Source: Candidatus Babeliales bacterium (GTDB lineage Bacteria; Babelota; Babeliae; Babelales; Vermiphilaceae). Taken from it: a stretch of 64,000 bases of DNA. The stretch is from positions 96,001 through 160,000 of the forward strand of contig CAVUQO010000002.1 of assembly GCA_963743635.1 (NCBI GenBank), read 5' to 3'. Under the pieces are notes generated by a model. The model ran no database searches. It was not told the origin of the DNA and saw only the letters and a program-made list of their open reading frames with translations. A program made the translations under genes and the position numbers. This document shows positions 1-64,000 of the stretch, in pieces (within the stretch, counting starts at the first letter, position 1; each line of letters starts with the position of its first letter).

Positions 1-87
1 GATGATCTTGATGCGGCAAAAAAAGCAAAAACATGGCTCGCGTACCTTGATGCTCAGGGAATGCAAAGCAAAGAAAAAAAAGAGTAA
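1..87 (+). CDS. 3' end of an unknown CDS entering the window (...DDLDAAKKAKTWLAYLDAQGMQSKEKKE*)
   Basis: Frame +1 is open from base 1 to TAA at 85-87. A homologous remnant occurs near 2525-2567. Confidence 0.5.
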   Translation, partial: DDLDAAKKAKTWLAYLDAQGMQSKEKKE

Positions 88-165
88 AATATGCCATTCA
101 TATTTCCAAACACCTTATGTTGCGGTACATTTGAGAGTATCTCAATTTCTTTAGGTTAGGAAAAT

Positions 166-555
166 ATGGTCAGCTTTTCACATACCATTTTATATGTAAA
201 GGATATCCCAAAAGCGCTTTCTTTCTATAAAGACGCGTTCGATATCTCGCCCAAATTTGTTCATGAGAGCAATCAGTATGCGGAACTTAATACAGGGCAA
301 ACCGTGCTCGCATTTGCTTCTGAATCATTGGCTGCCTATAACCTTCCCAATGGCTACGTTCCTCACGATGTTGCTAAATTACCGCTCGCGTGCGAAATAG
401 TTTTTACGGTGCCTGACGTACAAGCATGGTATGAAAAAGCGCTCAAGGCTGGCGCAAAACATATCGCTGCTCCGCAGCAAAAGCCTTGGGGGCAGACCGT
501 TGCCTATGTGCAAGATCCAAATGGTGTGCTGATTGAAATCGCAAGTCCTCTTTAA
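166..555 (+). CDS. VOC/glyoxalase-bleomycin resistance family protein
   Basis: Motifs HTILYVKD..ALSFY, PWGQTVAYVQDPNGVLIEI; 129 aa. Confidence 0.9.
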   Translation: MVSFSHTILYVKDIPKALSFYKDAFDISPKFVHESNQYAELNTGQTVLAFASESLAAYNLPNGYVPHDVAKLPLACEIVFTVPDVQAWYEKALKAGAKHIAAPQQKPWGQTVAYVQDPNGVLIEIASPL

Positions 556-563
556 GGATTCTA

Positions 564-1580
564 ATGAACAAGTTATTAATTGGTATGATGTTTTTGGGTA
601 TGAATACTTTAACCAGAGCAATGCATTATAGCGATGCGCCGCAGCAAATAAGTTTCGGTAAAAGTGCGGTAGAAGCATCGTTTCGGCAAAGATTTAAAGA
701 TTGTTCCTATCTTGATGTTGCCTATGCAAAAATTCCTGAGGAAACTATCGATCTTGATGCTCAAGATCCCCTTCAGCAAAAGCCATTGAAGGAAATTGAG
801 CGAAAGCCTGGTCTTCCTTTTATGCTGGCGCGGGTTGCAACGGATTCATCCGTTTATTATTGCGAAGCTAATGGACTGCATAAAAAATTAGGAATAGGTG
901 AAAACTTGTTGAATATTTCTGACTATAAAGATCCGCGCGATAATAAAACTCCTTTGCGTGCCATAAATTATTATCAGTTGAAACCTGGCGTAAGCAAGTG
1001 TTGTGTGGCCAGGCATAACATACGTACAGCATTCAAAGATTTTAAGAGCTTTCTAGATCAGCAGACTGTTACGGCCCAATCGAATATGGATCAGGTGTTT
1101 GAATCATATGAAAAATTGTTAGAGCTTCTAAAATTTGACTGTAAAGAGTGCAATGAGTGTAATGACACGAGCAGGGCATTGGGTCACATTGCAAAATACG
1201 AAAAAAGTCAGACGTTTAAGTGTCTTGCATACATATATGGCATAGGCATTGATCGTAATATGGAAAAGGGAGTAGAATTGCTTATCCCGGTATTCAAGCC
1301 GAATACAATTGCAGAGAATGGCGGTGTCCAGCCCTTTCTTGTGACAGCTTCATGGGTAGCAGGATATTATATGCAACACATTAGGTATTGTGAGCAATCT
1401 CAGAACTATGCTGCCGCCTCGCGACAATGTGATCTTTGTCTGAGGCATTTAAAAGAGTGTAGAGAGTATGGTGAGCAACAGTATCCCGTTTATTCTGATC
1501 AAATACTTGGGCTGCTAGGCGGGATGCAAGAGGTGATCTCGCATATAAAAAAAATAGTAGAAGCTAGAATTCAGCAGTAA
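564..1580 (+). CDS. Secreted hypothetical protein with a Sel1-like repeat
   Basis: Signal-like N-terminus ending in ..RAM; LAYIYGIGIDRNMEKGVELL resembles a Sel1 repeat. Confidence 0.6.
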   Translation: MNKLLIGMMFLGMNTLTRAMHYSDAPQQISFGKSAVEASFRQRFKDCSYLDVAYAKIPEETIDLDAQDPLQQKPLKEIERKPGLPFMLARVATDSSVYYCEANGLHKKLGIGENLLNISDYKDPRDNKTPLRAINYYQLKPGVSKCCVARHNIRTAFKDFKSFLDQQTVTAQSNMDQVFESYEKLLELLKFDCKECNECNDTSRALGHIAKYEKSQTFKCLAYIYGIGIDRNMEKGVELLIPVFKPNTIAENGGVQPFLVTASWVAGYYMQHIRYCEQSQNYAAASRQCDLCLRHLKECREYGEQQYPVYSDQILGLLGGMQEVISHIKKIVEARIQQ

Positions 1581-1584
1581 TAAT

Positions 1585-1851
1585 ATGACAAAACAAGAAA
1601 CTCTCAAAGAACTAAGAACTATTCCTGGTGTTGGCAAAATCATCGCGCAAGATTTATGGAATCTGGGTATTCGATCTATCGATGATTTAAAAAAGGCCAA
1701 TCCCGATACGCTCTATAAAGCGCTCTGCAAATTACAAAATACGCAGGTCGATCGTTGCATGCTCTATGTGTTTCGCTGCGCGATTTACTTTGCATCTACC
1801 AAAAATCCCGATCCAGAACTCCTCAAATGGTGGAACTGGAAAGATCGGTAA
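1585..1851 (+). CDS. Helix-hairpin-helix protein (Cdd1/pathogenicity-locus-like family)
   Basis: LRTIPGVGKIIAQDLWNLGI HhH motif, DRCMLYVFRCAIY, and C-terminal WWNWKD. Confidence 0.85.
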   Translation: MTKQETLKELRTIPGVGKIIAQDLWNLGIRSIDDLKKANPDTLYKALCKLQNTQVDRCMLYVFRCAIYFASTKNPDPELLKWWNWKDR

Positions 1852-1952
1852 GTATTCGTAGAGGCCTCGCAAAAAATCTATTGCTCTTTTTGTTTGCAGT
1901 TACTAGGTTAATGGAAATATTTATTAACGCATTCTATCCAGTAAGGAGAAGT

Positions 1953-2435
1953 ATGTTAAAAACCAATCGCACGTTAAAAGCAATGGCCATCATGTGTGCA
2001 TTATTCACGGCGCAGTATATAGCTGCAAAAACGATGTACGGTTCTTATTACAGCAGAAAAAAAAATGTTATGTATATGCCCGGTGCTAATATCGCTTTTG
2101 AGAAAGAAATAATAACGCCGAATGGGATATCAGTAGATGAAACAGGCACAGAGTTTAGCATTGCAAAGCCAGGAATTTATCAAGTCTCTTTTATAATAAG
2201 AGCAAAGGCAGAATCTGCAGATAAAACAACAAAAGTTATTCTAGCTCTTAATGATATTGATCTTGAAGAAACACAAACTTCCAGTACCACTGCAGAAATA
2301 AGCAATGCAATAGGCATTTTTTTAATTGACGTGAAGAAAGCAAATAGCACTTTGTCCGTTAAAAACGTATCCAGAGGGAATGTTATTGTGTTGGATGGTT
2401 TAGATCTAACCTTTAATATTAATAAAATATCTTAA
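1953..2435 (+). CDS. Secreted protein with a BclA-C/C1q-like beta-sandwich
   Basis: AAGGAG RBS before ATG 1953; signal peptide; IAFE...NGISV...FSIAKPGIYQVSF pattern. Confidence 0.55.
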   Translation: MLKTNRTLKAMAIMCALFTAQYIAAKTMYGSYYSRKKNVMYMPGANIAFEKEIITPNGISVDETGTEFSIAKPGIYQVSFIIRAKAESADKTTKVILALNDIDLEETQTSSTTAEISNAIGIFLIDVKKANSTLSVKNVSRGNVIVLDGLDLTFNINKIS

Positions 2436-2444
2436 TGCCAAAAT

Positions 2445-2490
2445 AAAAAAAGAGCGGGGGCAGACTATTTAAAGTCCGTCCGCTCTTTTA
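2445..2490 (+). terminator. Rho-independent terminator (GAGCGG...CCGCTC family)
   Basis: aaagagcggggg-cagact...agtccgtccgctctttt stem with flanking A and T tracts. Confidence 0.7.
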
Positions 2491-2524
2491 GTTACTACCG
2501 TATTAATCGTATTAATCGAGTTCG

Positions 2525-2708
2525 CCTTGATACTCAGGGAATACGGCGTAAAGACAAAAAAGAATAAATATGCTCCACATGTTCTAAAAAACCTTGCTCG
2601 TATTTGCTTCTGAATCATTGGCTGCATATAACCTTCCCAATGGCTACGTTCCTCACGATGTTGCGAAATTACCGCTCGCGTGCGAAATAGTTTTTAGGGT
2701 GCCTGACG
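2525..2708 (+). pseudogene. Degraded, internally deleted duplicate of 45-118 and 306-418 (end of upstream gene plus VOC gene fragment)
   Basis: 2597-2708 is nearly identical to 306-418; 2525-2595 resembles 45-118. Confidence 0.85.
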
Positions 2709-2709
2709 G

Positions 2710-2835
2710 ACCCAGACTTGCGTCTACGCTTTGAGCTACGTCGCACGCAGTCGCAAAATACTTCGACGTGTCCGAAGAAGCCCGGAGGGTGAAGACGGAA
2801 GTGTTACCTCAGGAAGTGTTTTGCTACGCCGGGCT
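2710..2835. repeat. Cluster of short palindromic CGTAG/CGAAG REP-like elements
   Basis: The reverse complement of 2720-2752 (gactgcgtgcgacgtagctcaaagcgtagacgc) matches 11104-11141; 2768-2799 is similar. Confidence 0.6.
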
Positions 2836-2919
2836 CATCTATTCGATTATGCTCTTCAAGTTAAAATAAAAGTTTTGGGCGAATAGAATCGGCGAATTGG
2901 ATTGTGTGAGGTTTGTGAC

Positions 2920-2978
2920 CATTGCCTTTTGATGTCGCATTTTGGTACTACTGGTATCAGAGTAAAAAATCTATCTTT
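2920..2978 (+). promoter_or_regulatory. Repeated promoter/leader, copy 1 (also 3734-3790 and 4594-4650)
   Basis: ttgccttttgat(g/a)tcgcattttggtactactg.tatc.ga.taaaaa(a)tctat precedes each of three paralogs; it contains TTGCCT and TGGTACTAC, resembling -35 and extended -10. Confidence 0.65.
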
Positions 2979-2996
2979 ACGTTGAAAGGAACGCAG

Positions 2997-3665
2997 ATGG
3001 TGAATTTTGAGTGGCATGTTGTATTGCCGATTATGGTAATGAATTATGTCTGGTGGTTAATTATCGCGAGATTCTTGGTGGACTTTACCTGTATGTACAT
3101 GGCCATTAAAGATCATTTTGTAAAAGTTCTTTTTACTACATTGCTTATGAATATTGCAGTGTATTTAACGAGCTGCTTGGTGATTGAGGGTCTTTTTGCA
3201 TACACATATCCGAGCTTGGACGTATTGGGATTAGGATTGCGTCCCCTTTGGGTCTCGTTGGAGAACGGTATCAGACTGAGTATGGGCAGCATATCATTGA
3301 TTTTTATTGTGGTGGCCATCGTGGCGATTGCCGTAAACTTTGCCATTGAATATGGAGTTGCACGTCTTGCTTTTCCAGAAGTAGATCATAAGAAGTTAAT
3401 GTCTTGGTTGTTACTGGCCACATGCATAACCGTTGGATTGAGCATGCGCGCAGCATACGTAAGAGATTCGCAACGAATGGCATTTATCAAAGCTATCGAG
3501 GATGGGCTTATTGCATTGAAAGATAAGAACATGGTGCTATTCCATGAATCTTTTGGAACTTATAAAGATGGGGAAGAAGTGAACCAATATAGTCTGGCAT
3601 ACCATTTGAGGGATGTTGTAGATGCATATAAGAAAGATCGCCCTGAATCCAAAAAAAGAAAATAA
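2997..3665 (+). CDS. Multi-TM membrane protein, paralog 1
   Basis: Several hydrophobic segments; shares AIEY...FPEVDHKKL..LLLA motif with the next two genes; AAAGGA RBS. Confidence 0.75.
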   Translation: MVNFEWHVVLPIMVMNYVWWLIIARFLVDFTCMYMAIKDHFVKVLFTTLLMNIAVYLTSCLVIEGLFAYTYPSLDVLGLGLRPLWVSLENGIRLSMGSISLIFIVVAIVAIAVNFAIEYGVARLAFPEVDHKKLMSWLLLATCITVGLSMRAAYVRDSQRMAFIKAIEDGLIALKDKNMVLFHESFGTYKDGEEVNQYSLAYHLRDVVDAYKKDRPESKKRK

Positions 3666-3681
3666 GGCGCGTATATAAAAT

Positions 3682-3726
3682 AAAAGAGCGGAGCTGATTT
3701 TAGATAGTCAGCTCCGCTCTTTTTTA
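3682..3726 (+). terminator. Rho-independent terminator
   Basis: aaaagagcggagctga...tcagctccgctctttttt. Confidence 0.85.
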
Positions 3727-3807
3727 CGAATTATTGCCTTTTGATATCGCATTTTGGTACTACTGATATCTGAATAAAAATCTATCTTTGTGTTGGAGGG
3801 GTGGTTT

Positions 3808-4533
3808 ATGGAATTTTTTGAATTTTTAATGCGGCTTACTGAGTGGCATTTTCTTGTATTGTTTTCAATGAACCTTGCATGTGTGTATGTAGCCGTCAAA
3901 AAAGGTTTTTGGCGTGCGGTGGGCGTTACTGGTCTTATTTATCTGGCGTTTTATTTAATTTTTTCAATTATTGCATTTTTCATTAGTTTATTCATGCAAC
4001 CTGCCGCAAAGAAAGTTCTTAATTTTACTTCGATATCCTTAGCTTCCACAGATTCCACGCCTTTGCAATCCACGTTTCCGACTGAAATAACTCCTAAATT
4101 AATAATCGTTTTTCTGGTCATGATGATTGTTGTTGGTGCGCTGCATTATGCAATAGAATGGGCCATAATGCGATTTTGTTATCCGAATCTTGATAAGCGC
4201 CGATTAGCATCGTTTGTGCTCTTAGCTGCCTTTCTTTCGTCCAGTTGGTATGGTTTGTGTGTATATGTAGGAGGCCGTACTCCGAGCTACAAGCAAGAGA
4301 ACAGGAAAGAAGCACAAGAAGACGAAAAGAGAAGATTTATTGATGGTCTCGAGCGCGGGTCTATTGAGCTCAAGATGGACCACAAAATACTTAAGGCGAC
4401 ATTTAATGAACCTTTTTATACTGATTTTTATGAATATAAAAAAGGGCAGACATATTATGTAGAAGGCACGATGCAAAAACATTTACAAGACATTGCCAAG
4501 GAATATGTTAAAAAGCCAAAGCGATCTCGATAG
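3808..4533 (+). CDS. Multi-TM membrane protein, paralog 2
   Basis: AIEWAIMRFCYPNLDKRRL motif; GGAGG RBS. Confidence 0.75.
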   Translation: MEFFEFLMRLTEWHFLVLFSMNLACVYVAVKKGFWRAVGVTGLIYLAFYLIFSIIAFFISLFMQPAAKKVLNFTSISLASTDSTPLQSTFPTEITPKLIIVFLVMMIVVGALHYAIEWAIMRFCYPNLDKRRLASFVLLAAFLSSSWYGLCVYVGGRTPSYKQENRKEAQEDEKRRFIDGLERGSIELKMDHKILKATFNEPFYTDFYEYKKGQTYYVEGTMQKHLQDIAKEYVKKPKRSR

Positions 4534-4541
4534 TTTAAAAT

Positions 4542-4588
4542 AAAAAGGGCGTGGACGACTTTAGGTAGTTCGCTCCGCTCTTTTTTTT
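4542..4588 (+). terminator. Rho-independent terminator
   Basis: Imperfect aaaaagggcg...cgctcttttttt hairpin of the same family. Confidence 0.7.
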
Positions 4589-4667
4589 ACGACTATTGCC
4601 TTTTGATATCGCATTTTGGTACTACTGCTATCAGAGTAAAAATCTATTTTATATTGGAGGAGTGGAT

Positions 4668-5096
4668 ATGGAAACTTTCGATTTTTTACTGCCGTTTGCG
4701 GAGTGGTCAGGTATCGCAATATTTTTGGTCAATTTCATATGCATGTATTTAGTCGTTAAAAAACATGCATTGCGCATTTTCGGGCTGATATTTTTGGTTC
4801 AGGCGATTATAGGTGTCATTGCGTATTACAGTACTGATTTTTATTTGGCACATTATAGATCAATACTCATTCTTCTGGCCATATCATCTGTGATACAATC
4901 TGTTATGCAATATGCGTTAATCCAGTTTTTCTATCCGAATGTTGATAGAAGGCGATTGCAGTTATTAACTTTGTTAGCTGTTTGCCTTTCAGTGAGTTTG
5001 CATGCGGGTAGTTTATATATACTGAATAACGCGCCTAGTGGCCCAAAACAGACTGTGCTGAGACTAGGAAGAGAGCTCGTGGAGCGATCTCGATAG
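4668..5096 (+). CDS. Multi-TM membrane protein, paralog 3
   Basis: MQYALIQFFYPNVDRRRL motif; same 3' end (gcgatctcgatag) as paralog 2. Confidence 0.75.
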   Translation: METFDFLLPFAEWSGIAIFLVNFICMYLVVKKHALRIFGLIFLVQAIIGVIAYYSTDFYLAHYRSILILLAISSVIQSVMQYALIQFFYPNVDRRRLQLLTLLAVCLSVSLHAGSLYILNNAPSGPKQTVLRLGRELVERSR

Positions 5097-5106
5097 TTAA
5101 AACAAA

Positions 5107-5150
5107 TAAAGAAAGCGGAGCGAACTTTAACATTCGCTCCGCTCTTTTAA
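5107..5150. terminator. Bidirectional terminator between convergent genes
   Basis: agcggagcgaa...ttcgctccgct stem. Confidence 0.8.
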
Positions 5151-5153
5151 TTT

Positions 5154-5639
5154 TTATTTTTTTGATTTGCGAGGTTTTTCGGTGACGCGAGATAGATCAA
5201 GAGAAAAACTCCCAAATGATTGAATGAGTTCTCTCGCGATAGTATTACTCTTTTTATAACATTCAAACTTTGCTATGACGTTGTCATGTTTGTCGTAAAA
5301 GAAAATAATGCTTTTTCCTGATCCGAATAATCCATGCATTTTTGATACAGGCTTTATTTCGTACGTAACCGGTTGTGGTTTTGGGGCAGCAGGATCGAGT
5401 CTCAAACGGTTGATTTTAAGGTAGCAGATATATGCCTGAGGATATTTTACCGTGATAATAGGATTGCCATCAAACGTATAGAAGGTTACATTCTTAGGTG
5501 CGCTGAGTAAGCTCGGTACTTTACCGCCTTCGTAAATTACGTATGATGCATCTGGGATAGGTTCAAAAATTGCAAACGCATGCGTTGCAAGAGTGATGGT
5601 TGCGAGTAGCGCTAAGTTGTTTTTTATAGTGAATCTCAT
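5154..5639 (-). CDS. Secreted hypothetical protein
   Basis: Signal peptide ending in AFA; 161 aa. Confidence 0.7.
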   Translation of the reverse strand: MRFTIKNNLALLATITLATHAFAIFEPIPDASYVIYEGGKVPSLLSAPKNVTFYTFDGNPIITVKYPQAYICYLKINRLRLDPAAPKPQPVTYEIKPVSKMHGLFGSGKSIIFFYDKHDNVIAKFECYKKSNTIARELIQSFGSFSLDLSRVTEKPRKSKK

Positions 5640-5650
5640 ATTTGTCCCTA

Positions 5651-5745
5651 AATCCTTCGCACATTTCTATCCTTCATCCTTCGTAACCTCAGGATCAGGA
5701 TAGAAACACTCAGGACGAACGGGATAAGGAATAATTTTTTATCTA
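5651..5745. repeat. REP-like palindromic element (ATCCTTCG...CTCAGGACGAACGG family) with an internal mini-copy
   Basis: Shares both ends with 10969-11170. Confidence 0.75.
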
Positions 5746-5816
5746 TAAAAAAAAGCGGGTTTTTTAGGCCCGCCTTATTAGATTATCAAGCCGAAGCACG
5801 TTAGTGCGTAGGCGGG

Positions 5817-6242
5817 TTACTTTTGTTCTTCGAAAAATTCCGGAAAGAACATACCAAGTTCTTGTGCAGCCGTTTGAGGCGCATCAGAACCGTGGGTTGC
5901 ATTATTGCCAATGCTGGTACCAAAAATCTTACGAATGGTGCCAGGAGCAGCTTTTACTGGGTCAGTTGCGCCCATAAGATCGCGCCATTCTTGAATAGCG
6001 TTTTCTTTTGCGAGCGCCATGATCACCACAGGCCCAGAAATAATAAAATCAACCAATTCACCAAAGAACGGGCGTTCTTTATGTACTCCATAAAATGCTT
6101 CTGCAACTTCTTTACTCATGTGACCAAGTTGCATACGCACAATGGTAAATCCATGTTCTTCGATCATCGCAAGAATTTTACCCATATTGCCTGATTTAAT
6201 GGCATCTGGTTTGATCATTGCAAAGGTCAATTCTAATGACAT
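5817..6242 (-). CDS. ndk: Nucleoside diphosphate kinase
   Basis: TFAMIKPDA, ERPFF, GPVV, PGTIR, NATHGSD motifs. Confidence 0.97.
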   Translation of the reverse strand: MSLELTFAMIKPDAIKSGNMGKILAMIEEHGFTIVRMQLGHMSKEVAEAFYGVHKERPFFGELVDFIISGPVVIMALAKENAIQEWRDLMGATDPVKAAPGTIRKIFGTSIGNNATHGSDAPQTAAQELGMFFPEFFEEQK

Positions 6243-6267
6243 AATGTTCCTTAAATTTAAATTGTCC

Positions 6268-6380
6268 CCTAACCCATTCGATATTTTCTCTCTTATAGAT
6301 CGAAAAATCCTCAGGGTGAACGGGGAGAAGTATTATTTCCGTTCGCCTTGGTTCGATACACTCGTTTGTCGAAGGATCGA
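6268..6380. repeat. Inverted pair of REP-like elements
   Basis: ccctaacccattcgata...ctcagggtgaacggg followed by ccgttcgccttgg...tcgaaggat; matches 42953-43025. Confidence 0.65.
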
Positions 6381-6400
6381 ATAGGTAACGGAATATACAA

Positions 6401-6444
6401 TGCGACGCAGTGGCTTATAGTACCACTGCGTCGCACGTTTTTTT
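6401..6444. terminator. Hairpin downstream of rpsA
   Basis: tgcgacgcagtgg...ccactgcgtcgca perfect stem. Confidence 0.7.
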
Positions 6445-8285
6445 ACTTGTCTGATTCAGTATCGGTTTCTTGAGTCTTTGCTGCGTGTTTTTCAAGTTCA
6501 AGTTGGAACAAGCTCTTAGTCTTAGGCGCTGCTGGCGCTGCAGGTGCTGCCGATTTTTCTTTTCTCGGAGCTTCTGAGCGTTCAGTGCGCGGTGATCGGC
6601 TTTCGCCACGATCAGTGCGTTCGCGCTTAGGACTTGCTTCAAGCTTTAAGCTTAAGCCAAGTTTGCGATCTTCTTTATTAACATTGATAACTCTAAATTG
6701 GCTTTTTGGCCAACTTTAAGATATCTTCAACTTTATCAACATTTTGATCAGAAAGTTCAGAAATATGAACTAAGCCTTCAATGCCGGTTGGCAATTTCAC
6801 AAATGCGCCAAAATTGGTGATCTTGGATACTTCGCCTTCAACGATGCTGCCCACTGGATATTCTTGTTCAATGTCTATCCCATGGATCTTGCTTAATTGT
6901 TTAATACCCAGAGAGATTTTCTTGTTATCTTTATCGATAGCAAGAATAACAGCTTCAACTTTATCGCCTTGTTTATAGATATCACCTGGATGATCAATAT
7001 GTTCAGTCCAAGAAAGATCAGAAATATGTACTAAGCCATCAATGCCTGGAATTAATTGAACAAAGATACCAAAATCGGTAATGTTGCTGATGGTGCCTTT
7101 AATCTTTTGACCAACTTTGAATTGTTCATCAACTTGTTCCCATGGATTTTTTTCAAGTTGTTTAATACTCAAGACATGCGGCGATTTTCTTTATCAAGAG
7201 AAACCACAAGCACTTCAATTTCTTGACCAACTTTGAATTTGTCATGCAAGATCATTAATGCGATCGGTCCATGAAACTTCAGAAATATGTACAAGGCCTT
7301 CAACGCCTTTTATCAACTTCAACAAATAGACCATAGTCGGTGATGCTTGAAATCTTACCTTTAGATCTTCTGACCAACTTGAGTGTTTCGCTGCATTTTT
7401 CCCATGGATTATCAGCTAAGTTGTTTAAGCCAAGAGAGATCTTTTCATTTTCTTTATCGAATGAAAGAACTTTAACGGTAATGGTTTCACCAATTTTTAC
7501 CATTTCGCTTGGATGTGAAATGCGGCCCCAGGTCATATCAGTGATATGGAGCAAGTCCATCAACGCCGCCAATATCAATAAACACACCATAATTGGTGAT
7601 ATTTTTAACCAGTACCTTGGAATAACTTGGCCTTCACTGAAGGTATCAAGAATCTTCTTACGAGATTCTGAACGTTGTATCAGAAAGATATTTACGGCGA
7701 GAAATAATAACGTTGCCACGTTTTTTATTAATTTTGATAATGCTTGCCGTAATTGATTTGACCAACATATTGATCAAAATCAGCAACGCGTTGTAAGTCA
7801 ATTTGTGATCCAGGCAAGAATGCAGGAATACCAATATCAACACTCAAGCCACCTTTAACTTTATGAGTAACGATACCTTCAACAGGTTTGTTTTCTTCAA
7901 AGAGCTTAGTAATTTCATCCCATGCTTTGAGTGCTTTTGCTTTTTCATAAGAAAGAATAACATTGCCTTCAGCGCTTTCGATGTTATCAAGGATAACTTC
8001 GATAGCATCGCCGGCTTTAAATTTTTTAAGTTCATGTTCTGAAAATTCATACCGGGGAATGAAGCCGTCAGATTTATAGTTGATATCAACTAAAACGCCA
8101 TCGTTGTCGTTTTTAATGATTTTACCAGTGATTAATTTGCCTTGCTTGAAGGATTCAGCGGTTCCTGCATAAAGGTCTTGCAACTCTTGAAGTTGCTCGT
8201 CATTCAGCACGAGTGCTTCATCTTCCATTAAGCGGGTACGATCCGCTTTGGCAAAATCTTCGGGACGTATAAGTTCTTTTGACAT
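6443..8285 (-). CDS. rpsA: 30S ribosomal protein S1, broken by several frameshifts (probable sequencing errors)
   Basis: S1 repeats (AFLPGSQID, LLHITDMTW, GLVHISEL) are spread over at least five ORF pieces; stop TAA at 6445-6443. Confidence 0.93.
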
Positions 8286-8361
8286 GTAAATACCTCGAAA
8301 TAGCTGTAATAGCTATCGCCTCATAAAAGAGGGTTTAAGGGTTATAAAATATGCTTTATAT

Positions 8362-8390
8362 ACTATATCATTTTGAAGGGTTATTGACAA
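8362..8390 (-). promoter_or_regulatory. Sigma70-type promoter for rpsA
   Basis: TTGTCA-N17-TATAGT on the minus strand. Confidence 0.6.
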
Positions 8391-8513
8391 ATTAACATGT
8401 TTTTGGATAAAACAGCCAAATTGGCAAGAAATCCGGTCATAAAATAGGTGGAACTTAAATCTGTACTACAGGGTATTACCCGCTATAGATAAGGATTTCA
8501 GGGTATGGTTAAT

Positions 8514-8542
8514 TTGACAAAAAGAATAAAATAGGGTAGATT
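8514..8542 (+). promoter_or_regulatory. Sigma70-type promoter for the helicase gene
   Basis: TTGACA-N17-TAGATT. Confidence 0.6.
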
Positions 8543-8662
8543 TAGGTTAAATATCATTTCGATAACTATAGATCAGATCGTGTCCGCGATGGCAGTAAAG
8601 CTTAGCTCATGGCAGTTAAGTTGGTCTGTAGGTATCATTTACCTTACATTAAAGGCACATAC

Positions 8663-10697
8663 ATGTCCCAATTTAAAGACTATACGCTCCGTCCGGAGCT
8701 CCATAAAGCACTTGAAAAACTCGGTATTACAACCCCGACTCCTATTCAAGAAAAAACACTCGCTCATTTACTTACTTCAGATCACGTTGATTTCCACGGT
8801 CAAGCCCAAACAGGTACCGGGAAAACGCTTGCTTTCGGGTTACCATTGCTTCATAAGCTTGATACAGAATTACCTAAAACCCAGGCATTAATTGTAGCGC
8901 CAACGCGTGAATTAGTGGTCCAAATTACCGAAGCACTGACTGCTGCAGGTACTTTCCTTCCTTTTTCAATTGTTCCTATTTATGGCGGTATGCCATTGCC
9001 AAACCAAATACGTGCCCTTAATCGTGGCGCGCACATTGTTATTGGTACCCCAGGCCGCTTAAATGACCTTTTGCGTCGCAAGTCTCTTAAGCTTGATGAC
9101 GTACATACTATCGTTCTTGATGAAGCTGATATCATGCTTGATATGGGTTTCAAAGAAGAAGTGGATGAAATCCTGACTTTTGCGCCAGCAAACCGCCGTA
9201 TTTGGTTGTTCTCGGCGACTATTAAAGATGGTATCGAGCAAATTAAAAAGAACCATATGAAAGATGTAGTTGTTGCGCGCGTAGCTTCAAAAATGGTTAC
9301 CGTCGACGCAACCAAGCAGTTCTATTGTTCAGTGCCACGTAAAAATCGTGTTGTCGCTATTGCTCGTTTTATTGATCAAGCGCCAGGTTTTTATGGCTTT
9401 GTTTTCTGTCCTACTAAGTTGCTTGCAAGTGAAGTTTCAGATGCACTCAGCGGTATGGGCTATCCAGCAAGCGCATTACATGGTGATATGAACCAGACAT
9501 TGCGTAATGCCGTTATTAAAAAATTCAAACAACGCTCATTCTCCATTTTAGTTGCAACTGACGTTGCAGCGCGTGGTATTGACGTGAGTGGTCTTACCCA
9601 TGTTATTAACTATTCATTACCAGAAGATCACGAAAATTATGTCCATCGCATTGGTCGAACCGGCCGTGCAGGACTCGAAGGTATTGCAATAACCTTAGTT
9701 AATCGTAACGAAGTGGGTCATATGTCTCGTCTGGCAAAAAAATTAAATGCAACAATCAATCCGTTAAATGTACCCCGAACTGAAGACATTGCGGTCCAAC
9801 GCATGGAACAAGCGGTTAAGTATTTCGCGGAAAAATCGGTAGAATCTGCTGACGTGTCAGCGTATGTTACTGAGTTGCGTACCAAATTAAGCGAATCTTC
9901 ACCAGAAGCTTTGTTGAATGGTGTAGCGCATCTTTTAGTAGATAAATTCTTCTCAGGTCTTGATAAATCTGATGATTGTGTCGAAAGCGATACTCCATCA
10001 TTTGATGCAAGCAACCAAGAAAACAATGGCTTACAAGAAGTCATGTTGAATGTTGGTACTGATGATGGCGTTTCTGCAGATGAAATCAAAAATGCAGTAT
10101 TGGCATGTAAGGGTATTGAGGAAGATCATATTCTTAAAGCGCGCGTTATTAAACGCCGTTCATTCTTTACCTTTGCCGATGAACATGCAGCAATCGTTAT
10201 CCGTGATTTACGCGGTGTAAAGCTTGGTGGCATGGTATTACGTCCAATGCGTGTATACGATGAACGCGAAGAGCGCTCGTCTCGTGATGGCGGTTCATTC
10301 CGTCGTCGGTCACAAGGTGGCGATCGTAGACGTAGTGGTGGTTTCGGTGGTCGTGAACGCAGTGGCGGATTCGGCGGCGAACGTAGTTTTGGCGGCGGTG
10401 ATCGTCCAGAACGCGGTGGCTTTGGTGGTCGTGAACGTAGCAGCTTCGGCGGCGAACGTAGCGAGCGTCCTAGCTTTGGTGGTGAACGTAGCTTCGGTGA
10501 CCGTCCTAGTTTCGGTGGCGGTGATCGTCCAGAACGCGGTGGCTTTGCTGGTCGTGAACGTGGTGAACGTAGCAGCTTTCGGCGGCGAACGTAGCTTCGG
10601 TGGTGGTCGTGAACGCGGCGAACGCGGTGGCTTCGGCGGTGGTCGTGGCGGCAGCGATCGTGGTGGCTTTGGCCGACGTGATCAAAATCGCGGGTAA
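8663..10697 (+). CDS. deaD: DEAD-box RNA helicase (DeaD/CsdA type) with DbpA-like domain and RGG tail; +1 frameshift near 10578
   Basis: AQTGTGKT, PTREL, DEAD, SAT, HRIGRTGR motifs; the tail continues in another frame to GFGRRDQNRG*. Confidence 0.88.
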
Positions 10698-10723
10698 CCC
10701 TTCGGTACATACGTACATAAATT

Positions 10724-10762
10724 AAAAAAAGAACCTCCGATGAAAGTCGGGGGTTCTTTTTT
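10724..10762 (+). terminator. Rho-independent terminator
   Basis: aaaaaaagaacctccga...tcgggggttcttttttt. Confidence 0.9.
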
Positions 10763-10839
10763 GCGTCAATGCTAACTCGATGTGAGCACGCTTATTTAAA
10801 TGGCGGTTCCATCATAGAAATAAGTAAAATTCCCTCCCC

Positions 10840-11446
10840 CCGTTCGTCTCGAGTGTTTTTTTCTTACGCGAAGCGTAGGAAAAAAAGTGCGAGAGATGTT
10901 AAATCGGGTAATTCATATTTTAGTGTGAAATACATGAAGATTTTATAGGGAATATTATTTTATCCACAATCTCTCGCACATTTCTCTCCTTCACTTTGTT
11001 CAGGATAGAAATACTCCCATGCTTCGCTATCCTTCGACAGGCTCAGGACGAACGGGGTGCCGCTCATGGTGAGCATAGTCGAACCACGCAGGGCACGCGA
11101 GACGACTGCGTCCGGCGTAGTTCCGTTAGGAAACGTAGACGGAACGGGATAAGGAATAATTCTTTATCTATTAAGTTCTTAGATCGAGTTCGCGTTAAGT
11201 CATAGATTCTATGCATTTATTTATTTAAAGCCGATCCGCTCATCCTGCGTGCCCTGCGTAGCCTTGGCGAAGCATGGGAGGAGTGCCGTCAGGCCGTCAC
11301 GACTGTGTCCGGCGTAGTTTGCCGAGTCTGAAGACCCCGTCGTCGCCTACGGCTATGTCGGACGTTGCCGGATTAATGACGACAGGCCCGGCCTGTCAGA
11401 CGAAGCTCCAAAAGGAGCGAAGACTGAATAAACGTAGACGGAAGGG
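10840..11446. repeat. Mosaic of nested REP-like palindromic elements
   Basis: Multiple CCGTTCGTCTCGAG / CTCAGGACGAACGG units and CGTAG...CGAAG units inserted into one another. Confidence 0.8.
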
Positions 11447-12313
11447 CTAGAATCGCGGGTAGAATAGGACGTCAATTTCCTCTTCGCGCGGTTCAATATA
11501 GGAGCGATGGTACAATTTAGTACGAAACACTGCTTGAGCACTTGCGCAAATCCAACCAATTAAAATAAGAAGATAAAAGGCGATCCCTGACCAATCATGG
11601 ATCGCCTTGTTATTAAAAAGATAATAGGCCATTGGTTTTTCGAATAAAATCATGAGCGGCAGAACGCTCAATGCCCATATCAATCCTATCCAAAATTCCC
11701 CTCCAATGATCTCAAGTAATGCGGCACGTGCTATTTTCCATGAATGTTTTAATGATTCTACGATTGAAGTGTTTTTTTCCAGTGCAAGAATTTGAATCAT
11801 AAAAAATACCGTCATAATCCAAACAACTCCTAAGATGATTTGCAGCCCAGTCGCTGGCGTTACCACCCCTATGTTTTCTATTTCCATTGACCAGCCCATG
11901 TTCTCAAAAGGTGTATTCAGCAACGATAAGCAGCTGAGCGTGCCATAAATGATTGCTCCTGCGATGATGGACCATGTCGCTATAATTGGCGCGCGTGGCA
12001 CGACCATGCGTATGGTGTCACGGACTGATGATCGTTGATGTTCGATAATGGTAAACATGTGCACCGAAATGCATGCAATGCCCAAATCGGCAACAATTGC
12101 TTTTACCATCGCTTTGATAACGGGCGTAAATTCAGTGGGTGCTCCACGAGAAATAAGCGCGTAGACGAAATCGTAGGCGCTATGGATACCAAAGATAAGA
12201 TTAAGTAACGCGGGGATGAGCAGATATACAAGCAGTTTTTTATGTTCCCATAACGCTAAAAAACTATCTGATGCAAGCATTAAACCGTTATTGATGTGTG
12301 CTATGATCATCAT
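11447..12313 (-). CDS. Multi-pass membrane protein of unknown function
   Basis: About six hydrophobic helices; SLKHSWKI motif; GAGGAG RBS. Confidence 0.75.
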   Translation of the reverse strand: MMIIAHINNGLMLASDSFLALWEHKKLLVYLLIPALLNLIFGIHSAYDFVYALISRGAPTEFTPVIKAMVKAIVADLGIACISVHMFTIIEHQRSSVRDTIRMVVPRAPIIATWSIIAGAIIYGTLSCLSLLNTPFENMGWSMEIENIGVVTPATGLQIILGVVWIMTVFFMIQILALEKNTSIVESLKHSWKIARAALLEIIGGEFWIGLIWALSVLPLMILFEKPMAYYLFNNKAIHDWSGIAFYLLILIGWICASAQAVFRTKLYHRSYIEPREEEIDVLFYPRF

Positions 12314-12380
12314 TCTGAGCTCCTCTTTTTCATACTAATTTTTTGTACTATACGAAAGAGGAACGGCAAAATGCAATCTT

Positions 12381-13007
12381 TTAGATGAGTGTGTCGAAAA
12401 TGATGCGGCTCCAGGTTTCCATATGGTCAGCGTATGCGGCGCATTCTTCGAGCGTGAAGAGTGTGCCGCTTTTTAGTTCTGAGTGTACTGAGATCTGATC
12501 TGAATCACCTTCGAGTAAGAGCACGAGTCCGATGTGCACTTTTCCTACCTCATTTGAATCATCATTGAGCATGCCCAGTGAGGTTATGGTGAGATTGCCG
12601 CTATAGGCAACTTCTTCATGAAATTCGCGACGCGCCCAATCAAAAAGCGTTGAGCCTTCTTGCAAATCTTCCGCACGTACATGTCCGCCAATGCCGAGCG
12701 TGAATTTATTTTGCAGACGCGTTTCAGATGCTTTATTGGAGCGCTGCATCAAGAAATAACGATCTTGATACTTGAAAACCAAATAGGGAATAATTTGTTT
12801 GTAGGTTTCATCCAATTCCATCGCTGGCCTTGGTAAAAATTCTTTGTGGGTTTGAATCAAGGAAAGATAGGCATCAATATTCACCGTTTTCAGTCCATGC
12901 CACGCGGCTTCATAGGCAAACAGGGTATCTCTTTTAACCACTAAAATATGTTCGGGAGCGGTTTGAGGTATTGGTTGTGGCGCTGATTGTTGGATGGGTA
13001 TTGCCAT
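12381..13007 (-). CDS. NUDIX-superfamily predicted phosphoesterase
   Basis: KQIIPY, LGIGGHV...ARREFHEEV, VGKVHIG; start placed at MAIPIQ after AAGGA. Confidence 0.85.
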   Translation of the reverse strand: MAIPIQQSAPQPIPQTAPEHILVVKRDTLFAYEAAWHGLKTVNIDAYLSLIQTHKEFLPRPAMELDETYKQIIPYLVFKYQDRYFLMQRSNKASETRLQNKFTLGIGGHVRAEDLQEGSTLFDWARREFHEEVAYSGNLTITSLGMLNDDSNEVGKVHIGLVLLLEGDSDQISVHSELKSGTLFTLEECAAYADHMETWSRIIFDTLI

Positions 13008-13191
13008 AGTGAGATCCTTACATTCGATTGTGGTGATGGGTGTTATTGAGTGTAAAGGGTGTGTCGTTTTTTGCAACTTGTAGTGACAATGTTTGAATTC
13101 TTGATTTATCCACATGCATTTTGCCATGATAGGGTAACGCAAGGTGTGAGTATAGGGGTCCATATGAATTGATCTGAGGGGGAAATCGGGA

Positions 13192-15063
13192 ATGAAAAAG
13201 ATTATAGCGGTTACGGCACTGGCGGTGGCATTCTTGGCATGGCGCATGGGTGCGATGGAGCAGGTCGGGCAAGCAGTTACATTAGTGACCAAAGATGGAC
13301 AAAGCACAGCTATTGCAAAAAACAAGGCCGAACTCTTTGGAACTCTGCATGATCTCATGAGTGATCTATCAGAAGATGATCAGAATAAGCAGAACTTGGA
13401 AATACCGATCAAAGGAATAGCAAAAAAAGCTGACTTGGAGGCGCTCCTCAAAGATCTGGACTGGGTTGAGCAAGTGCGAAGGCAAAAAGAAGCAAACGAG
13501 AGTGAGCAGCAGGTAGCAAGAAGAATAGTAAGTGCTATGCCTCGGGTTGATTTTAATCGACAGATGTTATCGCAGCTAGTAAAGGCATTTGGGGGGGCAG
13601 TTTATTTAGGGCAGATGACATTGCTAGAGCTCTATGCGCGTCAGATCACAGATATGATTATGTCAGATGTATCAATGAGGTTATTGAGTCAAGGCGATCA
13701 GGAATACAGCGACCTTATAACGAAACTTGATTGTAATTTGGTTATTTTGCAATATATGCCAGGGGCTTGGGTTGAGTATTGGTATACGATTAAGCATGAT
13801 CAATCGGTTACATCGGTAGCGATATCAGCTGAGGGCAATAGGGCAGTGATGGGATCGTGGAATAAAGATGTCATGATTGTAAGCAGAGATGAAGCAGGAA
13901 TATGGCAAAACCGCCAAGAGGCCACTAAATTTTCGCATACTGGGGGTATTACATCAGTAGCGATATCAGGAGATGGCAATACGGTAGTAACGGGATGTAG
14001 TGATAATAGTGCAAAGATCTTGGTAAGAGATAAAGATGGAGCATGGCAAGAGCGTTATAGTTGCCAGCCTGCACAGTCACCTTCTGAGGAGAATGTAGTT
14101 TCGGTAGCAATATCAGCGGGTGGTAATGCGGTAGTAATAGGATCGTTTGATGGGAATAGCGCAAAGATCATTGAGAGAGATGCAGCTGGATCGTGGCACC
14201 TGCGTCATACCATTCCGCATGCTGGTGCGGTGCAGGCAGTAGCAATATCAGCAGGAGGAAATAAGGTGGTGACCGGAGCTAGAGACATGAAGGTAAAGAT
14301 ACAGGAAAAAAATGTGGCAGGAACTTGGCATGAGCGTGGCGACATTACGCATGGTGATTTTATTCATGCGGTAGCGATCTCAGCGAATGGTGACAGAGTG
14401 GTGACGGGATGTTTGGATAAGCATGTACGGATTCTAGAACCAAATGCTGGAGGATGGCAAGAGCGTTATAGGTATAAGTATGCGGGCTTTGTTGTATCGG
14501 TAGCGATATCAGTCGATGGCAATCGAGTGGCGGTGGGCTCTGTGGGTGAGGCAAAGATACTGGAAAATACACCAGGAGGATGGAAAGATTGTTATAGCCT
14601 TCCCAATAGTTATAGATCAGTAGCGATATCGGCAGAAGGTGATAGGGTAGTGACGGAAAGTGAGGATAGATTTGCCAAGATCATTGAGAGAGATGCAGCA
14701 GGAAAATGGCGTGAACGGGAGCGCTGTAGAATTAAGTGTGGAGATAGGGTTAATTCAGTAGCGATATCAGCAAATGGCAATGAAGTGGTGGCGGGATCTT
14801 CGGATCATAATGCAAAGATACTACATATCGAAGTATTGAGATATTTGCCGGGGCTGTCTGATTTTGATGGGTTATTACTTATACAGTTATTGTATTGGGC
14901 GTATACGAATAAGCGGAAAATAACTAACGCATGGGTGGGCAAGGTTTTGGGTGATATTTCATGGAAAGACGTAAAACCTCATGAGCAAAGGAAGATTCAA
15001 GAATGGATTCGAGATGTTATGCCTAGATCATTATTTTCCACTGCTTCTTGTTCGCTTCAATAA
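13192..15063 (+). CDS. Exported Skp1/BTB-like + 8xWD40 protein with C-terminal CaaX (CSLQ)
   Basis: Leader ..AWRMGAM; VTLVTKDG...LFGTLHDLMSDL...IPIKGI is Skp1/POZ-like; eight SVAISA.GN repeats. Confidence 0.8.
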   Translation: MKKIIAVTALAVAFLAWRMGAMEQVGQAVTLVTKDGQSTAIAKNKAELFGTLHDLMSDLSEDDQNKQNLEIPIKGIAKKADLEALLKDLDWVEQVRRQKEANESEQQVARRIVSAMPRVDFNRQMLSQLVKAFGGAVYLGQMTLLELYARQITDMIMSDVSMRLLSQGDQEYSDLITKLDCNLVILQYMPGAWVEYWYTIKHDQSVTSVAISAEGNRAVMGSWNKDVMIVSRDEAGIWQNRQEATKFSHTGGITSVAISGDGNTVVTGCSDNSAKILVRDKDGAWQERYSCQPAQSPSEENVVSVAISAGGNAVVIGSFDGNSAKIIERDAAGSWHLRHTIPHAGAVQAVAISAGGNKVVTGARDMKVKIQEKNVAGTWHERGDITHGDFIHAVAISANGDRVVTGCLDKHVRILEPNAGGWQERYRYKYAGFVVSVAISVDGNRVAVGSVGEAKILENTPGGWKDCYSLPNSYRSVAISAEGDRVVTESEDRFAKIIERDAAGKWRERERCRIKCGDRVNSVAISANGNEVVAGSSDHNAKILHIEVLRYLPGLSDFDGLLLIQLLYWAYTNKRKITNAWVGKVLGDISWKDVKPHEQRKIQEWIRDVMPRSLFSTASCSLQ

Positions 15064-15103
15064 TCATAGGGATTCACGTCAGATTTAAAAAAATGGGGGA
15101 AAA

Positions 15104-16951
15104 GTGGAAAGAAATAAAATTATAGCAGTTGCGGCATTGGCGATTGGGATTATTGCATGGCGCATGGGGGCGATGCAGCAGGAAGTTGTGCCAGCAGGCA
15201 TGATTAGGGTGACGTTTGGTGATGGCTCAGCATTGAATGTGCCTATCAATCAAGCGCGTTTATTTGATTATTTTAATGCGATGTTGAGTTCGGAGTTTAG
15301 CGAACAGCAGGCAAGGGCGGTCAATGTACCTGAAATTAGCAGTGACTCTTTTCAGGGGTTGCTGAAAGATCTGGGTTGGGTGGAGCAAGTGCGCGCTCAG
15401 CAACGAGCAAATGAGACGGAGCAACAGGCGGCAAGAAGAATAGTGCAAACGATGCCGCTCGTCGCGCTTGATAGAGATAGATTAAGGTTATTAATAGCAC
15501 AATTACAAGCAGCCGATTTTTTACAGCAACCATCATTGGTAGAGCTCTATGCGCTTCAGATATCAGATATGATCATATCTGATGCATCGATGAGATTGTT
15601 GAGTCAGGGCGATCAAGAATATGGTCAGTTTATAAGGGTCTTAACAACTGATTTACTTCCTCATTTGCGGCGGCATATTGCGAAAAATATGCCAAAAGTA
15701 GCAATATGGGTTGAGCAATATACGGTTCAGCATAATAGTTCGGTTTACTCAGTAGCGATATCAGCAGATGGCAATAGGGTGGTGACAGGATTTGCTGATG
15801 GTACGGCAAAGATAATTGCATGGAATGGCAATGCATGGGTTGAGCAGTATACGATTAGGCATACTCGAGTGGTTAATTCAGTAGCGATATCAGCAGATGG
15901 CAATAGGGTGGTGACGGGATCTTGGGATGATACGGCAAAGATAGTTGCATGGAATGGCAATGCGTGGGTTGAGCAGTATACGATTCGGCATAACAGTGCG
16001 GTTAATTCAGTAGCGATATCAGCAGATGGCAATAGGGTGGTGGCGGGATTTGACGATAAAACGGCAAAGATAGTTGCGTGGAATGGCGTTGCGTGGGTTG
16101 AGCAGTATACGATTCGTCATAATGATTCGGTTGTATCAGTAGCGATATCAGCAGATGGCAATAAGGTAGTGACGGGATCTAGGGATAATACGGCAAAGAT
16201 AATTGCATGGAATGGCGATGCAAATGCATGGGTTGAGCAATATACGATTCGTCATGATGATTCGGTTAATTCAGTAGCGATATCAGCAGATGGCAATAGG
16301 GTAGTGACGGGATCTAATGATAATACGGCAAAGATAGTTGTATGGAATGGCAATGCATGGGTTGAGCAGTATACGATTAGGCATACTCGAGCGGTTAATT
16401 CAGTAGCGATATCAGCAGATGGCAATAGGGTGGTGGCGGGATCTAATGATAAAACAGCAAAGATAGTTGTATGGAATGGCAATGCATGGATTGAGCAGTG
16501 TACGATTACGCATAATAGTTTGTTTGGTCTTTATCTATCTCGTATTTCAGTAGCGATAGCAGCAGATGGCAATAGGGTAGTGATGGGATCCGATTATGAG
16601 GCAGAGATCGTCGTATTGGATGGCAGTGCATGTGTTGAGCAATATACGATTCGTCATAAACATTGGGTTGACTCAGTGGCGATATCAGCAGATAGTAATA
16701 GAGTGGTGACGGGATCTAGGGATAATACGGTAAAGATAGTGGGACTTTTGCCAATGCCGTTGCCAGGGATATCTGATTTTGATACCTGTATATTTGAGCA
16801 TCTATTGGTATGGGGCCAGAGGCGTAGGCAGAGAATATCTAATGCAGGGTGGGCGAGAGATATAGAGAGCAGTATCACATGGCGTGAGGTAGCACCAGCT
16901 GCTAGAGAAAGGCTTCAAACATTAATACGAGAAACAATGCAGCAGCAATAA
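15104..16951 (+). CDS. Exported BTB-like + 8xWD40 protein
   Basis: DYFNAMLSSEFSEQQARAVNVPEISSDSFQGLL and AADFLQQPSLVEL match BTB/POZ patterns; eight near-identical repeats. Confidence 0.82.
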   Translation: MERNKIIAVAALAIGIIAWRMGAMQQEVVPAGMIRVTFGDGSALNVPINQARLFDYFNAMLSSEFSEQQARAVNVPEISSDSFQGLLKDLGWVEQVRAQQRANETEQQAARRIVQTMPLVALDRDRLRLLIAQLQAADFLQQPSLVELYALQISDMIISDASMRLLSQGDQEYGQFIRVLTTDLLPHLRRHIAKNMPKVAIWVEQYTVQHNSSVYSVAISADGNRVVTGFADGTAKIIAWNGNAWVEQYTIRHTRVVNSVAISADGNRVVTGSWDDTAKIVAWNGNAWVEQYTIRHNSAVNSVAISADGNRVVAGFDDKTAKIVAWNGVAWVEQYTIRHNDSVVSVAISADGNKVVTGSRDNTAKIIAWNGDANAWVEQYTIRHDDSVNSVAISADGNRVVTGSNDNTAKIVVWNGNAWVEQYTIRHTRAVNSVAISADGNRVVAGSNDKTAKIVVWNGNAWIEQCTITHNSLFGLYLSRISVAIAADGNRVVMGSDYEAEIVVLDGSACVEQYTIRHKHWVDSVAISADSNRVVTGSRDNTVKIVGLLPMPLPGISDFDTCIFEHLLVWGQRRRQRISNAGWARDIESSITWREVAPAARERLQTLIRETMQQQ

Positions 16952-16972
16952 TATTGAGAACAAAATGATAAC

Positions 16973-17005
16973 GGCCTCGGGAGAAAGATAAACTTGCCCG
17001 GGGCC
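16973..17005 (+). terminator. Hairpin between array genes (paralog at 18956-18983)
   Basis: ggcctcggg...cccggggcc. Confidence 0.6.
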
Positions 17006-17103
17006 GTATCATTATTTCATTGTTTTTGCATGGGCAATTCTGCCAGGATAAGTGATGTAAGGTACGAGATAGGGATTCATATCAGTTTTTAAAAGGGGGA
17101 ATT

Positions 17104-18927
17104 ATGGAGAGAAATAAAATCATAGCAGTTGCGGTATTGGCGATTGGCATTATTGCATGGCGCATGGGGGCGATGGAGCAGGAGGGTATTCCAGCAGGCA
17201 TGATTAGGGTGACTTGTAATGATAGCGCAGCGTTGAATGTGCCTATCAATAGAGCACGGCTTTTTGATTTTTTTAATGCGATGTTGAGTGCGGAATGGAG
17301 AGAACAGCAGGTAAGGGCGGTAAATTTACCATTAATAAGTAGTGACCTTTTTCAAGAGCTGCTGAACGATCTGGATTGGGTAGAGCAAGTGCGAGCTCAG
17401 CAACAAGCAAATGAGACGGAGCAACAGGCGGCAAGAAGAATAGTGCAAACTATGCCGGCGGTTGCGTTTGATAGAGATAGGTTAGAGTCATTAATAGCGC
17501 AATTACAAGCCGCCGATTTTTTACAGCAAGCATCATTGCTAGAGCTCTATGCGCATCAGATAGCAGATATGATCATATCACGTGCATCGATGGGACTGCT
17601 AAGTCAAGGCGATCAGGAATATGGCGCATTGATAACTAATTTGTTCCCTCATTTGAAAGAGCAGATTGCGAAAAATATGCCAAAAGTAGCAATATGGATT
17701 GAGCAATATACGGTTCAGCATAATAGTTCGGTTGGCTCAGTAGCGATATCAGCAGATGGCAATAAGGTGGTGACCGGATCTTTAGATCATACGGCAAAGA
17801 TAGTGGTATGGGATGGCAATGCATGGATTGAGCAGCATGTGATTGCGCATAATAGCCCGGTTTACTCAGTAGCGATATCAGCAGATGGCAATAGAGTGGT
17901 GACGGGATCTGATGATAGGACGGCAAGGATAGTAGCATGGGATGGCAATGCATGGACTGAGCAGCATACGATTCGTCATAATGATTGGGTTCACTCAGTA
18001 GCGATATCGGCAGATGGCAATAAAGTGGTGACGGGATATAGGGATAATACGGCAAAGATATTTGCATGGAATGGCAATGCATGGATTGAGCAGTATACGA
18101 TTAGGCATAATAGTTCGGTTTACTCAGTAGCGATATCGGCAGATGGCAATAAAGTGGTGACGGGATCTTTCGATAATACGGCAAAGATAGTTGCATGGGA
18201 TGGCAATGCATGGCTTGATCAGTATACGATTCGTCATAATGAGGGGAAGGTTTTATCAGTAGCGATATCAGCAGATGGCAATAGGGTGGTGAGCGGATCT
18301 TTAGATCATACGGCAAGGATAGTTGCATGGAATGGCAATGCATGGGTTGAGCAGTATACGATTCGTCATAATAATTGGGTTTTATCAGTAGCGATATCAG
18401 CAGATGGCAATAGGGTAGTGACGGGATCTGATGGTAATACGGCAAAGATAGTGGTATGGAATGGTAATGCATGGATTGAGCAGCATACGATTGCGCATAA
18501 TGACGCAGTTAAATCAGTAGCGATATCAGCAGATGGCAATAGGATAGTGACGGGATCTGATGATAGGACGGCAAGGATAGTAGCATGGGATGGCAATGCA
18601 TGGACTGAGCAGCATACGATTCGTCATAATGATTGGGTTTGGTCAGTAGCGATATCAGCAGATGGCAATAAGGTGGTGACCGGATCTCGAGATAATACGG
18701 CAAAGATAGTGGGGCGTATATCAAGATCATTACCAGGAATATCTGATTTTGATACCTTGTTATTTGAACATCTATTGCTGTGGGCAAAAAGAAGTGGGCA
18801 CAAAATATCTAAATCCGGCTGGGCAGGAGATATATTGCGCAGTATTCAATGGCGTGCTGTAGAGTCAGTTGCGAAAAAAGAATTGCAGAAAATGATTCGA
18901 GAAACAATGCAGCATGCAGTGCGATAG
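17104..18927 (+). CDS. Exported BTB-like + 8xWD40 protein
   Basis: Close paralog of 15104-16951. Confidence 0.82.
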   Translation: MERNKIIAVAVLAIGIIAWRMGAMEQEGIPAGMIRVTCNDSAALNVPINRARLFDFFNAMLSAEWREQQVRAVNLPLISSDLFQELLNDLDWVEQVRAQQQANETEQQAARRIVQTMPAVAFDRDRLESLIAQLQAADFLQQASLLELYAHQIADMIISRASMGLLSQGDQEYGALITNLFPHLKEQIAKNMPKVAIWIEQYTVQHNSSVGSVAISADGNKVVTGSLDHTAKIVVWDGNAWIEQHVIAHNSPVYSVAISADGNRVVTGSDDRTARIVAWDGNAWTEQHTIRHNDWVHSVAISADGNKVVTGYRDNTAKIFAWNGNAWIEQYTIRHNSSVYSVAISADGNKVVTGSFDNTAKIVAWDGNAWLDQYTIRHNEGKVLSVAISADGNRVVSGSLDHTARIVAWNGNAWVEQYTIRHNNWVLSVAISADGNRVVTGSDGNTAKIVVWNGNAWIEQHTIAHNDAVKSVAISADGNRIVTGSDDRTARIVAWDGNAWTEQHTIRHNDWVWSVAISADGNKVVTGSRDNTAKIVGRISRSLPGISDFDTLLFEHLLLWAKRSGHKISKSGWAGDILRSIQWRAVESVAKKELQKMIRETMQHAVR

Positions 18928-19077
18928 CGGTAGCCGCAGAATAAAATGAAATATGGCCTCGGGAGATACTCCCGGGGCTTTTTGATTCTTCATTGTTTTT
19001 GCATCGATGATTTTGCAAGAATAAATGATGTAAGATATGACTATAGGATTCATATCAGATTTTAAAAAGGGGGAAAG

Positions 19078-19737
19078 ATGGAGAGAAATAAAATCATAAC
19101 GATTGCGGTGCTGGTGGTTGGCATTATTGCATGGCGCATGGGGGCGATGGAGCCGCAGCGATATAGGCGTATGTCTGATCTTGGCTTCGTGTTAGGAATA
19201 AATCCCGAATTTATGAATCTTCCATATGAATTGAAAAATCAAGTTCAAGCGTTCGGTAATAACGTACGAGTACTCGATGTCGGAGCTGGTGATGGGACTA
19301 TTACCAAGAAAATGATTAATGAGTTTGGCATTAATCATGTATGTGCTTTGGAACCAGGTTCAGAGTATGATGTGGCTTCATTGAGACAAAATCTTCCGCA
19401 GAATGCCTGTATTATTCCCAAAACATTGCAAGATGCTGTTATATCAGAGCCAAACTTTGCCTCTAGTTTTGATGTTGTGACTGTCTTTAAATACAATATT
19501 TCTTTGAATGAAAAAAAAGAATTCATAAAAGCTTTAGCTGAAACCGTTAAGCCATCGGGCAAGGTTTTTATGACTTCAGTAGAACCGGAACGATTCCATG
19601 AACCTAGCAATGTTTGGGATAAGCCTTTGTATTTAATAGATGATTTACAAGAATACTTCATCATTGATTCCATAGAAAGAATAGAGCAACGAGAAGGACG
19701 GTACGATTTTTTGATTATGCATCCAAAGCAACGCTGA
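19078..19737 (+). CDS. Class I SAM-dependent methyltransferase carrying the same export leader as the WD40 proteins
   Basis: MERNKII...AWRMGAME leader; VLDVGAGDG, ALEP, SFDVV, VKPSG motifs. Confidence 0.85.
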   Translation: MERNKIITIAVLVVGIIAWRMGAMEPQRYRRMSDLGFVLGINPEFMNLPYELKNQVQAFGNNVRVLDVGAGDGTITKKMINEFGINHVCALEPGSEYDVASLRQNLPQNACIIPKTLQDAVISEPNFASSFDVVTVFKYNISLNEKKEFIKALAETVKPSGKVFMTSVEPERFHEPSNVWDKPLYLIDDLQEYFIIDSIERIEQREGRYDFLIMHPKQR

Positions 19738-19841
19738 GCTTTGCCCCAAGAAAACGAGTCGGAGAATAGTTGTTTATTGCCCTCGGCATGTAATCTATAT
19801 TGAAGCGAAAAGTCTAACCACGCAGCAGCATAATAACTTTC

Positions 19842-19873
19842 GGGCTCCGGATGCACATCAGGAGCCCTTTTTT
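19842..19873 (+). terminator. Rho-independent terminator
   Basis: gggctccggatg..catcaggagccc followed by a T tract. Confidence 0.7.
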
Positions 19874-19943
19874 GACGGAGAGAGCGAAAAAAAGTACCAT
19901 AAATATATCCTAAAATCCCTTTAAGTCACGCGAGTAAAAACCC

Positions 19944-22392
19944 ATGAAATACGAAGTTGCTCAGATAGAAGGCAAATGGCAGAAGCGTTGGAAAGATAAT
20001 CCGGTTGCAAAGGCACGCAAAGCCGGCAATGGTAAGAAATACTATTGCCTGGACATGTTCCCGTATCCATCAGGTTCGGGCCTGCATGTGGGCCACTGGC
20101 GCGGTTACGTTTTATCCGATCTCTATGCACGTATGAAATGGCTCGAGGGGTACAATGTACTCCATCCAATGGGTTGGGATGCGTTCGGGTTGCCGGCTGA
20201 AAATGCGGCAATCAAATTGGGTATTCACCCACGGGAAAGCACTGAAAAAAATATTGCCGTCTTCAAGCGTCAGCTTGAGCAGTTGGCTGCAATTTATGAC
20301 TGGTACAAAGAGGTTGATACTACCGATCCTGAAGTATTATAAATGGACGCAGTGGATCTTCTTACAAATGTATAAAGCGGGCCTTGCATACGAAGATTTT
20401 ATGCCGATCAATTGGTGCCCATCATGTTTGACTGGTCTTGCAAATGAAGAAGTAGTCAACGGGAAATGTGATCGTTGCGGCTCAGCCGTTGAAGAAAACA
20501 CCATTCGCCAATGGGTGCTCAGAATTACTGATTACGCACAAAAATTACTCGATGGCCTCGATACGCTCGAATGGTCTGAAAAAATTAAATTAATGCAACG
20601 CAATTGGATTGGCCGTAGCGAAGGGCTTGTCTTTACCGCACCGGTGAAAGATACCGATTTAACCATTCAAACATTCTCTGCGCACTTTGAAGCATTCTGC
20701 GCTGATACGTTCGTCGTGATCGCGCCTGATCATGCATTCTTGCCGACCTTACTTGAAGGCGTGCCGAATAAAGATGAGATTCTTGCCTTCTGTAAACAGC
20801 TCGTCGATAAACGCATTGAACGTGGCTTTGAAGAAGAAAAAGAAAGCGAAGGCATTTTCACGGGCCGTTATATCGTAGATCCAATTGGCAATGGCGATTT
20901 ACCAATTTGGATTGCGAGCTTTGCGCTTGCGCATTATGGCACCGGGATTGTAAAATGCTCAGCGCATGATACGCGCGATTTTGCATTCGCTAAAAAATAT
21001 AACATTCCATTAAAAGCAGTATTGCTTCCGGAAGATCCTGCGCTTGCTGAACGCGTTAAAAACTTTGAAGTTTGCTATACCGATATGGAAAAAGGCATTC
21101 TGGCCGAACCGGCGCCCTTTGCGGGAAAACGCGCAGGAGATTGCCGCGAATTAATTATCGAATATTGCGAACAAAAAGGGTATGCGCAGCGTAAAACGAG
21201 TTATCGTTTGCGTGATTGGATATTCTCTCGTCAGCGTTATTGGGGTGAGCCGATTCCATTGATTCATTGTGCGGCATGTGGCGTAGTTCCCGTGCCTGAA
21301 GATCAATTGCCGATAAAATTACCTGATGTTGAGCGCTATCAACCGACGGGCACTGGCGAATCACCGCTTGCTGCTATTCATGATTGGGTTAATACAACGT
21401 GTCCACAATGCGGTGGTGATGCAAGGCGTGAAACGAACACCATGCCGCAATGGGCTGGTTCATGCTGGTATTTCTTGCGTTATCCAAATCCTGATTTGAA
21501 AGATAAGCCATGGGATGCTGAAGATATGAAATACTGGATGCCTGTTGATCTTTATGTCGGCGGTATTGAGCATGCAATTTTACATTTACTCTATGCGCGC
21601 TTCTATGTAAAAGTGCTTTATGATCTTGGCCATCTTCCGTTTAACGAGCCATTCTCTCATTTATTTAACCAAGGCATGGTTTTAAAATATTCAGAAAAAT
21701 CGGGCTTGGTAGAAAAAATGTCTAAATCTCAAGGTAACGTTGTCAATCCTGACGACATTGTCCGCACCTATGGATCAGACGTCTTGCGCGCCTATATCAT
21801 GTTTATGGGGCCTCCTGAGCTTGATTGCGAATGGCAAGATACTGGGCTTGAAGGTATCAAGCGCTTTTTGAATAAAGTGTGGAATTTTGCGACCAATCAA
21901 TCATTAGTGCTGCCAGACACTGAGCAAGAAGATATGGTTGTAACGAAACGAGTGCATAAATTTGTGCACGATTTTCAAGATCGCATGCGTTATTTCAAGC
22001 CAAACACGGCAATTTCTGCGGCGATGGAACTCTTCAATGATATCCAAGCCGATTCAATGCGGCTGAGTAAGGCGTCGCTTGAAAAAGTGCTTATTACACT
22101 TTCTATTTTTGTACCGCATATTGCGAGCGAACTACTGGAACAAATCATTGGTAAACAATTAGCCGATTGTTCATGGCCAACGTATGATGAGGCATTGCTT
22201 GTGCAAGATACGGTAACGTATGTGGTGCAGGTCAATGGTAAGTTGCGCGCAAGTCTTATTGCGAACGTGGTTGCGGAACAAGATATCGTGGAACGTGAAG
22301 CGGCTAAGCTGATTGATAAATGGCTTGAGGGCAAAGAGATTGTGAAGGTCATCTTCGTTCACGGTCGTTTGGTAAATTTCGTCATTAGATAA
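19944..22392 (+). CDS. leuS: Leucine--tRNA ligase; one frameshift near 20333
   Basis: [53 protein letters not shown] is interrupted by an extra base. Confidence 0.95.
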
Positions 22393-22408
22393 AAACGAAA
22401 GGTTCAAA

Positions 22409-22903
22409 ATGAAACGTATTATTGCATCATTAATACTTCTACCGAGCGCGCTTGAAGCGGGGCTTGGTTGGTCGCAACCACCACTTGAGGTCAAAAGTGT
22501 TATGCTAGCGGTTGATTTGTTCAATAAAGGAGCTGGCGATGCTGTTTTTTCAGCAGTATTAAAATATACGCTAGATGATCAAGGCACACCCAGCCCTGTC
22601 CAAAGGACAGCCAATGCAATCACGCAGAATAATCCAGTTAAGGATCTGTTGTATGCATGTAATGTAACGGGCGGTCTGACAAAAGTATCTGATGGTAAGG
22701 CAAGCCTTGAGTATGAAGTAACGAAAACTAAAGCTGGTGAAGAACCTATCGTTTTATTGGCAAAAAAAACTGTAGAGCTTACCTTATTGCGCAAGGCCAT
22801 GACGCGCCATGAAGAAGAAATTCAAAACGCTGGTCATCCGTTCTTATTGCACATAGATGTTTATCACTCGGATGAGAAGATTACTTGGAGCCCGGGTGAA
22901 TAA
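22409..22903 (+). CDS. Secreted hypothetical protein
   Basis: Signal peptide MKRIIASLILLPSALEA; GAAAGG RBS. Confidence 0.7.
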   Translation: MKRIIASLILLPSALEAGLGWSQPPLEVKSVMLAVDLFNKGAGDAVFSAVLKYTLDDQGTPSPVQRTANAITQNNPVKDLLYACNVTGGLTKVSDGKASLEYEVTKTKAGEEPIVLLAKKTVELTLLRKAMTRHEEEIQNAGHPFLLHIDVYHSDEKITWSPGE

Positions 22904-22974
22904 GTCATGCAAGGATTTAATACAATCCTTGGTAGTAAGATAAAGTATAAAAACGACCTTAATAATAATTGAAT

Positions 22975-23005
22975 GCGCTCAACGGGGTTTTCCCCCGTTG
23001 GGCGC
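22975..23005. terminator. Hairpin between convergent genes
   Basis: gcgctcaacgggg-tttt-ccccgttgggcgc. Confidence 0.7.
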
Positions 23006-23006
23006 T

Positions 23007-23414
23007 TCATCGCTCTGCATGAATTTCGAGTTTACCTTTGCTATTTCTGCAAATAATAAAGGTATCTCGATTTTGCACATTATACTTTGGCAGAATAGCT
23101 TGGTCATGGTTTTCGCCATCAAATACACGAATGCTGCCAGGGATAACGCGACGTGAGCTGAGTGGATCGCCGGTGAGTATGATGGTTTTGAATTCGTGGG
23201 GATTAAGCGTATTTTTAACGCTATTTGCTAGTTGTTTTGAGCGCACCTTTATTCTTTTCTTTGGTTGCACAATCTGTTGCACGACCTGCGTATATTCGGT
23301 TATAATTTCGACCGGATAATCGGTCATGTTGCGATAGGTATGATCGGCCCATTTATCGTGCGTTGCTCGTGAGGCAGTATGAATCAATACTAAGCCAATG
23401 ATGAGTTTTTTCAT
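23007..23414 (-). CDS. Secreted basic hypothetical protein
   Basis: Signal peptide; YRNMTDYPVEI beta-rich start; overlaps the upstream gene at ATGA. Confidence 0.7.
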   Translation of the reverse strand: MKKLIIGLVLIHTASRATHDKWADHTYRNMTDYPVEIITEYTQVVQQIVQPKKRIKVRSKQLANSVKNTLNPHEFKTIILTGDPLSSRRVIPGSIRVFDGENHDQAILPKYNVQNRDTFIICRNSKGKLEIHAER

Positions 23415-23809
23415 GATAATTTCCTTGATGAGCTGGTAATGGTGAGAGAGTTGTTATCGTCATATACAATCGTATAGTCGTTATTCTTTTGCAAGTCTTT
23501 GTAAGTTAATGCGGTCCACTCGTTTCTGCGGCGGGTATTGGTTGCCATCAAATAACAAAATTCAAGATCTTCAAACATTGTTGCGCGTAGGGTAATGGTT
23601 GCTGATCTTCCAGGTTTTATATAAGTGGTATATTTGCGCATGCGGTTTTCATAGCGAATGCCATTTTTTACGTGTTTATACCGCTTATACCATAAGGTGA
23701 CGCGTATCTTTTTATCCGCATCATTGTGAAAGGTGCGTGGTGTATCTACATGCGCTGCGAGGGAAGAGAATGCGCACGCCAGGATAAGCATGAAAGGACG
23801 ATAGTGCAT
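23411..23809 (-). CDS. Secreted basic hypothetical protein, possibly related to the downstream gene
   Basis: Signal peptide; FHNDADKKIRVTL parallels YRNMTDYPVEI. Confidence 0.65.
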   Translation of the reverse strand: MHYRPFMLILACAFSSLAAHVDTPRTFHNDADKKIRVTLWYKRYKHVKNGIRYENRMRKYTTYIKPGRSATITLRATMFEDLEFCYLMATNTRRRNEWTALTYKDLQKNNDYTIVYDDNNSLTITSSSRKLS

Positions 23810-23984
23810 AATGAAGCCTTATGGTTATTGTGTGATTTGTGTTCTTATGTCGAGCCACCTTTATTGAGGGTAATCATAGTTGATTAAAACTATTTTTTTC
23901 AAGATTTTTGAACGAAGATTCTGATTTTCTTGTGTAGTCGAAGATTCATACGCTATGGTGAATTTCAGACTCAAGGAGAGCACG

Positions 23985-24689
23985 GTGAAAAAAAGAGTGT
24001 GTATTGGCGCATTGATTTTTGCAGCATGGGCATTCAATGGAGATGGGGCATCGATGGCAAAAAATAAATTAGAAGTATATCGCAAACGAAGAAATCTTAA
24101 GGTTTCTCCAGAGCCAGTCGGTACTGTTAAGAAAACTCGTGGAAAAAAAGCGATCTTTGTAATTCAAAAGCATGCGGCCCGAGCATTGCACTATGATGTG
24201 CGGCTTGAAATCGATGGGGTGCTTGTTTCATGGGCAGTGCCAAAGGGCCCGTCAATGAATCCGCGCGTGAAGCATTTAGCAGTTCGTACCGATGATCATC
24301 CGATGGAATATGCGAAATTTGAGGGCGTAATTCCCGAAGGGTCGTATGGTGCTGGCACGGTAATGGTTTGGGATATTGGAACCTATAAAAATATAAAAAC
24401 CACTGATGATGGTGAGTTGGTACCGATGAAAGAATGTCTCAAGCAAGGCCGCGTAGAAGTCTTTCTGAAGGGAAAGAAACTTGAAGGCGGTTACGCATTG
24501 ATAAAGACTGCGCTCAGAGGCGGTGAGCAGTGGCTCCTTATAAAAATGCGTGATGAATATGCTGACGCGCGCAGAAATCCGGTCAGTAGCGAACAAAAAT
24601 CAGCTTTAACTGATCGCACCATGACTGAAATTAAGCAGGATGAGGGAAAACAGACGCGCAAAAGAAAGGTTCCTTCATGTCGATGTTAA
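23985..24689 (+). CDS. LigD 3'-phosphoesterase module, stand-alone; alternative start at 24054
   Basis: FVIQKHAARALHYDVRLE, SWAVPKGP, TDDHP.EY, YGAGTVMVWD.G motifs. Confidence 0.9.
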   Translation: MKKRVCIGALIFAAWAFNGDGASMAKNKLEVYRKRRNLKVSPEPVGTVKKTRGKKAIFVIQKHAARALHYDVRLEIDGVLVSWAVPKGPSMNPRVKHLAVRTDDHPMEYAKFEGVIPEGSYGAGTVMVWDIGTYKNIKTTDDGELVPMKECLKQGRVEVFLKGKKLEGGYALIKTALRGGEQWLLIKMRDEYADARRNPVSSEQKSALTDRTMTEIKQDEGKQTRKRKVPSCRC

Positions 24690-25606
24690 AAGTAGGAAAA
24701 TACAACATAGAGATTACTAACAGTGCTAAAGAAATTTTTCCGCTCTCTCATATCACAAAGGGTGAGATTGTTAATTATTATGTGCGCATCGCAGATACTA
24801 TGGTTCCCCATATGAAAAATCGTTTAATATCGATGCAGCGATTTCCAAACGGTATTAATCATGAGAGCTTTTTTCAGAAAAATATCGGTGATTATTTTCC
24901 AGCATGGATCAAAAATGTTTCCGTTAAAAAACAAACTGAGGGTGTAGTGCACTATGCGGTTTGTAATGATGCAGCAACACTCGTGTACCTTGCCAATCAA
25001 CTCTGTTTAACGCCACATATTTGGCTGAGTAAAGCTGATAAGCTTGATTATCCTGATCGCATGATTTTTGATCTTGATCCTGCGACTGCGCACGATGTAA
25101 CCACAAAAAAGGATTTTGACTCGGTAAGAAAAACTGCCTTTTTGATTAAAGAGGCGCTTGAGCAATTGGACTTGATTCCTTTTGTGATGACGACCGGTTC
25201 AAGAGGCGTACACGTAGTGGTACCCATTAAACGGCAATATACCTTTGATGAAGTGCGTGATTTCGCACGCGATATTGCACAGCTCTTAGTGAATGAATAT
25301 CCCAAGGAATTAACGCTCGAAGTTCGCAAGGAAAAACGAAGAGGCCGCATATTTATGGATGTATTACGCAATGCATTTGGGCAGACCGGTGTTGCTCCTT
25401 ATGCTATTCGTGCGCGAGAAGGAGCACCTATTGCAACTCCCATCACATGGCAAGAATTGAAGAGTCCAACAATGCATGCGCAACGCTACACCATAAAAAC
25501 AATATTCAGGCGCCTTACGCAAAGGGGTGATCCATGGAAAGAAATAGATGCATCAGCGCAATCGATAACGCAAGCGCGTAAAAAACTGAGTAAATTAGCG
25601 CCATAG
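24677..25606 (+). CDS. LigD primase-polymerase module, stand-alone
   Basis: ITKGEIVNYY, RFPNGI..FFQK, PDRMIFDLDP, TTGSRGVH, RNAFGQT..PY motifs. Confidence 0.92.
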   Translation: MSMLKVGKYNIEITNSAKEIFPLSHITKGEIVNYYVRIADTMVPHMKNRLISMQRFPNGINHESFFQKNIGDYFPAWIKNVSVKKQTEGVVHYAVCNDAATLVYLANQLCLTPHIWLSKADKLDYPDRMIFDLDPATAHDVTTKKDFDSVRKTAFLIKEALEQLDLIPFVMTTGSRGVHVVVPIKRQYTFDEVRDFARDIAQLLVNEYPKELTLEVRKEKRRGRIFMDVLRNAFGQTGVAPYAIRAREGAPIATPITWQELKSPTMHAQRYTIKTIFRRLTQRGDPWKEIDASAQSITQARKKLSKLAP

Positions 25607-25678
25607 TGGTTAAAAATGTGTCTAATCTTGACCAGGGCGCTGTGAGGGTGATAGTTTTTTAGCAAAAAAGGATTAAGT

Positions 25679-26719
25679 GTGAATATAGTTTCTATTGTAA
25701 GTCATAGTATGTATCGTCTCAGCCTGTTGCTGCTGACCATTTTTCTTACTGGTTGTATCTGGTATGCGGGTTTCTATAATCGTCCTGCGTGCGATGCAAT
25801 ACCAAATTTAAAAGCAGTAACTCCCGCTTTATATCGGGAATGGGCGAAAAGTTCGAATATAGTTAAAACGGGTATCTATATTACGAATTTTTCCATGGTG
25901 AATATGGCGGAAAATCAATTTTTAATGGATGCATACATATGGTTAAAATTCAATCCTTTGACACTTTCCCTTGATACGGTAAGCCAATTTAGCTTTGATA
26001 AGGGGCGAATGAATGCAAAGGATCTGATAGATGCAAAAAAACTTAATGATGATTTACAAGTGCGATATCGCGTACAGGTTGAGTTTGTGAGTGTACTTAA
26101 TTATAAGTATTATCCTTTTGATAGTCATCGTCTTTATATGGTACTGAGAAGTGATGGCGTTTCTCCCCGAGAAATACTTTTAACGACTGATTATACGAGT
26201 ACTTGGTTTTGCCGTGATGCATTATCTTACAATTGGACATACGATGAACCGGCAACCGATTATGGATTTTTGGAAATGCAGCTCGATTCGCGACAGCCAA
26301 GCAAGGTAGATATGGTGCCAGCATCCGCGATATATTTTGATTTTTCTCGCAAAGATTTTCAAGATGCGATATCTATTTTTCTACCTCTTATGTGCTTAAT
26401 GTTGTTAATGCTGGGTTCGTTTTTGATTGCATTTACTCCTGCGCAAGCAGTGGGTTTTTCTGTGGTGGGCATTCTAAGTGCCATTGTGTATAGAATAATC
26501 ATTAATGGGATGAGTCCCAAAGTGGTATATTATATGCTCAGTGATCTAGGATTTATATTCGTATTTTTATGTGCATGTATGATATGCATTTTTCATAGTA
26601 TAAATGCATGGTATAAAGATGAAGAAAAAGTAAATCTTGAGCTGCTGCGGGGCGGGGAACTTACGATTTCGAGTATCGTATTTCTTGTTGGATGGTTTTT
26701 TATATTATGTGTATGGTAA
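25679..26719 (+). CDS. Pentameric ligand-gated ion channel (Pro-loop, GLIC/ELIC-like) with N-terminal hydrophobic segment
   Basis: VKTGIYITN..V....NQF.MDAYIW beta1-2 pattern, YKYYPFDSHRL Pro-loop, M1 IFLP, M2-M3 loop SPKVVYYMLSD, four C-terminal TM helices. Confidence 0.82.
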   Translation: MNIVSIVSHSMYRLSLLLLTIFLTGCIWYAGFYNRPACDAIPNLKAVTPALYREWAKSSNIVKTGIYITNFSMVNMAENQFLMDAYIWLKFNPLTLSLDTVSQFSFDKGRMNAKDLIDAKKLNDDLQVRYRVQVEFVSVLNYKYYPFDSHRLYMVLRSDGVSPREILLTTDYTSTWFCRDALSYNWTYDEPATDYGFLEMQLDSRQPSKVDMVPASAIYFDFSRKDFQDAISIFLPLMCLMLLMLGSFLIAFTPAQAVGFSVVGILSAIVYRIIINGMSPKVVYYMLSDLGFIFVFLCACMICIFHSINAWYKDEEKVNLELLRGGELTISSIVFLVGWFFILCVW

Positions 26720-26728
26720 GGAAATTGA

Positions 26729-29116
26729 GTGAAAAAATTATCTATAAAAGGTGCACTTTTTTTGATGCTCTGTGCCGCACCGCTCTCTGCAGGGCAAATA
26801 TTTCAAACTCTGGATATTATAAAGGCCTATGCTCAGTGGTGTCCTGCAACGTACGATATTAACAATTTTGATTATTTAAATCCTGATTATGTACCATCCT
26901 ATTCATATTTGATGCCCAATGGCTGGGATAAGCTTTTAATGACAGTCGGATTAAAAAGTAGGCCTTTATGGCAACCAAAACCATTTCTTGAGTTGTTAGA
27001 AAAGGTAACCAAAGAGCGAAATAAGGAAGGTTTGAAGGGACAATGCATTCAGCGCATTGAGGTTTCACAGGGAGATCATTTTCTGATTTGGGCTAGTTTG
27101 CATGGAGCCTTCCATTCATTCGTGCGGACACTTGAGCATTTGAAAGAACAAAGGATTATCGATAATGATTTGAAAATTATTGAGCCAAAGTATTATATGA
27201 TTTTTGATGGAAATACCATTGATCGTTCTCCCTATGGCATGGAAACATTAACCGTTATATTGCGGCTACTCGAGGCCAATCCAACACGCGTATTTTATGC
27301 GCAGGGCAATCATGAGGCTGATGGTTATTGGGAAGAATATGATTTTCATGATGAGCAAACATATAAGCTTGGCGCTTTGCAAGGATTCATGCCTCCCTAT
27401 AAAGATGGGAAAACGCCATACACCGCTGAATTATATAATTTTTTTGATACATTGCCCATGGCCTTATTTTTGGCTGCAAATACCGTTGAGCGTTCTGATG
27501 GAATCCAGATTGGGCATTATGATCGATCCGAATTCCCACTGACATTTGAAGAACAAAAATACATATTAAACGCAGTTGATACGAAAGTATTTCCTTATCC
27601 AATTTCTATACCGAAAGAGCAGAAGGTTCAAAAACCTGCAAAAGTCACCTCAATAATAGAAGGTGATTCGGCTATTGTTCCCGACTACACCTCTGATGGG
27701 TTGCGCTTTTTGCCGGCGGATCAAGGCATTGCTGCATGGTCTGTGCTTTCTTCGCCAACGATTGCCTATCAAAAAATGTATAATTTTTATATGGATTCTT
27801 ACGTAGAAATAACGATTGAGATACCTATTGAGAAAACAACTATTAAGCAACATTATCAAGATGTACGTAAGCTTACTGGTTTCAAGACTGGCCGAGTGTA
27901 TAACATGTTTTCTGGCCAAGCAGATGAACAGTTTCGCGCACAATCAAAGGTCGAACTCGTTAATGTAGGAACGACTACTGATTTGAAAGGCGCATTAGTA
28001 CACTTTGGTACAGAGCTTTACACCGGCTTAGCGCTTGCATTCAATAAACAAAATCAAGATGGCGTCATTCCAGGATGTTTGGCTGAACTCATTGTGTTAA
28101 ATGATGGTCATTCACCAATACGCAGTCGTCGTAATATTGAAGCGCTGATGAAGGACTTTGATACCAAAATCATGATTGGCCTTGACGAGACCATGTTGTT
28201 AAATGCATATCTCGATTTAGTGCTGAAAAAAGATTTCTTGGTGATGTTTCCGGTTAATGGCGTTGAAAAATTTCGCTCCCCTCAATACAGCAACGTGATA
28301 CATTATAACCATTCATATATTAATGAGTCTGAGATATCAACCGCATATATATTGGATAAGGTCGGCGCTAATAAAATTGCAGTGGTCTATGAAAAGCCAG
28401 GGGTGGGAGACGATGCCCTCCTGGGTGTGCGTATTGCATGCAAGGATAGAAAGTTTACCTCGTTAATCGAGTTACCATTCACCACGAGCATTCTTGATTT
28501 TAAAGATCAAATTGCGGCAATACATCGAGAAAATCCTGATGTGATTGCATTATTCTTGTCAGAGGCATCGGTGCATGAATTTATTCGTCAAATAGGGGTG
28601 CAGAATATCGCAGAAAAAATACTATATGGGGCGAGTTCGATTGGTGCGGAATCAGTAAGACAATACTGCCAAGAAAAAGGGTTGCGCCTTATTGTAACCT
28701 ATTTAGTACCAAATCCTTTTAAGAGTGAAATGCCCATTGTGCAGGAGTTTAGAAAGGATGCTTCAAGTAACAACGCTGTAATTTCTGCTCAGGGATTGGA
28801 AGCGTATATCATAGCGAGTATTTTTGTGGAAGGCCTGCGCATTATAAAGGGGCCTATCAATAATGATACGATTATGAAATCGTTTGAATCGATGCATGAT
28901 TATAAGTTCAAGGGTCTGACGTTAAACTTTAATAAGAACACTCGTGAGTTATTAAATACCATCTGGATTGATACTGGCGAAAATAAAGATTGGATTCCAA
29001 ATGAGGTACATGATCGCACGGAAGCCGAAATTGATACAGTGAGAAAGGCATCAGACTCCAAAAAAGAAGAGCCTCAAAAGCATGAGCCTGAAAAGCATAC
29101 AACGTCTTGGTGGTAA
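26729..29116 (+). CDS. Secreted fusion of a degenerate calcineurin-like (PPP-type) phosphoesterase and a type I periplasmic binding (LivJ-like) domain
   Basis: Signal peptide; ASLHG / DGNTIDRS / QGNHE / FFDTLP; then VGTTTDLKG...G...AF...N, LNDGHSP, NPDVI, LEAYI. Confidence 0.78.
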   Translation: MKKLSIKGALFLMLCAAPLSAGQIFQTLDIIKAYAQWCPATYDINNFDYLNPDYVPSYSYLMPNGWDKLLMTVGLKSRPLWQPKPFLELLEKVTKERNKEGLKGQCIQRIEVSQGDHFLIWASLHGAFHSFVRTLEHLKEQRIIDNDLKIIEPKYYMIFDGNTIDRSPYGMETLTVILRLLEANPTRVFYAQGNHEADGYWEEYDFHDEQTYKLGALQGFMPPYKDGKTPYTAELYNFFDTLPMALFLAANTVERSDGIQIGHYDRSEFPLTFEEQKYILNAVDTKVFPYPISIPKEQKVQKPAKVTSIIEGDSAIVPDYTSDGLRFLPADQGIAAWSVLSSPTIAYQKMYNFYMDSYVEITIEIPIEKTTIKQHYQDVRKLTGFKTGRVYNMFSGQADEQFRAQSKVELVNVGTTTDLKGALVHFGTELYTGLALAFNKQNQDGVIPGCLAELIVLNDGHSPIRSRRNIEALMKDFDTKIMIGLDETMLLNAYLDLVLKKDFLVMFPVNGVEKFRSPQYSNVIHYNHSYINESEISTAYILDKVGANKIAVVYEKPGVGDDALLGVRIACKDRKFTSLIELPFTTSILDFKDQIAAIHRENPDVIALFLSEASVHEFIRQIGVQNIAEKILYGASSIGAESVRQYCQEKGLRLIVTYLVPNPFKSEMPIVQEFRKDASSNNAVISAQGLEAYIIASIFVEGLRIIKGPINNDTIMKSFESMHDYKFKGLTLNFNKNTRELLNTIWIDTGENKDWIPNEVHDRTEAEIDTVRKASDSKKEEPQKHEPEKHTTSWW

Positions 29117-29128
29117 GAAAGGATCAGT

Positions 29129-29788
29129 GTGAAAATTTTTCTTGATACGGCAAATCTTGAGGGCATCAAAAAATGGTCTTCAACGGGACTCATTGATGGG
29201 GTTACTACCAATCCGACACATTTAAGCAAAGAGGGCAAAGATCCCAAACATCAGGTTTTGGCTATTTGTGCCGCTCTGCCAGACGGCGAAATTAGTGTTG
29301 AGGTTACTGAATCGGATCCGGATGCAGTCTACAAACAAGCTCACGACATTGCGGCCTTGGCTGAGAATATCGTCGTTAAAATACCCTGCCACAAAGATTA
29401 CTATCATGTCATCAGTCGTCTTGCTCAAGAGGAGATTCCCCTCAATATTACTCTGGTGTTTACTCTGGTGCAGGGTCTTATGATGGCTAAACTGGGAGTT
29501 CGTTACATTTCGCCTTTTGTCGGCCGTTGGGATGATATTGACGTCGATGGCATCCAATTATTGCCTGAATTACGAGAAATGGTGGATGAATACGGGTATG
29601 ATACCGGTATTTTAGCTGCTTCTATGCGAAGCGTGCGCCATGTGCATGATGCAATCCTTGCAGGAGCCGACGTGGCAACCGTTACGCCCGCAGTTTTTGA
29701 AAAAATGATCGAGCATCCTTTGACCGATCAAGGCATCACGCTTTTCAAAGCTGATTGGGAAAAGCTGGGCATAAAAAAGTTTCCATAA
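29129..29788 (+). CDS. tal: Transaldolase (small FSA/TalC-like subfamily)
   Basis: FLDTAN, GVTTNPT, SVEV, VVKIP, SPFVGR; the Glu and Phe residues fit transaldolase rather than FSA. Confidence 0.88.
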   Translation: MKIFLDTANLEGIKKWSSTGLIDGVTTNPTHLSKEGKDPKHQVLAICAALPDGEISVEVTESDPDAVYKQAHDIAALAENIVVKIPCHKDYYHVISRLAQEEIPLNITLVFTLVQGLMMAKLGVRYISPFVGRWDDIDVDGIQLLPELREMVDEYGYDTGILAASMRSVRHVHDAILAGADVATVTPAVFEKMIEHPLTDQGITLFKADWEKLGIKKFP

Positions 29789-29891
29789 GTCAATATATCA
29801 ATCCAGTTATTCTATAAAATTATGAAAATTCTTGCTTTATTATGTTTTCTATTTGTAAACTTAGACTAGGAAATATAATAAAGGGAGAATA

Positions 29892-30332
29892 ATGAATTAC
29901 TATAGACTATGGATCTTGATCATGGCAGTCGGCACAGTGCAAGCGCTTGCCTATAATAAAATGTGTTATGTGCGTCCGCAGTATGGTTGCAAGGGTGAAA
30001 TACAGTGTTTATCCTCCAAATATTTTGTCTGTAAATCGAATAAATCGAGTCAGGACATTGAGATCGAATCTCCTAATGGACGTCGTGTCTGCTATGTGAA
30101 TCTTAATTCTACCGATAAAACCCGAGCGAAAATGTTTCTGGATCGGTATGATGGGGATACAAAAATCGCTGATGAGAGCATTGAGCATCAGTTGCAAAAA
30201 AATAGATCTCATTTTAAGGCCGTAGGCCTACTTCTGCGTGATTTTAAGCTTAATAATAAGAATATGACGGTACAACAGGTGCGGGATGCGCTTGGAATTG
30301 CCAAGAGACCAGTCGATCAGGGCAAAAAATAG
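29892..30332 (+). CDS. Secreted Cys-containing hypothetical protein
   Basis: Signal peptide ending in ALA; GGGAG RBS. Confidence 0.7.
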   Translation: MNYYRLWILIMAVGTVQALAYNKMCYVRPQYGCKGEIQCLSSKYFVCKSNKSSQDIEIESPNGRRVCYVNLNSTDKTRAKMFLDRYDGDTKIADESIEHQLQKNRSHFKAVGLLLRDFKLNNKNMTVQQVRDALGIAKRPVDQGKK

Positions 30333-30412
30333 GTTACTCAAGGGCCTGAATAGCACCGTGAGCCTCTGGCAGCCCCATTCCCCTTTTTTGGTATATTTGC
30401 TATACTAAAGGG

Positions 30413-32389
30413 ATGAAAAAGCCATTATTTAAACTTCACTCCCCATTTCTGCCGTCTGGAAGCCAACCTGAAGCTATTAAGCAGCTCGTTGCGGGGCGTC
30501 CAGGCAATTCTACCCTCATCGGGGTGACCGGTTCGGGTAAGACCTTTACTATGGCCAACCTCATAGCTCAGCAGGATAAGCCCGTATTGATCTTATCTCC
30601 TAATAAGACGCTTGCGGCCCAACTGTATGAGGAGTTCTCGCTTTTCTTTCCTGAGAATAAGGTCTGCTATTTTGTAAGTTATTATGATTACTATCAACCA
30701 GAATCATATCTCGCGGCGCAGGATATCTACATTCCTAAAGAAACCAAAATAAACTCTGAAATTGAACGTTTGCGGGTTGAGTCGACCGCATCACTCGTGA
30801 ACCGGCGAGATACCATTATTATTGCATCCGTTTCTTGTATTTACTCACTCGGTAACCCAACCGATTATAAAAATTTAGCCCTTTCATTGAAAGTAGGGCA
30901 AAAAATAAGCCGTTCTGAATTACTGCATAAGCTTATTTTTATACAATATATTCGCAACGATGTTGATCGCGCATCAGGCACTATGCAAGTTTTTGGTAAC
31001 ACGATAGAAGTTAATTTGCCGTATCAAAAAGATAAGTTACGCATTGAACTCTTTGGTGATCAAATTGATGGCTTGCAATGGATTAGCAAACACAACAATA
31101 CGGTAACGATGGACTTGGATAATACTATTATCTTTCCGGCAAAACATTTTGTGACGACTGAAGATAAAAAACAACAAGCAATGGCAAGCATCGAATCAGA
31201 GCTTGAGCAATGGATACCCCAAATCAGCAATCCGCTCTATCGCGAGCGCATTAGAACGCGCGTAAATCATGATCTTGAAATGCTTAATGAAGTTGGCTAT
31301 TGCTCTGGTATTGAAAACTATTCGGTTCATTTTGATGGCCGTGGGCCTGGCGAACCGCCGTTTTGTCTTTTTGACTTCTTTGAGAATGATGATTTTTTAC
31401 TCATGATCGATGAATCTCATATTGCAATTCCGCAGTTGCGGGGCATGTATGCGGGTGACCGTGCGCGTAAATCCGAGCTCGTAAAATACGGCTTTAGATT
31501 GCCATCGGCTTATGATAATCGGCCACTAAAATTTGAAGAAATTGAACGTTACTTTAAAGACGTTGTGTTTGTATCGGCAACACCTGGTGATTATGAGCTA
31601 CAACGATCAGATACGATCGTAGAGCAATTGATTCGTCCAACCGGCTTGCTTGATCCGGTGGTGAAGGTGCAATCGCGCGTTGGGCAAATTGATCATCTCA
31701 TTAAGACCATTAAAGATACCACCAAGAAAGGCTATCGCACATTGGTGACGGTTCTAACCAAAAAGCTTGCAGAAGAGCTTGCGCGATATCTTGAGGAAAA
31801 ACAGATTAAGGTTTGTTACTTGCATAGCGATTTAAAAACGCCGCAACGAACTGAGTTATTACAAAAATTACGCCTTGGGATTTTCGATTGTTTAGTCGGC
31901 GTTAACTTACTCCGTGAAGGGCTCGATTTACCTGAAGTTGCATTCGTTGCTATCATGGATGCTGACGTTGAAAGTTTCTTGCGCGATAAGCGTTCTCTCA
32001 TTCAGATTATTGGTCGAGCCGCGCGAAATACTGAATCGCAAGTGGTTCTTTATTCCGATCAAATTACCCGCTCAATGAAGCTGGCACTGGATGAAACAAA
32101 TCGCCGGCGTGAATTACAGCAAAAATATAATGAGCAGCATGGCATTACACCGCAGAGTGTAAAACGCGAAGTGACCAAGAGTATCGTCAATATTCAGGAA
32201 GCGATTGCTAAGGCATCTAAAGCCGGCAAATCAAAAAAGAAAGCGCTGTCTGAACAAGAAACAAAGCTACAACTTTTCGAGCTTGAGCGTGATATGCAGC
32301 GTGCGGCTGAAGAGCTTGATTTTGAAAAAGCGATTGCGTTGCGCGCTGAATGGCACAAGCTGCGTAAAGAGCAAGGCTACACCGACTAG
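30413..32389 (+). CDS. uvrB: Excinuclease ABC subunit B
   Basis: GVTGSGKT, SYYDYYQPE, DESH, GFRLPSA, NLLREGLD, GRAARN, C-terminal UVR domain. Confidence 0.97.
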   Translation: MKKPLFKLHSPFLPSGSQPEAIKQLVAGRPGNSTLIGVTGSGKTFTMANLIAQQDKPVLILSPNKTLAAQLYEEFSLFFPENKVCYFVSYYDYYQPESYLAAQDIYIPKETKINSEIERLRVESTASLVNRRDTIIIASVSCIYSLGNPTDYKNLALSLKVGQKISRSELLHKLIFIQYIRNDVDRASGTMQVFGNTIEVNLPYQKDKLRIELFGDQIDGLQWISKHNNTVTMDLDNTIIFPAKHFVTTEDKKQQAMASIESELEQWIPQISNPLYRERIRTRVNHDLEMLNEVGYCSGIENYSVHFDGRGPGEPPFCLFDFFENDDFLLMIDESHIAIPQLRGMYAGDRARKSELVKYGFRLPSAYDNRPLKFEEIERYFKDVVFVSATPGDYELQRSDTIVEQLIRPTGLLDPVVKVQSRVGQIDHLIKTIKDTTKKGYRTLVTVLTKKLAEELARYLEEKQIKVCYLHSDLKTPQRTELLQKLRLGIFDCLVGVNLLREGLDLPEVAFVAIMDADVESFLRDKRSLIQIIGRAARNTESQVVLYSDQITRSMKLALDETNRRRELQQKYNEQHGITPQSVKREVTKSIVNIQEAIAKASKAGKSKKKALSEQETKLQLFELERDMQRAAEELDFEKAIALRAEWHKLRKEQGYTD

Positions 32390-32493
32390 CTTTTTTACTT
32401 TTATCCTAGAATGCTTTATTCTGATTTTATATTCACCCGCCTTGATTTGCGGGTTTTGTAATTTTAAAAAGATTTTCTACAAAAAGGAGCAGT

Positions 32494-34605
32494 ATGAATT
32501 TTGGGTATTATGCGTTAGTGGCATTGGCCGCTGCGGGCATTATAAGTTTTTTTTATAAGGATAAAGTTATGGATATGATGCATACACGAGCGGCCGCACA
32601 CTCGCCGATACATGCCGGATTTTTACAGACTCGAGAAGATTTAAAAGTATTATTTCCGCACACAGTTCGTGAGATAGAAGATCGCACTGCCGCAGCGCTT
32701 GCTGATGGAAAATCGCGTGTTACACAGATTCTTGCGATACCGGCAGATCAACGCAGCTATCTCAATACTATGGATACTTTTGATCAATTATGCGCATTCT
32801 CTCCTATTTCTATATTCCATCAAATTGCTGAATTGACCAGCATGGTACACCCGGATGAGCAAATACGTGATGCATCGCGCGAAGCAAGTAAGCGCATCTC
32901 GGCGTTCTTCGTTGATGAAATAGCTAATAATAAGCCATTGTATGAGGCAATCAAGGCTTATGCGGGCAGCACTCAGGAACCATTGTCGGATGAGCAGCGC
33001 TATTTTATCAAAGAAACGCTTGCCGATTTTAAGCGTGGTGGTCTTGAATTGTCCGATGAAAGGCGCGCGGTTGTTGCAGGATTGCAAAAAGAATTAGCTG
33101 ATTTGGGTATTGCATTTGAAATGAATATTGCGGCAGATGATAAAACTGCAATTGTATCAAAAGAAGGGCTTGCGGGTCTTGATGATGACTTTATCGAGAA
33201 GCTCAAAAAAACCGATGATGGCAACTATGTATTAACGACCGACTATCCGACGTATTATCGCGTTATGGAGAATTGCCGTGTTGCAGATACGCGCAAAAAA
33301 CTTTCTCGAACTTTTGAAAATCGGGCTTATCCGATTAATGAAGGGGTTCTAAAAACAATTATTGCAAAGCGTGATCAGCTTGCGCGTGAACTTGGTTTTG
33401 CGAGTTATGCAGATTTGGATTTGGACAGTCAAATGGTAAAAAATCAGCAAACTGCAGAAAATTTTTTAAATGAGTTGTTGAAACGCTCTGCACCAAAAGA
33501 AGCTCGTGAATTTAAAGAATGGACGGCTGAATTGCCAGAATCAGTAACACTGACCGCCGATGGCAAACTCGAATCATGCGACAGGGCTTATGTATGCGCA
33601 CAGTATAAGAAAAAGCACTTTAATCTTGATGAGCGTGAAATTGCAAATTACTTCCCTATGGAAAAGACGGTGCAAAGCTTGTTCCGTATTTATGAAGAGT
33701 TTATGGGGCTTTCATTTGTGATCAAACCGGCTCACGATTTATGGCATAAAGATTTGCAAGTAATTGAAGCATATGATGCTGCAACGCAAAAATTACTAGG
33801 TTATTTACTCATCGATTTGTATCCACGTCCTAATAAATTCACGCATGCTTGTCAGATTACTGTTGTGCCATCAGTGATATTCGCAGATGGGCGTCAACCA
33901 TATAACGTATCACTTGTGATTGCGAATTTCGCGCAGTCAACGCCAACTAAACCGTCATTATTGACTCGCAGTGATGTTACGACGTTCTTCCATGAATTTG
34001 GACACGCGCTCCACTCATTATTGGGCAGAACCAAGATCGCATCATTCTCAGGCACGCATGTAAAGACCGATTTTGTTGAAATGCCATCGCAAATGCTTGA
34101 AGAATGGATGCATGAACCGGACGTTTTAAAACAAGTGAGTTCTCACTATTTGACCGGTGAGCCACTTTCAGATGAGCTTATTGGTAATATTATTGCCTCA
34201 AAACATTTTGATACGGGCTCATTTGTGCAACGCCAAGCCTATCTTGCCTTACTTTCATTGAATTATTACAAAGCAGGTGCCGATAAAAATCTAGATGCCA
34301 TTATGAAAGATCTTTACATCCGTACGCGTCCGCACGTGGCCTATGATGATCAGACGCACATGTATGCAGCATTTGGCCATTTGAACGGTTATGGCGCGAA
34401 GTATTACGGCTATATGTGGTCTAAAGTATTTGCTCTCGATCTTTTTGATACCATTAAAAAACATCATTTTGAGCGAGAGATTGGCAAAAAATATGTAACC
34501 GAAATTTTAAGCAAAGGCGGTAGCAAGGATCCCATGGAATTGCTGGTTGCATTCTTGGGCCGCGAGCCACAACAAGATGCATTCTTTAAGGATCTTGGAT
34601 TGTAA
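32494..34605 (+). CDS. M3 family metallo-oligopeptidase with N-terminal membrane anchor
   Basis: FFHEFGHALH, DFVEMPSQMLE, YYGYMWS. Confidence 0.93.
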   Translation: MNFGYYALVALAAAGIISFFYKDKVMDMMHTRAAAHSPIHAGFLQTREDLKVLFPHTVREIEDRTAAALADGKSRVTQILAIPADQRSYLNTMDTFDQLCAFSPISIFHQIAELTSMVHPDEQIRDASREASKRISAFFVDEIANNKPLYEAIKAYAGSTQEPLSDEQRYFIKETLADFKRGGLELSDERRAVVAGLQKELADLGIAFEMNIAADDKTAIVSKEGLAGLDDDFIEKLKKTDDGNYVLTTDYPTYYRVMENCRVADTRKKLSRTFENRAYPINEGVLKTIIAKRDQLARELGFASYADLDLDSQMVKNQQTAENFLNELLKRSAPKEAREFKEWTAELPESVTLTADGKLESCDRAYVCAQYKKKHFNLDEREIANYFPMEKTVQSLFRIYEEFMGLSFVIKPAHDLWHKDLQVIEAYDAATQKLLGYLLIDLYPRPNKFTHACQITVVPSVIFADGRQPYNVSLVIANFAQSTPTKPSLLTRSDVTTFFHEFGHALHSLLGRTKIASFSGTHVKTDFVEMPSQMLEEWMHEPDVLKQVSSHYLTGEPLSDELIGNIIASKHFDTGSFVQRQAYLALLSLNYYKAGADKNLDAIMKDLYIRTRPHVAYDDQTHMYAAFGHLNGYGAKYYGYMWSKVFALDLFDTIKKHHFEREIGKKYVTEILSKGGSKDPMELLVAFLGREPQQDAFFKDLGL

Positions 34606-34657
34606 TTGTTCATTCAGTAGGAATTGATTTTCACGATAATTAAAAAAAGGAACGAGT

Positions 34658-36781
34658 ATGAATATGAACTTATATGCAAAAACAACGTTGGCGATATTAG
34701 GAATAGCGGGAGTATCTTATATGCAGGGCGAAACGCAGGGGAACTGCATTCAACACGAAGTATCGCAGAGCGCAGTTGCGCACGTGCGATCTGGTCTCTT
34801 AAGAAGTGAGCATGATCTTGTGCTCTTATTCCCGCATACCGTGGCCGATATTCAAGAACGTACCGATGAAGCGCTTGCAGACGCGTATGCTCGTTTGGCC
34901 GCAATTATTGCAGTGCCGAATGATGAACGCACCTATGATAATACGATGCGCGCATTTGACCAATTGTGTGGCTTTTCATCGCTCTCAATTTTTCGTAAAA
35001 TTGCGGAGCTTGTGAGTATGGTCTACTCGGATGCAGCGATTCGTGATACTGCGCGCGAAGCAAGTAAAAAAATGACGGCTTTTTTCGTTGATGAAATTAG
35101 TAATAATGAAGCGTTATATAATGCGATTAAGGCATATGCAGCGACTGCTCAAGAGCCATTATCTGATGAACAGCGCTATTACATCACTGAAACAATCAGC
35201 ACATTTAAACGTGGTGGCCTTGAATTGCCTGCTGATAAACGAGCAATCATTGCCGGTATCAAGAAAGAGCTTGCTGATTTGAATATTGCTTTCAATAAAA
35301 ATATTGCCGCAGACAATAAAACGGTAGTGGTTGCAAAAGAAGGACTTGCAGGCCTTACGGATGATTTCATCGCAGGTCTTAAGCAGACTGAAGATGGGCA
35401 CTATGTTTTGACGACCGATTATCCTACTGCCTTTGGTGTAATGCAGGACTGCGTCGTTGAAAAAACGCGTGAAGAGCTTTGTCGTATTTTTGATAATCGC
35501 GGTTATCCAGCTAATGAAGGCGTGCTTAAGGCTATTATTGCAAAACGTGATGCACTTGCGCATGAGCTTGGCTTTGAAAGTTACGCGCATCTCGATCTTG
35601 ATGATCAGATGGTAAAACATCCGAGCAAAGCAGAGACATTTTTGGATGAATTGGTAAAACGATCTACCATCAAAGAAAATGCAGAATTTAAAGAACTTAC
35701 TGCTGAATTGCCAGAATCAGTTACGCTGACTGCTGATGGAAAACTCAAGCCATGGGACAGCGCATACGTTACTACGCAGTACAAGAAAAAACAGTTCAAT
35801 CTCGACGAACGAATCGTTGCAGAGTATTTCTCGATGGAACACACGGTACAGCGTTTATTGAATATTTATGAACAATTCATGGGGCTTTCATTTAAGGTCA
35901 AATCAGCAGAGAATCTGTGGCATGAAGACGTAAAACTCATTGAAGCATACGATGCATCAACGCATAAACTGCTCGGCTATTTGCTCTTGGATTTACATCC
36001 GCGGCCAAATAAATATACCCATGCATGCCATGGCAATATTGTACCATCCGTGAGATTTTCAAATGGTTCTGAACCTTTTATGGTTTCGATAGTTATTGCT
36101 AATTTTCCGAAATCAACTGTAACGAAACCGTCATTATTAAAGCGCGAAGATGTACGTGTATTCTTTCATGAGTTTGGCCATGCATTGCACGGCTTATTGG
36201 GCAGAACACCAACCGCATCATATTCAGGTACACGCGTAAAAACTGATTTCGTTGAAATGCCTTCTATAATGCTTGAGGAATGGTTATGGGAAAGGGATGT
36301 GTTGAAACAAGTGAGTGCCCATTATGTAACGGGCGAGCCTCTTTCAGATGCATTGATTGAAAGTATTCTCGCATCAAAACATTGTAACACCGGTTCATTT
36401 GTGCAGCGTCAGGCATCCCTTGCGCTCATTTCATTAAATTATTACAAAGCGGGTGCTCATAAGGATGTTGACGCAATTATGCGTGATCTTTCTCTGCGTA
36501 CACGCCCGAACGTGGCTTACGATGATGAAACGCATAAGTACGCATCGTTTGGCCATTTGACCGGCTATGGCGCGAAATATTATAGCTATATGTGGGCTAA
36601 GGTATTTGCGCTCGATCTTTTTGATACCATTAAAAAGCATGGCTTGAGCCCTGAAATCGGCAAGAAATATGTTGATGAAGTGCTCAGCAAAGGCGGCAGC
36701 AAGGATCCAATGGATTTATTGGTTGCTTTCTTGGGGCGTGAGCCACAACAAGATGCATTCTTTAAGGATCTTGGATTGTAA
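34658..36781 (+). CDS. M3 family metallo-oligopeptidase paralog with signal peptide
   Basis: FFHEFGHALH, DFVEMPS; C-terminus identical to the upstream paralog. Confidence 0.93.
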   Translation: MNMNLYAKTTLAILGIAGVSYMQGETQGNCIQHEVSQSAVAHVRSGLLRSEHDLVLLFPHTVADIQERTDEALADAYARLAAIIAVPNDERTYDNTMRAFDQLCGFSSLSIFRKIAELVSMVYSDAAIRDTAREASKKMTAFFVDEISNNEALYNAIKAYAATAQEPLSDEQRYYITETISTFKRGGLELPADKRAIIAGIKKELADLNIAFNKNIAADNKTVVVAKEGLAGLTDDFIAGLKQTEDGHYVLTTDYPTAFGVMQDCVVEKTREELCRIFDNRGYPANEGVLKAIIAKRDALAHELGFESYAHLDLDDQMVKHPSKAETFLDELVKRSTIKENAEFKELTAELPESVTLTADGKLKPWDSAYVTTQYKKKQFNLDERIVAEYFSMEHTVQRLLNIYEQFMGLSFKVKSAENLWHEDVKLIEAYDASTHKLLGYLLLDLHPRPNKYTHACHGNIVPSVRFSNGSEPFMVSIVIANFPKSTVTKPSLLKREDVRVFFHEFGHALHGLLGRTPTASYSGTRVKTDFVEMPSIMLEEWLWERDVLKQVSAHYVTGEPLSDALIESILASKHCNTGSFVQRQASLALISLNYYKAGAHKDVDAIMRDLSLRTRPNVAYDDETHKYASFGHLTGYGAKYYSYMWAKVFALDLFDTIKKHGLSPEIGKKYVDEVLSKGGSKDPMDLLVAFLGREPQQDAFFKDLGL

Positions 36782-36795
36782 GCTATAAATAATAG

Positions 36796-36842
36796 ATAGG
36801 GCATGTGTTTGGAAATCCTAAAATACATGCCCTATTTTTTTT
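36796..36842 (+). terminator. Rho-independent terminator
   Basis: atagggcatgt...acatgccctattttttttt. Confidence 0.85.
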
Positions 36843-36994
36843 CTCTCGTGCACCTTTTTCTAAAATCACATTTGATTCATTTACACAATTTTATCTCAGT
36901 TTTTGAGTGAATGTTGATAACGGTATACTTTTTTATGCTGTCTCGATAAACTACTAAAAAAGAGTAGTATAAAAACGTAAAATCCGGGCATACA

Positions 36995-37585
36995 GTGGAG
37001 AAGAAGCATACTGGTATCGTCGTAAAACGATACTTTCCTCAAAAACAAAAAATCGTACTATTTGATGATGAATTGGGTAAGATCACGTGCGTTCCGCCGC
37101 ACGATCGCATTTCATTAGGCACACTGCTGAGTTACGAGATACAACCGCGCAAACCGATGGCGTTCATCTATGATGTTGAACTCATTGCGATGCCGCTTGA
37201 TGGTCTTGAGATGGACATTCTCTTTGTGCACCATGTGCTTGAAGTGTGTTATTATTTCATTCCTGAGCAAAGTACCGCACCAGATGTGTATGATATTATG
37301 ATGTTATTATTTACAAAACAGGCCTGTATACGCCATCCATTTTTTAAAAAAATTTTTTTATTTAAATTATTTGCGCTGCTTGGTATATATCCAGACAGGA
37401 CGGTTCCTATGGATGCGCTTATGCATCGATTGCTTGTGGATCCGCTTGATATACTGATACGTGGCGATGAAACGTATGAACTCGAGCGTCGATTAACCAA
37501 ATGGCTGCGTGATTGTATGATTATGCACCCTTGTATAGAATATTTTAGAACAGTTCATTTTTTAGATGAGAATAGGGTAGTATGA
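36995..37585 (+). CDS. Divergent RecO-like DNA repair protein
   Basis: N-terminal GIVVKR...KIVLFDDELGKI OB-fold pattern and FLFKLFALLGIYP. Confidence 0.55.
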   Translation: MEKKHTGIVVKRYFPQKQKIVLFDDELGKITCVPPHDRISLGTLLSYEIQPRKPMAFIYDVELIAMPLDGLEMDILFVHHVLEVCYYFIPEQSTAPDVYDIMMLLFTKQACIRHPFFKKIFLFKLFALLGIYPDRTVPMDALMHRLLVDPLDILIRGDETYELERRLTKWLRDCMIMHPCIEYFRTVHFLDENRVV

Positions 37586-40500
37586 AAACACTACATAACC
37601 TACTATTGAGCGTATTATTGCTTGGCTCTGCTGCAACTATTACTGCATCATTGCCAGTTTTAGGAACCCTGGAAGAGGCAGGCAAAAAATTATTGCCGGT
37701 AGAACTTGAGAAAAGAAAAGCAGAGCAACTTGAAGGTCTGAGAAAAGAAAAACAGGCGCTTGAAGATGGCAAAAAAGAATTCGATGAGCATACCACAGGG
37801 CTTTTAAACGAGCTGAAAACGCAGGTTGATCAGGTTAAATCCATTCTTGAAAAAGATCCGGATAATGATTTCCTGGTGAAAACATTGAGTCTGCTCAATA
37901 CGCTGCAACAGATTGTCAGAGATCTCAAAGAAGAGCGCGATCAGTTAGTAAGTACCATTGATCAGCACATCAAGATATTACAAGATTATTTGCTCGATCC
38001 TCAATTGGAAAACTATCAGAAAAAAGAACTAAAAATTGGTGAGCGCCCGGTCTATTCGTTTGCTGATTTACAAATGCTTTATGAGCGGACGGTTAAGCTT
38101 AAAAAGCGTCTCGATGAGTTGAATCAAAAAGAAAAGAACATTAACGCGCAGCTTGAAAATCGCAAAAAGAGTGCAACGGCAGCTATTGAAGAGTTCAAGA
38201 AAAAGCAGGAAGCATACGAGAAGCAGAAAAAAAATGAGCAGCACATCGGTGATTCCTTGGAATTATCACTGCAACAACGGGATGAATTATTCAAGCTTGA
38301 ACGGCAAGTATTTGAAGAGCGCACCGAGCTTGATAATCGCAGACAAGCGATCATCGAGCATCAAATTGAAATGATTAAATCGCAGATTTTTATTGAGCGA
38401 GCGCAGCTTGATGTGGTCAAGGATGTGTTGCGTCGAGTAAAGCCTGCAATTCGGGTCAGTGAATCGGAAATTACCCAAGCAAAAGATGCGCTATCACGGC
38501 GCAAACAACAATTATTTAAAGATAAAGAGCCGATTCGGCATGAGCTAGAAGAGGCGGATGCTCGCTTTAAAAAGCTTGATCAGATGCTTGATGAGCTGAG
38601 CAAAAAAAACAACATCGTTATTGGGCCCGATGTAGATGATTGGAGTCGGCTGCCACGGCAAACGTTATCCGCTTTCATGGCATTTATCGAGGTTGCTACC
38701 CTCAATGCTCAAAAGCTCCTGATGCAGCGCAGCAAGGCGTTACAAGAAACGCGGCTTTTACTTGAAGATGAAAAGTTACGGCTTGATGATATCAAGGTGG
38801 AAATTCAAGAAACATTTTTCATGCTCTCTTCAAAAAAGGATCTTTCTGAAGACGAGGTAAAGCGTGAAATCAAAAAATATGATAAGCCACGCGCGGACGT
38901 TGAAGAATATTCATCGCGATATACCGAATTACGCAGTGCGACTGAGGGTCAACTTGAAGGTCAAAAGCGTGCGCTTGATAATATTGCAAAACTTAAAGAA
39001 CGTCTCGAGCAGAGTAGAGATACTATTTTTCAGGGTCATGCTGATGAATATGCGCAAGCAGTAGAGTTGCTTGCAAAGGCAGAAGAAAGTGTGAAGCAGC
39101 AAGTAGAGCTGCTCAATAAGGCACTCAGCAATTACGTCGATATTTTGAGTTACCTTCTGAGTATTGGTAAACATATTGAGTTTATCACTGGAGAATTGAG
39201 CAGTGTTGTTTTGTGGCAGCGTCCCGAAGTGGCTATTTCATGGTCAGACATTCAAACCATTTCTCCCGATATTCAAACTTTTATCGCAGGCTTACAAAAC
39301 TATCTCGCGGGATTTGATTTTGGCATTCTACTGACGCAAGTTGGCGCCCTCTTTAGCACGCCTTTTGATATGATGATAGCGATTTTGTTCCTTATTCTTT
39401 TCGGTTTATTCCTTTGGCTTTTGCGCCGGTATATCCCGTACATTATCGCGCGGCTTAAAGTTTCATTGCTTGATGCTGCAGGTATGTCGTTATTCTTTGG
39501 GGTTATAGTGGAATTTGTCGTGCAGCACTTGGTTTCCATTGTAATATGGGGCCTCATGTTTGGATTATTCCAAATGTATGTGATGCCAGACATATATTAT
39601 TACGTCCTCTTTTATCTCCTTTCGATTCCATATCTGCTGTATTTGGCAAATCGCTTTATACGATTATTCGTGCAATTTAATAAAGATATGGGGTATCCAT
39701 TTGTTGCGCAGGATTTTCAAAGCCGCATCGAATTAGTTCTTTCAACGCTGTTATATTCAACGATCACGATCTTTTTCTTTAGAGAAGCATTCATTTTGGT
39801 CAGCTCAGGCAGATCAAAATTACCCATCATATTGCTTGCACTGAACTTTATTATTCTGCAGATATCGCTCATCTTGATCTTATCAAAAGAGCAGATTTTG
39901 AGCGTTATTCCGGATAATCGTCCATTTTGGCAATGGGTTTATGCGCAAGTTAACAAATATTATTATCTGATTCTTTCATTCGTAATTGCGATGATCGTGA
40001 TGAGTAACCCCTATGTTGGGTTTGGCTTTCTCGTGCGTCATATTCTCTTTAGGTCTATTTACACGGCATTTTCATTAATTGTCTTATATCAGATTCATCT
40101 CATTATTAAACGACGCATTTCTTATATTTTTTTTGATGCTGAGCAAGACGTGGTACGCGAACGATTTGGACAATCAAAAACGTGGTATGGCGCAACCGTT
40201 ATCGCATTATTTCTGATCTTTATTTTCACGGGCATCGTTATTTGCGCGCGCATTTGGGGTTGGCCAGAAACATTGGCAAGCATTAAATCGTGGGCTGATG
40301 TGCAAGAAATTCTTAAAACAGAAATTATGTTTAGAGATACCACTGCTCCAATATCAGTCAGTTCATTGATTCAAATTTTACTTTTCTTCGTAGGTGGGTC
40401 GCTCGTTTCATTCGCCTTGAACCGCTTAGTGCTCGCAAAAATATTTAATGTTTTGCTCGTAGATGCGGGCGTGCAGAACGCTGTTGCAAGCATTATGCGC

Positions 40501-41196
40501 TATGTCATTCTGGCTGCATCAATCATTATCGGTTTTGAATCGGTGAGGCTCCATAATGTGGTACAGATATTCCTCGGGGCATTACTTTTGAGTATTGGTT
40601 GGATTATTAAAGATCCAATGAGCGATTTTATCGCCTACTTTATTATTCTCGTGCAGCGGCCGTTAAAGGTGGGGGATTACGTCTGTATCGATCCAGAAGC
40701 GATTGGGGTGGTCCGCAAAATTACTGCGCGTTCCGTGGTAATCAGACGTAAAAATAGTACGACGGTAATTGTGCCGAACACGCGCATTATTAATCAGCCA
40801 GTCGTTAACTGGAACTATGTACGCAGCTTTATTGCGTTTGATGATATTCTGCTGACCGTATCGCATAAGGAAGATCCAGGCCGCGTTAAAGAATTATTGC
40901 ATAAAGTACTCGATGAAAGTCCATATGTACTGAAAAGTCCGAAACCAATGATTCGCTTTGAAGCATTTAGCGATTTTGGATTCACGTTTTTAGTGCGTGG
41001 CTTTTTAAGCTCCAATTACACTCTAGAGCAATTTGAAATTGCGAGTGACGTACGCATCGAAATTGTGCGTACCTTACGTGCCAATAAAATCGAACTTGCA
41101 GTACCAGTCCGTGTGGTCTACGAGCGAGATGGCTCGCGCATGAGCCCTAGTGGCCTTCCATTCATGGATGATATCACCCACATGCAAGAGAAATAA
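37582..41196 (+). CDS. Large mechanosensitive channel, MscS/MscK type
   Basis: Signal peptide, long coiled coil, multiple TM helices, RPLKVGD, VIVPN...VVNW MscS core. Confidence 0.88.
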   Translation: MKTLHNLLLSVLLLGSAATITASLPVLGTLEEAGKKLLPVELEKRKAEQLEGLRKEKQALEDGKKEFDEHTTGLLNELKTQVDQVKSILEKDPDNDFLVKTLSLLNTLQQIVRDLKEERDQLVSTIDQHIKILQDYLLDPQLENYQKKELKIGERPVYSFADLQMLYERTVKLKKRLDELNQKEKNINAQLENRKKSATAAIEEFKKKQEAYEKQKKNEQHIGDSLELSLQQRDELFKLERQVFEERTELDNRRQAIIEHQIEMIKSQIFIERAQLDVVKDVLRRVKPAIRVSESEITQAKDALSRRKQQLFKDKEPIRHELEEADARFKKLDQMLDELSKKNNIVIGPDVDDWSRLPRQTLSAFMAFIEVATLNAQKLLMQRSKALQETRLLLEDEKLRLDDIKVEIQETFFMLSSKKDLSEDEVKREIKKYDKPRADVEEYSSRYTELRSATEGQLEGQKRALDNIAKLKERLEQSRDTIFQGHADEYAQAVELLAKAEESVKQQVELLNKALSNYVDILSYLLSIGKHIEFITGELSSVVLWQRPEVAISWSDIQTISPDIQTFIAGLQNYLAGFDFGILLTQVGALFSTPFDMMIAILFLILFGLFLWLLRRYIPYIIARLKVSLLDAAGMSLFFGVIVEFVVQHLVSIVIWGLMFGLFQMYVMPDIYYYVLFYLLSIPYLLYLANRFIRLFVQFNKDMGYPFVAQDFQSRIELVLSTLLYSTITIFFFREAFILVSSGRSKLPIILLALNFIILQISLILILSKEQILSVIPDNRPFWQWVYAQVNKYYYLILSFVIAMIVMSNPYVGFGFLVRHILFRSIYTAFSLIVLYQIHLIIKRRISYIFFDAEQDVVRERFGQSKTWYGATVIALFLIFIFTGIVICARIWGWPETLASIKSWADVQEILKTEIMFRDTTAPISVSSLIQILLFFVGGSLVSFALNRLVLAKIFNVLLVDAGVQNAVASIMRYVILAASIIIGFESVRLHNVVQIFLGALLLSIGWIIKDPMSDFIAYFIILVQRPLKVGDYVCIDPEAIGVVRKITARSVVIRRKNSTTVIVPNTRIINQPVVNWNYVRSFIAFDDILLTVSHKEDPGRVKELLHKVLDESPYVLKSPKPMIRFEAFSDFGFTFLVRGFLSSNYTLEQFEIASDVRIEIVRTLRANKIELAVPVRVVYERDGSRMSPSGLPFMDDITHMQEK

Positions 41197-41227
41197 GTAC
41201 ACTGATTTTGGAGATCCCTAAAGAATT

Positions 41228-41260
41228 AAATAAGCGGCTTGTTGAGAGCCGCTTATTTTG
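41228..41260. terminator. Bidirectional terminator
   Basis: aaataagcggctt...agccgcttatttt. Confidence 0.8.
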
Positions 41261-41261
41261 T

Positions 41262-41489
41262 TTATGACTTTTGGTTGAACAAAGCCTTAATTTTTTTAGG
41301 GCCATCGAGCTTATAAAAGCCATACACAATCAGGCCGATAGCAATCGCATATACCGCAAGATTAATGATGCTATTCAAGCCTTCTAAAAATACGAAACCT
41401 GCTTTATAGGCAAGCAATAGTAAGCCAGCGAGCATGAGTAAAATGCCTTTGTGCGTTTCAGTTAGTTGGTCGTAGTATTCGGTAAACAT
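41262..41489 (-). CDS. Small two-TM membrane protein
   Basis: Two hydrophobic helices; AAGGAAG RBS. Confidence 0.7.
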   Translation of the reverse strand: MFTEYYDQLTETHKGILLMLAGLLLLAYKAGFVFLEGLNSIINLAVYAIAIGLIVYGFYKLDGPKKIKALFNQKS

Positions 41490-41595
41490 AGAAACTTCCT
41501 TCTTTTATACGTTTTTAATGTGACAGGTTATATGTAGCATATTTTAAAGCGATGATGGAAGAGTTCGGACTTTTTTGCGTGCAATGGGAACGGGG

Positions 41596-42141
41596 TTATG
41601 ACAAAAACCCGCTTATAGCCCACGGATTACTGAACTCAAGATGATAGTCGAACATAGGCTGCTGATCTACCAGAAATTGCACGTGTGAAATCGTAATATC
41701 GTTTTCTCGGATTGTTTTGAGTAGTCCCTCAATGCGAAGCCATTTGGCATATATGGGTCCATCTTGGGGTAAAAAATTACGATCAAATGAGAGATAGGCG
41801 AGCGTTTTTGGTGGTGAGAGTAAAACCGATTGCAATCTCACGGGTGCAGTGATGAGCCCTTCATCTTCAAGCAGACTGAGCCATGCTTTGCATACTGCTT
41901 CTATGTTTTTATCTTGATCTTGGCTCCAGAGCAATTGTGTGGTTTCCTTGCCCCATTGATCATGTTTCCAAAAAAAGAGCGTTACCTTTTTTTTGCTTGT
42001 GATGGGAGTGGCGTGTTGTTGTTCAGCAGTCTTGCTATATGAAGGTAGCTTGAAAATGATCCAGTTATTGAGCAAAGCGCAGAGTAAAATACCCAGTATG
42101 AAGGTAATGCCTGAAATGAGTGCATAGGTTTTATTCATCAT
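41596..42141 (-). CDS. GerMN-like domain membrane-anchored protein
   Basis: N-terminal TM; VTLFFW, AYLSFDRNF, TI.EN..I..VQFLVD; coupled at ATGA to the amidase stop. Confidence 0.65.
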   Translation of the reverse strand: MMNKTYALISGITFILGILLCALLNNWIIFKLPSYSKTAEQQHATPITSKKKVTLFFWKHDQWGKETTQLLWSQDQDKNIEAVCKAWLSLLEDEGLITAPVRLQSVLLSPPKTLAYLSFDRNFLPQDGPIYAKWLRIEGLLKTIRENDITISHVQFLVDQQPMFDYHLEFSNPWAISGFLS

Positions 42142-42920
42142 GAGAAATGCTGCTCGATAAGAGGAGTGATACTTGCAATAATTGGATCCACAAATTGCCG
42201 CCAACTATCTTTTTGTTTGAGGCCGATATCAAAGGCGATTGCCGGCTTTTTGATGCCAATGAGTGGTGCAAAGGGAAGTGTGTATAATCCGTGAAATATG
42301 AACAATGATTCGTATTGTGATTTGCGCAACACCTGTTCCATCATTTTGCCCCATAAGCTCGTTGTTTTCATACTTAAAAGATGGGCTTTATCATACGGAT
42401 GCAATGCATACGGAGATAGTTGTCCAAGAAAAAGATCATTATGAGAATAATAATAAAGGTAGAGCTGCGATTTTGGCTTTGATTCAGGATAGCAATGAAT
42501 GCTGATATATAAATCGACGTCGAGCCTGTTTGCGAAATTTGCATTTTGGAGCGGTTGGCGTGTTTCACCAGGAAAGCGGGTTAATACGACGCGCACGTTT
42601 GGAAAGCGCTGCGTAATCACTTTTTGCAGCTCTTCTACGCATTGCAGCGTGATACCTCGTTCAAAACTATCCTCAATAATGCGCCCTGGATGCTGCGCGT
42701 CGCCAGCGGGATCAAGCATGAGCGTGAAGGTTGGTTGGAAGGCGAGCATAACAGAGCTGTATATACATAATATGGCAATACTGATTAAACGGAGGACATT
42801 CTTATATAAAAATAAAGAAAGCTTTATTCCCCGTTCGCCCTGAGTGTTTCGATCCGTAAGGGTCGAAATGTATCGAATGGGTTCGGGGATAGATAAATTG
42901 TGGATGATTAAATCATTCAT
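42138..42920 (-). CDS. Amidase_3-like (N-acetylmuramoyl-L-alanine amidase fold) protein with degenerate active site; start uncertain
   Basis: LMLDPAGD, E, VVLTR, ANFAN..DVDLYISIH, PAIAFDIG. Confidence 0.75.
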   Translation of the reverse strand: MNDLIIHNLSIPEPIRYISTLTDRNTQGERGIKLSLFLYKNVLRLISIAILCIYSSVMLAFQPTFTLMLDPAGDAQHPGRIIEDSFERGITLQCVEELQKVITQRFPNVRVVLTRFPGETRQPLQNANFANRLDVDLYISIHCYPESKPKSQLYLYYYSHNDLFLGQLSPYALHPYDKAHLLSMKTTSLWGKMMEQVLRKSQYESLFIFHGLYTLPFAPLIGIKKPAIAFDIGLKQKDSWRQFVDPIIASITPLIEQHFS

Positions 42921-43025
42921 TGTATATTCTATTTTTTGGTAATTAATATTTTTCCCTAACCCATTCGATACATTTTTCATTTCGCGCAAGCGCTAAAATG
43001 AAAAAAACTCAGGGCGAACGGGAAA
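42831..43025. repeat. Inverted doublet of REP-like elements with an AT-rich spacer
   Basis: ccgttcgccctgag...gtatcgaatgggtt and aacccattcgatac...ctcagggcgaacgg. Confidence 0.8.
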
Positions 43026-43098
43026 TGAAAAATCTCGATTATTATCATATAAAAATGTGCCTTGCTTAACAAATGTTGCTCTAGCAATAGAAAGAACT

Positions 43099-45285
43099 CT
43101 ATCGACATTCTAAATTGCTCGTCAAATATTCTTGTAGGAACGTGATTCTTTTTTTGTCGTTATTATTTTTGATGCCCATCGCAATAGCTTTAGTTTGCCC
43201 GATGAGAATACATAATTTCTTTGCGCGGGTTATTGCGGTATAAATCAAATTGCGTTGCAGGAGCGTAAAATGCTGCATAAAAATCGGAATGATAACTGCC
43301 TGATACTCAGAGCCCTGGCTTTTATGAATTGAAATTGCATAGGCAAGTACGAGCTCATCAAGTTCTGAAAATTCGTATTCCACGGTTTTCTCAGGATAGC
43401 GGACCAACAGCTTTTGATCTTCGGTATCTATCGTTTCAATCGAACCCATATCGCCATTAAACACATGTTTCTCGTAATTATTGCGAATATGCATCACTCG
43501 ATCGCCCACTTTGAACGTCGTAAATGCGGCGATAACCTGCTTTTGTTCAGATCCCGGATTTAAGATGTTTTGGAGCGTGTGATTGATGTTTTGTGTGCCG
43601 ACAATACCGCGGTTCATAGGAACCAATACAATCGCATCATCGGGATTAATGTGGTATTGTGCAAGGCCTTTGGTAAAAATATGTTCTAAGTGAGGAGTTA
43701 CATTTTCAGGATTGTCTTCTTTGATGAAAATGAAATCTCGTTTTGCATCAGGAAGGGTTGAAACGGGAAATTCACCATTATTAACCCGATGGGCATTCAC
43801 GATGATCATACTATCTTGTGCTTGGCGGAAAATATGCTTGAGGCCAACACAGGGAACTTTATTGCTGTGAATCAAATCATGTAAAAAATTGCCAGCGCCG
43901 ACCGCAGGAAGCTGATTAATATCACCAATGAAGATGACGTGCGCGTGAGATGGTAATGCTTTTAAAATCGAGTGGGCCAAAAAAATATCAAGCATGGAAG
44001 CTTCATCAACAATCAAGAAATCGAGCTTGAGCGCATTGTTTTCATTGTGCATAAATGAGCGAGATAAAAAATCAAATTCAAGAAGGCGATGGATGGTAGT
44101 GGCATGTTTTTTAGTGCCTTCCATAATGCGTTTTGCAGCGCGGCCAGTGGGTGCAGCAAGTTTGTAGTTAAGATTTGCATCATCCAAAATAGTCAGTAAT
44201 TTTTTGATGAGTGTTGTTTTACCGGTACCCGGGCCACCCGTGATAACGGTTACTTTATCTTGAATACATCCCATAACACTGCGTTGCTGTTCTTCATTGA
44301 GCTGAATATCAAACTGGTGTGTTGGCGCCTGAAGTGAGCGATAAATCGCATCAATATTAAATGAATGAGGAGATTTTTTGTTCGTCAGTTCGAGAATGCG
44401 TTGTGCAACGCCACGTTCGGCATAGTAATATTGCGAGAGCGTAATGTAATGTTTTTCATTATGCGTTATTACTTTAATTTTTTGTGCTTCATGCAGTTCA
44501 TGCAATGCAAGTTTGATGTTTTGATTGATCTCATCGGTTTGCTCAAGTTCAAGGAGAGTAAATACCGTTTCCTTTGCATTACCAAGTTCGATGTAAAGAT
44601 GACCTTGGGTGAGTGCTGAGGTGATAATAAACACGATACCCGCTTTAATGCGTTTGACTGAATTGTGCGCAAATCCAAGATTCTGCGCGATACTATCGGC
44701 AACTTTGAAACCGATTCCCCAGATGTCATCAGCAAGCCGGTAGGGGTTTTCTTGTACAACCGCGATCGATTCGTGTCCGTACGTTTTATATATTTTGGTA
44801 GCATAGGCTGGAGAAACGCCATGTTCTTGCAAGAAGATCATTACGTTGGAAATTTCTTTTTGGGTTTGCCATGCAGCGATGATCATCTCGAGACGCTTTG
44901 CGCCAATCCCCCCGACTTCTGCAAGCCGTTCAGGGTTATCGTTAATAATTTCGAGTACGTTTACACCAAATTTTTTCACTAACCGTTCGGCATATTTGGG
45001 ACCAATTCCCTTGATGAGGCCCGATCCGAGATATTTTTGTATACCATATGCGGAAGTCGGTAATGTAGTGGTGCATTTCTCAGCTTCAAATTGACGGCCA
45101 AATTTGGTATGGGTAACCCATGCTCCTTCAATATGCAGTTCTTCACCGGCATGAACGCCAGGCACATAACCCCGGACAGTAATGTCTTGGCCTTTTGATC
45201 TCAGCACGAAAACGGCAAAGCCATTATCGGAACTTTGAAACAAAAAACGTTCTAATACTCCAGAAAGTGACTGGCGTTCATCCAT
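43099..45285 (-). CDS. recD2: RecD2 SF1B DNA helicase
   Basis: IKGIGP, ENPYRLA..IWGIGF, TGGPGTGKT, APTGRAA, DEASM, SIHKSQGSE, YTAITRA. Confidence 0.95.
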   Translation of the reverse strand: MDERQSLSGVLERFLFQSSDNGFAVFVLRSKGQDITVRGYVPGVHAGEELHIEGAWVTHTKFGRQFEAEKCTTTLPTSAYGIQKYLGSGLIKGIGPKYAERLVKKFGVNVLEIINDNPERLAEVGGIGAKRLEMIIAAWQTQKEISNVMIFLQEHGVSPAYATKIYKTYGHESIAVVQENPYRLADDIWGIGFKVADSIAQNLGFAHNSVKRIKAGIVFIITSALTQGHLYIELGNAKETVFTLLELEQTDEINQNIKLALHELHEAQKIKVITHNEKHYITLSQYYYAERGVAQRILELTNKKSPHSFNIDAIYRSLQAPTHQFDIQLNEEQQRSVMGCIQDKVTVITGGPGTGKTTLIKKLLTILDDANLNYKLAAPTGRAAKRIMEGTKKHATTIHRLLEFDFLSRSFMHNENNALKLDFLIVDEASMLDIFLAHSILKALPSHAHVIFIGDINQLPAVGAGNFLHDLIHSNKVPCVGLKHIFRQAQDSMIIVNAHRVNNGEFPVSTLPDAKRDFIFIKEDNPENVTPHLEHIFTKGLAQYHINPDDAIVLVPMNRGIVGTQNINHTLQNILNPGSEQKQVIAAFTTFKVGDRVMHIRNNYEKHVFNGDMGSIETIDTEDQKLLVRYPEKTVEYEFSELDELVLAYAISIHKSQGSEYQAVIIPIFMQHFTLLQRNLIYTAITRAKKLCILIGQTKAIAMGIKNNNDKKRITFLQEYLTSNLECR

Positions 45286-45304
45286 AAAATCCTAGTGCGT
45301 CGTG

Positions 45305-45979
45305 CTATTTGCCCGATTGTGCTTGTTTATCTTTAAATTGCTTCATTGCTTTAGGACAACTCGTCATGAGATCGCCCAAATAATTCATGAGATCTTGGCA
45401 AAAGTCGTTGAGTGCTTTGAACGATTGTATATCGGTATGAAACACTAACATTTCATGCTCTTCAGGTGCAGTAGCCCAGGCTAAGAGTAAGCTGTTATGA
45501 CGATTATGGCATTTGCACGATTCTTCGATCAGCTTAACCAGTATCTCTTTAACGCCGCGTGCGCGACCCATAAATCTGGCTACACTTCCTTCAAATTCTG
45601 CTTTTGCTTGTATGAGTAGTTGATTGAGTTCTTGATCGCCGACGAAGTTTTTTTCTAATTCAGCAAGTTGTGCGACTGTGAAAGGTTGCCCTCTGAAAGA
45701 GTATCTTCCAATGCGATGATTTCTATTGAGCGGATCATGATCGCCATGCTGAACATTCTGAATGCCTTTTCCGGCTTCGATCATGACTTTGACGATTTCC
45801 GCGTTGATGATGTTGCCATCTAAGAGAGCGAGAAGATTTTTTACTTGTTCGTTATGTTCGCCAAGATTCTTATGTTTCTTGGTTTGCTCGGTATGCTCGC
45901 CCGCATTAACATTTGCACTATGTGCGGTTTGTATGAAAAAGGGAAGCGAAAGCAATAAGCTGAGTTTTAACTGTTTCAT
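45305..45979 (-). CDS. Secreted helical hypothetical protein
   Basis: Signal peptide; GAGGAG RBS. Confidence 0.7.
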   Translation of the reverse strand: MKQLKLSLLLSLPFFIQTAHSANVNAGEHTEQTKKHKNLGEHNEQVKNLLALLDGNIINAEIVKVMIEAGKGIQNVQHGDHDPLNRNHRIGRYSFRGQPFTVAQLAELEKNFVGDQELNQLLIQAKAEFEGSVARFMGRARGVKEILVKLIEESCKCHNRHNSLLLAWATAPEEHEMLVFHTDIQSFKALNDFCQDLMNYLGDLMTSCPKAMKQFKDKQAQSGK

Positions 45980-45995
45980 AAATACTCCTCAAGGG

Positions 45996-47678
45996 TTAAA
46001 AATGTGCTTCTATGCCTAATGATACGGTATAGTCAGCACCTATTCCTGATTTTAAATATGTTTCATCTACATTAAGCGATAATATCCAGTCGATATCATC
46101 CCGTAGAACTTTATATGAGACCGTGCCCCATATTTTACCTTGATATGCAAATGGTTTTTCTGCATTTCGTATATTAAATGCATCTTTATCTATAATACAG
46201 TTTTTGTTGGATCCATTGACTGGTTCTAGGCTCGTGAGACGTTCTTTGCTTTGCAGCCAGAAATCGTTACCTATTGCAAAAAGCCAACGCTCGCCATCAT
46301 GAAAAGCTTTGCTCGTTGAGCGGAATATAAATCCAGGATGCACCTGCGTTGAGAGTGCAGTCGGGAATAATATTTCTGTAATTTGTTGGTCGAAGAATGT
46401 CAGGAGTGATGTTGCGTAGGCACTATCGCTTCCGGCTTTATCGGCAATAACGGTTGAAGATGCGTCAAGACCGAAAGCGTTAAATTGCTCAATTCTATTA
46501 TTTTTCAGAAAGTAGCGTGTGTGTCTGCGTGGGATTAAATACTCAAGGGACCAACGACTACGGAAATCTATCGTGCGTGCCCACGACCTGCTGACGAAAT
46601 TTCTCAAATGAGAATCAGTCTGAAATGCAAAGCCAAGACCAACGTGCCCACCATTTCCTAATGGAGTTTCAAGAAGATTGCCCGTTAAAACATCCAGTGC
46701 CTTGTACCCAAAAGATTCTGCGTTCTTCAGGACAGCAGTTTTTTCTTCTGGAGTGCCTTCAATAAATGTACAGGCAATGTTTTGGATATCGATAGTTGGC
46801 GGACAGGTGATTTTCTTAAACTGCGAGCCTTGAATTCCTGTGGTGAAGGCAAAAGCGGTTGGGAGCGTGGTGAAGAATCCGAGATTAAAGCCCCACATGT
46901 CAGAGTCTTTTAATTGGAAATCAACGCTCAGTCGAGTATCTCCAAGGCCAAACTTATCACTAATGAGGTGATTTTTGGCAAACACATCTTGCGTCTCTTG
47001 ATCCAAACGTCCAAATACGCGGGTCAGGGCTTCTTGTTCGATTTCAGAAGCGAACATGTTTCGTTCAATATAATAGATAGGTACAAAGCAGTATAAGAAT
47101 AACTTTTTGAATCGTTTTTCCGCATGGAACATGGCACCAATACGGCGTTGTTCAACGGTGAAGTTTCTAAAGAGCGGTAATACGTCGGCAGGCTGGTAAG
47201 GGATGAATTCTTTGCCAAAACTAGCGGTAACTTCCTCAGTTAACGTAGTAATCGCATCAAGCAGGCTCGATGGCCCTATATTAAGATAGGAGCATATATT
47301 TGAGCTGTTAGTATTGAAATACATGCGATCTGTTTTATTCCAGAAGATATCAAATCCATAGGTGGCGGTGTAACCGCGGTATCGACGCGGAAGGAATATT
47401 GGATAATCGAGTAGACTGCGATTATTGAGTTCGTTGGTCCGAAGGTATAGGTTCTCTTCGAGGACCGGTATGATACCTAAATTAACGATGAGCGGGGCGA
47501 GTGTGGTTGAATCGCATGGATCGACCTGAACTGGAGGGTTATTCCGAATAAAGTCTTCCGTAGCTTCGCTCTCAAAAAGATCGTCTATGTCGTCAGCTTG
47601 GGATGGGCGGGCTATGAGAAGAGCGCAGAGTAAAAGGGTTGAAACTATGAAATTATGGTGGTTTTTATCAAATAACAT
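45996..47678 (-). CDS. Probable outer-membrane beta-barrel protein
   Basis: Signal peptide, amphipathic strands, C-terminal YTVSLGIEAHF ending in Phe. Confidence 0.6.
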   Translation of the reverse strand: MLFDKNHHNFIVSTLLLCALLIARPSQADDIDDLFESEATEDFIRNNPPVQVDPCDSTTLAPLIVNLGIIPVLEENLYLRTNELNNRSLLDYPIFLPRRYRGYTATYGFDIFWNKTDRMYFNTNSSNICSYLNIGPSSLLDAITTLTEEVTASFGKEFIPYQPADVLPLFRNFTVEQRRIGAMFHAEKRFKKLFLYCFVPIYYIERNMFASEIEQEALTRVFGRLDQETQDVFAKNHLISDKFGLGDTRLSVDFQLKDSDMWGFNLGFFTTLPTAFAFTTGIQGSQFKKITCPPTIDIQNIACTFIEGTPEEKTAVLKNAESFGYKALDVLTGNLLETPLGNGGHVGLGFAFQTDSHLRNFVSRSWARTIDFRSRWSLEYLIPRRHTRYFLKNNRIEQFNAFGLDASSTVIADKAGSDSAYATSLLTFFDQQITEILFPTALSTQVHPGFIFRSTSKAFHDGERWLFAIGNDFWLQSKERLTSLEPVNGSNKNCIIDKDAFNIRNAEKPFAYQGKIWGTVSYKVLRDDIDWILSLNVDETYLKSGIGADYTVSLGIEAHF

Positions 47679-47919
47679 TTTTTAAATTTCCTGCGTTATG
47701 ATATACAAGGAGAATCGTATTTCCACTTGGAATATAGTTATTTTACTACAATTTCTCGAATATTACAAAAAAGGTCTATTCATAGGGAAAATAGTAGGAT
47801 ACAATATATAACCTTGTGCAAGATACTATAACTGCGTTAGAATAGAAATAAACAGGCTAGGAATTGATATATCAAGAGTCCGTAAACACCTAGATATCTT
47901 TATATGAAAGAGGTGAACG

Positions 47920-48186
47920 ATGGAAAGCATGGAAGGCATTTACATAGTAAAAGCTGCTGCGGCAATGGGTGCTGCCCTGGTAATGGGTATTGGCGCAATC
48001 GGGCCAGCCTTGGGTCAAGGATTTATTGGTGGTAAGGCATGTGAGAATATTGGAAAATATCCTGAAAGTGCCAATAAAATACAAACAACTATGATGATTG
48101 CCATGGGCCTTGTTGAAACATCGGCAATTTTTGCGTTCCTTATAGCCATCATTCTTATTAAACGTATAGTTAATTACTCTGCTTGA
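47920..48186 (+). CDS. atpE: F0 ATP synthase subunit c
   Basis: GAIGPALGQG, KYPE loop, LVETSAIF. Confidence 0.92.
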   Translation: MESMEGIYIVKAAAAMGAALVMGIGAIGPALGQGFIGGKACENIGKYPESANKIQTTMMIAMGLVETSAIFAFLIAIILIKRIVNYSA

Positions 48187-48217
48187 TAGCACATAAAACT
48201 GCGGTGGTGGCCCAATT

Positions 48218-48586
48218 ATGGATATCAATTGCACGCTTTTCATTCAATGCCTCAATTTTGGTATTGCATACGTTGTACTGAGTCGTCTCATTTTTAAGCC
48301 AATACTCGAGTGTATTTTAGAGGAACGGGCAAAGCGAGATGCATTGCAGCAGGCGATCACTACCTATCAGGAGGAGATCCGAGAATTGGATGCTCTACGT
48401 ACTGCTTCTTGGCAACAAGCTCAATCTCATTTTGGATCCTATCTTAAAACAATACCCTATCAGCCGCGCACTATGCCATTTACGTATCAATACGAGTACG
48501 AATCGGCAACTGATGCTGAGGTTAATGCCCATGCGCACCGTGTGCATGATGCAATAATGAGAAAGGTCACTGATGATTTCAAGTGA
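48218..48586 (+). CDS. F0 ATP synthase subunit b'-like
   Basis: DINCTLFIQCLNF...IFKPI....EER. Confidence 0.75.
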   Translation: MDINCTLFIQCLNFGIAYVVLSRLIFKPILECILEERAKRDALQQAITTYQEEIRELDALRTASWQQAQSHFGSYLKTIPYQPRTMPFTYQYEYESATDAEVNAHAHRVHDAIMRKVTDDFK

Positions 48587-49058
48587 AGAAATAGTAACTA
48601 TTGCCTTTCGCATTCTTAATTTCGGGGTACTTCTTTTTGGATTGAAGTATGTCTATACCCACTATATCGCTCAAGCTGCGCAGGATGATATTGAGGCAGA
48701 TGAAAAAAAAGTTGCGGTTATGGCGCAACAAAAAGATGCCTTTTTTCACCAGGAACAATTTATTAAACAAGAAATTCAGGCTCAGCAAAAGTCTGGTTGC
48801 TCATTTGACGGGTAAATTAGAGCAATGGCGCGCCGCTGCTCAGAAAACACAAGAGGAGACCAGGCTGAACATAATAGCGCTGGAAGAAGCATTGTGCAAG
48901 AAAGCGGCAGAGCAATCTGAACATATTGCGCAATATATGTTCGAACGGCGTGCATTACCCCAAGCAGTGCAGACCTTGAGATCAGTTTAGAAAATCATTT
49001 TAAGGATGAAAAACGGCAGACTGCATATCTTGGCACTATCATAGATCTATATGGATAA
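48573..49058 (+). CDS. atpF: F0 ATP synthase subunit b, frameshifted
   Basis: AFRILNFGVL TM followed by a coiled coil across three frames. Confidence 0.65.
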
Positions 49059-49067
49059 GGATCGCTG

Positions 49068-49613
49068 ATGGAACATCAAATACGGCTTGCCAAAAAGTAT
49101 GCCGAAGCCGTGATAAATGTGTTTGGCGCATCAATGTCTCGTGACGATATAGCTCACATTCGTATCATTGTTACATTTCTAGAGGGGCATAAAAAAGCCC
49201 TGTTTTTTTTAAAACTCTCTCGGATTGATCGATATGTAAAGCTGCGAGCGCTTGATGCATTGTTTGTCGATATCTCTGATAAAAAACCATTTTTAGCTAT
49301 TATTCGTTTGTTGATTGATGATAATCGTGGCTATTTGGTCTATCAGGTGTTGCGAGAATTGGTGAGTTTATATGAATCACGCATAACATTATGTCTTGCA
49401 GGATTACCAGTTCTCATGAACTTTCGGCCGTGAGAACTTAATAAAGTTCAACAATTTCTTGCACGTCAGACCGGCAGCGATATTATATATACCTATAGTC
49501 AAGATACATCACTGATAGCTGGTCTTCGCGTACAAAGTAAGACCATTTTGTGGGAACACTCAATACGAAAACAGTTGCGAGAATTCGCGTTGCATATGGC
49601 GCCTAAAGGATGA
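49068..49613 (+). CDS. atpH: F1 delta subunit, frameshifted
   Basis: LAKKYAEA start; C-terminal QDTSLIAGLRV...EHSIRKQL lies beyond the frameshifts. Confidence 0.75.
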
Positions 49614-49614
49614 T

Positions 49615-51130
49615 ATGAAAGATAGAAGCACTGATTTAGTTTCATTATTTGAAAAATCATTACGCGATGTACCGCAGGAAACATTAGAAGAAATTGGTAT
49701 TGTTGTACAAGTCGGCGATGGCATTTGTACTATCTATGGCCTTGCGAATGCAATTTATGGAGAACTGATTGATTTTGAAGGGGGAAACAAAGGAATAGTT
49801 TTCAGTCTTGATGAAGATTCAGTTGCTATATTCTTGCTCTATGCGGCAGTTCCTGTTGCAGAACTTGAAGTGGTCAAACGAACCGGTAGTGTCTTTAAAA
49901 CACCCGTTGGCGATGCAATGCTTGGCCGTGTGATCAATGCGCTTGGAAAGCCGATTGATGCACTTGGTGAAATAGCATGTACAGAATATCGGCCGATTGA
50001 AGTTGGTATACCGCAAATTATTGAACGTAGTCCGGTGAGTGAATCGCTCGAAACGGGCATTATGGCGATTGATGCCTTGTGCCGATTGGTAAAGGGCAAC
50101 GAGAACTAATCATCGGTAATCGTAATACCGGAAAAACATCCATAGTATTTGATACGATTTTGCATCAAAAAGGCAAAAATGTTATCTGTATTTATGTTTC
50201 TATTGGCCAACGTCAAGCAAATCTTGCGCGCTTTTCGCGTATGCTTGAAGAACATGGGGCGATGGAATATTCGCATTATTGTGAGTGCTGAATCAAGTGA
50301 AGCGGTATTGAATCAATATCTTGCGCCGTACGTCGGCTGCACCATTGGCGAATATTTCCGCGATCAAGGCAAAGATGTATTTATTATTTATGATGATTTG
50401 AGCAATCATGCGATTGCATTTCGTGAAATGTCTTTACTCTTGCGCCGCGCTCCAGGCCGTGAAGCATATCCGGGCGATGTATTTTATCTTCATTCTCGCT
50501 TGCTTGAACGAGCGGGAAAATTGGTCAATGGCGGTTCATTAACTGCATTGCCAATCGTACAAATTCAGGGTGATGATATCACTGCCTATATTCCGACCAA
50601 TCTTAATTTCCATCACCGATGGCCAAATATTTTTAGATACAAAACTATTTAATCAGGGCATTCGTCCTGCAGTAAATATTGAGCTTTCAGTTTCCCGTGT
50701 TGGTGGTGCTGCGCAAACAAAAGCAATCAAGAAAATGACCAAAGCATTGCGCTTAGAGCTTGCGCAATACAATGAACTTCTTGATTTTGCACAATTTGGC
50801 ACTGAACTTGATGAGATATCACGCAAAAAATTGGCGCGTGGAGCACTTGCGGTTGAGATTCTCAAGCAACCGCAATCAGTGGGCTATTCATTTGTTGATC
50901 AAGCGCTTATTTTATTCCTACTCAAGGAAAATTTCCTTGATAAGATCGACATTAAAAACGTTCAAACCTACATTCGACAATTTGTCAGTTATGTTCAATC
51001 TGTGTACAAAGACATTTATCAAACTATTTTTACGCAAGAAGATATCACGGATGATATGAGCAAACGTTTGCAAGAGATTGCCATCGAGTTTGATAAATTA
51101 TTCGTACCGACAGAGGAAGATCTAGATTAA
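49615..51130 (+). CDS. atpA: F1 alpha subunit, three frameshifts (near 50080, 50270, 50605)
   Basis: [61 protein letters not shown]. Confidence 0.95.
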
Positions 51131-51137
51131 TTGAGTG

Positions 51138-51779
51138 TCATTTTCCTGCGGTATTCGTAGGCTCATGCATGAGTCCCGTATCGGGAGCTTTTGGTGTTTC
51201 AGGTATATTAGACTCGGTAGGCTTTTGCGGGGCCGGAGCTTTCTTTTCTTCCGTCTTTGCGGGTTCAGCAGGTTTTTCGGAAGAAGCAAAGGTCAATATG
51301 ACCACTTTATCCTTATTTATGATCTGAAGCTGGTTCTTATCTTTATCATACGCAATCGTGTATGGATATCCGTTTGCCTTGATCGTTGCATTGTTGCGTG
51401 TGGCGGTATAAGTGACATTGGCAACCGTGATAGTTGCAGTATTCATCGTAATGTCAGTCATTTTATTTTCGCGCAATGGGCTAAAGGCTGAAAGCGTTGT
51501 GGATTGATTTTCTAACGCATTCTTAAAATTGAGAGTTCCTTCCCCTTCTATCGCACTTTGTCCCGGTCTTGTGTTAGGGGTCACGGTAACACTAGTAGGA
51601 ATGACGGTATAGGAATAACGCATGAGTGCTTCATTGCTACCAAACTGTGTGACCGCTGAAGGATCAATAAGAACCTGGTATTGATTAGTAGACTTTGCAT
51701 CATTAGCTACACAGTTCAACGAAAAAATTGCAGCGGTAGTCAATGCTCCTGCGATCGATAATACATGCAAGCGTTTCAT
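51138..51779 (-). CDS. Secreted hypothetical protein with Pro/Lys/Glu-rich tail
   Basis: Signal peptide; GGGAG RBS. Confidence 0.7.
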   Translation of the reverse strand: MKRLHVLSIAGALTTAAIFSLNCVANDAKSTNQYQVLIDPSAVTQFGSNEALMRYSYTVIPTSVTVTPNTRPGQSAIEGEGTLNFKNALENQSTTLSAFSPLRENKMTDITMNTATITVANVTYTATRNNATIKANGYPYTIAYDKDKNQLQIINKDKVVILTFASSEKPAEPAKTEEKKAPAPQKPTESNIPETPKAPDTGLMHEPTNTAGK

Positions 51780-52042
51780 GTTCTTACTCCCTTTTTGATT
51801 TTTCTATTAGAATACCATTAATGCGCGCTCGAGATTCAATGATTTGATAAAAGGTTTCGTTTTTTCATAATGAAAATCGTATTTTTTTATAAAATACCCC
51901 CCTTTGTTTTTAATCGCCTAGAATACGCGATTGAGAGTCATTCAAAAACAAAACAATATTCAGATTGTTGTTTTGTGGTGATTGATTATGCTACGTTCGG
52001 GGGTGAAGAAATCCAAAAAAAGGGCTTATAAGGGGAAATGGT

Positions 52043-53644
52043 ATGAATATACGAAATATAGCAGCGCTTTATGCCATGTTAGTAGTTGGGTATGTAACGT
52101 ACACGATGGAGCCGGTGGGCGGAGGCGAATCATCAGCAATGGCAGCTGCGCGAGGAGCAGGGCGTCAAATTCCGAGGCTGGAGGAGATAGCTGCTGAAGC
52201 AGTAGCGCGTCAAATTCATGATCAGAAAAAGACATCATTTACGGACGTGCCATTCATGGAAAAGGGTGAGACGCGATTGGATGAATTTCCAGAGCTGATG
52301 CAGGAGTTAGTAGCAGAGGCATATTATCGATTGTATCCCGAAGAGATTTGCACGCGGGTCGTTGCTGCACCTGAGCGGGTACAAGAAATCCCAGCTAGTT
52401 TGGGTGGATTGGCAGCTCTTCCTGATGGCGGTTTCGTTGGTTTTTTTACTGAATGGGAGACTTTACATGAGTCCATAGAGTATTGGCGAATGGGAGCTGA
52501 CAATCAGTTTCACCGATCACAAATAGTAACAAGACAGAATATGAATAATAGGTTGATTGGCTCAATAGCGGTGAGCCCAGATGGTAATCTCCTAGCCGCG
52601 CAGATGAGATCTGGCGTTTTTGTGTATGAGCGTGGGGATGATGGTCAATTTACTTTACTACAAGAAGTCCCCATCCAAGTAGAAGATACTGATAGGTTTA
52701 TCCAACTGGCTGTCCACCATAGTGAAGCAAGCAAAACGCTTGTTGTGGCATATGTAAAGCCAGGTCATCAACGAGTGTTTGATATTTTTGCGTGGGATAA
52801 TCGGCGTAATAGTTTTTTCCGTGAACAAGAAATTACCCATAATGAAGAATGGATAAACGAGATAAATTTCGATGGAACGGGCAATTATTTTGCTTGTGCA
52901 TCCAGTACTAAAGTAGAGATATGGTCAAAAAATTCGAGCGCGGGATTGTGGTCAAGCAAAGAAGTATTAATACTATCCGGGGCACCATTTTGGGCGAATT
53001 CGGTAGCTTTCAGTCCAGATAACAGATTTATACTAACTAGTCAGCCGGCAAGCTTTACTCTTTGGAGAATGAGTCAACAGGGCACCATTACGTTGGTGCA
53101 GGATATTGACGTTCCTGGAAATTATTACAGGATATGCAATTTTAGTCGCGATAGTAGTCGTTTTGCATTGATAAGTTACAATGGCTGGAGAGCTACTATT
53201 TGGAATCTGAATAGAACAAATAATGAGGTTAAGCGCATATATAGTTTGGGGGAATCAAGGTGTCTCACGGCGCTATTTATTGGTGATGAGTATCTTGCGC
53301 TCGGTGCGGGGAGGACGATTGAGATTTGGCATGTACCGCAACCTACTGTCGAACAAATATGGAATTACATACTCACCTACTCTGATATGCCTGAGCTCGA
53401 AGAGCCGCAACCCATAGCAGAAAGTTCTACGAGCAGCTCACCATCATCGGTTGCTACGAATGAGCCTGTGGTATTAAGTCCTGCGCAAGAATTGCAAGCG
53501 ATCGTTGAACAGAAAAAAGCGATTAAGGCGAATAGATCGCTTACGCCTGCGCAAAAAGAAGAGCAGCTCAATGCGTTGCGAGCGCGTGAGCGGCAATTGA
53601 AAGCGCAGTGCGAGCAACAAGGGACTTCTTGCACGCTGCAGTGA
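52043..53644 (+). CDS. Exported WD40-like propeller protein with BC-box-like N-terminus and CaaX tail (CTLQ)
   Basis: IPRLEEIAAEAV; IAVSPDGNLL and SVAFSPDNRF blades; Ser-rich linker; ends GTSCTLQ. Confidence 0.75.
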   Translation: MNIRNIAALYAMLVVGYVTYTMEPVGGGESSAMAAARGAGRQIPRLEEIAAEAVARQIHDQKKTSFTDVPFMEKGETRLDEFPELMQELVAEAYYRLYPEEICTRVVAAPERVQEIPASLGGLAALPDGGFVGFFTEWETLHESIEYWRMGADNQFHRSQIVTRQNMNNRLIGSIAVSPDGNLLAAQMRSGVFVYERGDDGQFTLLQEVPIQVEDTDRFIQLAVHHSEASKTLVVAYVKPGHQRVFDIFAWDNRRNSFFREQEITHNEEWINEINFDGTGNYFACASSTKVEIWSKNSSAGLWSSKEVLILSGAPFWANSVAFSPDNRFILTSQPASFTLWRMSQQGTITLVQDIDVPGNYYRICNFSRDSSRFALISYNGWRATIWNLNRTNNEVKRIYSLGESRCLTALFIGDEYLALGAGRTIEIWHVPQPTVEQIWNYILTYSDMPELEEPQPIAESSTSSSPSSVATNEPVVLSPAQELQAIVEQKKAIKANRSLTPAQKEEQLNALRARERQLKAQCEQQGTSCTLQ

Positions 53645-53685
53645 TCTAAGATAAGAATAACAGGATTGTTAAGGAGTAAATGGGA

Positions 53686-53819
53686 TGAATGCAAGAAACA
53701 TGCTCGCGCTCGGCGCAATCTCACTGGGTATGTAATGTATTCGATGCAGCAGGCGGGTGAATGCCGCAACTGAGTGCAACATGAACGATCGTGATTGGCT
53801 TGCAGGGCGGAAGAAATAA
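53686..53819 (+). pseudogene. Remnant of a paralog of the 52043 leader
   Basis: AAGGAG upstream; atgaatgcaagaaac...gggtatgtaatgtattcgatgcag aligns with atgaatatacgaaat...gggtatgtaacgtacacgatggag but is frameshifted and stops early. Confidence 0.55.
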
Positions 53820-53856
53820 AGGCTTTAATGAACACTCCTAATTGAATTTATGAGCT

Positions 53857-53903
53857 AAAAAAGAACCGAGCGGACTTTTTAGATCCGCCCGGTTCTTTTT
53901 TTT
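53857..53903. terminator. Terminator hairpin repeated after each propeller gene (also 55964-56008 and 58070-58115)
   Basis: aaaaagaaccgagcgga...tccgcccggttcttttt. Confidence 0.85.
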
Positions 53904-53917
53904 GCTCTATGCATTAA

Positions 53918-55873
53918 TCAGCAAGACTGTGTTACCGTAACGCTCTTTGCGGTAGAAACATTGCCATTGCCATCAACTGACACGATGTAATAACTATACA
54001 CGTCGTTTGGATTGCGATTGTGATCATAATATTGTAGTGAGCCACTTGCAGATACCGTTGCCACAAGCTGCGTTAATCCCGCATCGCGATAGATCTTATA
54101 GGCCACTGGCGATGATCCGCTTGCAGGCGCTGTCCAAGTGATGTTGTTGATGTAATCAGTTTGAAGCAGGAATCTATTCTGCGTTTTACATCCATTTACT
54201 GATGCAGGGGGCAAGATGGATATGCATGGTCCTACGGTAACGCTTGCTGGCTGTGACTTATCACCATAACCATCGACAGAGACTATGTAATAGATGTAGC
54301 TCATATTAGGGTCTAACCCGGTTAATTCATACATAAATGAGTCATAGCCATATGCGAGTACCGTCGCAACTAAATGAGTTAACGATGCATCACTATAGAT
54401 TTCATATTCTACCGGCGTTGCACCAGATGTAGGCACTTCCCACGTAATCGTATAATTTTTGTCTAATGAACATGAACTGGTTACGGCTGAGGGTGGGAAT
54501 AACTCTGGATAGCAAAATACTGATAAAGTAATGGTCGCAGGATCTGACGTAATTCCATCATAGACTGAATAGATATTATAAGTGTAGGTCGTGTTTGGAT
54601 CTAAACCAGCATCTTCATATTCGAATGGGCCATAGCCATATCCCGGCACGATAGCAATCAGATCGGCACCTCGATAGATGTTATATGAGGTTGGTAGAAG
54701 ACCTGAAGCTGGAGCATCCCAGGTTAATGTATTGGTTATGGTGATACCCTGCTGTAGGATACATCCGCTTAAATTCGTAGGAGCAAGTGGAGATATTCCA
54801 ATGATACTGACTGAAGAACCAGAAAAATTACAGACATATGCCTTTGACCTATCCGGCGTTATTGCGATTGATATAGGATCACTAAATCCGCACGATGAAT
54901 ATGCTCCTGGTACATCTACGCAATCAATGACAGTATCAGTATTAAGATCAATCACACTCACCGTACCATTGCCAGAATTACATACATATGCCTTTGTTCC
55001 TGTTATTGCGATCGCCTGAGGATTATTCAATCCGCAAGATGAATATGCTCCTGGTACATCTACGCAATCAATGACAGTATCAGTATTAATATCAATCACA
55101 CTCACTGTAGAATTGCCAGAATTACATACATATGCCTTTGTCCCAGTTATTGCAATTGCGTAAGGCTCATTAAAGCCGCATGAAGAATATGTTCCTGGTA
55201 CATTCACGCAATCAATGACAGTATCAGTATTAGCATCAATCACACTCACTGTAGCATTGCCATAATTACATACGTATGCCTTTGTCCCATCCGGCGTTAT
55301 TGCGATCGCTAGAGGAGCACTCAATGCGCATGAAGAATATGTTACTGGTACATCCACGCAATGAATTACATTATTAGTATCAAGATCAATTACACTCACC
55401 GAACTACCACCCAGATTACATACATATGCCTTTGTTCCTGTTATTGCAATTGCGTAAGGGTAATTAAATCCGCAGGATGAAGCATCTACGCAACCAATGA
55501 CGCTATCAGTCTCAACATCAATCACACTTACTGTAGAACTGCTAGAATTACATACATATGCCTTTGTTCCTGTTATTGCAATCGCGGTAGGAGCATCAAA
55601 TCCGCATGCTGCATATGCATCGGGTACATTCACGCAATCAGTTACACTATTGGTTTCAAGATTAATCACGCTTACCGAATCACCTCTATAATTACATACA
55701 TATGCCTTTAGCCCATTCGGCGTTATTGCGATTGCCTGAGGCTCATTAAATCCGCACGATGAAAGATAAGCTCCTGGTACATCCACGCAACCAATCACCG
55801 TATCCGCGTGCATACTCTGCACCATTGCGAGCACCAGAACACTAAAATACACAATACTCTTTCTAAATCTCAT
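53918..55873 (-). CDS. Secreted YVTN/YncE-type 7-blade beta-propeller + 3 FN3-like domains
   Basis: Seven P.AIAIT(PD)G.KAYVCN...VSVID repeats; three W..P...Y.IY domains. Confidence 0.88.
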   Translation of the reverse strand: MRFRKSIVYFSVLVLAMVQSMHADTVIGCVDVPGAYLSSCGFNEPQAIAITPNGLKAYVCNYRGDSVSVINLETNSVTDCVNVPDAYAACGFDAPTAIAITGTKAYVCNSSSSTVSVIDVETDSVIGCVDASSCGFNYPYAIAITGTKAYVCNLGGSSVSVIDLDTNNVIHCVDVPVTYSSCALSAPLAIAITPDGTKAYVCNYGNATVSVIDANTDTVIDCVNVPGTYSSCGFNEPYAIAITGTKAYVCNSGNSTVSVIDINTDTVIDCVDVPGAYSSCGLNNPQAIAITGTKAYVCNSGNGTVSVIDLNTDTVIDCVDVPGAYSSCGFSDPISIAITPDRSKAYVCNFSGSSVSIIGISPLAPTNLSGCILQQGITITNTLTWDAPASGLLPTSYNIYRGADLIAIVPGYGYGPFEYEDAGLDPNTTYTYNIYSVYDGITSDPATITLSVFCYPELFPPSAVTSSCSLDKNYTITWEVPTSGATPVEYEIYSDASLTHLVATVLAYGYDSFMYELTGLDPNMSYIYYIVSVDGYGDKSQPASVTVGPCISILPPASVNGCKTQNRFLLQTDYINNITWTAPASGSSPVAYKIYRDAGLTQLVATVSASGSLQYYDHNRNPNDVYSYYIVSVDGNGNVSTAKSVTVTQSC

Positions 55874-56024
55874 GGGCTTCTCCTTATAAATAGTTGGGGT
55901 TTATATATTTCTATACATACTCCATCGCCAATCCAAAGATCAAATCATTTTTCTAAAAACAGCAAAAAAAGAACCGAGCGGACTTTTGAGATCCGCTCGG
56001 TTCTTTCTTAGCTCTATGCATTAA

Positions 56025-57983
56025 TCAGCAAGACTGTGTTACCGTAACGCTCTTTGCAGTAGAAACATTGCCATTGGCGTCAACTGACACGATGTAATAA
56101 CTATACACGTCGCTTGGATTGCGATTGTGATCATAATATTGTAATGAACCACTTGCAGAAACCGTTGCCACAAGCTGCGTTAATCCCGCATCGCGATAGA
56201 TCTTATAGGCCACTGGCGATGATCCGCTTGCGGGTGCTGTCCAAGTGATGTTGTTGATGAAATCAGTTTGTAGCAGGAATCTATCTTGCGTTTTGCAGCC
56301 ATTTACTGATGCAGGGGGCAAGATGGATATGCATGGTCCGACGGTAACGCTTGCTGGCTGTGATTTATAACCATACCCATCGACAGAGACGATGTAATAG
56401 ATGTAGCTCATATTAGGGTCTAACCCGGTTAATTCATACATAAATGAGTCATAGCCATATGCGAGTACCGTCGCAACTAAATGAGTTAACGATGCATCAC
56501 TATAGATTTCATATTCTACCGGCGTTGCACCAGATGTAGGCACTTCCCACGTAATCGTATAATTTTTGTCTAATGAACATGAACTGGTTACGGCTGAGGG
56601 TGGGAATAACTCTGGATAGCAAAATACTGATAAAGTAATGGTCGCAGGATTTGATGTGATTCCATCATAGACTGAATAGATGGAATAAGTGTAGGTCATG
56701 TTTGCATCTAAACCAGCATCTTCATACTCGAATGGGCCATAGCCATATCCCGGCACGGTAGCAATCAGATCGGAACCTCGATAGATCTGATATGAGGTTG
56801 GTAGAAGACCTGAAGTTGGAGCATCCCAGCTTAATGTATTGGTTATGGTGATTCCCTGCTGTAGGATACATCCGCTTAAATTCGTAGGGGCAAGTGGAGA
56901 TATTCCAATGATACTGACTGAACGATTCCCCCGATTGCATACATATGCCTTTGACCCATCCGGCGTTATTGCGATCGCTACAGGATAGTCAAATCCGCAC
57001 GATGAAAGAAATGCTTCTGGTACATCGACGCAACCAATTACCGTATCAGTATTAACATCAATCACACTCACCGAAGAAGCATTACATACATAAGCCTTTG
57101 TTCCAGTTATTGCGATTGCATAAAGACCAGCAAATTCACAATATGCTGAATACGCATCTGGTACATTCACGCAACCAATTACAGTATTAGTATTAACATC
57201 AATCACACTCACTGTAGAAGTGCCATAATTACCTACATATGCCTTTTGCCCATCCGGCGTTATTGCGATCGCCTGAGGCAAATCAAATCTGCAATATGAT
57301 CCATCAACACAATCAATGACAGTATCAGTTTCAACATCAATCACACTCACTGTAGAAGTGCCAAAATTACATACATATGCCTTTGACCCATCCGGCGTTA
57401 TTGCGATCGCTATAGGATTATTAAATACACATGAATATGCTCCAGTATCCACGCAACCACTGACACTATTGGTTTCAAGATTAATCACACTTACCGAATA
57501 ACCATTATAATTACATACATATGCTTTTTCCCCATTCGGCGTTATTGCAATTGCCGTAGGAGCATTAAATGTACACGATGAATATGCTCCTGGTACATTC
57601 ACGCAATCAATGACGCTATTAGTCTCAACATCAATCACACTTACCGAATAACCACTATAATTACATACATATGCCTTTTGCCCATTCGGCGTTATTGCAA
57701 TTCCCCAAGCATTATTAAATGGGCAATATGGAGAATATGCTTCGGGTACATTCACGCAATCACTAACACTATTGGTTTCAAGATTAATCACACTTACCGA
57801 ATCACTATTGCCTACATATGCCTTTAGCCCATTCGGCGTTATTGCGATCGCCTTAGGATAGAATTCGCATGATAAATATGCTTCTGGCACATCCACGCAA
57901 CCAATTACCGTATCCGCGTGCATACCCTGCACCATTGCGAGCACCAGAACACTAAAATACAAAATACTCTTTCTAAATCTCAT
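56025..57983 (-). CDS. Secreted YVTN-type 7-blade propeller + 3 FN3-like domains, paralog
   Basis: Same architecture; near-identical 3' half. Confidence 0.88.
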   Translation of the reverse strand: MRFRKSILYFSVLVLAMVQGMHADTVIGCVDVPEAYLSCEFYPKAIAITPNGLKAYVGNSDSVSVINLETNSVSDCVNVPEAYSPYCPFNNAWGIAITPNGQKAYVCNYSGYSVSVIDVETNSVIDCVNVPGAYSSCTFNAPTAIAITPNGEKAYVCNYNGYSVSVINLETNSVSGCVDTGAYSCVFNNPIAIAITPDGSKAYVCNFGTSTVSVIDVETDTVIDCVDGSYCRFDLPQAIAITPDGQKAYVGNYGTSTVSVIDVNTNTVIGCVNVPDAYSAYCEFAGLYAIAITGTKAYVCNASSVSVIDVNTDTVIGCVDVPEAFLSSCGFDYPVAIAITPDGSKAYVCNRGNRSVSIIGISPLAPTNLSGCILQQGITITNTLSWDAPTSGLLPTSYQIYRGSDLIATVPGYGYGPFEYEDAGLDANMTYTYSIYSVYDGITSNPATITLSVFCYPELFPPSAVTSSCSLDKNYTITWEVPTSGATPVEYEIYSDASLTHLVATVLAYGYDSFMYELTGLDPNMSYIYYIVSVDGYGYKSQPASVTVGPCISILPPASVNGCKTQDRFLLQTDFINNITWTAPASGSSPVAYKIYRDAGLTQLVATVSASGSLQYYDHNRNPSDVYSYYIVSVDANGNVSTAKSVTVTQSC

Positions 57984-58131
57984 GAGCTTCTCCTTATAAA
58001 TATTTGGGGTTTATATATTCTATACTCCATCGCCAATCCAAAGATCAAATCATTTTGCTAAAAACAGGTAAAAAACGAACCGAGCGGACTTTTTAGATCC
58101 GCCCGGTTCGTTTTTATGCTTTATGCATTAA

Positions 58132-61100
58132 TCAGCAAGACTGTGTTACCGTAACGCTGTTTGCAGTAGAAACATTGCCATTGACATCAACTGACACGAT
58201 GTAATAATTATACACGTCGTTTGGATTGCGATTGTGATCATAATATTGTAGTGAGCCACTTGCAGATACTGTTGCCACAAGCTGCGTTAATCCCGCATTG
58301 CGATAGATCTTATAGGCCACTGGCGATGATCCGCTTGCAGGCGCTGTCCAAGTGATGTTGTTGATGTAATCAGTTTGAAGCAGGAATCTATTCTGCATTT
58401 TACATCCATTTATTGATGCAGGGGGCAAGATGGATATGCATGGTCCTACGGTAACGCTTGCTGGTTGTGACTTATCACCATAACCATCGACAGAGACTAT
58501 GTAATAGATGTAGCTCATATTAGGGTCTAACCCGGTTAATTCATACATAAATGAGTCATAGCCATATGCGAGTACCGTCGCAACTAAATGAGTTAACGAT
58601 GCATCACTATAGATTTCATATTCTACCGGCGTTGCACCAGACGTAGGCACTTCCCACGTAATCGTATAATTTTTGTCTAACGAACATGAACTGCTCAATC
58701 CAGATGGGGGGAATAATTCCGGATAACAAAATACTGATAAAGTAATAGTCGCAGGATCTGACGTAATTCCATCATAGACTGAATAGATATTATAAGTGTA
58801 GGTCATATTTGGATTCAAACGAGCATCTTCATACTCGAATGGGCCATAGCCATATCCCGGCACAGTAGCAATCAAAGTTGCACCTCGATAGACCTGATAT
58901 GAAGTTGGCAGAAAACCTGAAGTCGGGGCATCCCAAACTAAGGTGTTGGTTATAGTGGTTCCTTGTTGTAATATACATCCGCTTAAATTCGTAGGAGCAA
59001 GTGGAGGCTGTGCGGCAATGATACTTATTGAATTACCATTATAATTACATACATATGCCTTTGCCCCATTCGGCGTTATTGCGATCCCCTGAGGACCATT
59101 AAAGCTGCACGCTGAATATGCATCTGGTACATCCACGCAGCCAATGACTGTATCACTCGCAACATCAACCACGCTTACTGATCCTCCACCATTATAATTA
59201 CATACATATATCTTTGAACCATCCGGCGTTATTGCAATCGCAACAGGATTATTAAATCCGCATGCCGAATATGCTCCTGGTACATCCACGCAACGAATTA
59301 CGCTATCAGTTTCAACATTAATTACGCTCACTATACCATCAAAACTATTACATACATATGCCTTTTCCCCATTCGGCGTTATTGCAATCGCAAGAGGATT
59401 ATTAAATCCGCATGCTGAATATGCTCCTGGTACATCCACGCAACCAATGACCGTATCAGTCACCACATCAATTACGCTCACCGTATTACTATCAGCATTA
59501 CATACATATGCCTTTGAACCATCCGTCGTTATTGCAACCGCCTGAGGCCCATTAAAGCCGCAATATGACGAATATACTCCTGGTACATCCACGCAACCAA
59601 TGACTGTATCACTCGCAACATCAATTACGCTTACTGAATTATAACTCGTATTACATACATATGCCTTTTCCCCATTCGGCGTTATTGCAATTGCCTGAGG
59701 AGCATTAAATCCACAATATGGAGAATATGCTGCTGGTACATCCACGCAACCAACGACCGTATCACTCGCAACATTAATCACGCTTACTGAATTATTACCC
59801 GTATTACATACATATGCCTTTTCCCCATTCGGCGTTATTGCAATTGCCTGAGGAGCATTAAATCCACAATATGGAGAATATGCTCCTGGTACATCCACGC
59901 AACCAACGACCGTATCACTCGCAACATTAATCACGCTCACCGAATTATTAGCCCAGTTACATACATACGCCTTTTTCCCATTTGGCGTTATTGCAACTGT
60001 CTGAGGTTCATAAATTTCGCATGCTGAATATACCCCTGGGGCATGCACGCAACCAATGGCTTTATCACTCGCAACCTCAATCACACTCACCGAATAGCCG
60101 TTAATATTACATACATAAGCTTCTGTTCCATACGGCGTTATTGCAATCGCAACAGGATTATTAAATCCGCATGCTGAATATGCTTCTGGTACATCCACGC
60201 AATCAATGACCGTATTAGTCGCAACATCAATTACGCTTACCGTATTACTATCAGGATTACATACATATGCCTTTGAGCCATCCGTCGTTATTGCGATTGC
60301 CTGAGGCCGATTAAAGCCGCATGCCGAATATGCCCCTGGTACATCCACGCAACCAACGACCGTATCAGTCGCAACATCAATTGCGGTTACCGTATTATTG
60401 CCCGTATTACATACATAAGCCTTTGAACCATCCGGCGTTATCGCGATAGATCCAGGAAGGTTGAAGAAGCACGATGCATATGCCCCTGGTACATCCACGC
60501 AACCAACCACCGTATTAGTCGCAACATCAACCACGCTTACTGAGCCGACATTATTACATACATATGCCTTTGAACCATTCGGCGTTATTGCAATCGCAAC
60601 AGGATTATTAAATCCGCATGCCGAATATGCCCCTGGTACATCCACGCAACCAACGACCGTATCAGTCGCAACATCAATTACGCTTACTGAATTACCGATC
60701 TCATTACAGACATATGCCTTTGAACCATCCGGCGTTATTGCAATCGCAACAGGATTATTAAATCCGCATGCCGAATATGCCCCTGGTACATCCACGCAAC
60801 CAACGACCGTATCAGTCGCAACATTAATCACGCTCACCGAGCCGACATTATTACAGACATATGCCTTTGAACCCTCCGGCGTTATGGCGATCGCTTTAGG
60901 ATAAGTAAATCCGCAAGAAGAATATGCTTCTGGTACATCCACGCAACCAATGATCGTATTATTCGCAACATCAATTGCGATTACCGAATTACCATTACTA
61001 TTACATACATAAGCCTTTGAACCATCCGGCGTTATGGCAATCGCGTTAGGAGCACTAAAGTTGCACGCTAATCCATTAATGCAACCAATGACCGTATCCG

Positions 61101-61176
61101 GCACTACTCCATGCATGCTCTGCACCACTGCGAGCACTATAAAACCTAAAAATAAAATATTTTTCCTGAACTTCAT
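58132..61176 (-). CDS. Secreted YVTN-type 14-blade (double) propeller + 3 FN3-like domains
   Basis: Fourteen repeats counted; same C-terminal module. Confidence 0.88.
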   Translation of the reverse strand: MKFRKNILFLGFIVLAVVQSMHGVVPDTVIGCINGLACNFSAPNAIAITPDGSKAYVCNSNGNSVIAIDVANNTIIGCVDVPEAYSSCGFTYPKAIAITPEGSKAYVCNNVGSVSVINVATDTVVGCVDVPGAYSACGFNNPVAIAITPDGSKAYVCNEIGNSVSVIDVATDTVVGCVDVPGAYSACGFNNPVAIAITPNGSKAYVCNNVGSVSVVDVATNTVVGCVDVPGAYASCFFNLPGSIAITPDGSKAYVCNTGNNTVTAIDVATDTVVGCVDVPGAYSACGFNRPQAIAITTDGSKAYVCNPDSNTVSVIDVATNTVIDCVDVPEAYSACGFNNPVAIAITPYGTEAYVCNINGYSVSVIEVASDKAIGCVHAPGVYSACEIYEPQTVAITPNGKKAYVCNWANNSVSVINVASDTVVGCVDVPGAYSPYCGFNAPQAIAITPNGEKAYVCNTGNNSVSVINVASDTVVGCVDVPAAYSPYCGFNAPQAIAITPNGEKAYVCNTSYNSVSVIDVASDTVIGCVDVPGVYSSYCGFNGPQAVAITTDGSKAYVCNADSNTVSVIDVVTDTVIGCVDVPGAYSACGFNNPLAIAITPNGEKAYVCNSFDGIVSVINVETDSVIRCVDVPGAYSACGFNNPVAIAITPDGSKIYVCNYNGGGSVSVVDVASDTVIGCVDVPDAYSACSFNGPQGIAITPNGAKAYVCNYNGNSISIIAAQPPLAPTNLSGCILQQGTTITNTLVWDAPTSGFLPTSYQVYRGATLIATVPGYGYGPFEYEDARLNPNMTYTYNIYSVYDGITSDPATITLSVFCYPELFPPSGLSSSCSLDKNYTITWEVPTSGATPVEYEIYSDASLTHLVATVLAYGYDSFMYELTGLDPNMSYIYYIVSVDGYGDKSQPASVTVGPCISILPPASINGCKMQNRFLLQTDYINNITWTAPASGSSPVAYKIYRNAGLTQLVATVSASGSLQYYDHNRNPNDVYNYYIVSVDVNGNVSTANSVTVTQSC

Positions 61177-61233
61177 GACATTCTCCTTATATGTATAATA
61201 TTGACTTTAATATCCTATGCTCTATCGCTAATT

Positions 61234-63252
61234 CTATGCGATTGCGAAATCATCTACAGCTGCGCCATGAGTGCAAACGTGTAACTGACTAGAAGAAGAT
61301 CCTTGATGTTTCAATGGCCTTAGAAGACGATGATATACATATGGTTCTTTATTTGTATCTTGTGCGAACGTGTACTCGGCTTGGCATTGTTGTTTGGTAT
61401 GATTTGTAAGATTATTGCGCGTGACATTCGCAATAAGCATGTCTTGTGTTTCTCCAGATCCGTCTTTTATCCACGGGACTAATGTGCCCACGCATTGTAT
61501 AACATAATCAAGCATGTCAGCAAAACTATGATCACGGATCGTTTTTTGGTCTAGCTTCATCCTGCCAAGTCCTTGTCTGATATACACCCAGGCAGATTTT
61601 CGTAGAGACTTTATTTCAGCTAATTGCCGTGGTGAATTAGATTTTGCTTCTACAATAAGTTCTTCCTTTCTTTTTGGATCTTGAATAGTAAATGTGTGTG
61701 TTTTGCGATCAATAGCACTCACATAACTGCCATCAGATACTGGAAAGACGTTATTCCACTCATCGGAAGTTATATCGAAAATATCTTTTTCGGTTGATTG
61801 GGAAGAGCTTGAAGAAGAAGAGGATGAAGCACTACTAGCAGGAACTGTTTCTTTTTCGATTGAAGCTTCTTTTTTTTCGGAAGCTTTCTTTTTGCCTTTT
61901 TCAGATTTTGCTTTTTTCTTTTCTTCTTCTTTTTCCTGCGCTTCAATGAGTTGTTTGCTGACTTCTCGTGCGCGCGTTTCTTCTAGTTCCCTTATGATAG
62001 GAAATAATTCATAGATATTTAAAAATGTATCATCGTACTTAGTTTTAGATTCATCGATAAGTTCAAGGCCTCTCTTGATATCTTGTTTTTCTCCCCCAAT
62101 GCCCAAAATATAGGCATATCCACGGGCTAAATACAAAGATCTTACTGTTTTAACGGTAGATTCCTTAATGAAAGCAAGTAATTTTTTAGATTTTTCTTCA
62201 TCTTTTTCTACGCAATATCCATAATGGTAGGCTATTACTAGTTGCAAGAGCTCCATATTCAACATGTCATTGGGGACCTGTTCGTATGCTCTTGCAAGCA
62301 TCAAAATGCCCTCTTCGCTTCCTTCATTGGTAAGGATTGTGCTATAAATGAATCGTGCGACGCGAATACCTTGTCTAGCGAGCTCGCCGAGTATTTCTTT
62401 TGCCTTTTCTCGGTTGCCAGCGATTTTATGAGTCCATATTAATCGCTGAATTTGTGTTTCTCCGTATGGGCTGTGTGCTTTTTCATAGAACTCGTATGCT
62501 TTTTTTATGTTTGGTATGCCACGATTAGCGAGCCCCAATTCATAGATCACACCTGCATTAAGACATGAAGATACGTAATACAGAGGGGTTTCTTGAGTCG
62601 AGTACTGTATGGCTTTTAAATAATTTTGCAAAGCTTGTGCAGGATCGAGAGGTATGAGTGAAATTTCGCCCGAGAGATACGCATTACCTAATTTAAAGAG
62701 CCCACCGCTATAATTGTTTGAGGCGGCTTTTTGGTAGTATTCTAGACCCAGTTTAACGTCTTTCGGCCCGCCAAGGCCACCTACGAGAAGATCGCCCAGT
62801 TCCACGTACGATGCATTGAGTTGAATTTTATCGTCACGAGTCAGGTTTGTTTGATCAATCTTTTCTATCGCAAGCTGCAAGTATTGTCTGGCCTCTTTAT
62901 ATTTATGTAACGGAACACAGGTAGTCGCTGCAGTTTGATACTGCCCAGGAAATCCATGTGTTGCAGCATCCAAAGCATAATGTATTGTTTTATGGGGATC
63001 ATTTTCTAAGGTTCCCAATTTCACCAATTGCATATAAGCCGCAGGAATATATGCGCGAAAAGCAAGCAGTTTCGTTTCTATTTCTTTGAGCTGGGCTTTA
63101 CTGAGAGGTTGGTTGCTCCAGAGTAAATTTTCAGCTACTTGATACTCTCTGAGTGCTTCGGCTTGGGGCATTGCAGGAGGAGTGCTTGCGTATTGAGTCA
63201 ATGATAAGCTTGCAGCGAATGCAAGTATTAATAATGACAGTAGATTTTTCAT
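61234..63252 (-). CDS. Secreted Sel1/TPR repeat protein with charged linker and unknown C-terminal domain
   Basis: LGDLLVGGLGGPKDVKLGLEYYQKAA, AGVIYELG.....NIKKAYEFYEKA, YHYGYCVEKD. Confidence 0.82.
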   Translation of the reverse strand: MKNLLSLLILAFAASLSLTQYASTPPAMPQAEALREYQVAENLLWSNQPLSKAQLKEIETKLLAFRAYIPAAYMQLVKLGTLENDPHKTIHYALDAATHGFPGQYQTAATTCVPLHKYKEARQYLQLAIEKIDQTNLTRDDKIQLNASYVELGDLLVGGLGGPKDVKLGLEYYQKAASNNYSGGLFKLGNAYLSGEISLIPLDPAQALQNYLKAIQYSTQETPLYYVSSCLNAGVIYELGLANRGIPNIKKAYEFYEKAHSPYGETQIQRLIWTHKIAGNREKAKEILGELARQGIRVARFIYSTILTNEGSEEGILMLARAYEQVPNDMLNMELLQLVIAYHYGYCVEKDEEKSKKLLAFIKESTVKTVRSLYLARGYAYILGIGGEKQDIKRGLELIDESKTKYDDTFLNIYELFPIIRELEETRAREVSKQLIEAQEKEEEKKKAKSEKGKKKASEKKEASIEKETVPASSASSSSSSSSSQSTEKDIFDITSDEWNNVFPVSDGSYVSAIDRKTHTFTIQDPKRKEELIVEAKSNSPRQLAEIKSLRKSAWVYIRQGLGRMKLDQKTIRDHSFADMLDYVIQCVGTLVPWIKDGSGETQDMLIANVTRNNLTNHTKQQCQAEYTFAQDTNKEPYVYHRLLRPLKHQGSSSSQLHVCTHGAAVDDFAIA

Positions 63253-63493
63253 AATTGGGGCTCTCGAATAATAAGTTCAACGTTATTTTCTTATACGACT
63301 ATTTGATCATGCCGATATAAGAACCATCAAGAGTTTGTTTGAATAAGTTCTATTGCTTCGGTCGTCTGGACCTTATGTGTAAATTACCTTAAGTGGCGAA
63401 TAATAATTGACCGATTTCTTCAATTCTTGATTTTGTATTACCGATTATTGAATCATGGGAAAAAATAGTTTTCATAACCAAGGAGAATGTTCG

Positions 63494-63841
63494 ATGGCTA
63501 TTACTTTAAATCAAGCGGCACTTGATCGCGCGAAGTATCTGATTGAAGCAGGCGAAGTTACCTCATTTGATGCTGATTGGAACGAAGAAAAACCAACGCC
63601 AAGCGAAGTTGATAAATATATCGATACTCATGATATGAAAGAATATGGCGAATGGTTCTTGGGCAAAAATGATAAGTTTGACCGTGAAGTCCAAGAGCAT
63701 TACGAATATCCATACGGCGATTTAAGAGAAGTGCAACGCTGTGCTGTTGTTCATTCACTTGCGCAAGCGGAAAGAAAAGGCGATAAAGAAGTTGCTAAAG
63801 CAGCAAAAGAACTTCTCGCACTGATCGATGAAAAAGCATAA
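63494..63841 (+). CDS. Small acidic hypothetical protein
   Basis: AAGGAG RBS; EYGEWFLG...YEYPYGD motif. Confidence 0.7.
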   Translation: MAITLNQAALDRAKYLIEAGEVTSFDADWNEEKPTPSEVDKYIDTHDMKEYGEWFLGKNDKFDREVQEHYEYPYGDLREVQRCAVVHSLAQAERKGDKEVAKAAKELLALIDEKA

Positions 63842-63933
63842 CTATCGATTTTAGAACACTGAATGGTGCCATGCTTGAAAGATGATTCAAGCATGGCACG
63901 AATTTTTAGAGAGAAATCGTTAAAGGAGGCCAT

Positions 63934-64000
63934 ATGCCAGAAATACCTGAAGTTGAAGCATTTAAATCCTATTGCACGTCTCATTGTTTGCGCAAGCCAA
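63934..64000 (+). CDS. Fpg/Nei family DNA glycosylase, 5' fragment
   Basis: AAGGAGG RBS then MPEIPEVE, matching the N-terminal catalytic PELPEVE motif; truncated by the window edge. Confidence 0.8.
   Translation, partial: MPEIPEVEAFKSYCTSHCLRKP

Follow-up and report, generated by a model that had tools for sequence, protein, structure and literature searches.

A pentameric ligand-gated channel homologue encoded with a secreted pseudo-phosphatase/Venus-flytrap protein: a candidate periplasmic chemosensory unit

Two adjacent genes in the window, the 64,000-nucleotide stretch of DNA that was analysed, encode a homologue of the pentameric ligand-gated ion channels, or pLGICs, and a secreted protein that joins a PPP-fold pseudo-phosphatase domain to a type I periplasmic binding protein (PBP) domain of the Venus-flytrap kind. 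The two products probably form one periplasmic chemosensory unit, a binding-protein-coupled channel in which the dead phosphatase would act as adaptor. Direct support was obtained for the three module identities, the loss of catalytic motifs, the export signals, the linkage of the genes, their natural fusions and the absence of an ABC partner.

The gene pair was located at positions 25679..29116 of the window. The channel homologue (ORF1, 346 aa) occupies 25679..26719 on the plus strand and was assigned through its similarity to GLIC, while its partner (ORF2, 795 aa) occupies 26729..29116 on the same strand and was assigned from Pfam, PDB matches and an AlphaFold2 model with a pLDDT of 87.5 and a pTM of 0.86. 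ORF1 begins at a GTG codon with AAGGA ahead of it and ends with TAA at 26717-26719, and the coordinates and sequence confirmed the original prediction that a 795-residue signal-peptide protein starts 9 nt further on, the spacer GGAAATTGA (26720..26728, +) separating the stop codon from the GTG start of ORF2. No terminator-like site was found between the two genes. A weak pair of promoter-like hexamers (TTGACC, 16 nt, GATAGT) was seen upstream of ORF1 at 25628..25655 (+); promoter-like sites in the region showed no excess (15, versus 13.2 ± 4.1 in shuffles). Both frames are intact and full length with ribosome-binding sites. The junction is bridged by contigs of two metagenome studies (record X1, 25611-27817; record X2, 26474-26856) that show no difference there, indicating that the arrangement is not an assembly artefact.

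A single-sequence phmmer search of ORF1 against the PDB gave GLIC as the best match, with GLIC chains aligned to residues 111-314 at an E-value of 4.8e-07, and a profile of the family (85 members) strengthened this match to 1.4e-18 over positions 140-340. The Pfam model Neur_chan_LBD scored 14.2 bits on ORF1, below its 26-bit cut-off, as the channel family has diverged too far from what the curated model captures; with the Pfam model missing the family, membership rests on the PDB profile match. The Pro-loop, of the form F/Y-P-x-D, is YPFD at residues 145-148 (26111..26122, +), and its proline P146 is invariant in 85/85 sequences. W186, P236 and P280 are also invariant across these 85 sequences and are kept in the window copy, P280 aligning with the M2-M3 proline of GLIC. 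Alignment to the GLIC extracellular domain placed a periplasmic, extracellular-type domain at residues ~36-228 (25784..26362, +), followed by the transmembrane domain at residues 233-346 (26375..26716, +), where the hydropathy peaks align with GLIC M1-M4 and are read as four predicted transmembrane helices. With similarity, Pro-loop and four putative helices all present, ORF1 is, as judged from its sequence, a member of the pLGIC (Pro-loop/Cys-loop) superfamily, as had been proposed. An N-terminal hydrophobic segment at residues 14-32 (25718..25774, +), recognised by hydropathy, could be a signal or an anchor. Its L-T-G-C end resembles a lipobox, and the terminal cysteine is not conserved among relatives. 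Within M2 the 9' position is threonine in 62/85 members and leucine in the window copy, while position 0' is arginine or lysine in 34/85 and no acidic residue is present at -1'/-2', leaving the ion selectivity ambiguous.

The N-terminal half of ORF2 begins with a signal peptide at residues 1-21 (26729..26791, +) identified in the sequence as a KK pair, a hydrophobic core and LSA/GQ, the last giving a putative cleavage site; in the model this region forms a helix at residues 2-15 followed by low pLDDT at 17-21. The PPP-fold domain spans residues 22-400 (26792..27928, +) and was defined by profile comparison with the PDB, the model and Foldseek. Pfam Metallophos matched residues 124-258 at 2e-06 (28.8 bits, cut-off 21.5), and the domain profile matched BSU1, PP5 and PP2A in the PDB at 6.5e-10 to 1e-08. 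The domain model had a pLDDT of 93.2 and Foldseek returned PP5 at 5.2e-11, then PP1, PP2A and calcineurin, with TM-scores of 0.47-0.63; a look-up of the PPP-like part in the ESM Atlas gave generic Metallophos clusters only. Motif I (canonical GDxHG) is degenerate, reading ASLHG at residues 122-126 (27092..27106, +), as is motif II (canonical GDxxDRG), reading GNTIDRS at residues 161-167 (27209..27229, +), whereas motif III is retained as GNHE at residues 193-196 (27305..27316, +). All three readings agree with those first reported and the pseudo-phosphatase identity holds. GDxHG, GDxxDRG and GNH[ED] occurred together in 0/88 related PPP-like domains, the individual motifs being intact in 13, 1 and 24 of them, respectively. 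The domain was consequently filed as a predicted pseudo-phosphatase lacking the canonical catalytic motifs. By contrast, all three motifs are intact in two further secreted PPPs that this genome encodes, and genomes of this group contain many other secreted PPP paralogues. The original prediction also included a phospho-metabolite site in this half of a dual-ligand receptor. That part was not supported, since the former active-site residues vary freely among the 88 orthologous domains, which argues against a shared phospho-ligand site. Precedents are metallophosphoesterase-fold pseudoenzymes that serve as scaffolds, such as Vps29 of retromer, whose calcineurin-like fold no longer has the catalytic metal ligands and persists as a module for binding other proteins. 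Unlike Vps29, the domain described here belongs to the PPP subfamily, is periplasmic, and is fused to or encoded beside binding proteins, with a scaffold role that would be analogous.

The C-terminal half of ORF2 contains a LivJ-like Venus-flytrap domain at residues ~405-765 (27941..29023, +), supported by Pfam, PDB and Foldseek comparisons. Pfam Peripla_BP_6 matched residues 411-727 at 3.1e-24 (86.7 bits, cut-off 31.7), and PDB entry 4kv7 was matched at 1.4e-19 by sequence and at 2.4e-23 by Foldseek, with a TMt of 0.82. Foldseek also returned LivJ/LivK and urea-, aromatic-acid- and amide-binding relatives, and the ligands of these fold neighbours include Leu/Ile/Val, urea, amides, aromatic acids and GABA. 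From the Pfam match and the two-lobe fold this half is a type I periplasmic binding protein; the LivJ-type assignment of the original prediction was borne out, as was its expectation of a Metallophos and a Peripla_BP_6 fold in one protein. The protein ends with a charged tail at residues 766-795 (29024..29113, +), in which pLDDT falls below 50 at 783-786 and 789-795. The genome carries only two Peripla_BP_6 domains, both in channel partners. A single BPD_transp_2 permease is encoded, in a different operon of ABC type that supplies its own ABC_sub_bind protein and ATPase, and no LivHM-type permease paired with the binding domain was found in the genome, which is 85% complete. Three models and neighbour clustering likewise detected no permease adjacent to the unit in 81 loci. 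With no LivHMGF-type partnership found, the binding domain is probably not part of an importer.

The conservation of the pairing was examined across the phylum of the source bacterium, which is one order of small genomes; the source of the window is a small-genome soil bacterium. The channel family was detected in 161/261 genomes and 95/145 genera of the phylum, and several copies per genome are common. As the family is this frequent in a host-dependent phylum, and often multicopy, it is likely to matter for the reading of the surroundings. Linkage was surveyed in 81 loci containing 92 channel genes, a partner being defined as a same-strand gene within 400 nt. Sixty extra loci were chosen from the best 150 of 282 matches, approximately one per genus, so the sample represents the stronger matches and adjacency may be lower in weaker ones. 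A same-strand PBP and/or PPP-like neighbour, or a fusion, accompanied 81/92 channel genes, a count that includes related genomes and is not one of independent observations. The layouts were channel>PPP-PBP (45), PBP>channel>PPP (24), PBP>channel (5), channel>PPP (5) and fusions (2), which places a PBP domain beside or within 76/92 channel genes (45+24+5+2) and a PPP-like domain beside 74/92. The gene order is kept across 13/17 families with channel-bearing genomes. The co-occurrence and conserved adjacency or fusion that had been anticipated for relatives were thus recovered, and the pairing of ORF1 with ORF2 is, on this genomic pattern, not due to chance.

The layout also tracks channel phylogeny. 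The three-gene type makes up a single clade of the channel tree, with 30 rows (SH-aLRT 84, inner nodes 91 and 98): 24 complete three-gene units, 5 with the upstream PBP only and 1 with the downstream PPP only. Mapped over all groups, the architecture required 18 label changes, where shuffling gave a mean of 42.1. Channels without a partner were present in 8/81 loci, showing that the channel can exist alone, and four of them form their own clade. Where PPP and PBP are fused the linker is short in 38/60 genes and 40-142 aa long in 13, and these long linkers imply that the PPP domain does not generally provide a rigid allosteric coupling. Among relatives the stand-alone PPP proteins have an N-terminal transmembrane anchor, and the stand-alone PBPs have signal peptides and long linkers.

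Natural fusions of the channel with the binding domain were found in one genome (G015), where two tandem genes of 767 and 815 aa carry the binding domain directly after TM4, a position that puts it on the periplasmic side. These fusions carry no PPP domain, and no PPP-like match to the ORF2 query was found anywhere in that genome. A public protein collection gave 13 further full-length fusions with 94-100% coverage and 40-88% identity. The window pair thus falls among pLGICs joined to a PBP by operon or fusion, 14 fusion proteins having been found in the search. No three-part fusion was detected; a longer-form profile search, which is weak evidence on this point, returned only two of the channel-PBP fusions found before.

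The suggestion that ORF1 and ORF2 may work together fits the same-strand adjacency, the naturally occurring fusions and the missing ABC partner. In the proposed unit ORF1 would be an inner-membrane protein whose ligand-binding-type domain faces the periplasm, to which ORF2 would be exported. The Venus-flytrap domain of ORF2 would capture a small solute, about as large as an amino acid, amide or organic acid, and the loaded clamp would then either act on the outer domain of the channel or pass the solute to it, so that the presence of the solute would be converted to ion flux through ORF1. The PPP-fold domain, its catalysis lost, would retain between one and four binding domains at the channel, as a structural adaptor or an auxiliary subunit. 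From these data we infer physical contact between ORF1 and ORF2, and the channel-touching domain, ligand, gating direction and ion are likewise predictions of the model. A more specific form, in which the dead phosphatase is an auxiliary subunit docking arrays of Venus-flytrap domains and the pore is gated by clamp closure and not by a free small molecule, is put forward tentatively and is rather doubtful at this level of detail.

Coupling might instead operate by ligand relay, with the binding protein concentrating solute near the membrane and releasing it to the orthosteric site of the channel, no stable complex being formed and the PPP-like domain not docking on the channel. Such a relay was proposed for bacterial pLGICs whose PBP and Cache partners are fused or operonic in the available text of Tasneem et al. 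(2005; PMC549065), and it would agree with the channel outer domain keeping the invariant W186 and other conserved residues, as well as with the partner-less channels in 8/81 loci. It gives no role, however, to the conserved dead PPP domain beside 74/92 channels, and covalent fusion and membrane anchoring suggest that proximity outweighs bulk concentration. Periplasmic binding proteins are also usually tight binders that release their ligand only upon docking, which counts against free release, and the relay is considered unlikely. Still less probable is that shared expression is the sole link between the genes, the channel serving ion or osmotic homeostasis and the PPP-PBP protein working on its own in the periplasm or as a secreted factor, for instance in scavenging or directed at the host. 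The MscS channel genes that lie beside the unit in five loci and the many other secreted PPP paralogues of these genomes are compatible with such separate functions, but single-chain channel-PBP fusions persist over 40-100% identity, gene order is kept in 13/17 families with the architecture following channel phylogeny, and the binding domain in this genome is confined to channel partners.

The window pair itself could be a decaying paralogue, the working unit being the second channel-partner pair of the same genome at G000:C2:88547-91938. Of 85 copies the window channel diverges most, with 14/43 conserved columns changed (median 3, rank 1 of 85) and the longest branch in the tree (2.59 versus a median of 0.53), and the single variant in the metagenome contigs, I41R, is non-synonymous; the channel may be under relaxed constraint or have changed function. 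Decay was nevertheless given only a slim chance, since both genes retain intact frames and ribosome-binding sites, most of the replacements are conservative (F to V, L, Y or I; V to I) with P146, W186, P236 and P280 kept, and ORF2 is only moderately deviant (11/71 columns changed, rank 11 of 44) with a high-confidence model. The window sequence is in addition nearly identical in two metagenome studies. The coupled unit of channel and binding protein is preferred over these three readings.

When the unit was compared with known systems, ORF1 was found to share its superfamily with GLIC and DeCLIC, including the Pro-loop, a beta-rich outer domain and four predicted transmembrane helices. ELIC and sTeLIC are further solved prokaryotic pLGICs. 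ORF1 differs from the solved channels in its very low identity and its extra N-terminal hydrophobic segment. A free periplasmic binding protein is the ligand-recognition subunit of a membrane transducer in MBP-Tar and LuxP-LuxQ; the output there is methyl-accepting or kinase signalling, whereas the output proposed here is ion flux through a pLGIC. A LivJ-type clamshell coupled to a membrane signalling module is also found in eukaryotic ionotropic glutamate receptors and class C GPCRs, with their LIVBP-like amino-terminal or Venus-flytrap domains, a parallel drawn in the available portions of PMC549065 and PMC12664993. The glutamate receptor pore is tetrameric and K-channel-like and class C GPCRs have a 7TM module, while the present pore is of the pentameric Cys-loop type and its clamshell would be mostly non-covalently associated. 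Accessory periplasmic domains can modulate gating in DeCLIC, according to the text available for PMC12664993; the accessory module described here is a separate protein of another fold, the DeCLIC NTD not being a PBP.

The pairing had been thought undescribed, which is correct in part. In the accessible part of PMC549065, Tasneem, Iyer, Jakobsson and Aravind (2005) predicted cooperation of bacterial pLGICs with PBP-I domains fused to them or with operonic PBP-II/Cache partners, and the ART-LGICs of that work resemble the present unit in linking a bacterial pentameric channel to a periplasmic binding-protein sensor by fusion or operon, with small-solute sensing proposed. As far as that text extends, PBP-I is fused N-terminally in those systems, whereas here it is separate and secreted, in arrays of 1-4, or C-terminal after TM4; their operonic partners are PBP-II/Cache, whereas here a dead PPP domain regularly makes up the third part. 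A count of the word 'phosphatase' in the same portion of PMC549065 gave 0, and periplasmic, PBP, operon and N-terminal domains go unmentioned in the portion of Jaiteh et al. (2016; PMC4795631) available. The partnership of channel and binding protein is accordingly known as a 2005 prediction, and the PPP component is new, both it and the layout being absent from the literature found, as far as its available text goes.

Little is known of what prokaryotic pLGICs bind in nature and what they do there, GLIC and ELIC being used chiefly as structural models. Placement of ligand recognition on a separable soluble protein makes this question tractable, as the binding domain alone can be put through a ligand screen and then added to the channel. 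If the three-part receptor-channel is confirmed, a prokaryotic pLGIC would for the first time have a physiological route for its ligand, and bacteria would have their own version of the glutamate-receptor design, non-covalent and based on a nicotinic-receptor pore. The unit would also represent a second, independent event in evolution that linked an ion channel with a LivJ-type clamshell, and its periplasmic pseudo-phosphatase would join the enzyme folds reused as scaffolds. Also in favour of the proposed unit, genes for a DcaP-like outer-membrane porin (profile versus 6eus, E 1.6e-07) adjoin it in 14/81 loci.

The genes encoding the channel and its partner were found as the original prediction described them. 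ORF1 (25679–26719, forward strand) encodes 346 residues and ORF2 (26729–29116, forward strand) encodes 795 residues, separated by a 9 nt spacer, TAA-GGAAATTGA-GTG; no terminator-like site was found between them. Peat and soil metagenome contigs from two studies bridge the junction and are almost unchanged over this stretch. The only variant observed in them, T>G at 25800 (contig runs X1 and X3), turns the ATA of ORF1 codon 41 into AGA (I41R); this residue lies after the hydrophobic segment at the N-terminus and ahead of the outer domain. The pair is flanked in the window by a transaldolase and by LigD genes, the latter directly upstream of ORF1 (23955–25606), where the LigD 3'-phosphoesterase and primase-polymerase are two overlapping but separate genes with no adjoining ligase domain.

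The assignment of ORF1 to the pentameric class of ligand-gated ion channels (pLGICs) was upheld. The single sequence matched the proton-gated channel GLIC (residues 111–314, E 4.8e-07), and the match improved to 1.4e-18 when a profile of the 85-member family was used. The YPFD motif lies at residues 145–148, with Pro146 invariant across the family, while the curated Pfam model Neur_chan_LBD gave 14.2 bits, under its cut-off of 26, and misses ORF1. Hydropathy analysis gave one hydrophobic segment at the N-terminus, and the peaks over residues 233–346 are read as the four C-terminal helices that had been predicted. M2 lacks an acidic residue at position -1' or -2'; among 85 channel sequences position 0' is Arg or Lys in 34 and position 9' is Thr in 62, with Leu in the window copy.

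ORF2 begins with a predicted signal peptide of the cleavable type and has the two halves proposed for it. Pfam Metallophos matched residues 124–258 (28.8 bits) and Peripla_BP_6 residues 411–727 (3.1e-24). The AlphaFold2 model of ORF2 was confident (pLDDT 87.5, pTM 0.86), and its C-terminal half could be superposed on binding proteins of the LivJ/LivK type (4kv7, E 2.4e-23, TMt 0.82). The N-terminal half, modelled alone with 87 relatives (pLDDT 93.2), matched PP5 (5.2e-11), PP1, PP2A and calcineurin, and profile searches recovered BSU1, PP5 and PP2A at 6.5e-10 to 1e-08. The PPP phosphatase motifs read ASLHG, GNTIDRS and GNHE, exactly as claimed.

The degeneration of these motifs extends to the whole channel-linked group. 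Of 88 PPP-like domains adjoining channels, 13 keep GDxHG, one keeps GDxxDRG and 24 keep GNH[ED], and none has all three. The fourth position of motif I is Gln in 34, His in 25 and Phe in 7, the second position of motif III is Asn in 29, Lys in 15 and Ser in 9, and most near-invariant residues of the domain are structural-type Gly, Trp, Leu and Ser. The source genome has two further PPP genes (513 and 435 residues; L095:824-2365 and L096:922-2229), both with signal peptides, which served as an internal control and retain every motif (GDTHG or GDIHG, GDCVDRG, GNHE, CCHGG, R[AG]HQ), so that motif loss is specific to the channel-linked branch. The channel-linked phosphatase domain is thus predicted to be catalytically dead. 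Residues where the active site used to be vary freely, which also argues against a shared phospho-ligand, and the phospho-metabolite suggested as one of two ligands was not supported. Many secreted PPP paralogues of 450–630 residues occur across the relatives and may represent an expanded family of exported phosphatases.

The source genome (1.45 Mb, 3 contigs, 85% complete) contains a second, intact pair (G000:C2:88547-91938, locus L028), situated some 30 kb upstream of where the window begins, with a channel of 350 residues and a PPP-PBP (phosphatase-like plus binding domain) protein of 780. The channel of this second pair clusters with ordinary family members, unlike the window copy, which diverges more than any other of the 85 channels in the comparison. 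At the 43 columns with conservation of 80% or more, ORF1 carries 14 substitutions (median 3); its branch is the longest in the channel tree (2.59; median 0.53), and it departs from the remaining alignment in amino-acid composition. Such divergence might indicate that the window copy is decaying, which we consider improbable, as the changes are mostly conservative, the invariant residues of the family are kept and the frames of both ORF1 and ORF2 are intact. We take ORF1 to be a fast-evolving, probably functional paralogue.

The neighbourhood survey proposed originally showed the pairing to be conserved. The channel was detected in 19 of 41 related genomes with ORF1 as query and, with the family profile, in 161 of 261 genomes of the phylum (95 of 145 genera; 112 of 189 high-quality genomes), all of them listed as one order. 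Eighty loci were fetched, the first 20 covering every genome matched by the ORF1 query and the other 60 hand-chosen, at about one per genus, from the best 150 of 282 profile matches, so the sample is not random. Annotation with three HMMs built from our own alignments gave 92 channel genes in 81 loci including the window, of which 81 genes have an adjoining or fused partner. A PPP-PBP fusion gene lies directly downstream, as in the window, in 45 cases (one also with an upstream PBP gene); 24 channels stand between an upstream PBP gene and a downstream PPP-like gene, 5 have the upstream PBP gene only, 5 the downstream PPP-like gene only, and 2 are joined to a PBP in a single chain. Of the five "PPP only" cases, several adjoin a contig end or a gene fragment, and in one another PPP-PBP gene comes next. 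The remaining 11 channels have no adjacent partner; three of these are extra copies in loci that do have one, leaving 8 partner-less loci, two of them on contigs below 5 kb. The binding domain accompanies channels more constantly than the PPP-like domain does, since intact loci with channel and PBP but no PPP exist and the reverse was not seen. Fused partner genes encode one binding domain in 50 cases, two in 7, three in 2 and four in 1.

A quick maximum-likelihood tree of 92 channel domains placed the three-gene-type channels in one clade of 30 rows (SH-aLRT 84, inner nodes 91 and 98) and nearly all two-gene-type channels in the other half. The layout labels required 18 changes, where shuffling gave a mean of 42.1 and 0 of 200 shuffles were as low, although tests of this sort are inflated by shared ancestry. 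Both layouts occur side by side in two genomes of one family. The tree shows that duplication and divergence took place at the level of whole units, and nothing beyond that.

Fusion of channel and binding domain was found in the related genome G015, where two tandem genes (767 and 815 residues) continue from TM4 through a linker of 30–50 residues into Peripla_BP_6. As the C-terminus of pLGICs faces the outer side, the fused binding domain falls on the periplasmic side. Neither gene includes a PPP-like part, and a search of G015 with ORF2 gave no PPP-like match at any site. A public protein collection contained 14 full-length channel-PBP fusions, including those of G015 (94–100% query coverage, 40–100% identity), with two fusions on each of five contigs as judged by contigs of matching size; the fusion is thus taken as an evolving lineage and not an assembly error. 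In the related genome G233 (L045:5985-6003) the channel and partner genes share one frame, only TGA and one codon apart; a 1118-residue open frame is reported there, and read-through would yield a three-part fusion.

Peripla_BP_6 occurs twice in the source genome, both times in channel partners. The sole BPD_transp_2 permease is encoded at another site, where its operon also contains genes for an ABC_sub_bind protein and an ATPase; no importer permease for the binding domain was found, which in an incomplete assembly does not imply absence. Judged from this gene content, the binding domain does not appear to belong to an importer. The PPP-like proteins of three-gene units have basic residues and a single TM helix at the N-terminus, and in many the C-terminus is a long tail rich in Pro, Gln, Ala and Lys. 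In stand-alone binding proteins a signal peptide, in some cases with a Cys behind its hydrophobic core, precedes a linker of 50–170 residues, and the PPP-PBP linker of fused partners is at most 15 residues in 38 of 60 genes and 40–142 in 13. Together with the G015 fusions, these predicted anchors and linkers read as several ways to hold binding domains near the membrane and channel.

Two families ending in Y-x-F, neither present at the locus of the window, adjoin the units of relatives. One (410–530 residues, alignment A6) resembles the outer-membrane porin DcaP by profile (6eus, E 1.6e-07) and occurs beside or close to the unit in 14 of 81 loci (among them L026, L030, L050, L052, L053, L057 and L092); in seven it is immediately upstream and in the same orientation. 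The other (700–830 residues, alignment A7; L067-L081 and L031) comes after the PPP gene in 16 loci of the three-gene type, giving a four-gene unit; it gave only sub-threshold Alginate_exp matches and no PDB match. The porin-like neighbours would fit a route for an external solute.

From conserved pairing and fusions, we consider it rather probable that ORF1 and ORF2 form a coupled sensor, so this part of the proposed two-part sensor is supported and its phospho-ligand half is not. The channel outer domain, binding domain and PPP-like domain would all face the periplasm, where the binding domain would capture a solute. The loaded clamp might then act on the channel in the manner of binding proteins with chemoreceptors, or, following the proposal of Tasneem et al., the solute might be handed to a site on the channel itself. 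The phosphatase domain, predicted to be dead, could be an adaptor or auxiliary subunit, with contact to the channel made by either the binding domain or the PPP-like domain. Tasneem et al. (2005; PMC549065) describe bacterial pLGICs with N-terminal PBP-I fusions, and pLGIC operons with PBP-II or Cache proteins, and propose cooperation in solute sensing; the general idea is therefore 20 years old and still hypothetical. The accessory N-terminal domains treated in the DeCLIC papers (PMC12664993) differ in fold from the partner modules of the window. In the openly accessible literature, nothing was found on a PPP-like partner, C-terminal PBP fusions or this family in Dependentiae/Babeliales.

Several minor features were also observed. 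Five loci from the family to which the window belongs (L014, L016, L021, L034, L035) have genes for MscS-type mechanosensitive channels next to the unit. Channels of family f7 (L017:887-2572, L083:5998-7677, L083:13343-15016, L085:5389-7077) are extended at the N-terminus by about 210 residues, which include six or seven hydrophobic helices and have no Pfam match. In the window, leucyl-tRNA synthetase (19944–22392) lies in two overlapping frames, a 132-residue N-terminal ORF (19944–20342) and a 745-residue ORF from 20155; there seems to be a frameshift near 20330–20342, reflecting either an error of assembly or a genuine disruption of an essential gene. Two tandem paralogues of about 705 residues (32494–36781) have hydrophobic N-terminal starts and, judged by eye, an HExxH motif and an overall resemblance to M3 oligopeptidases.
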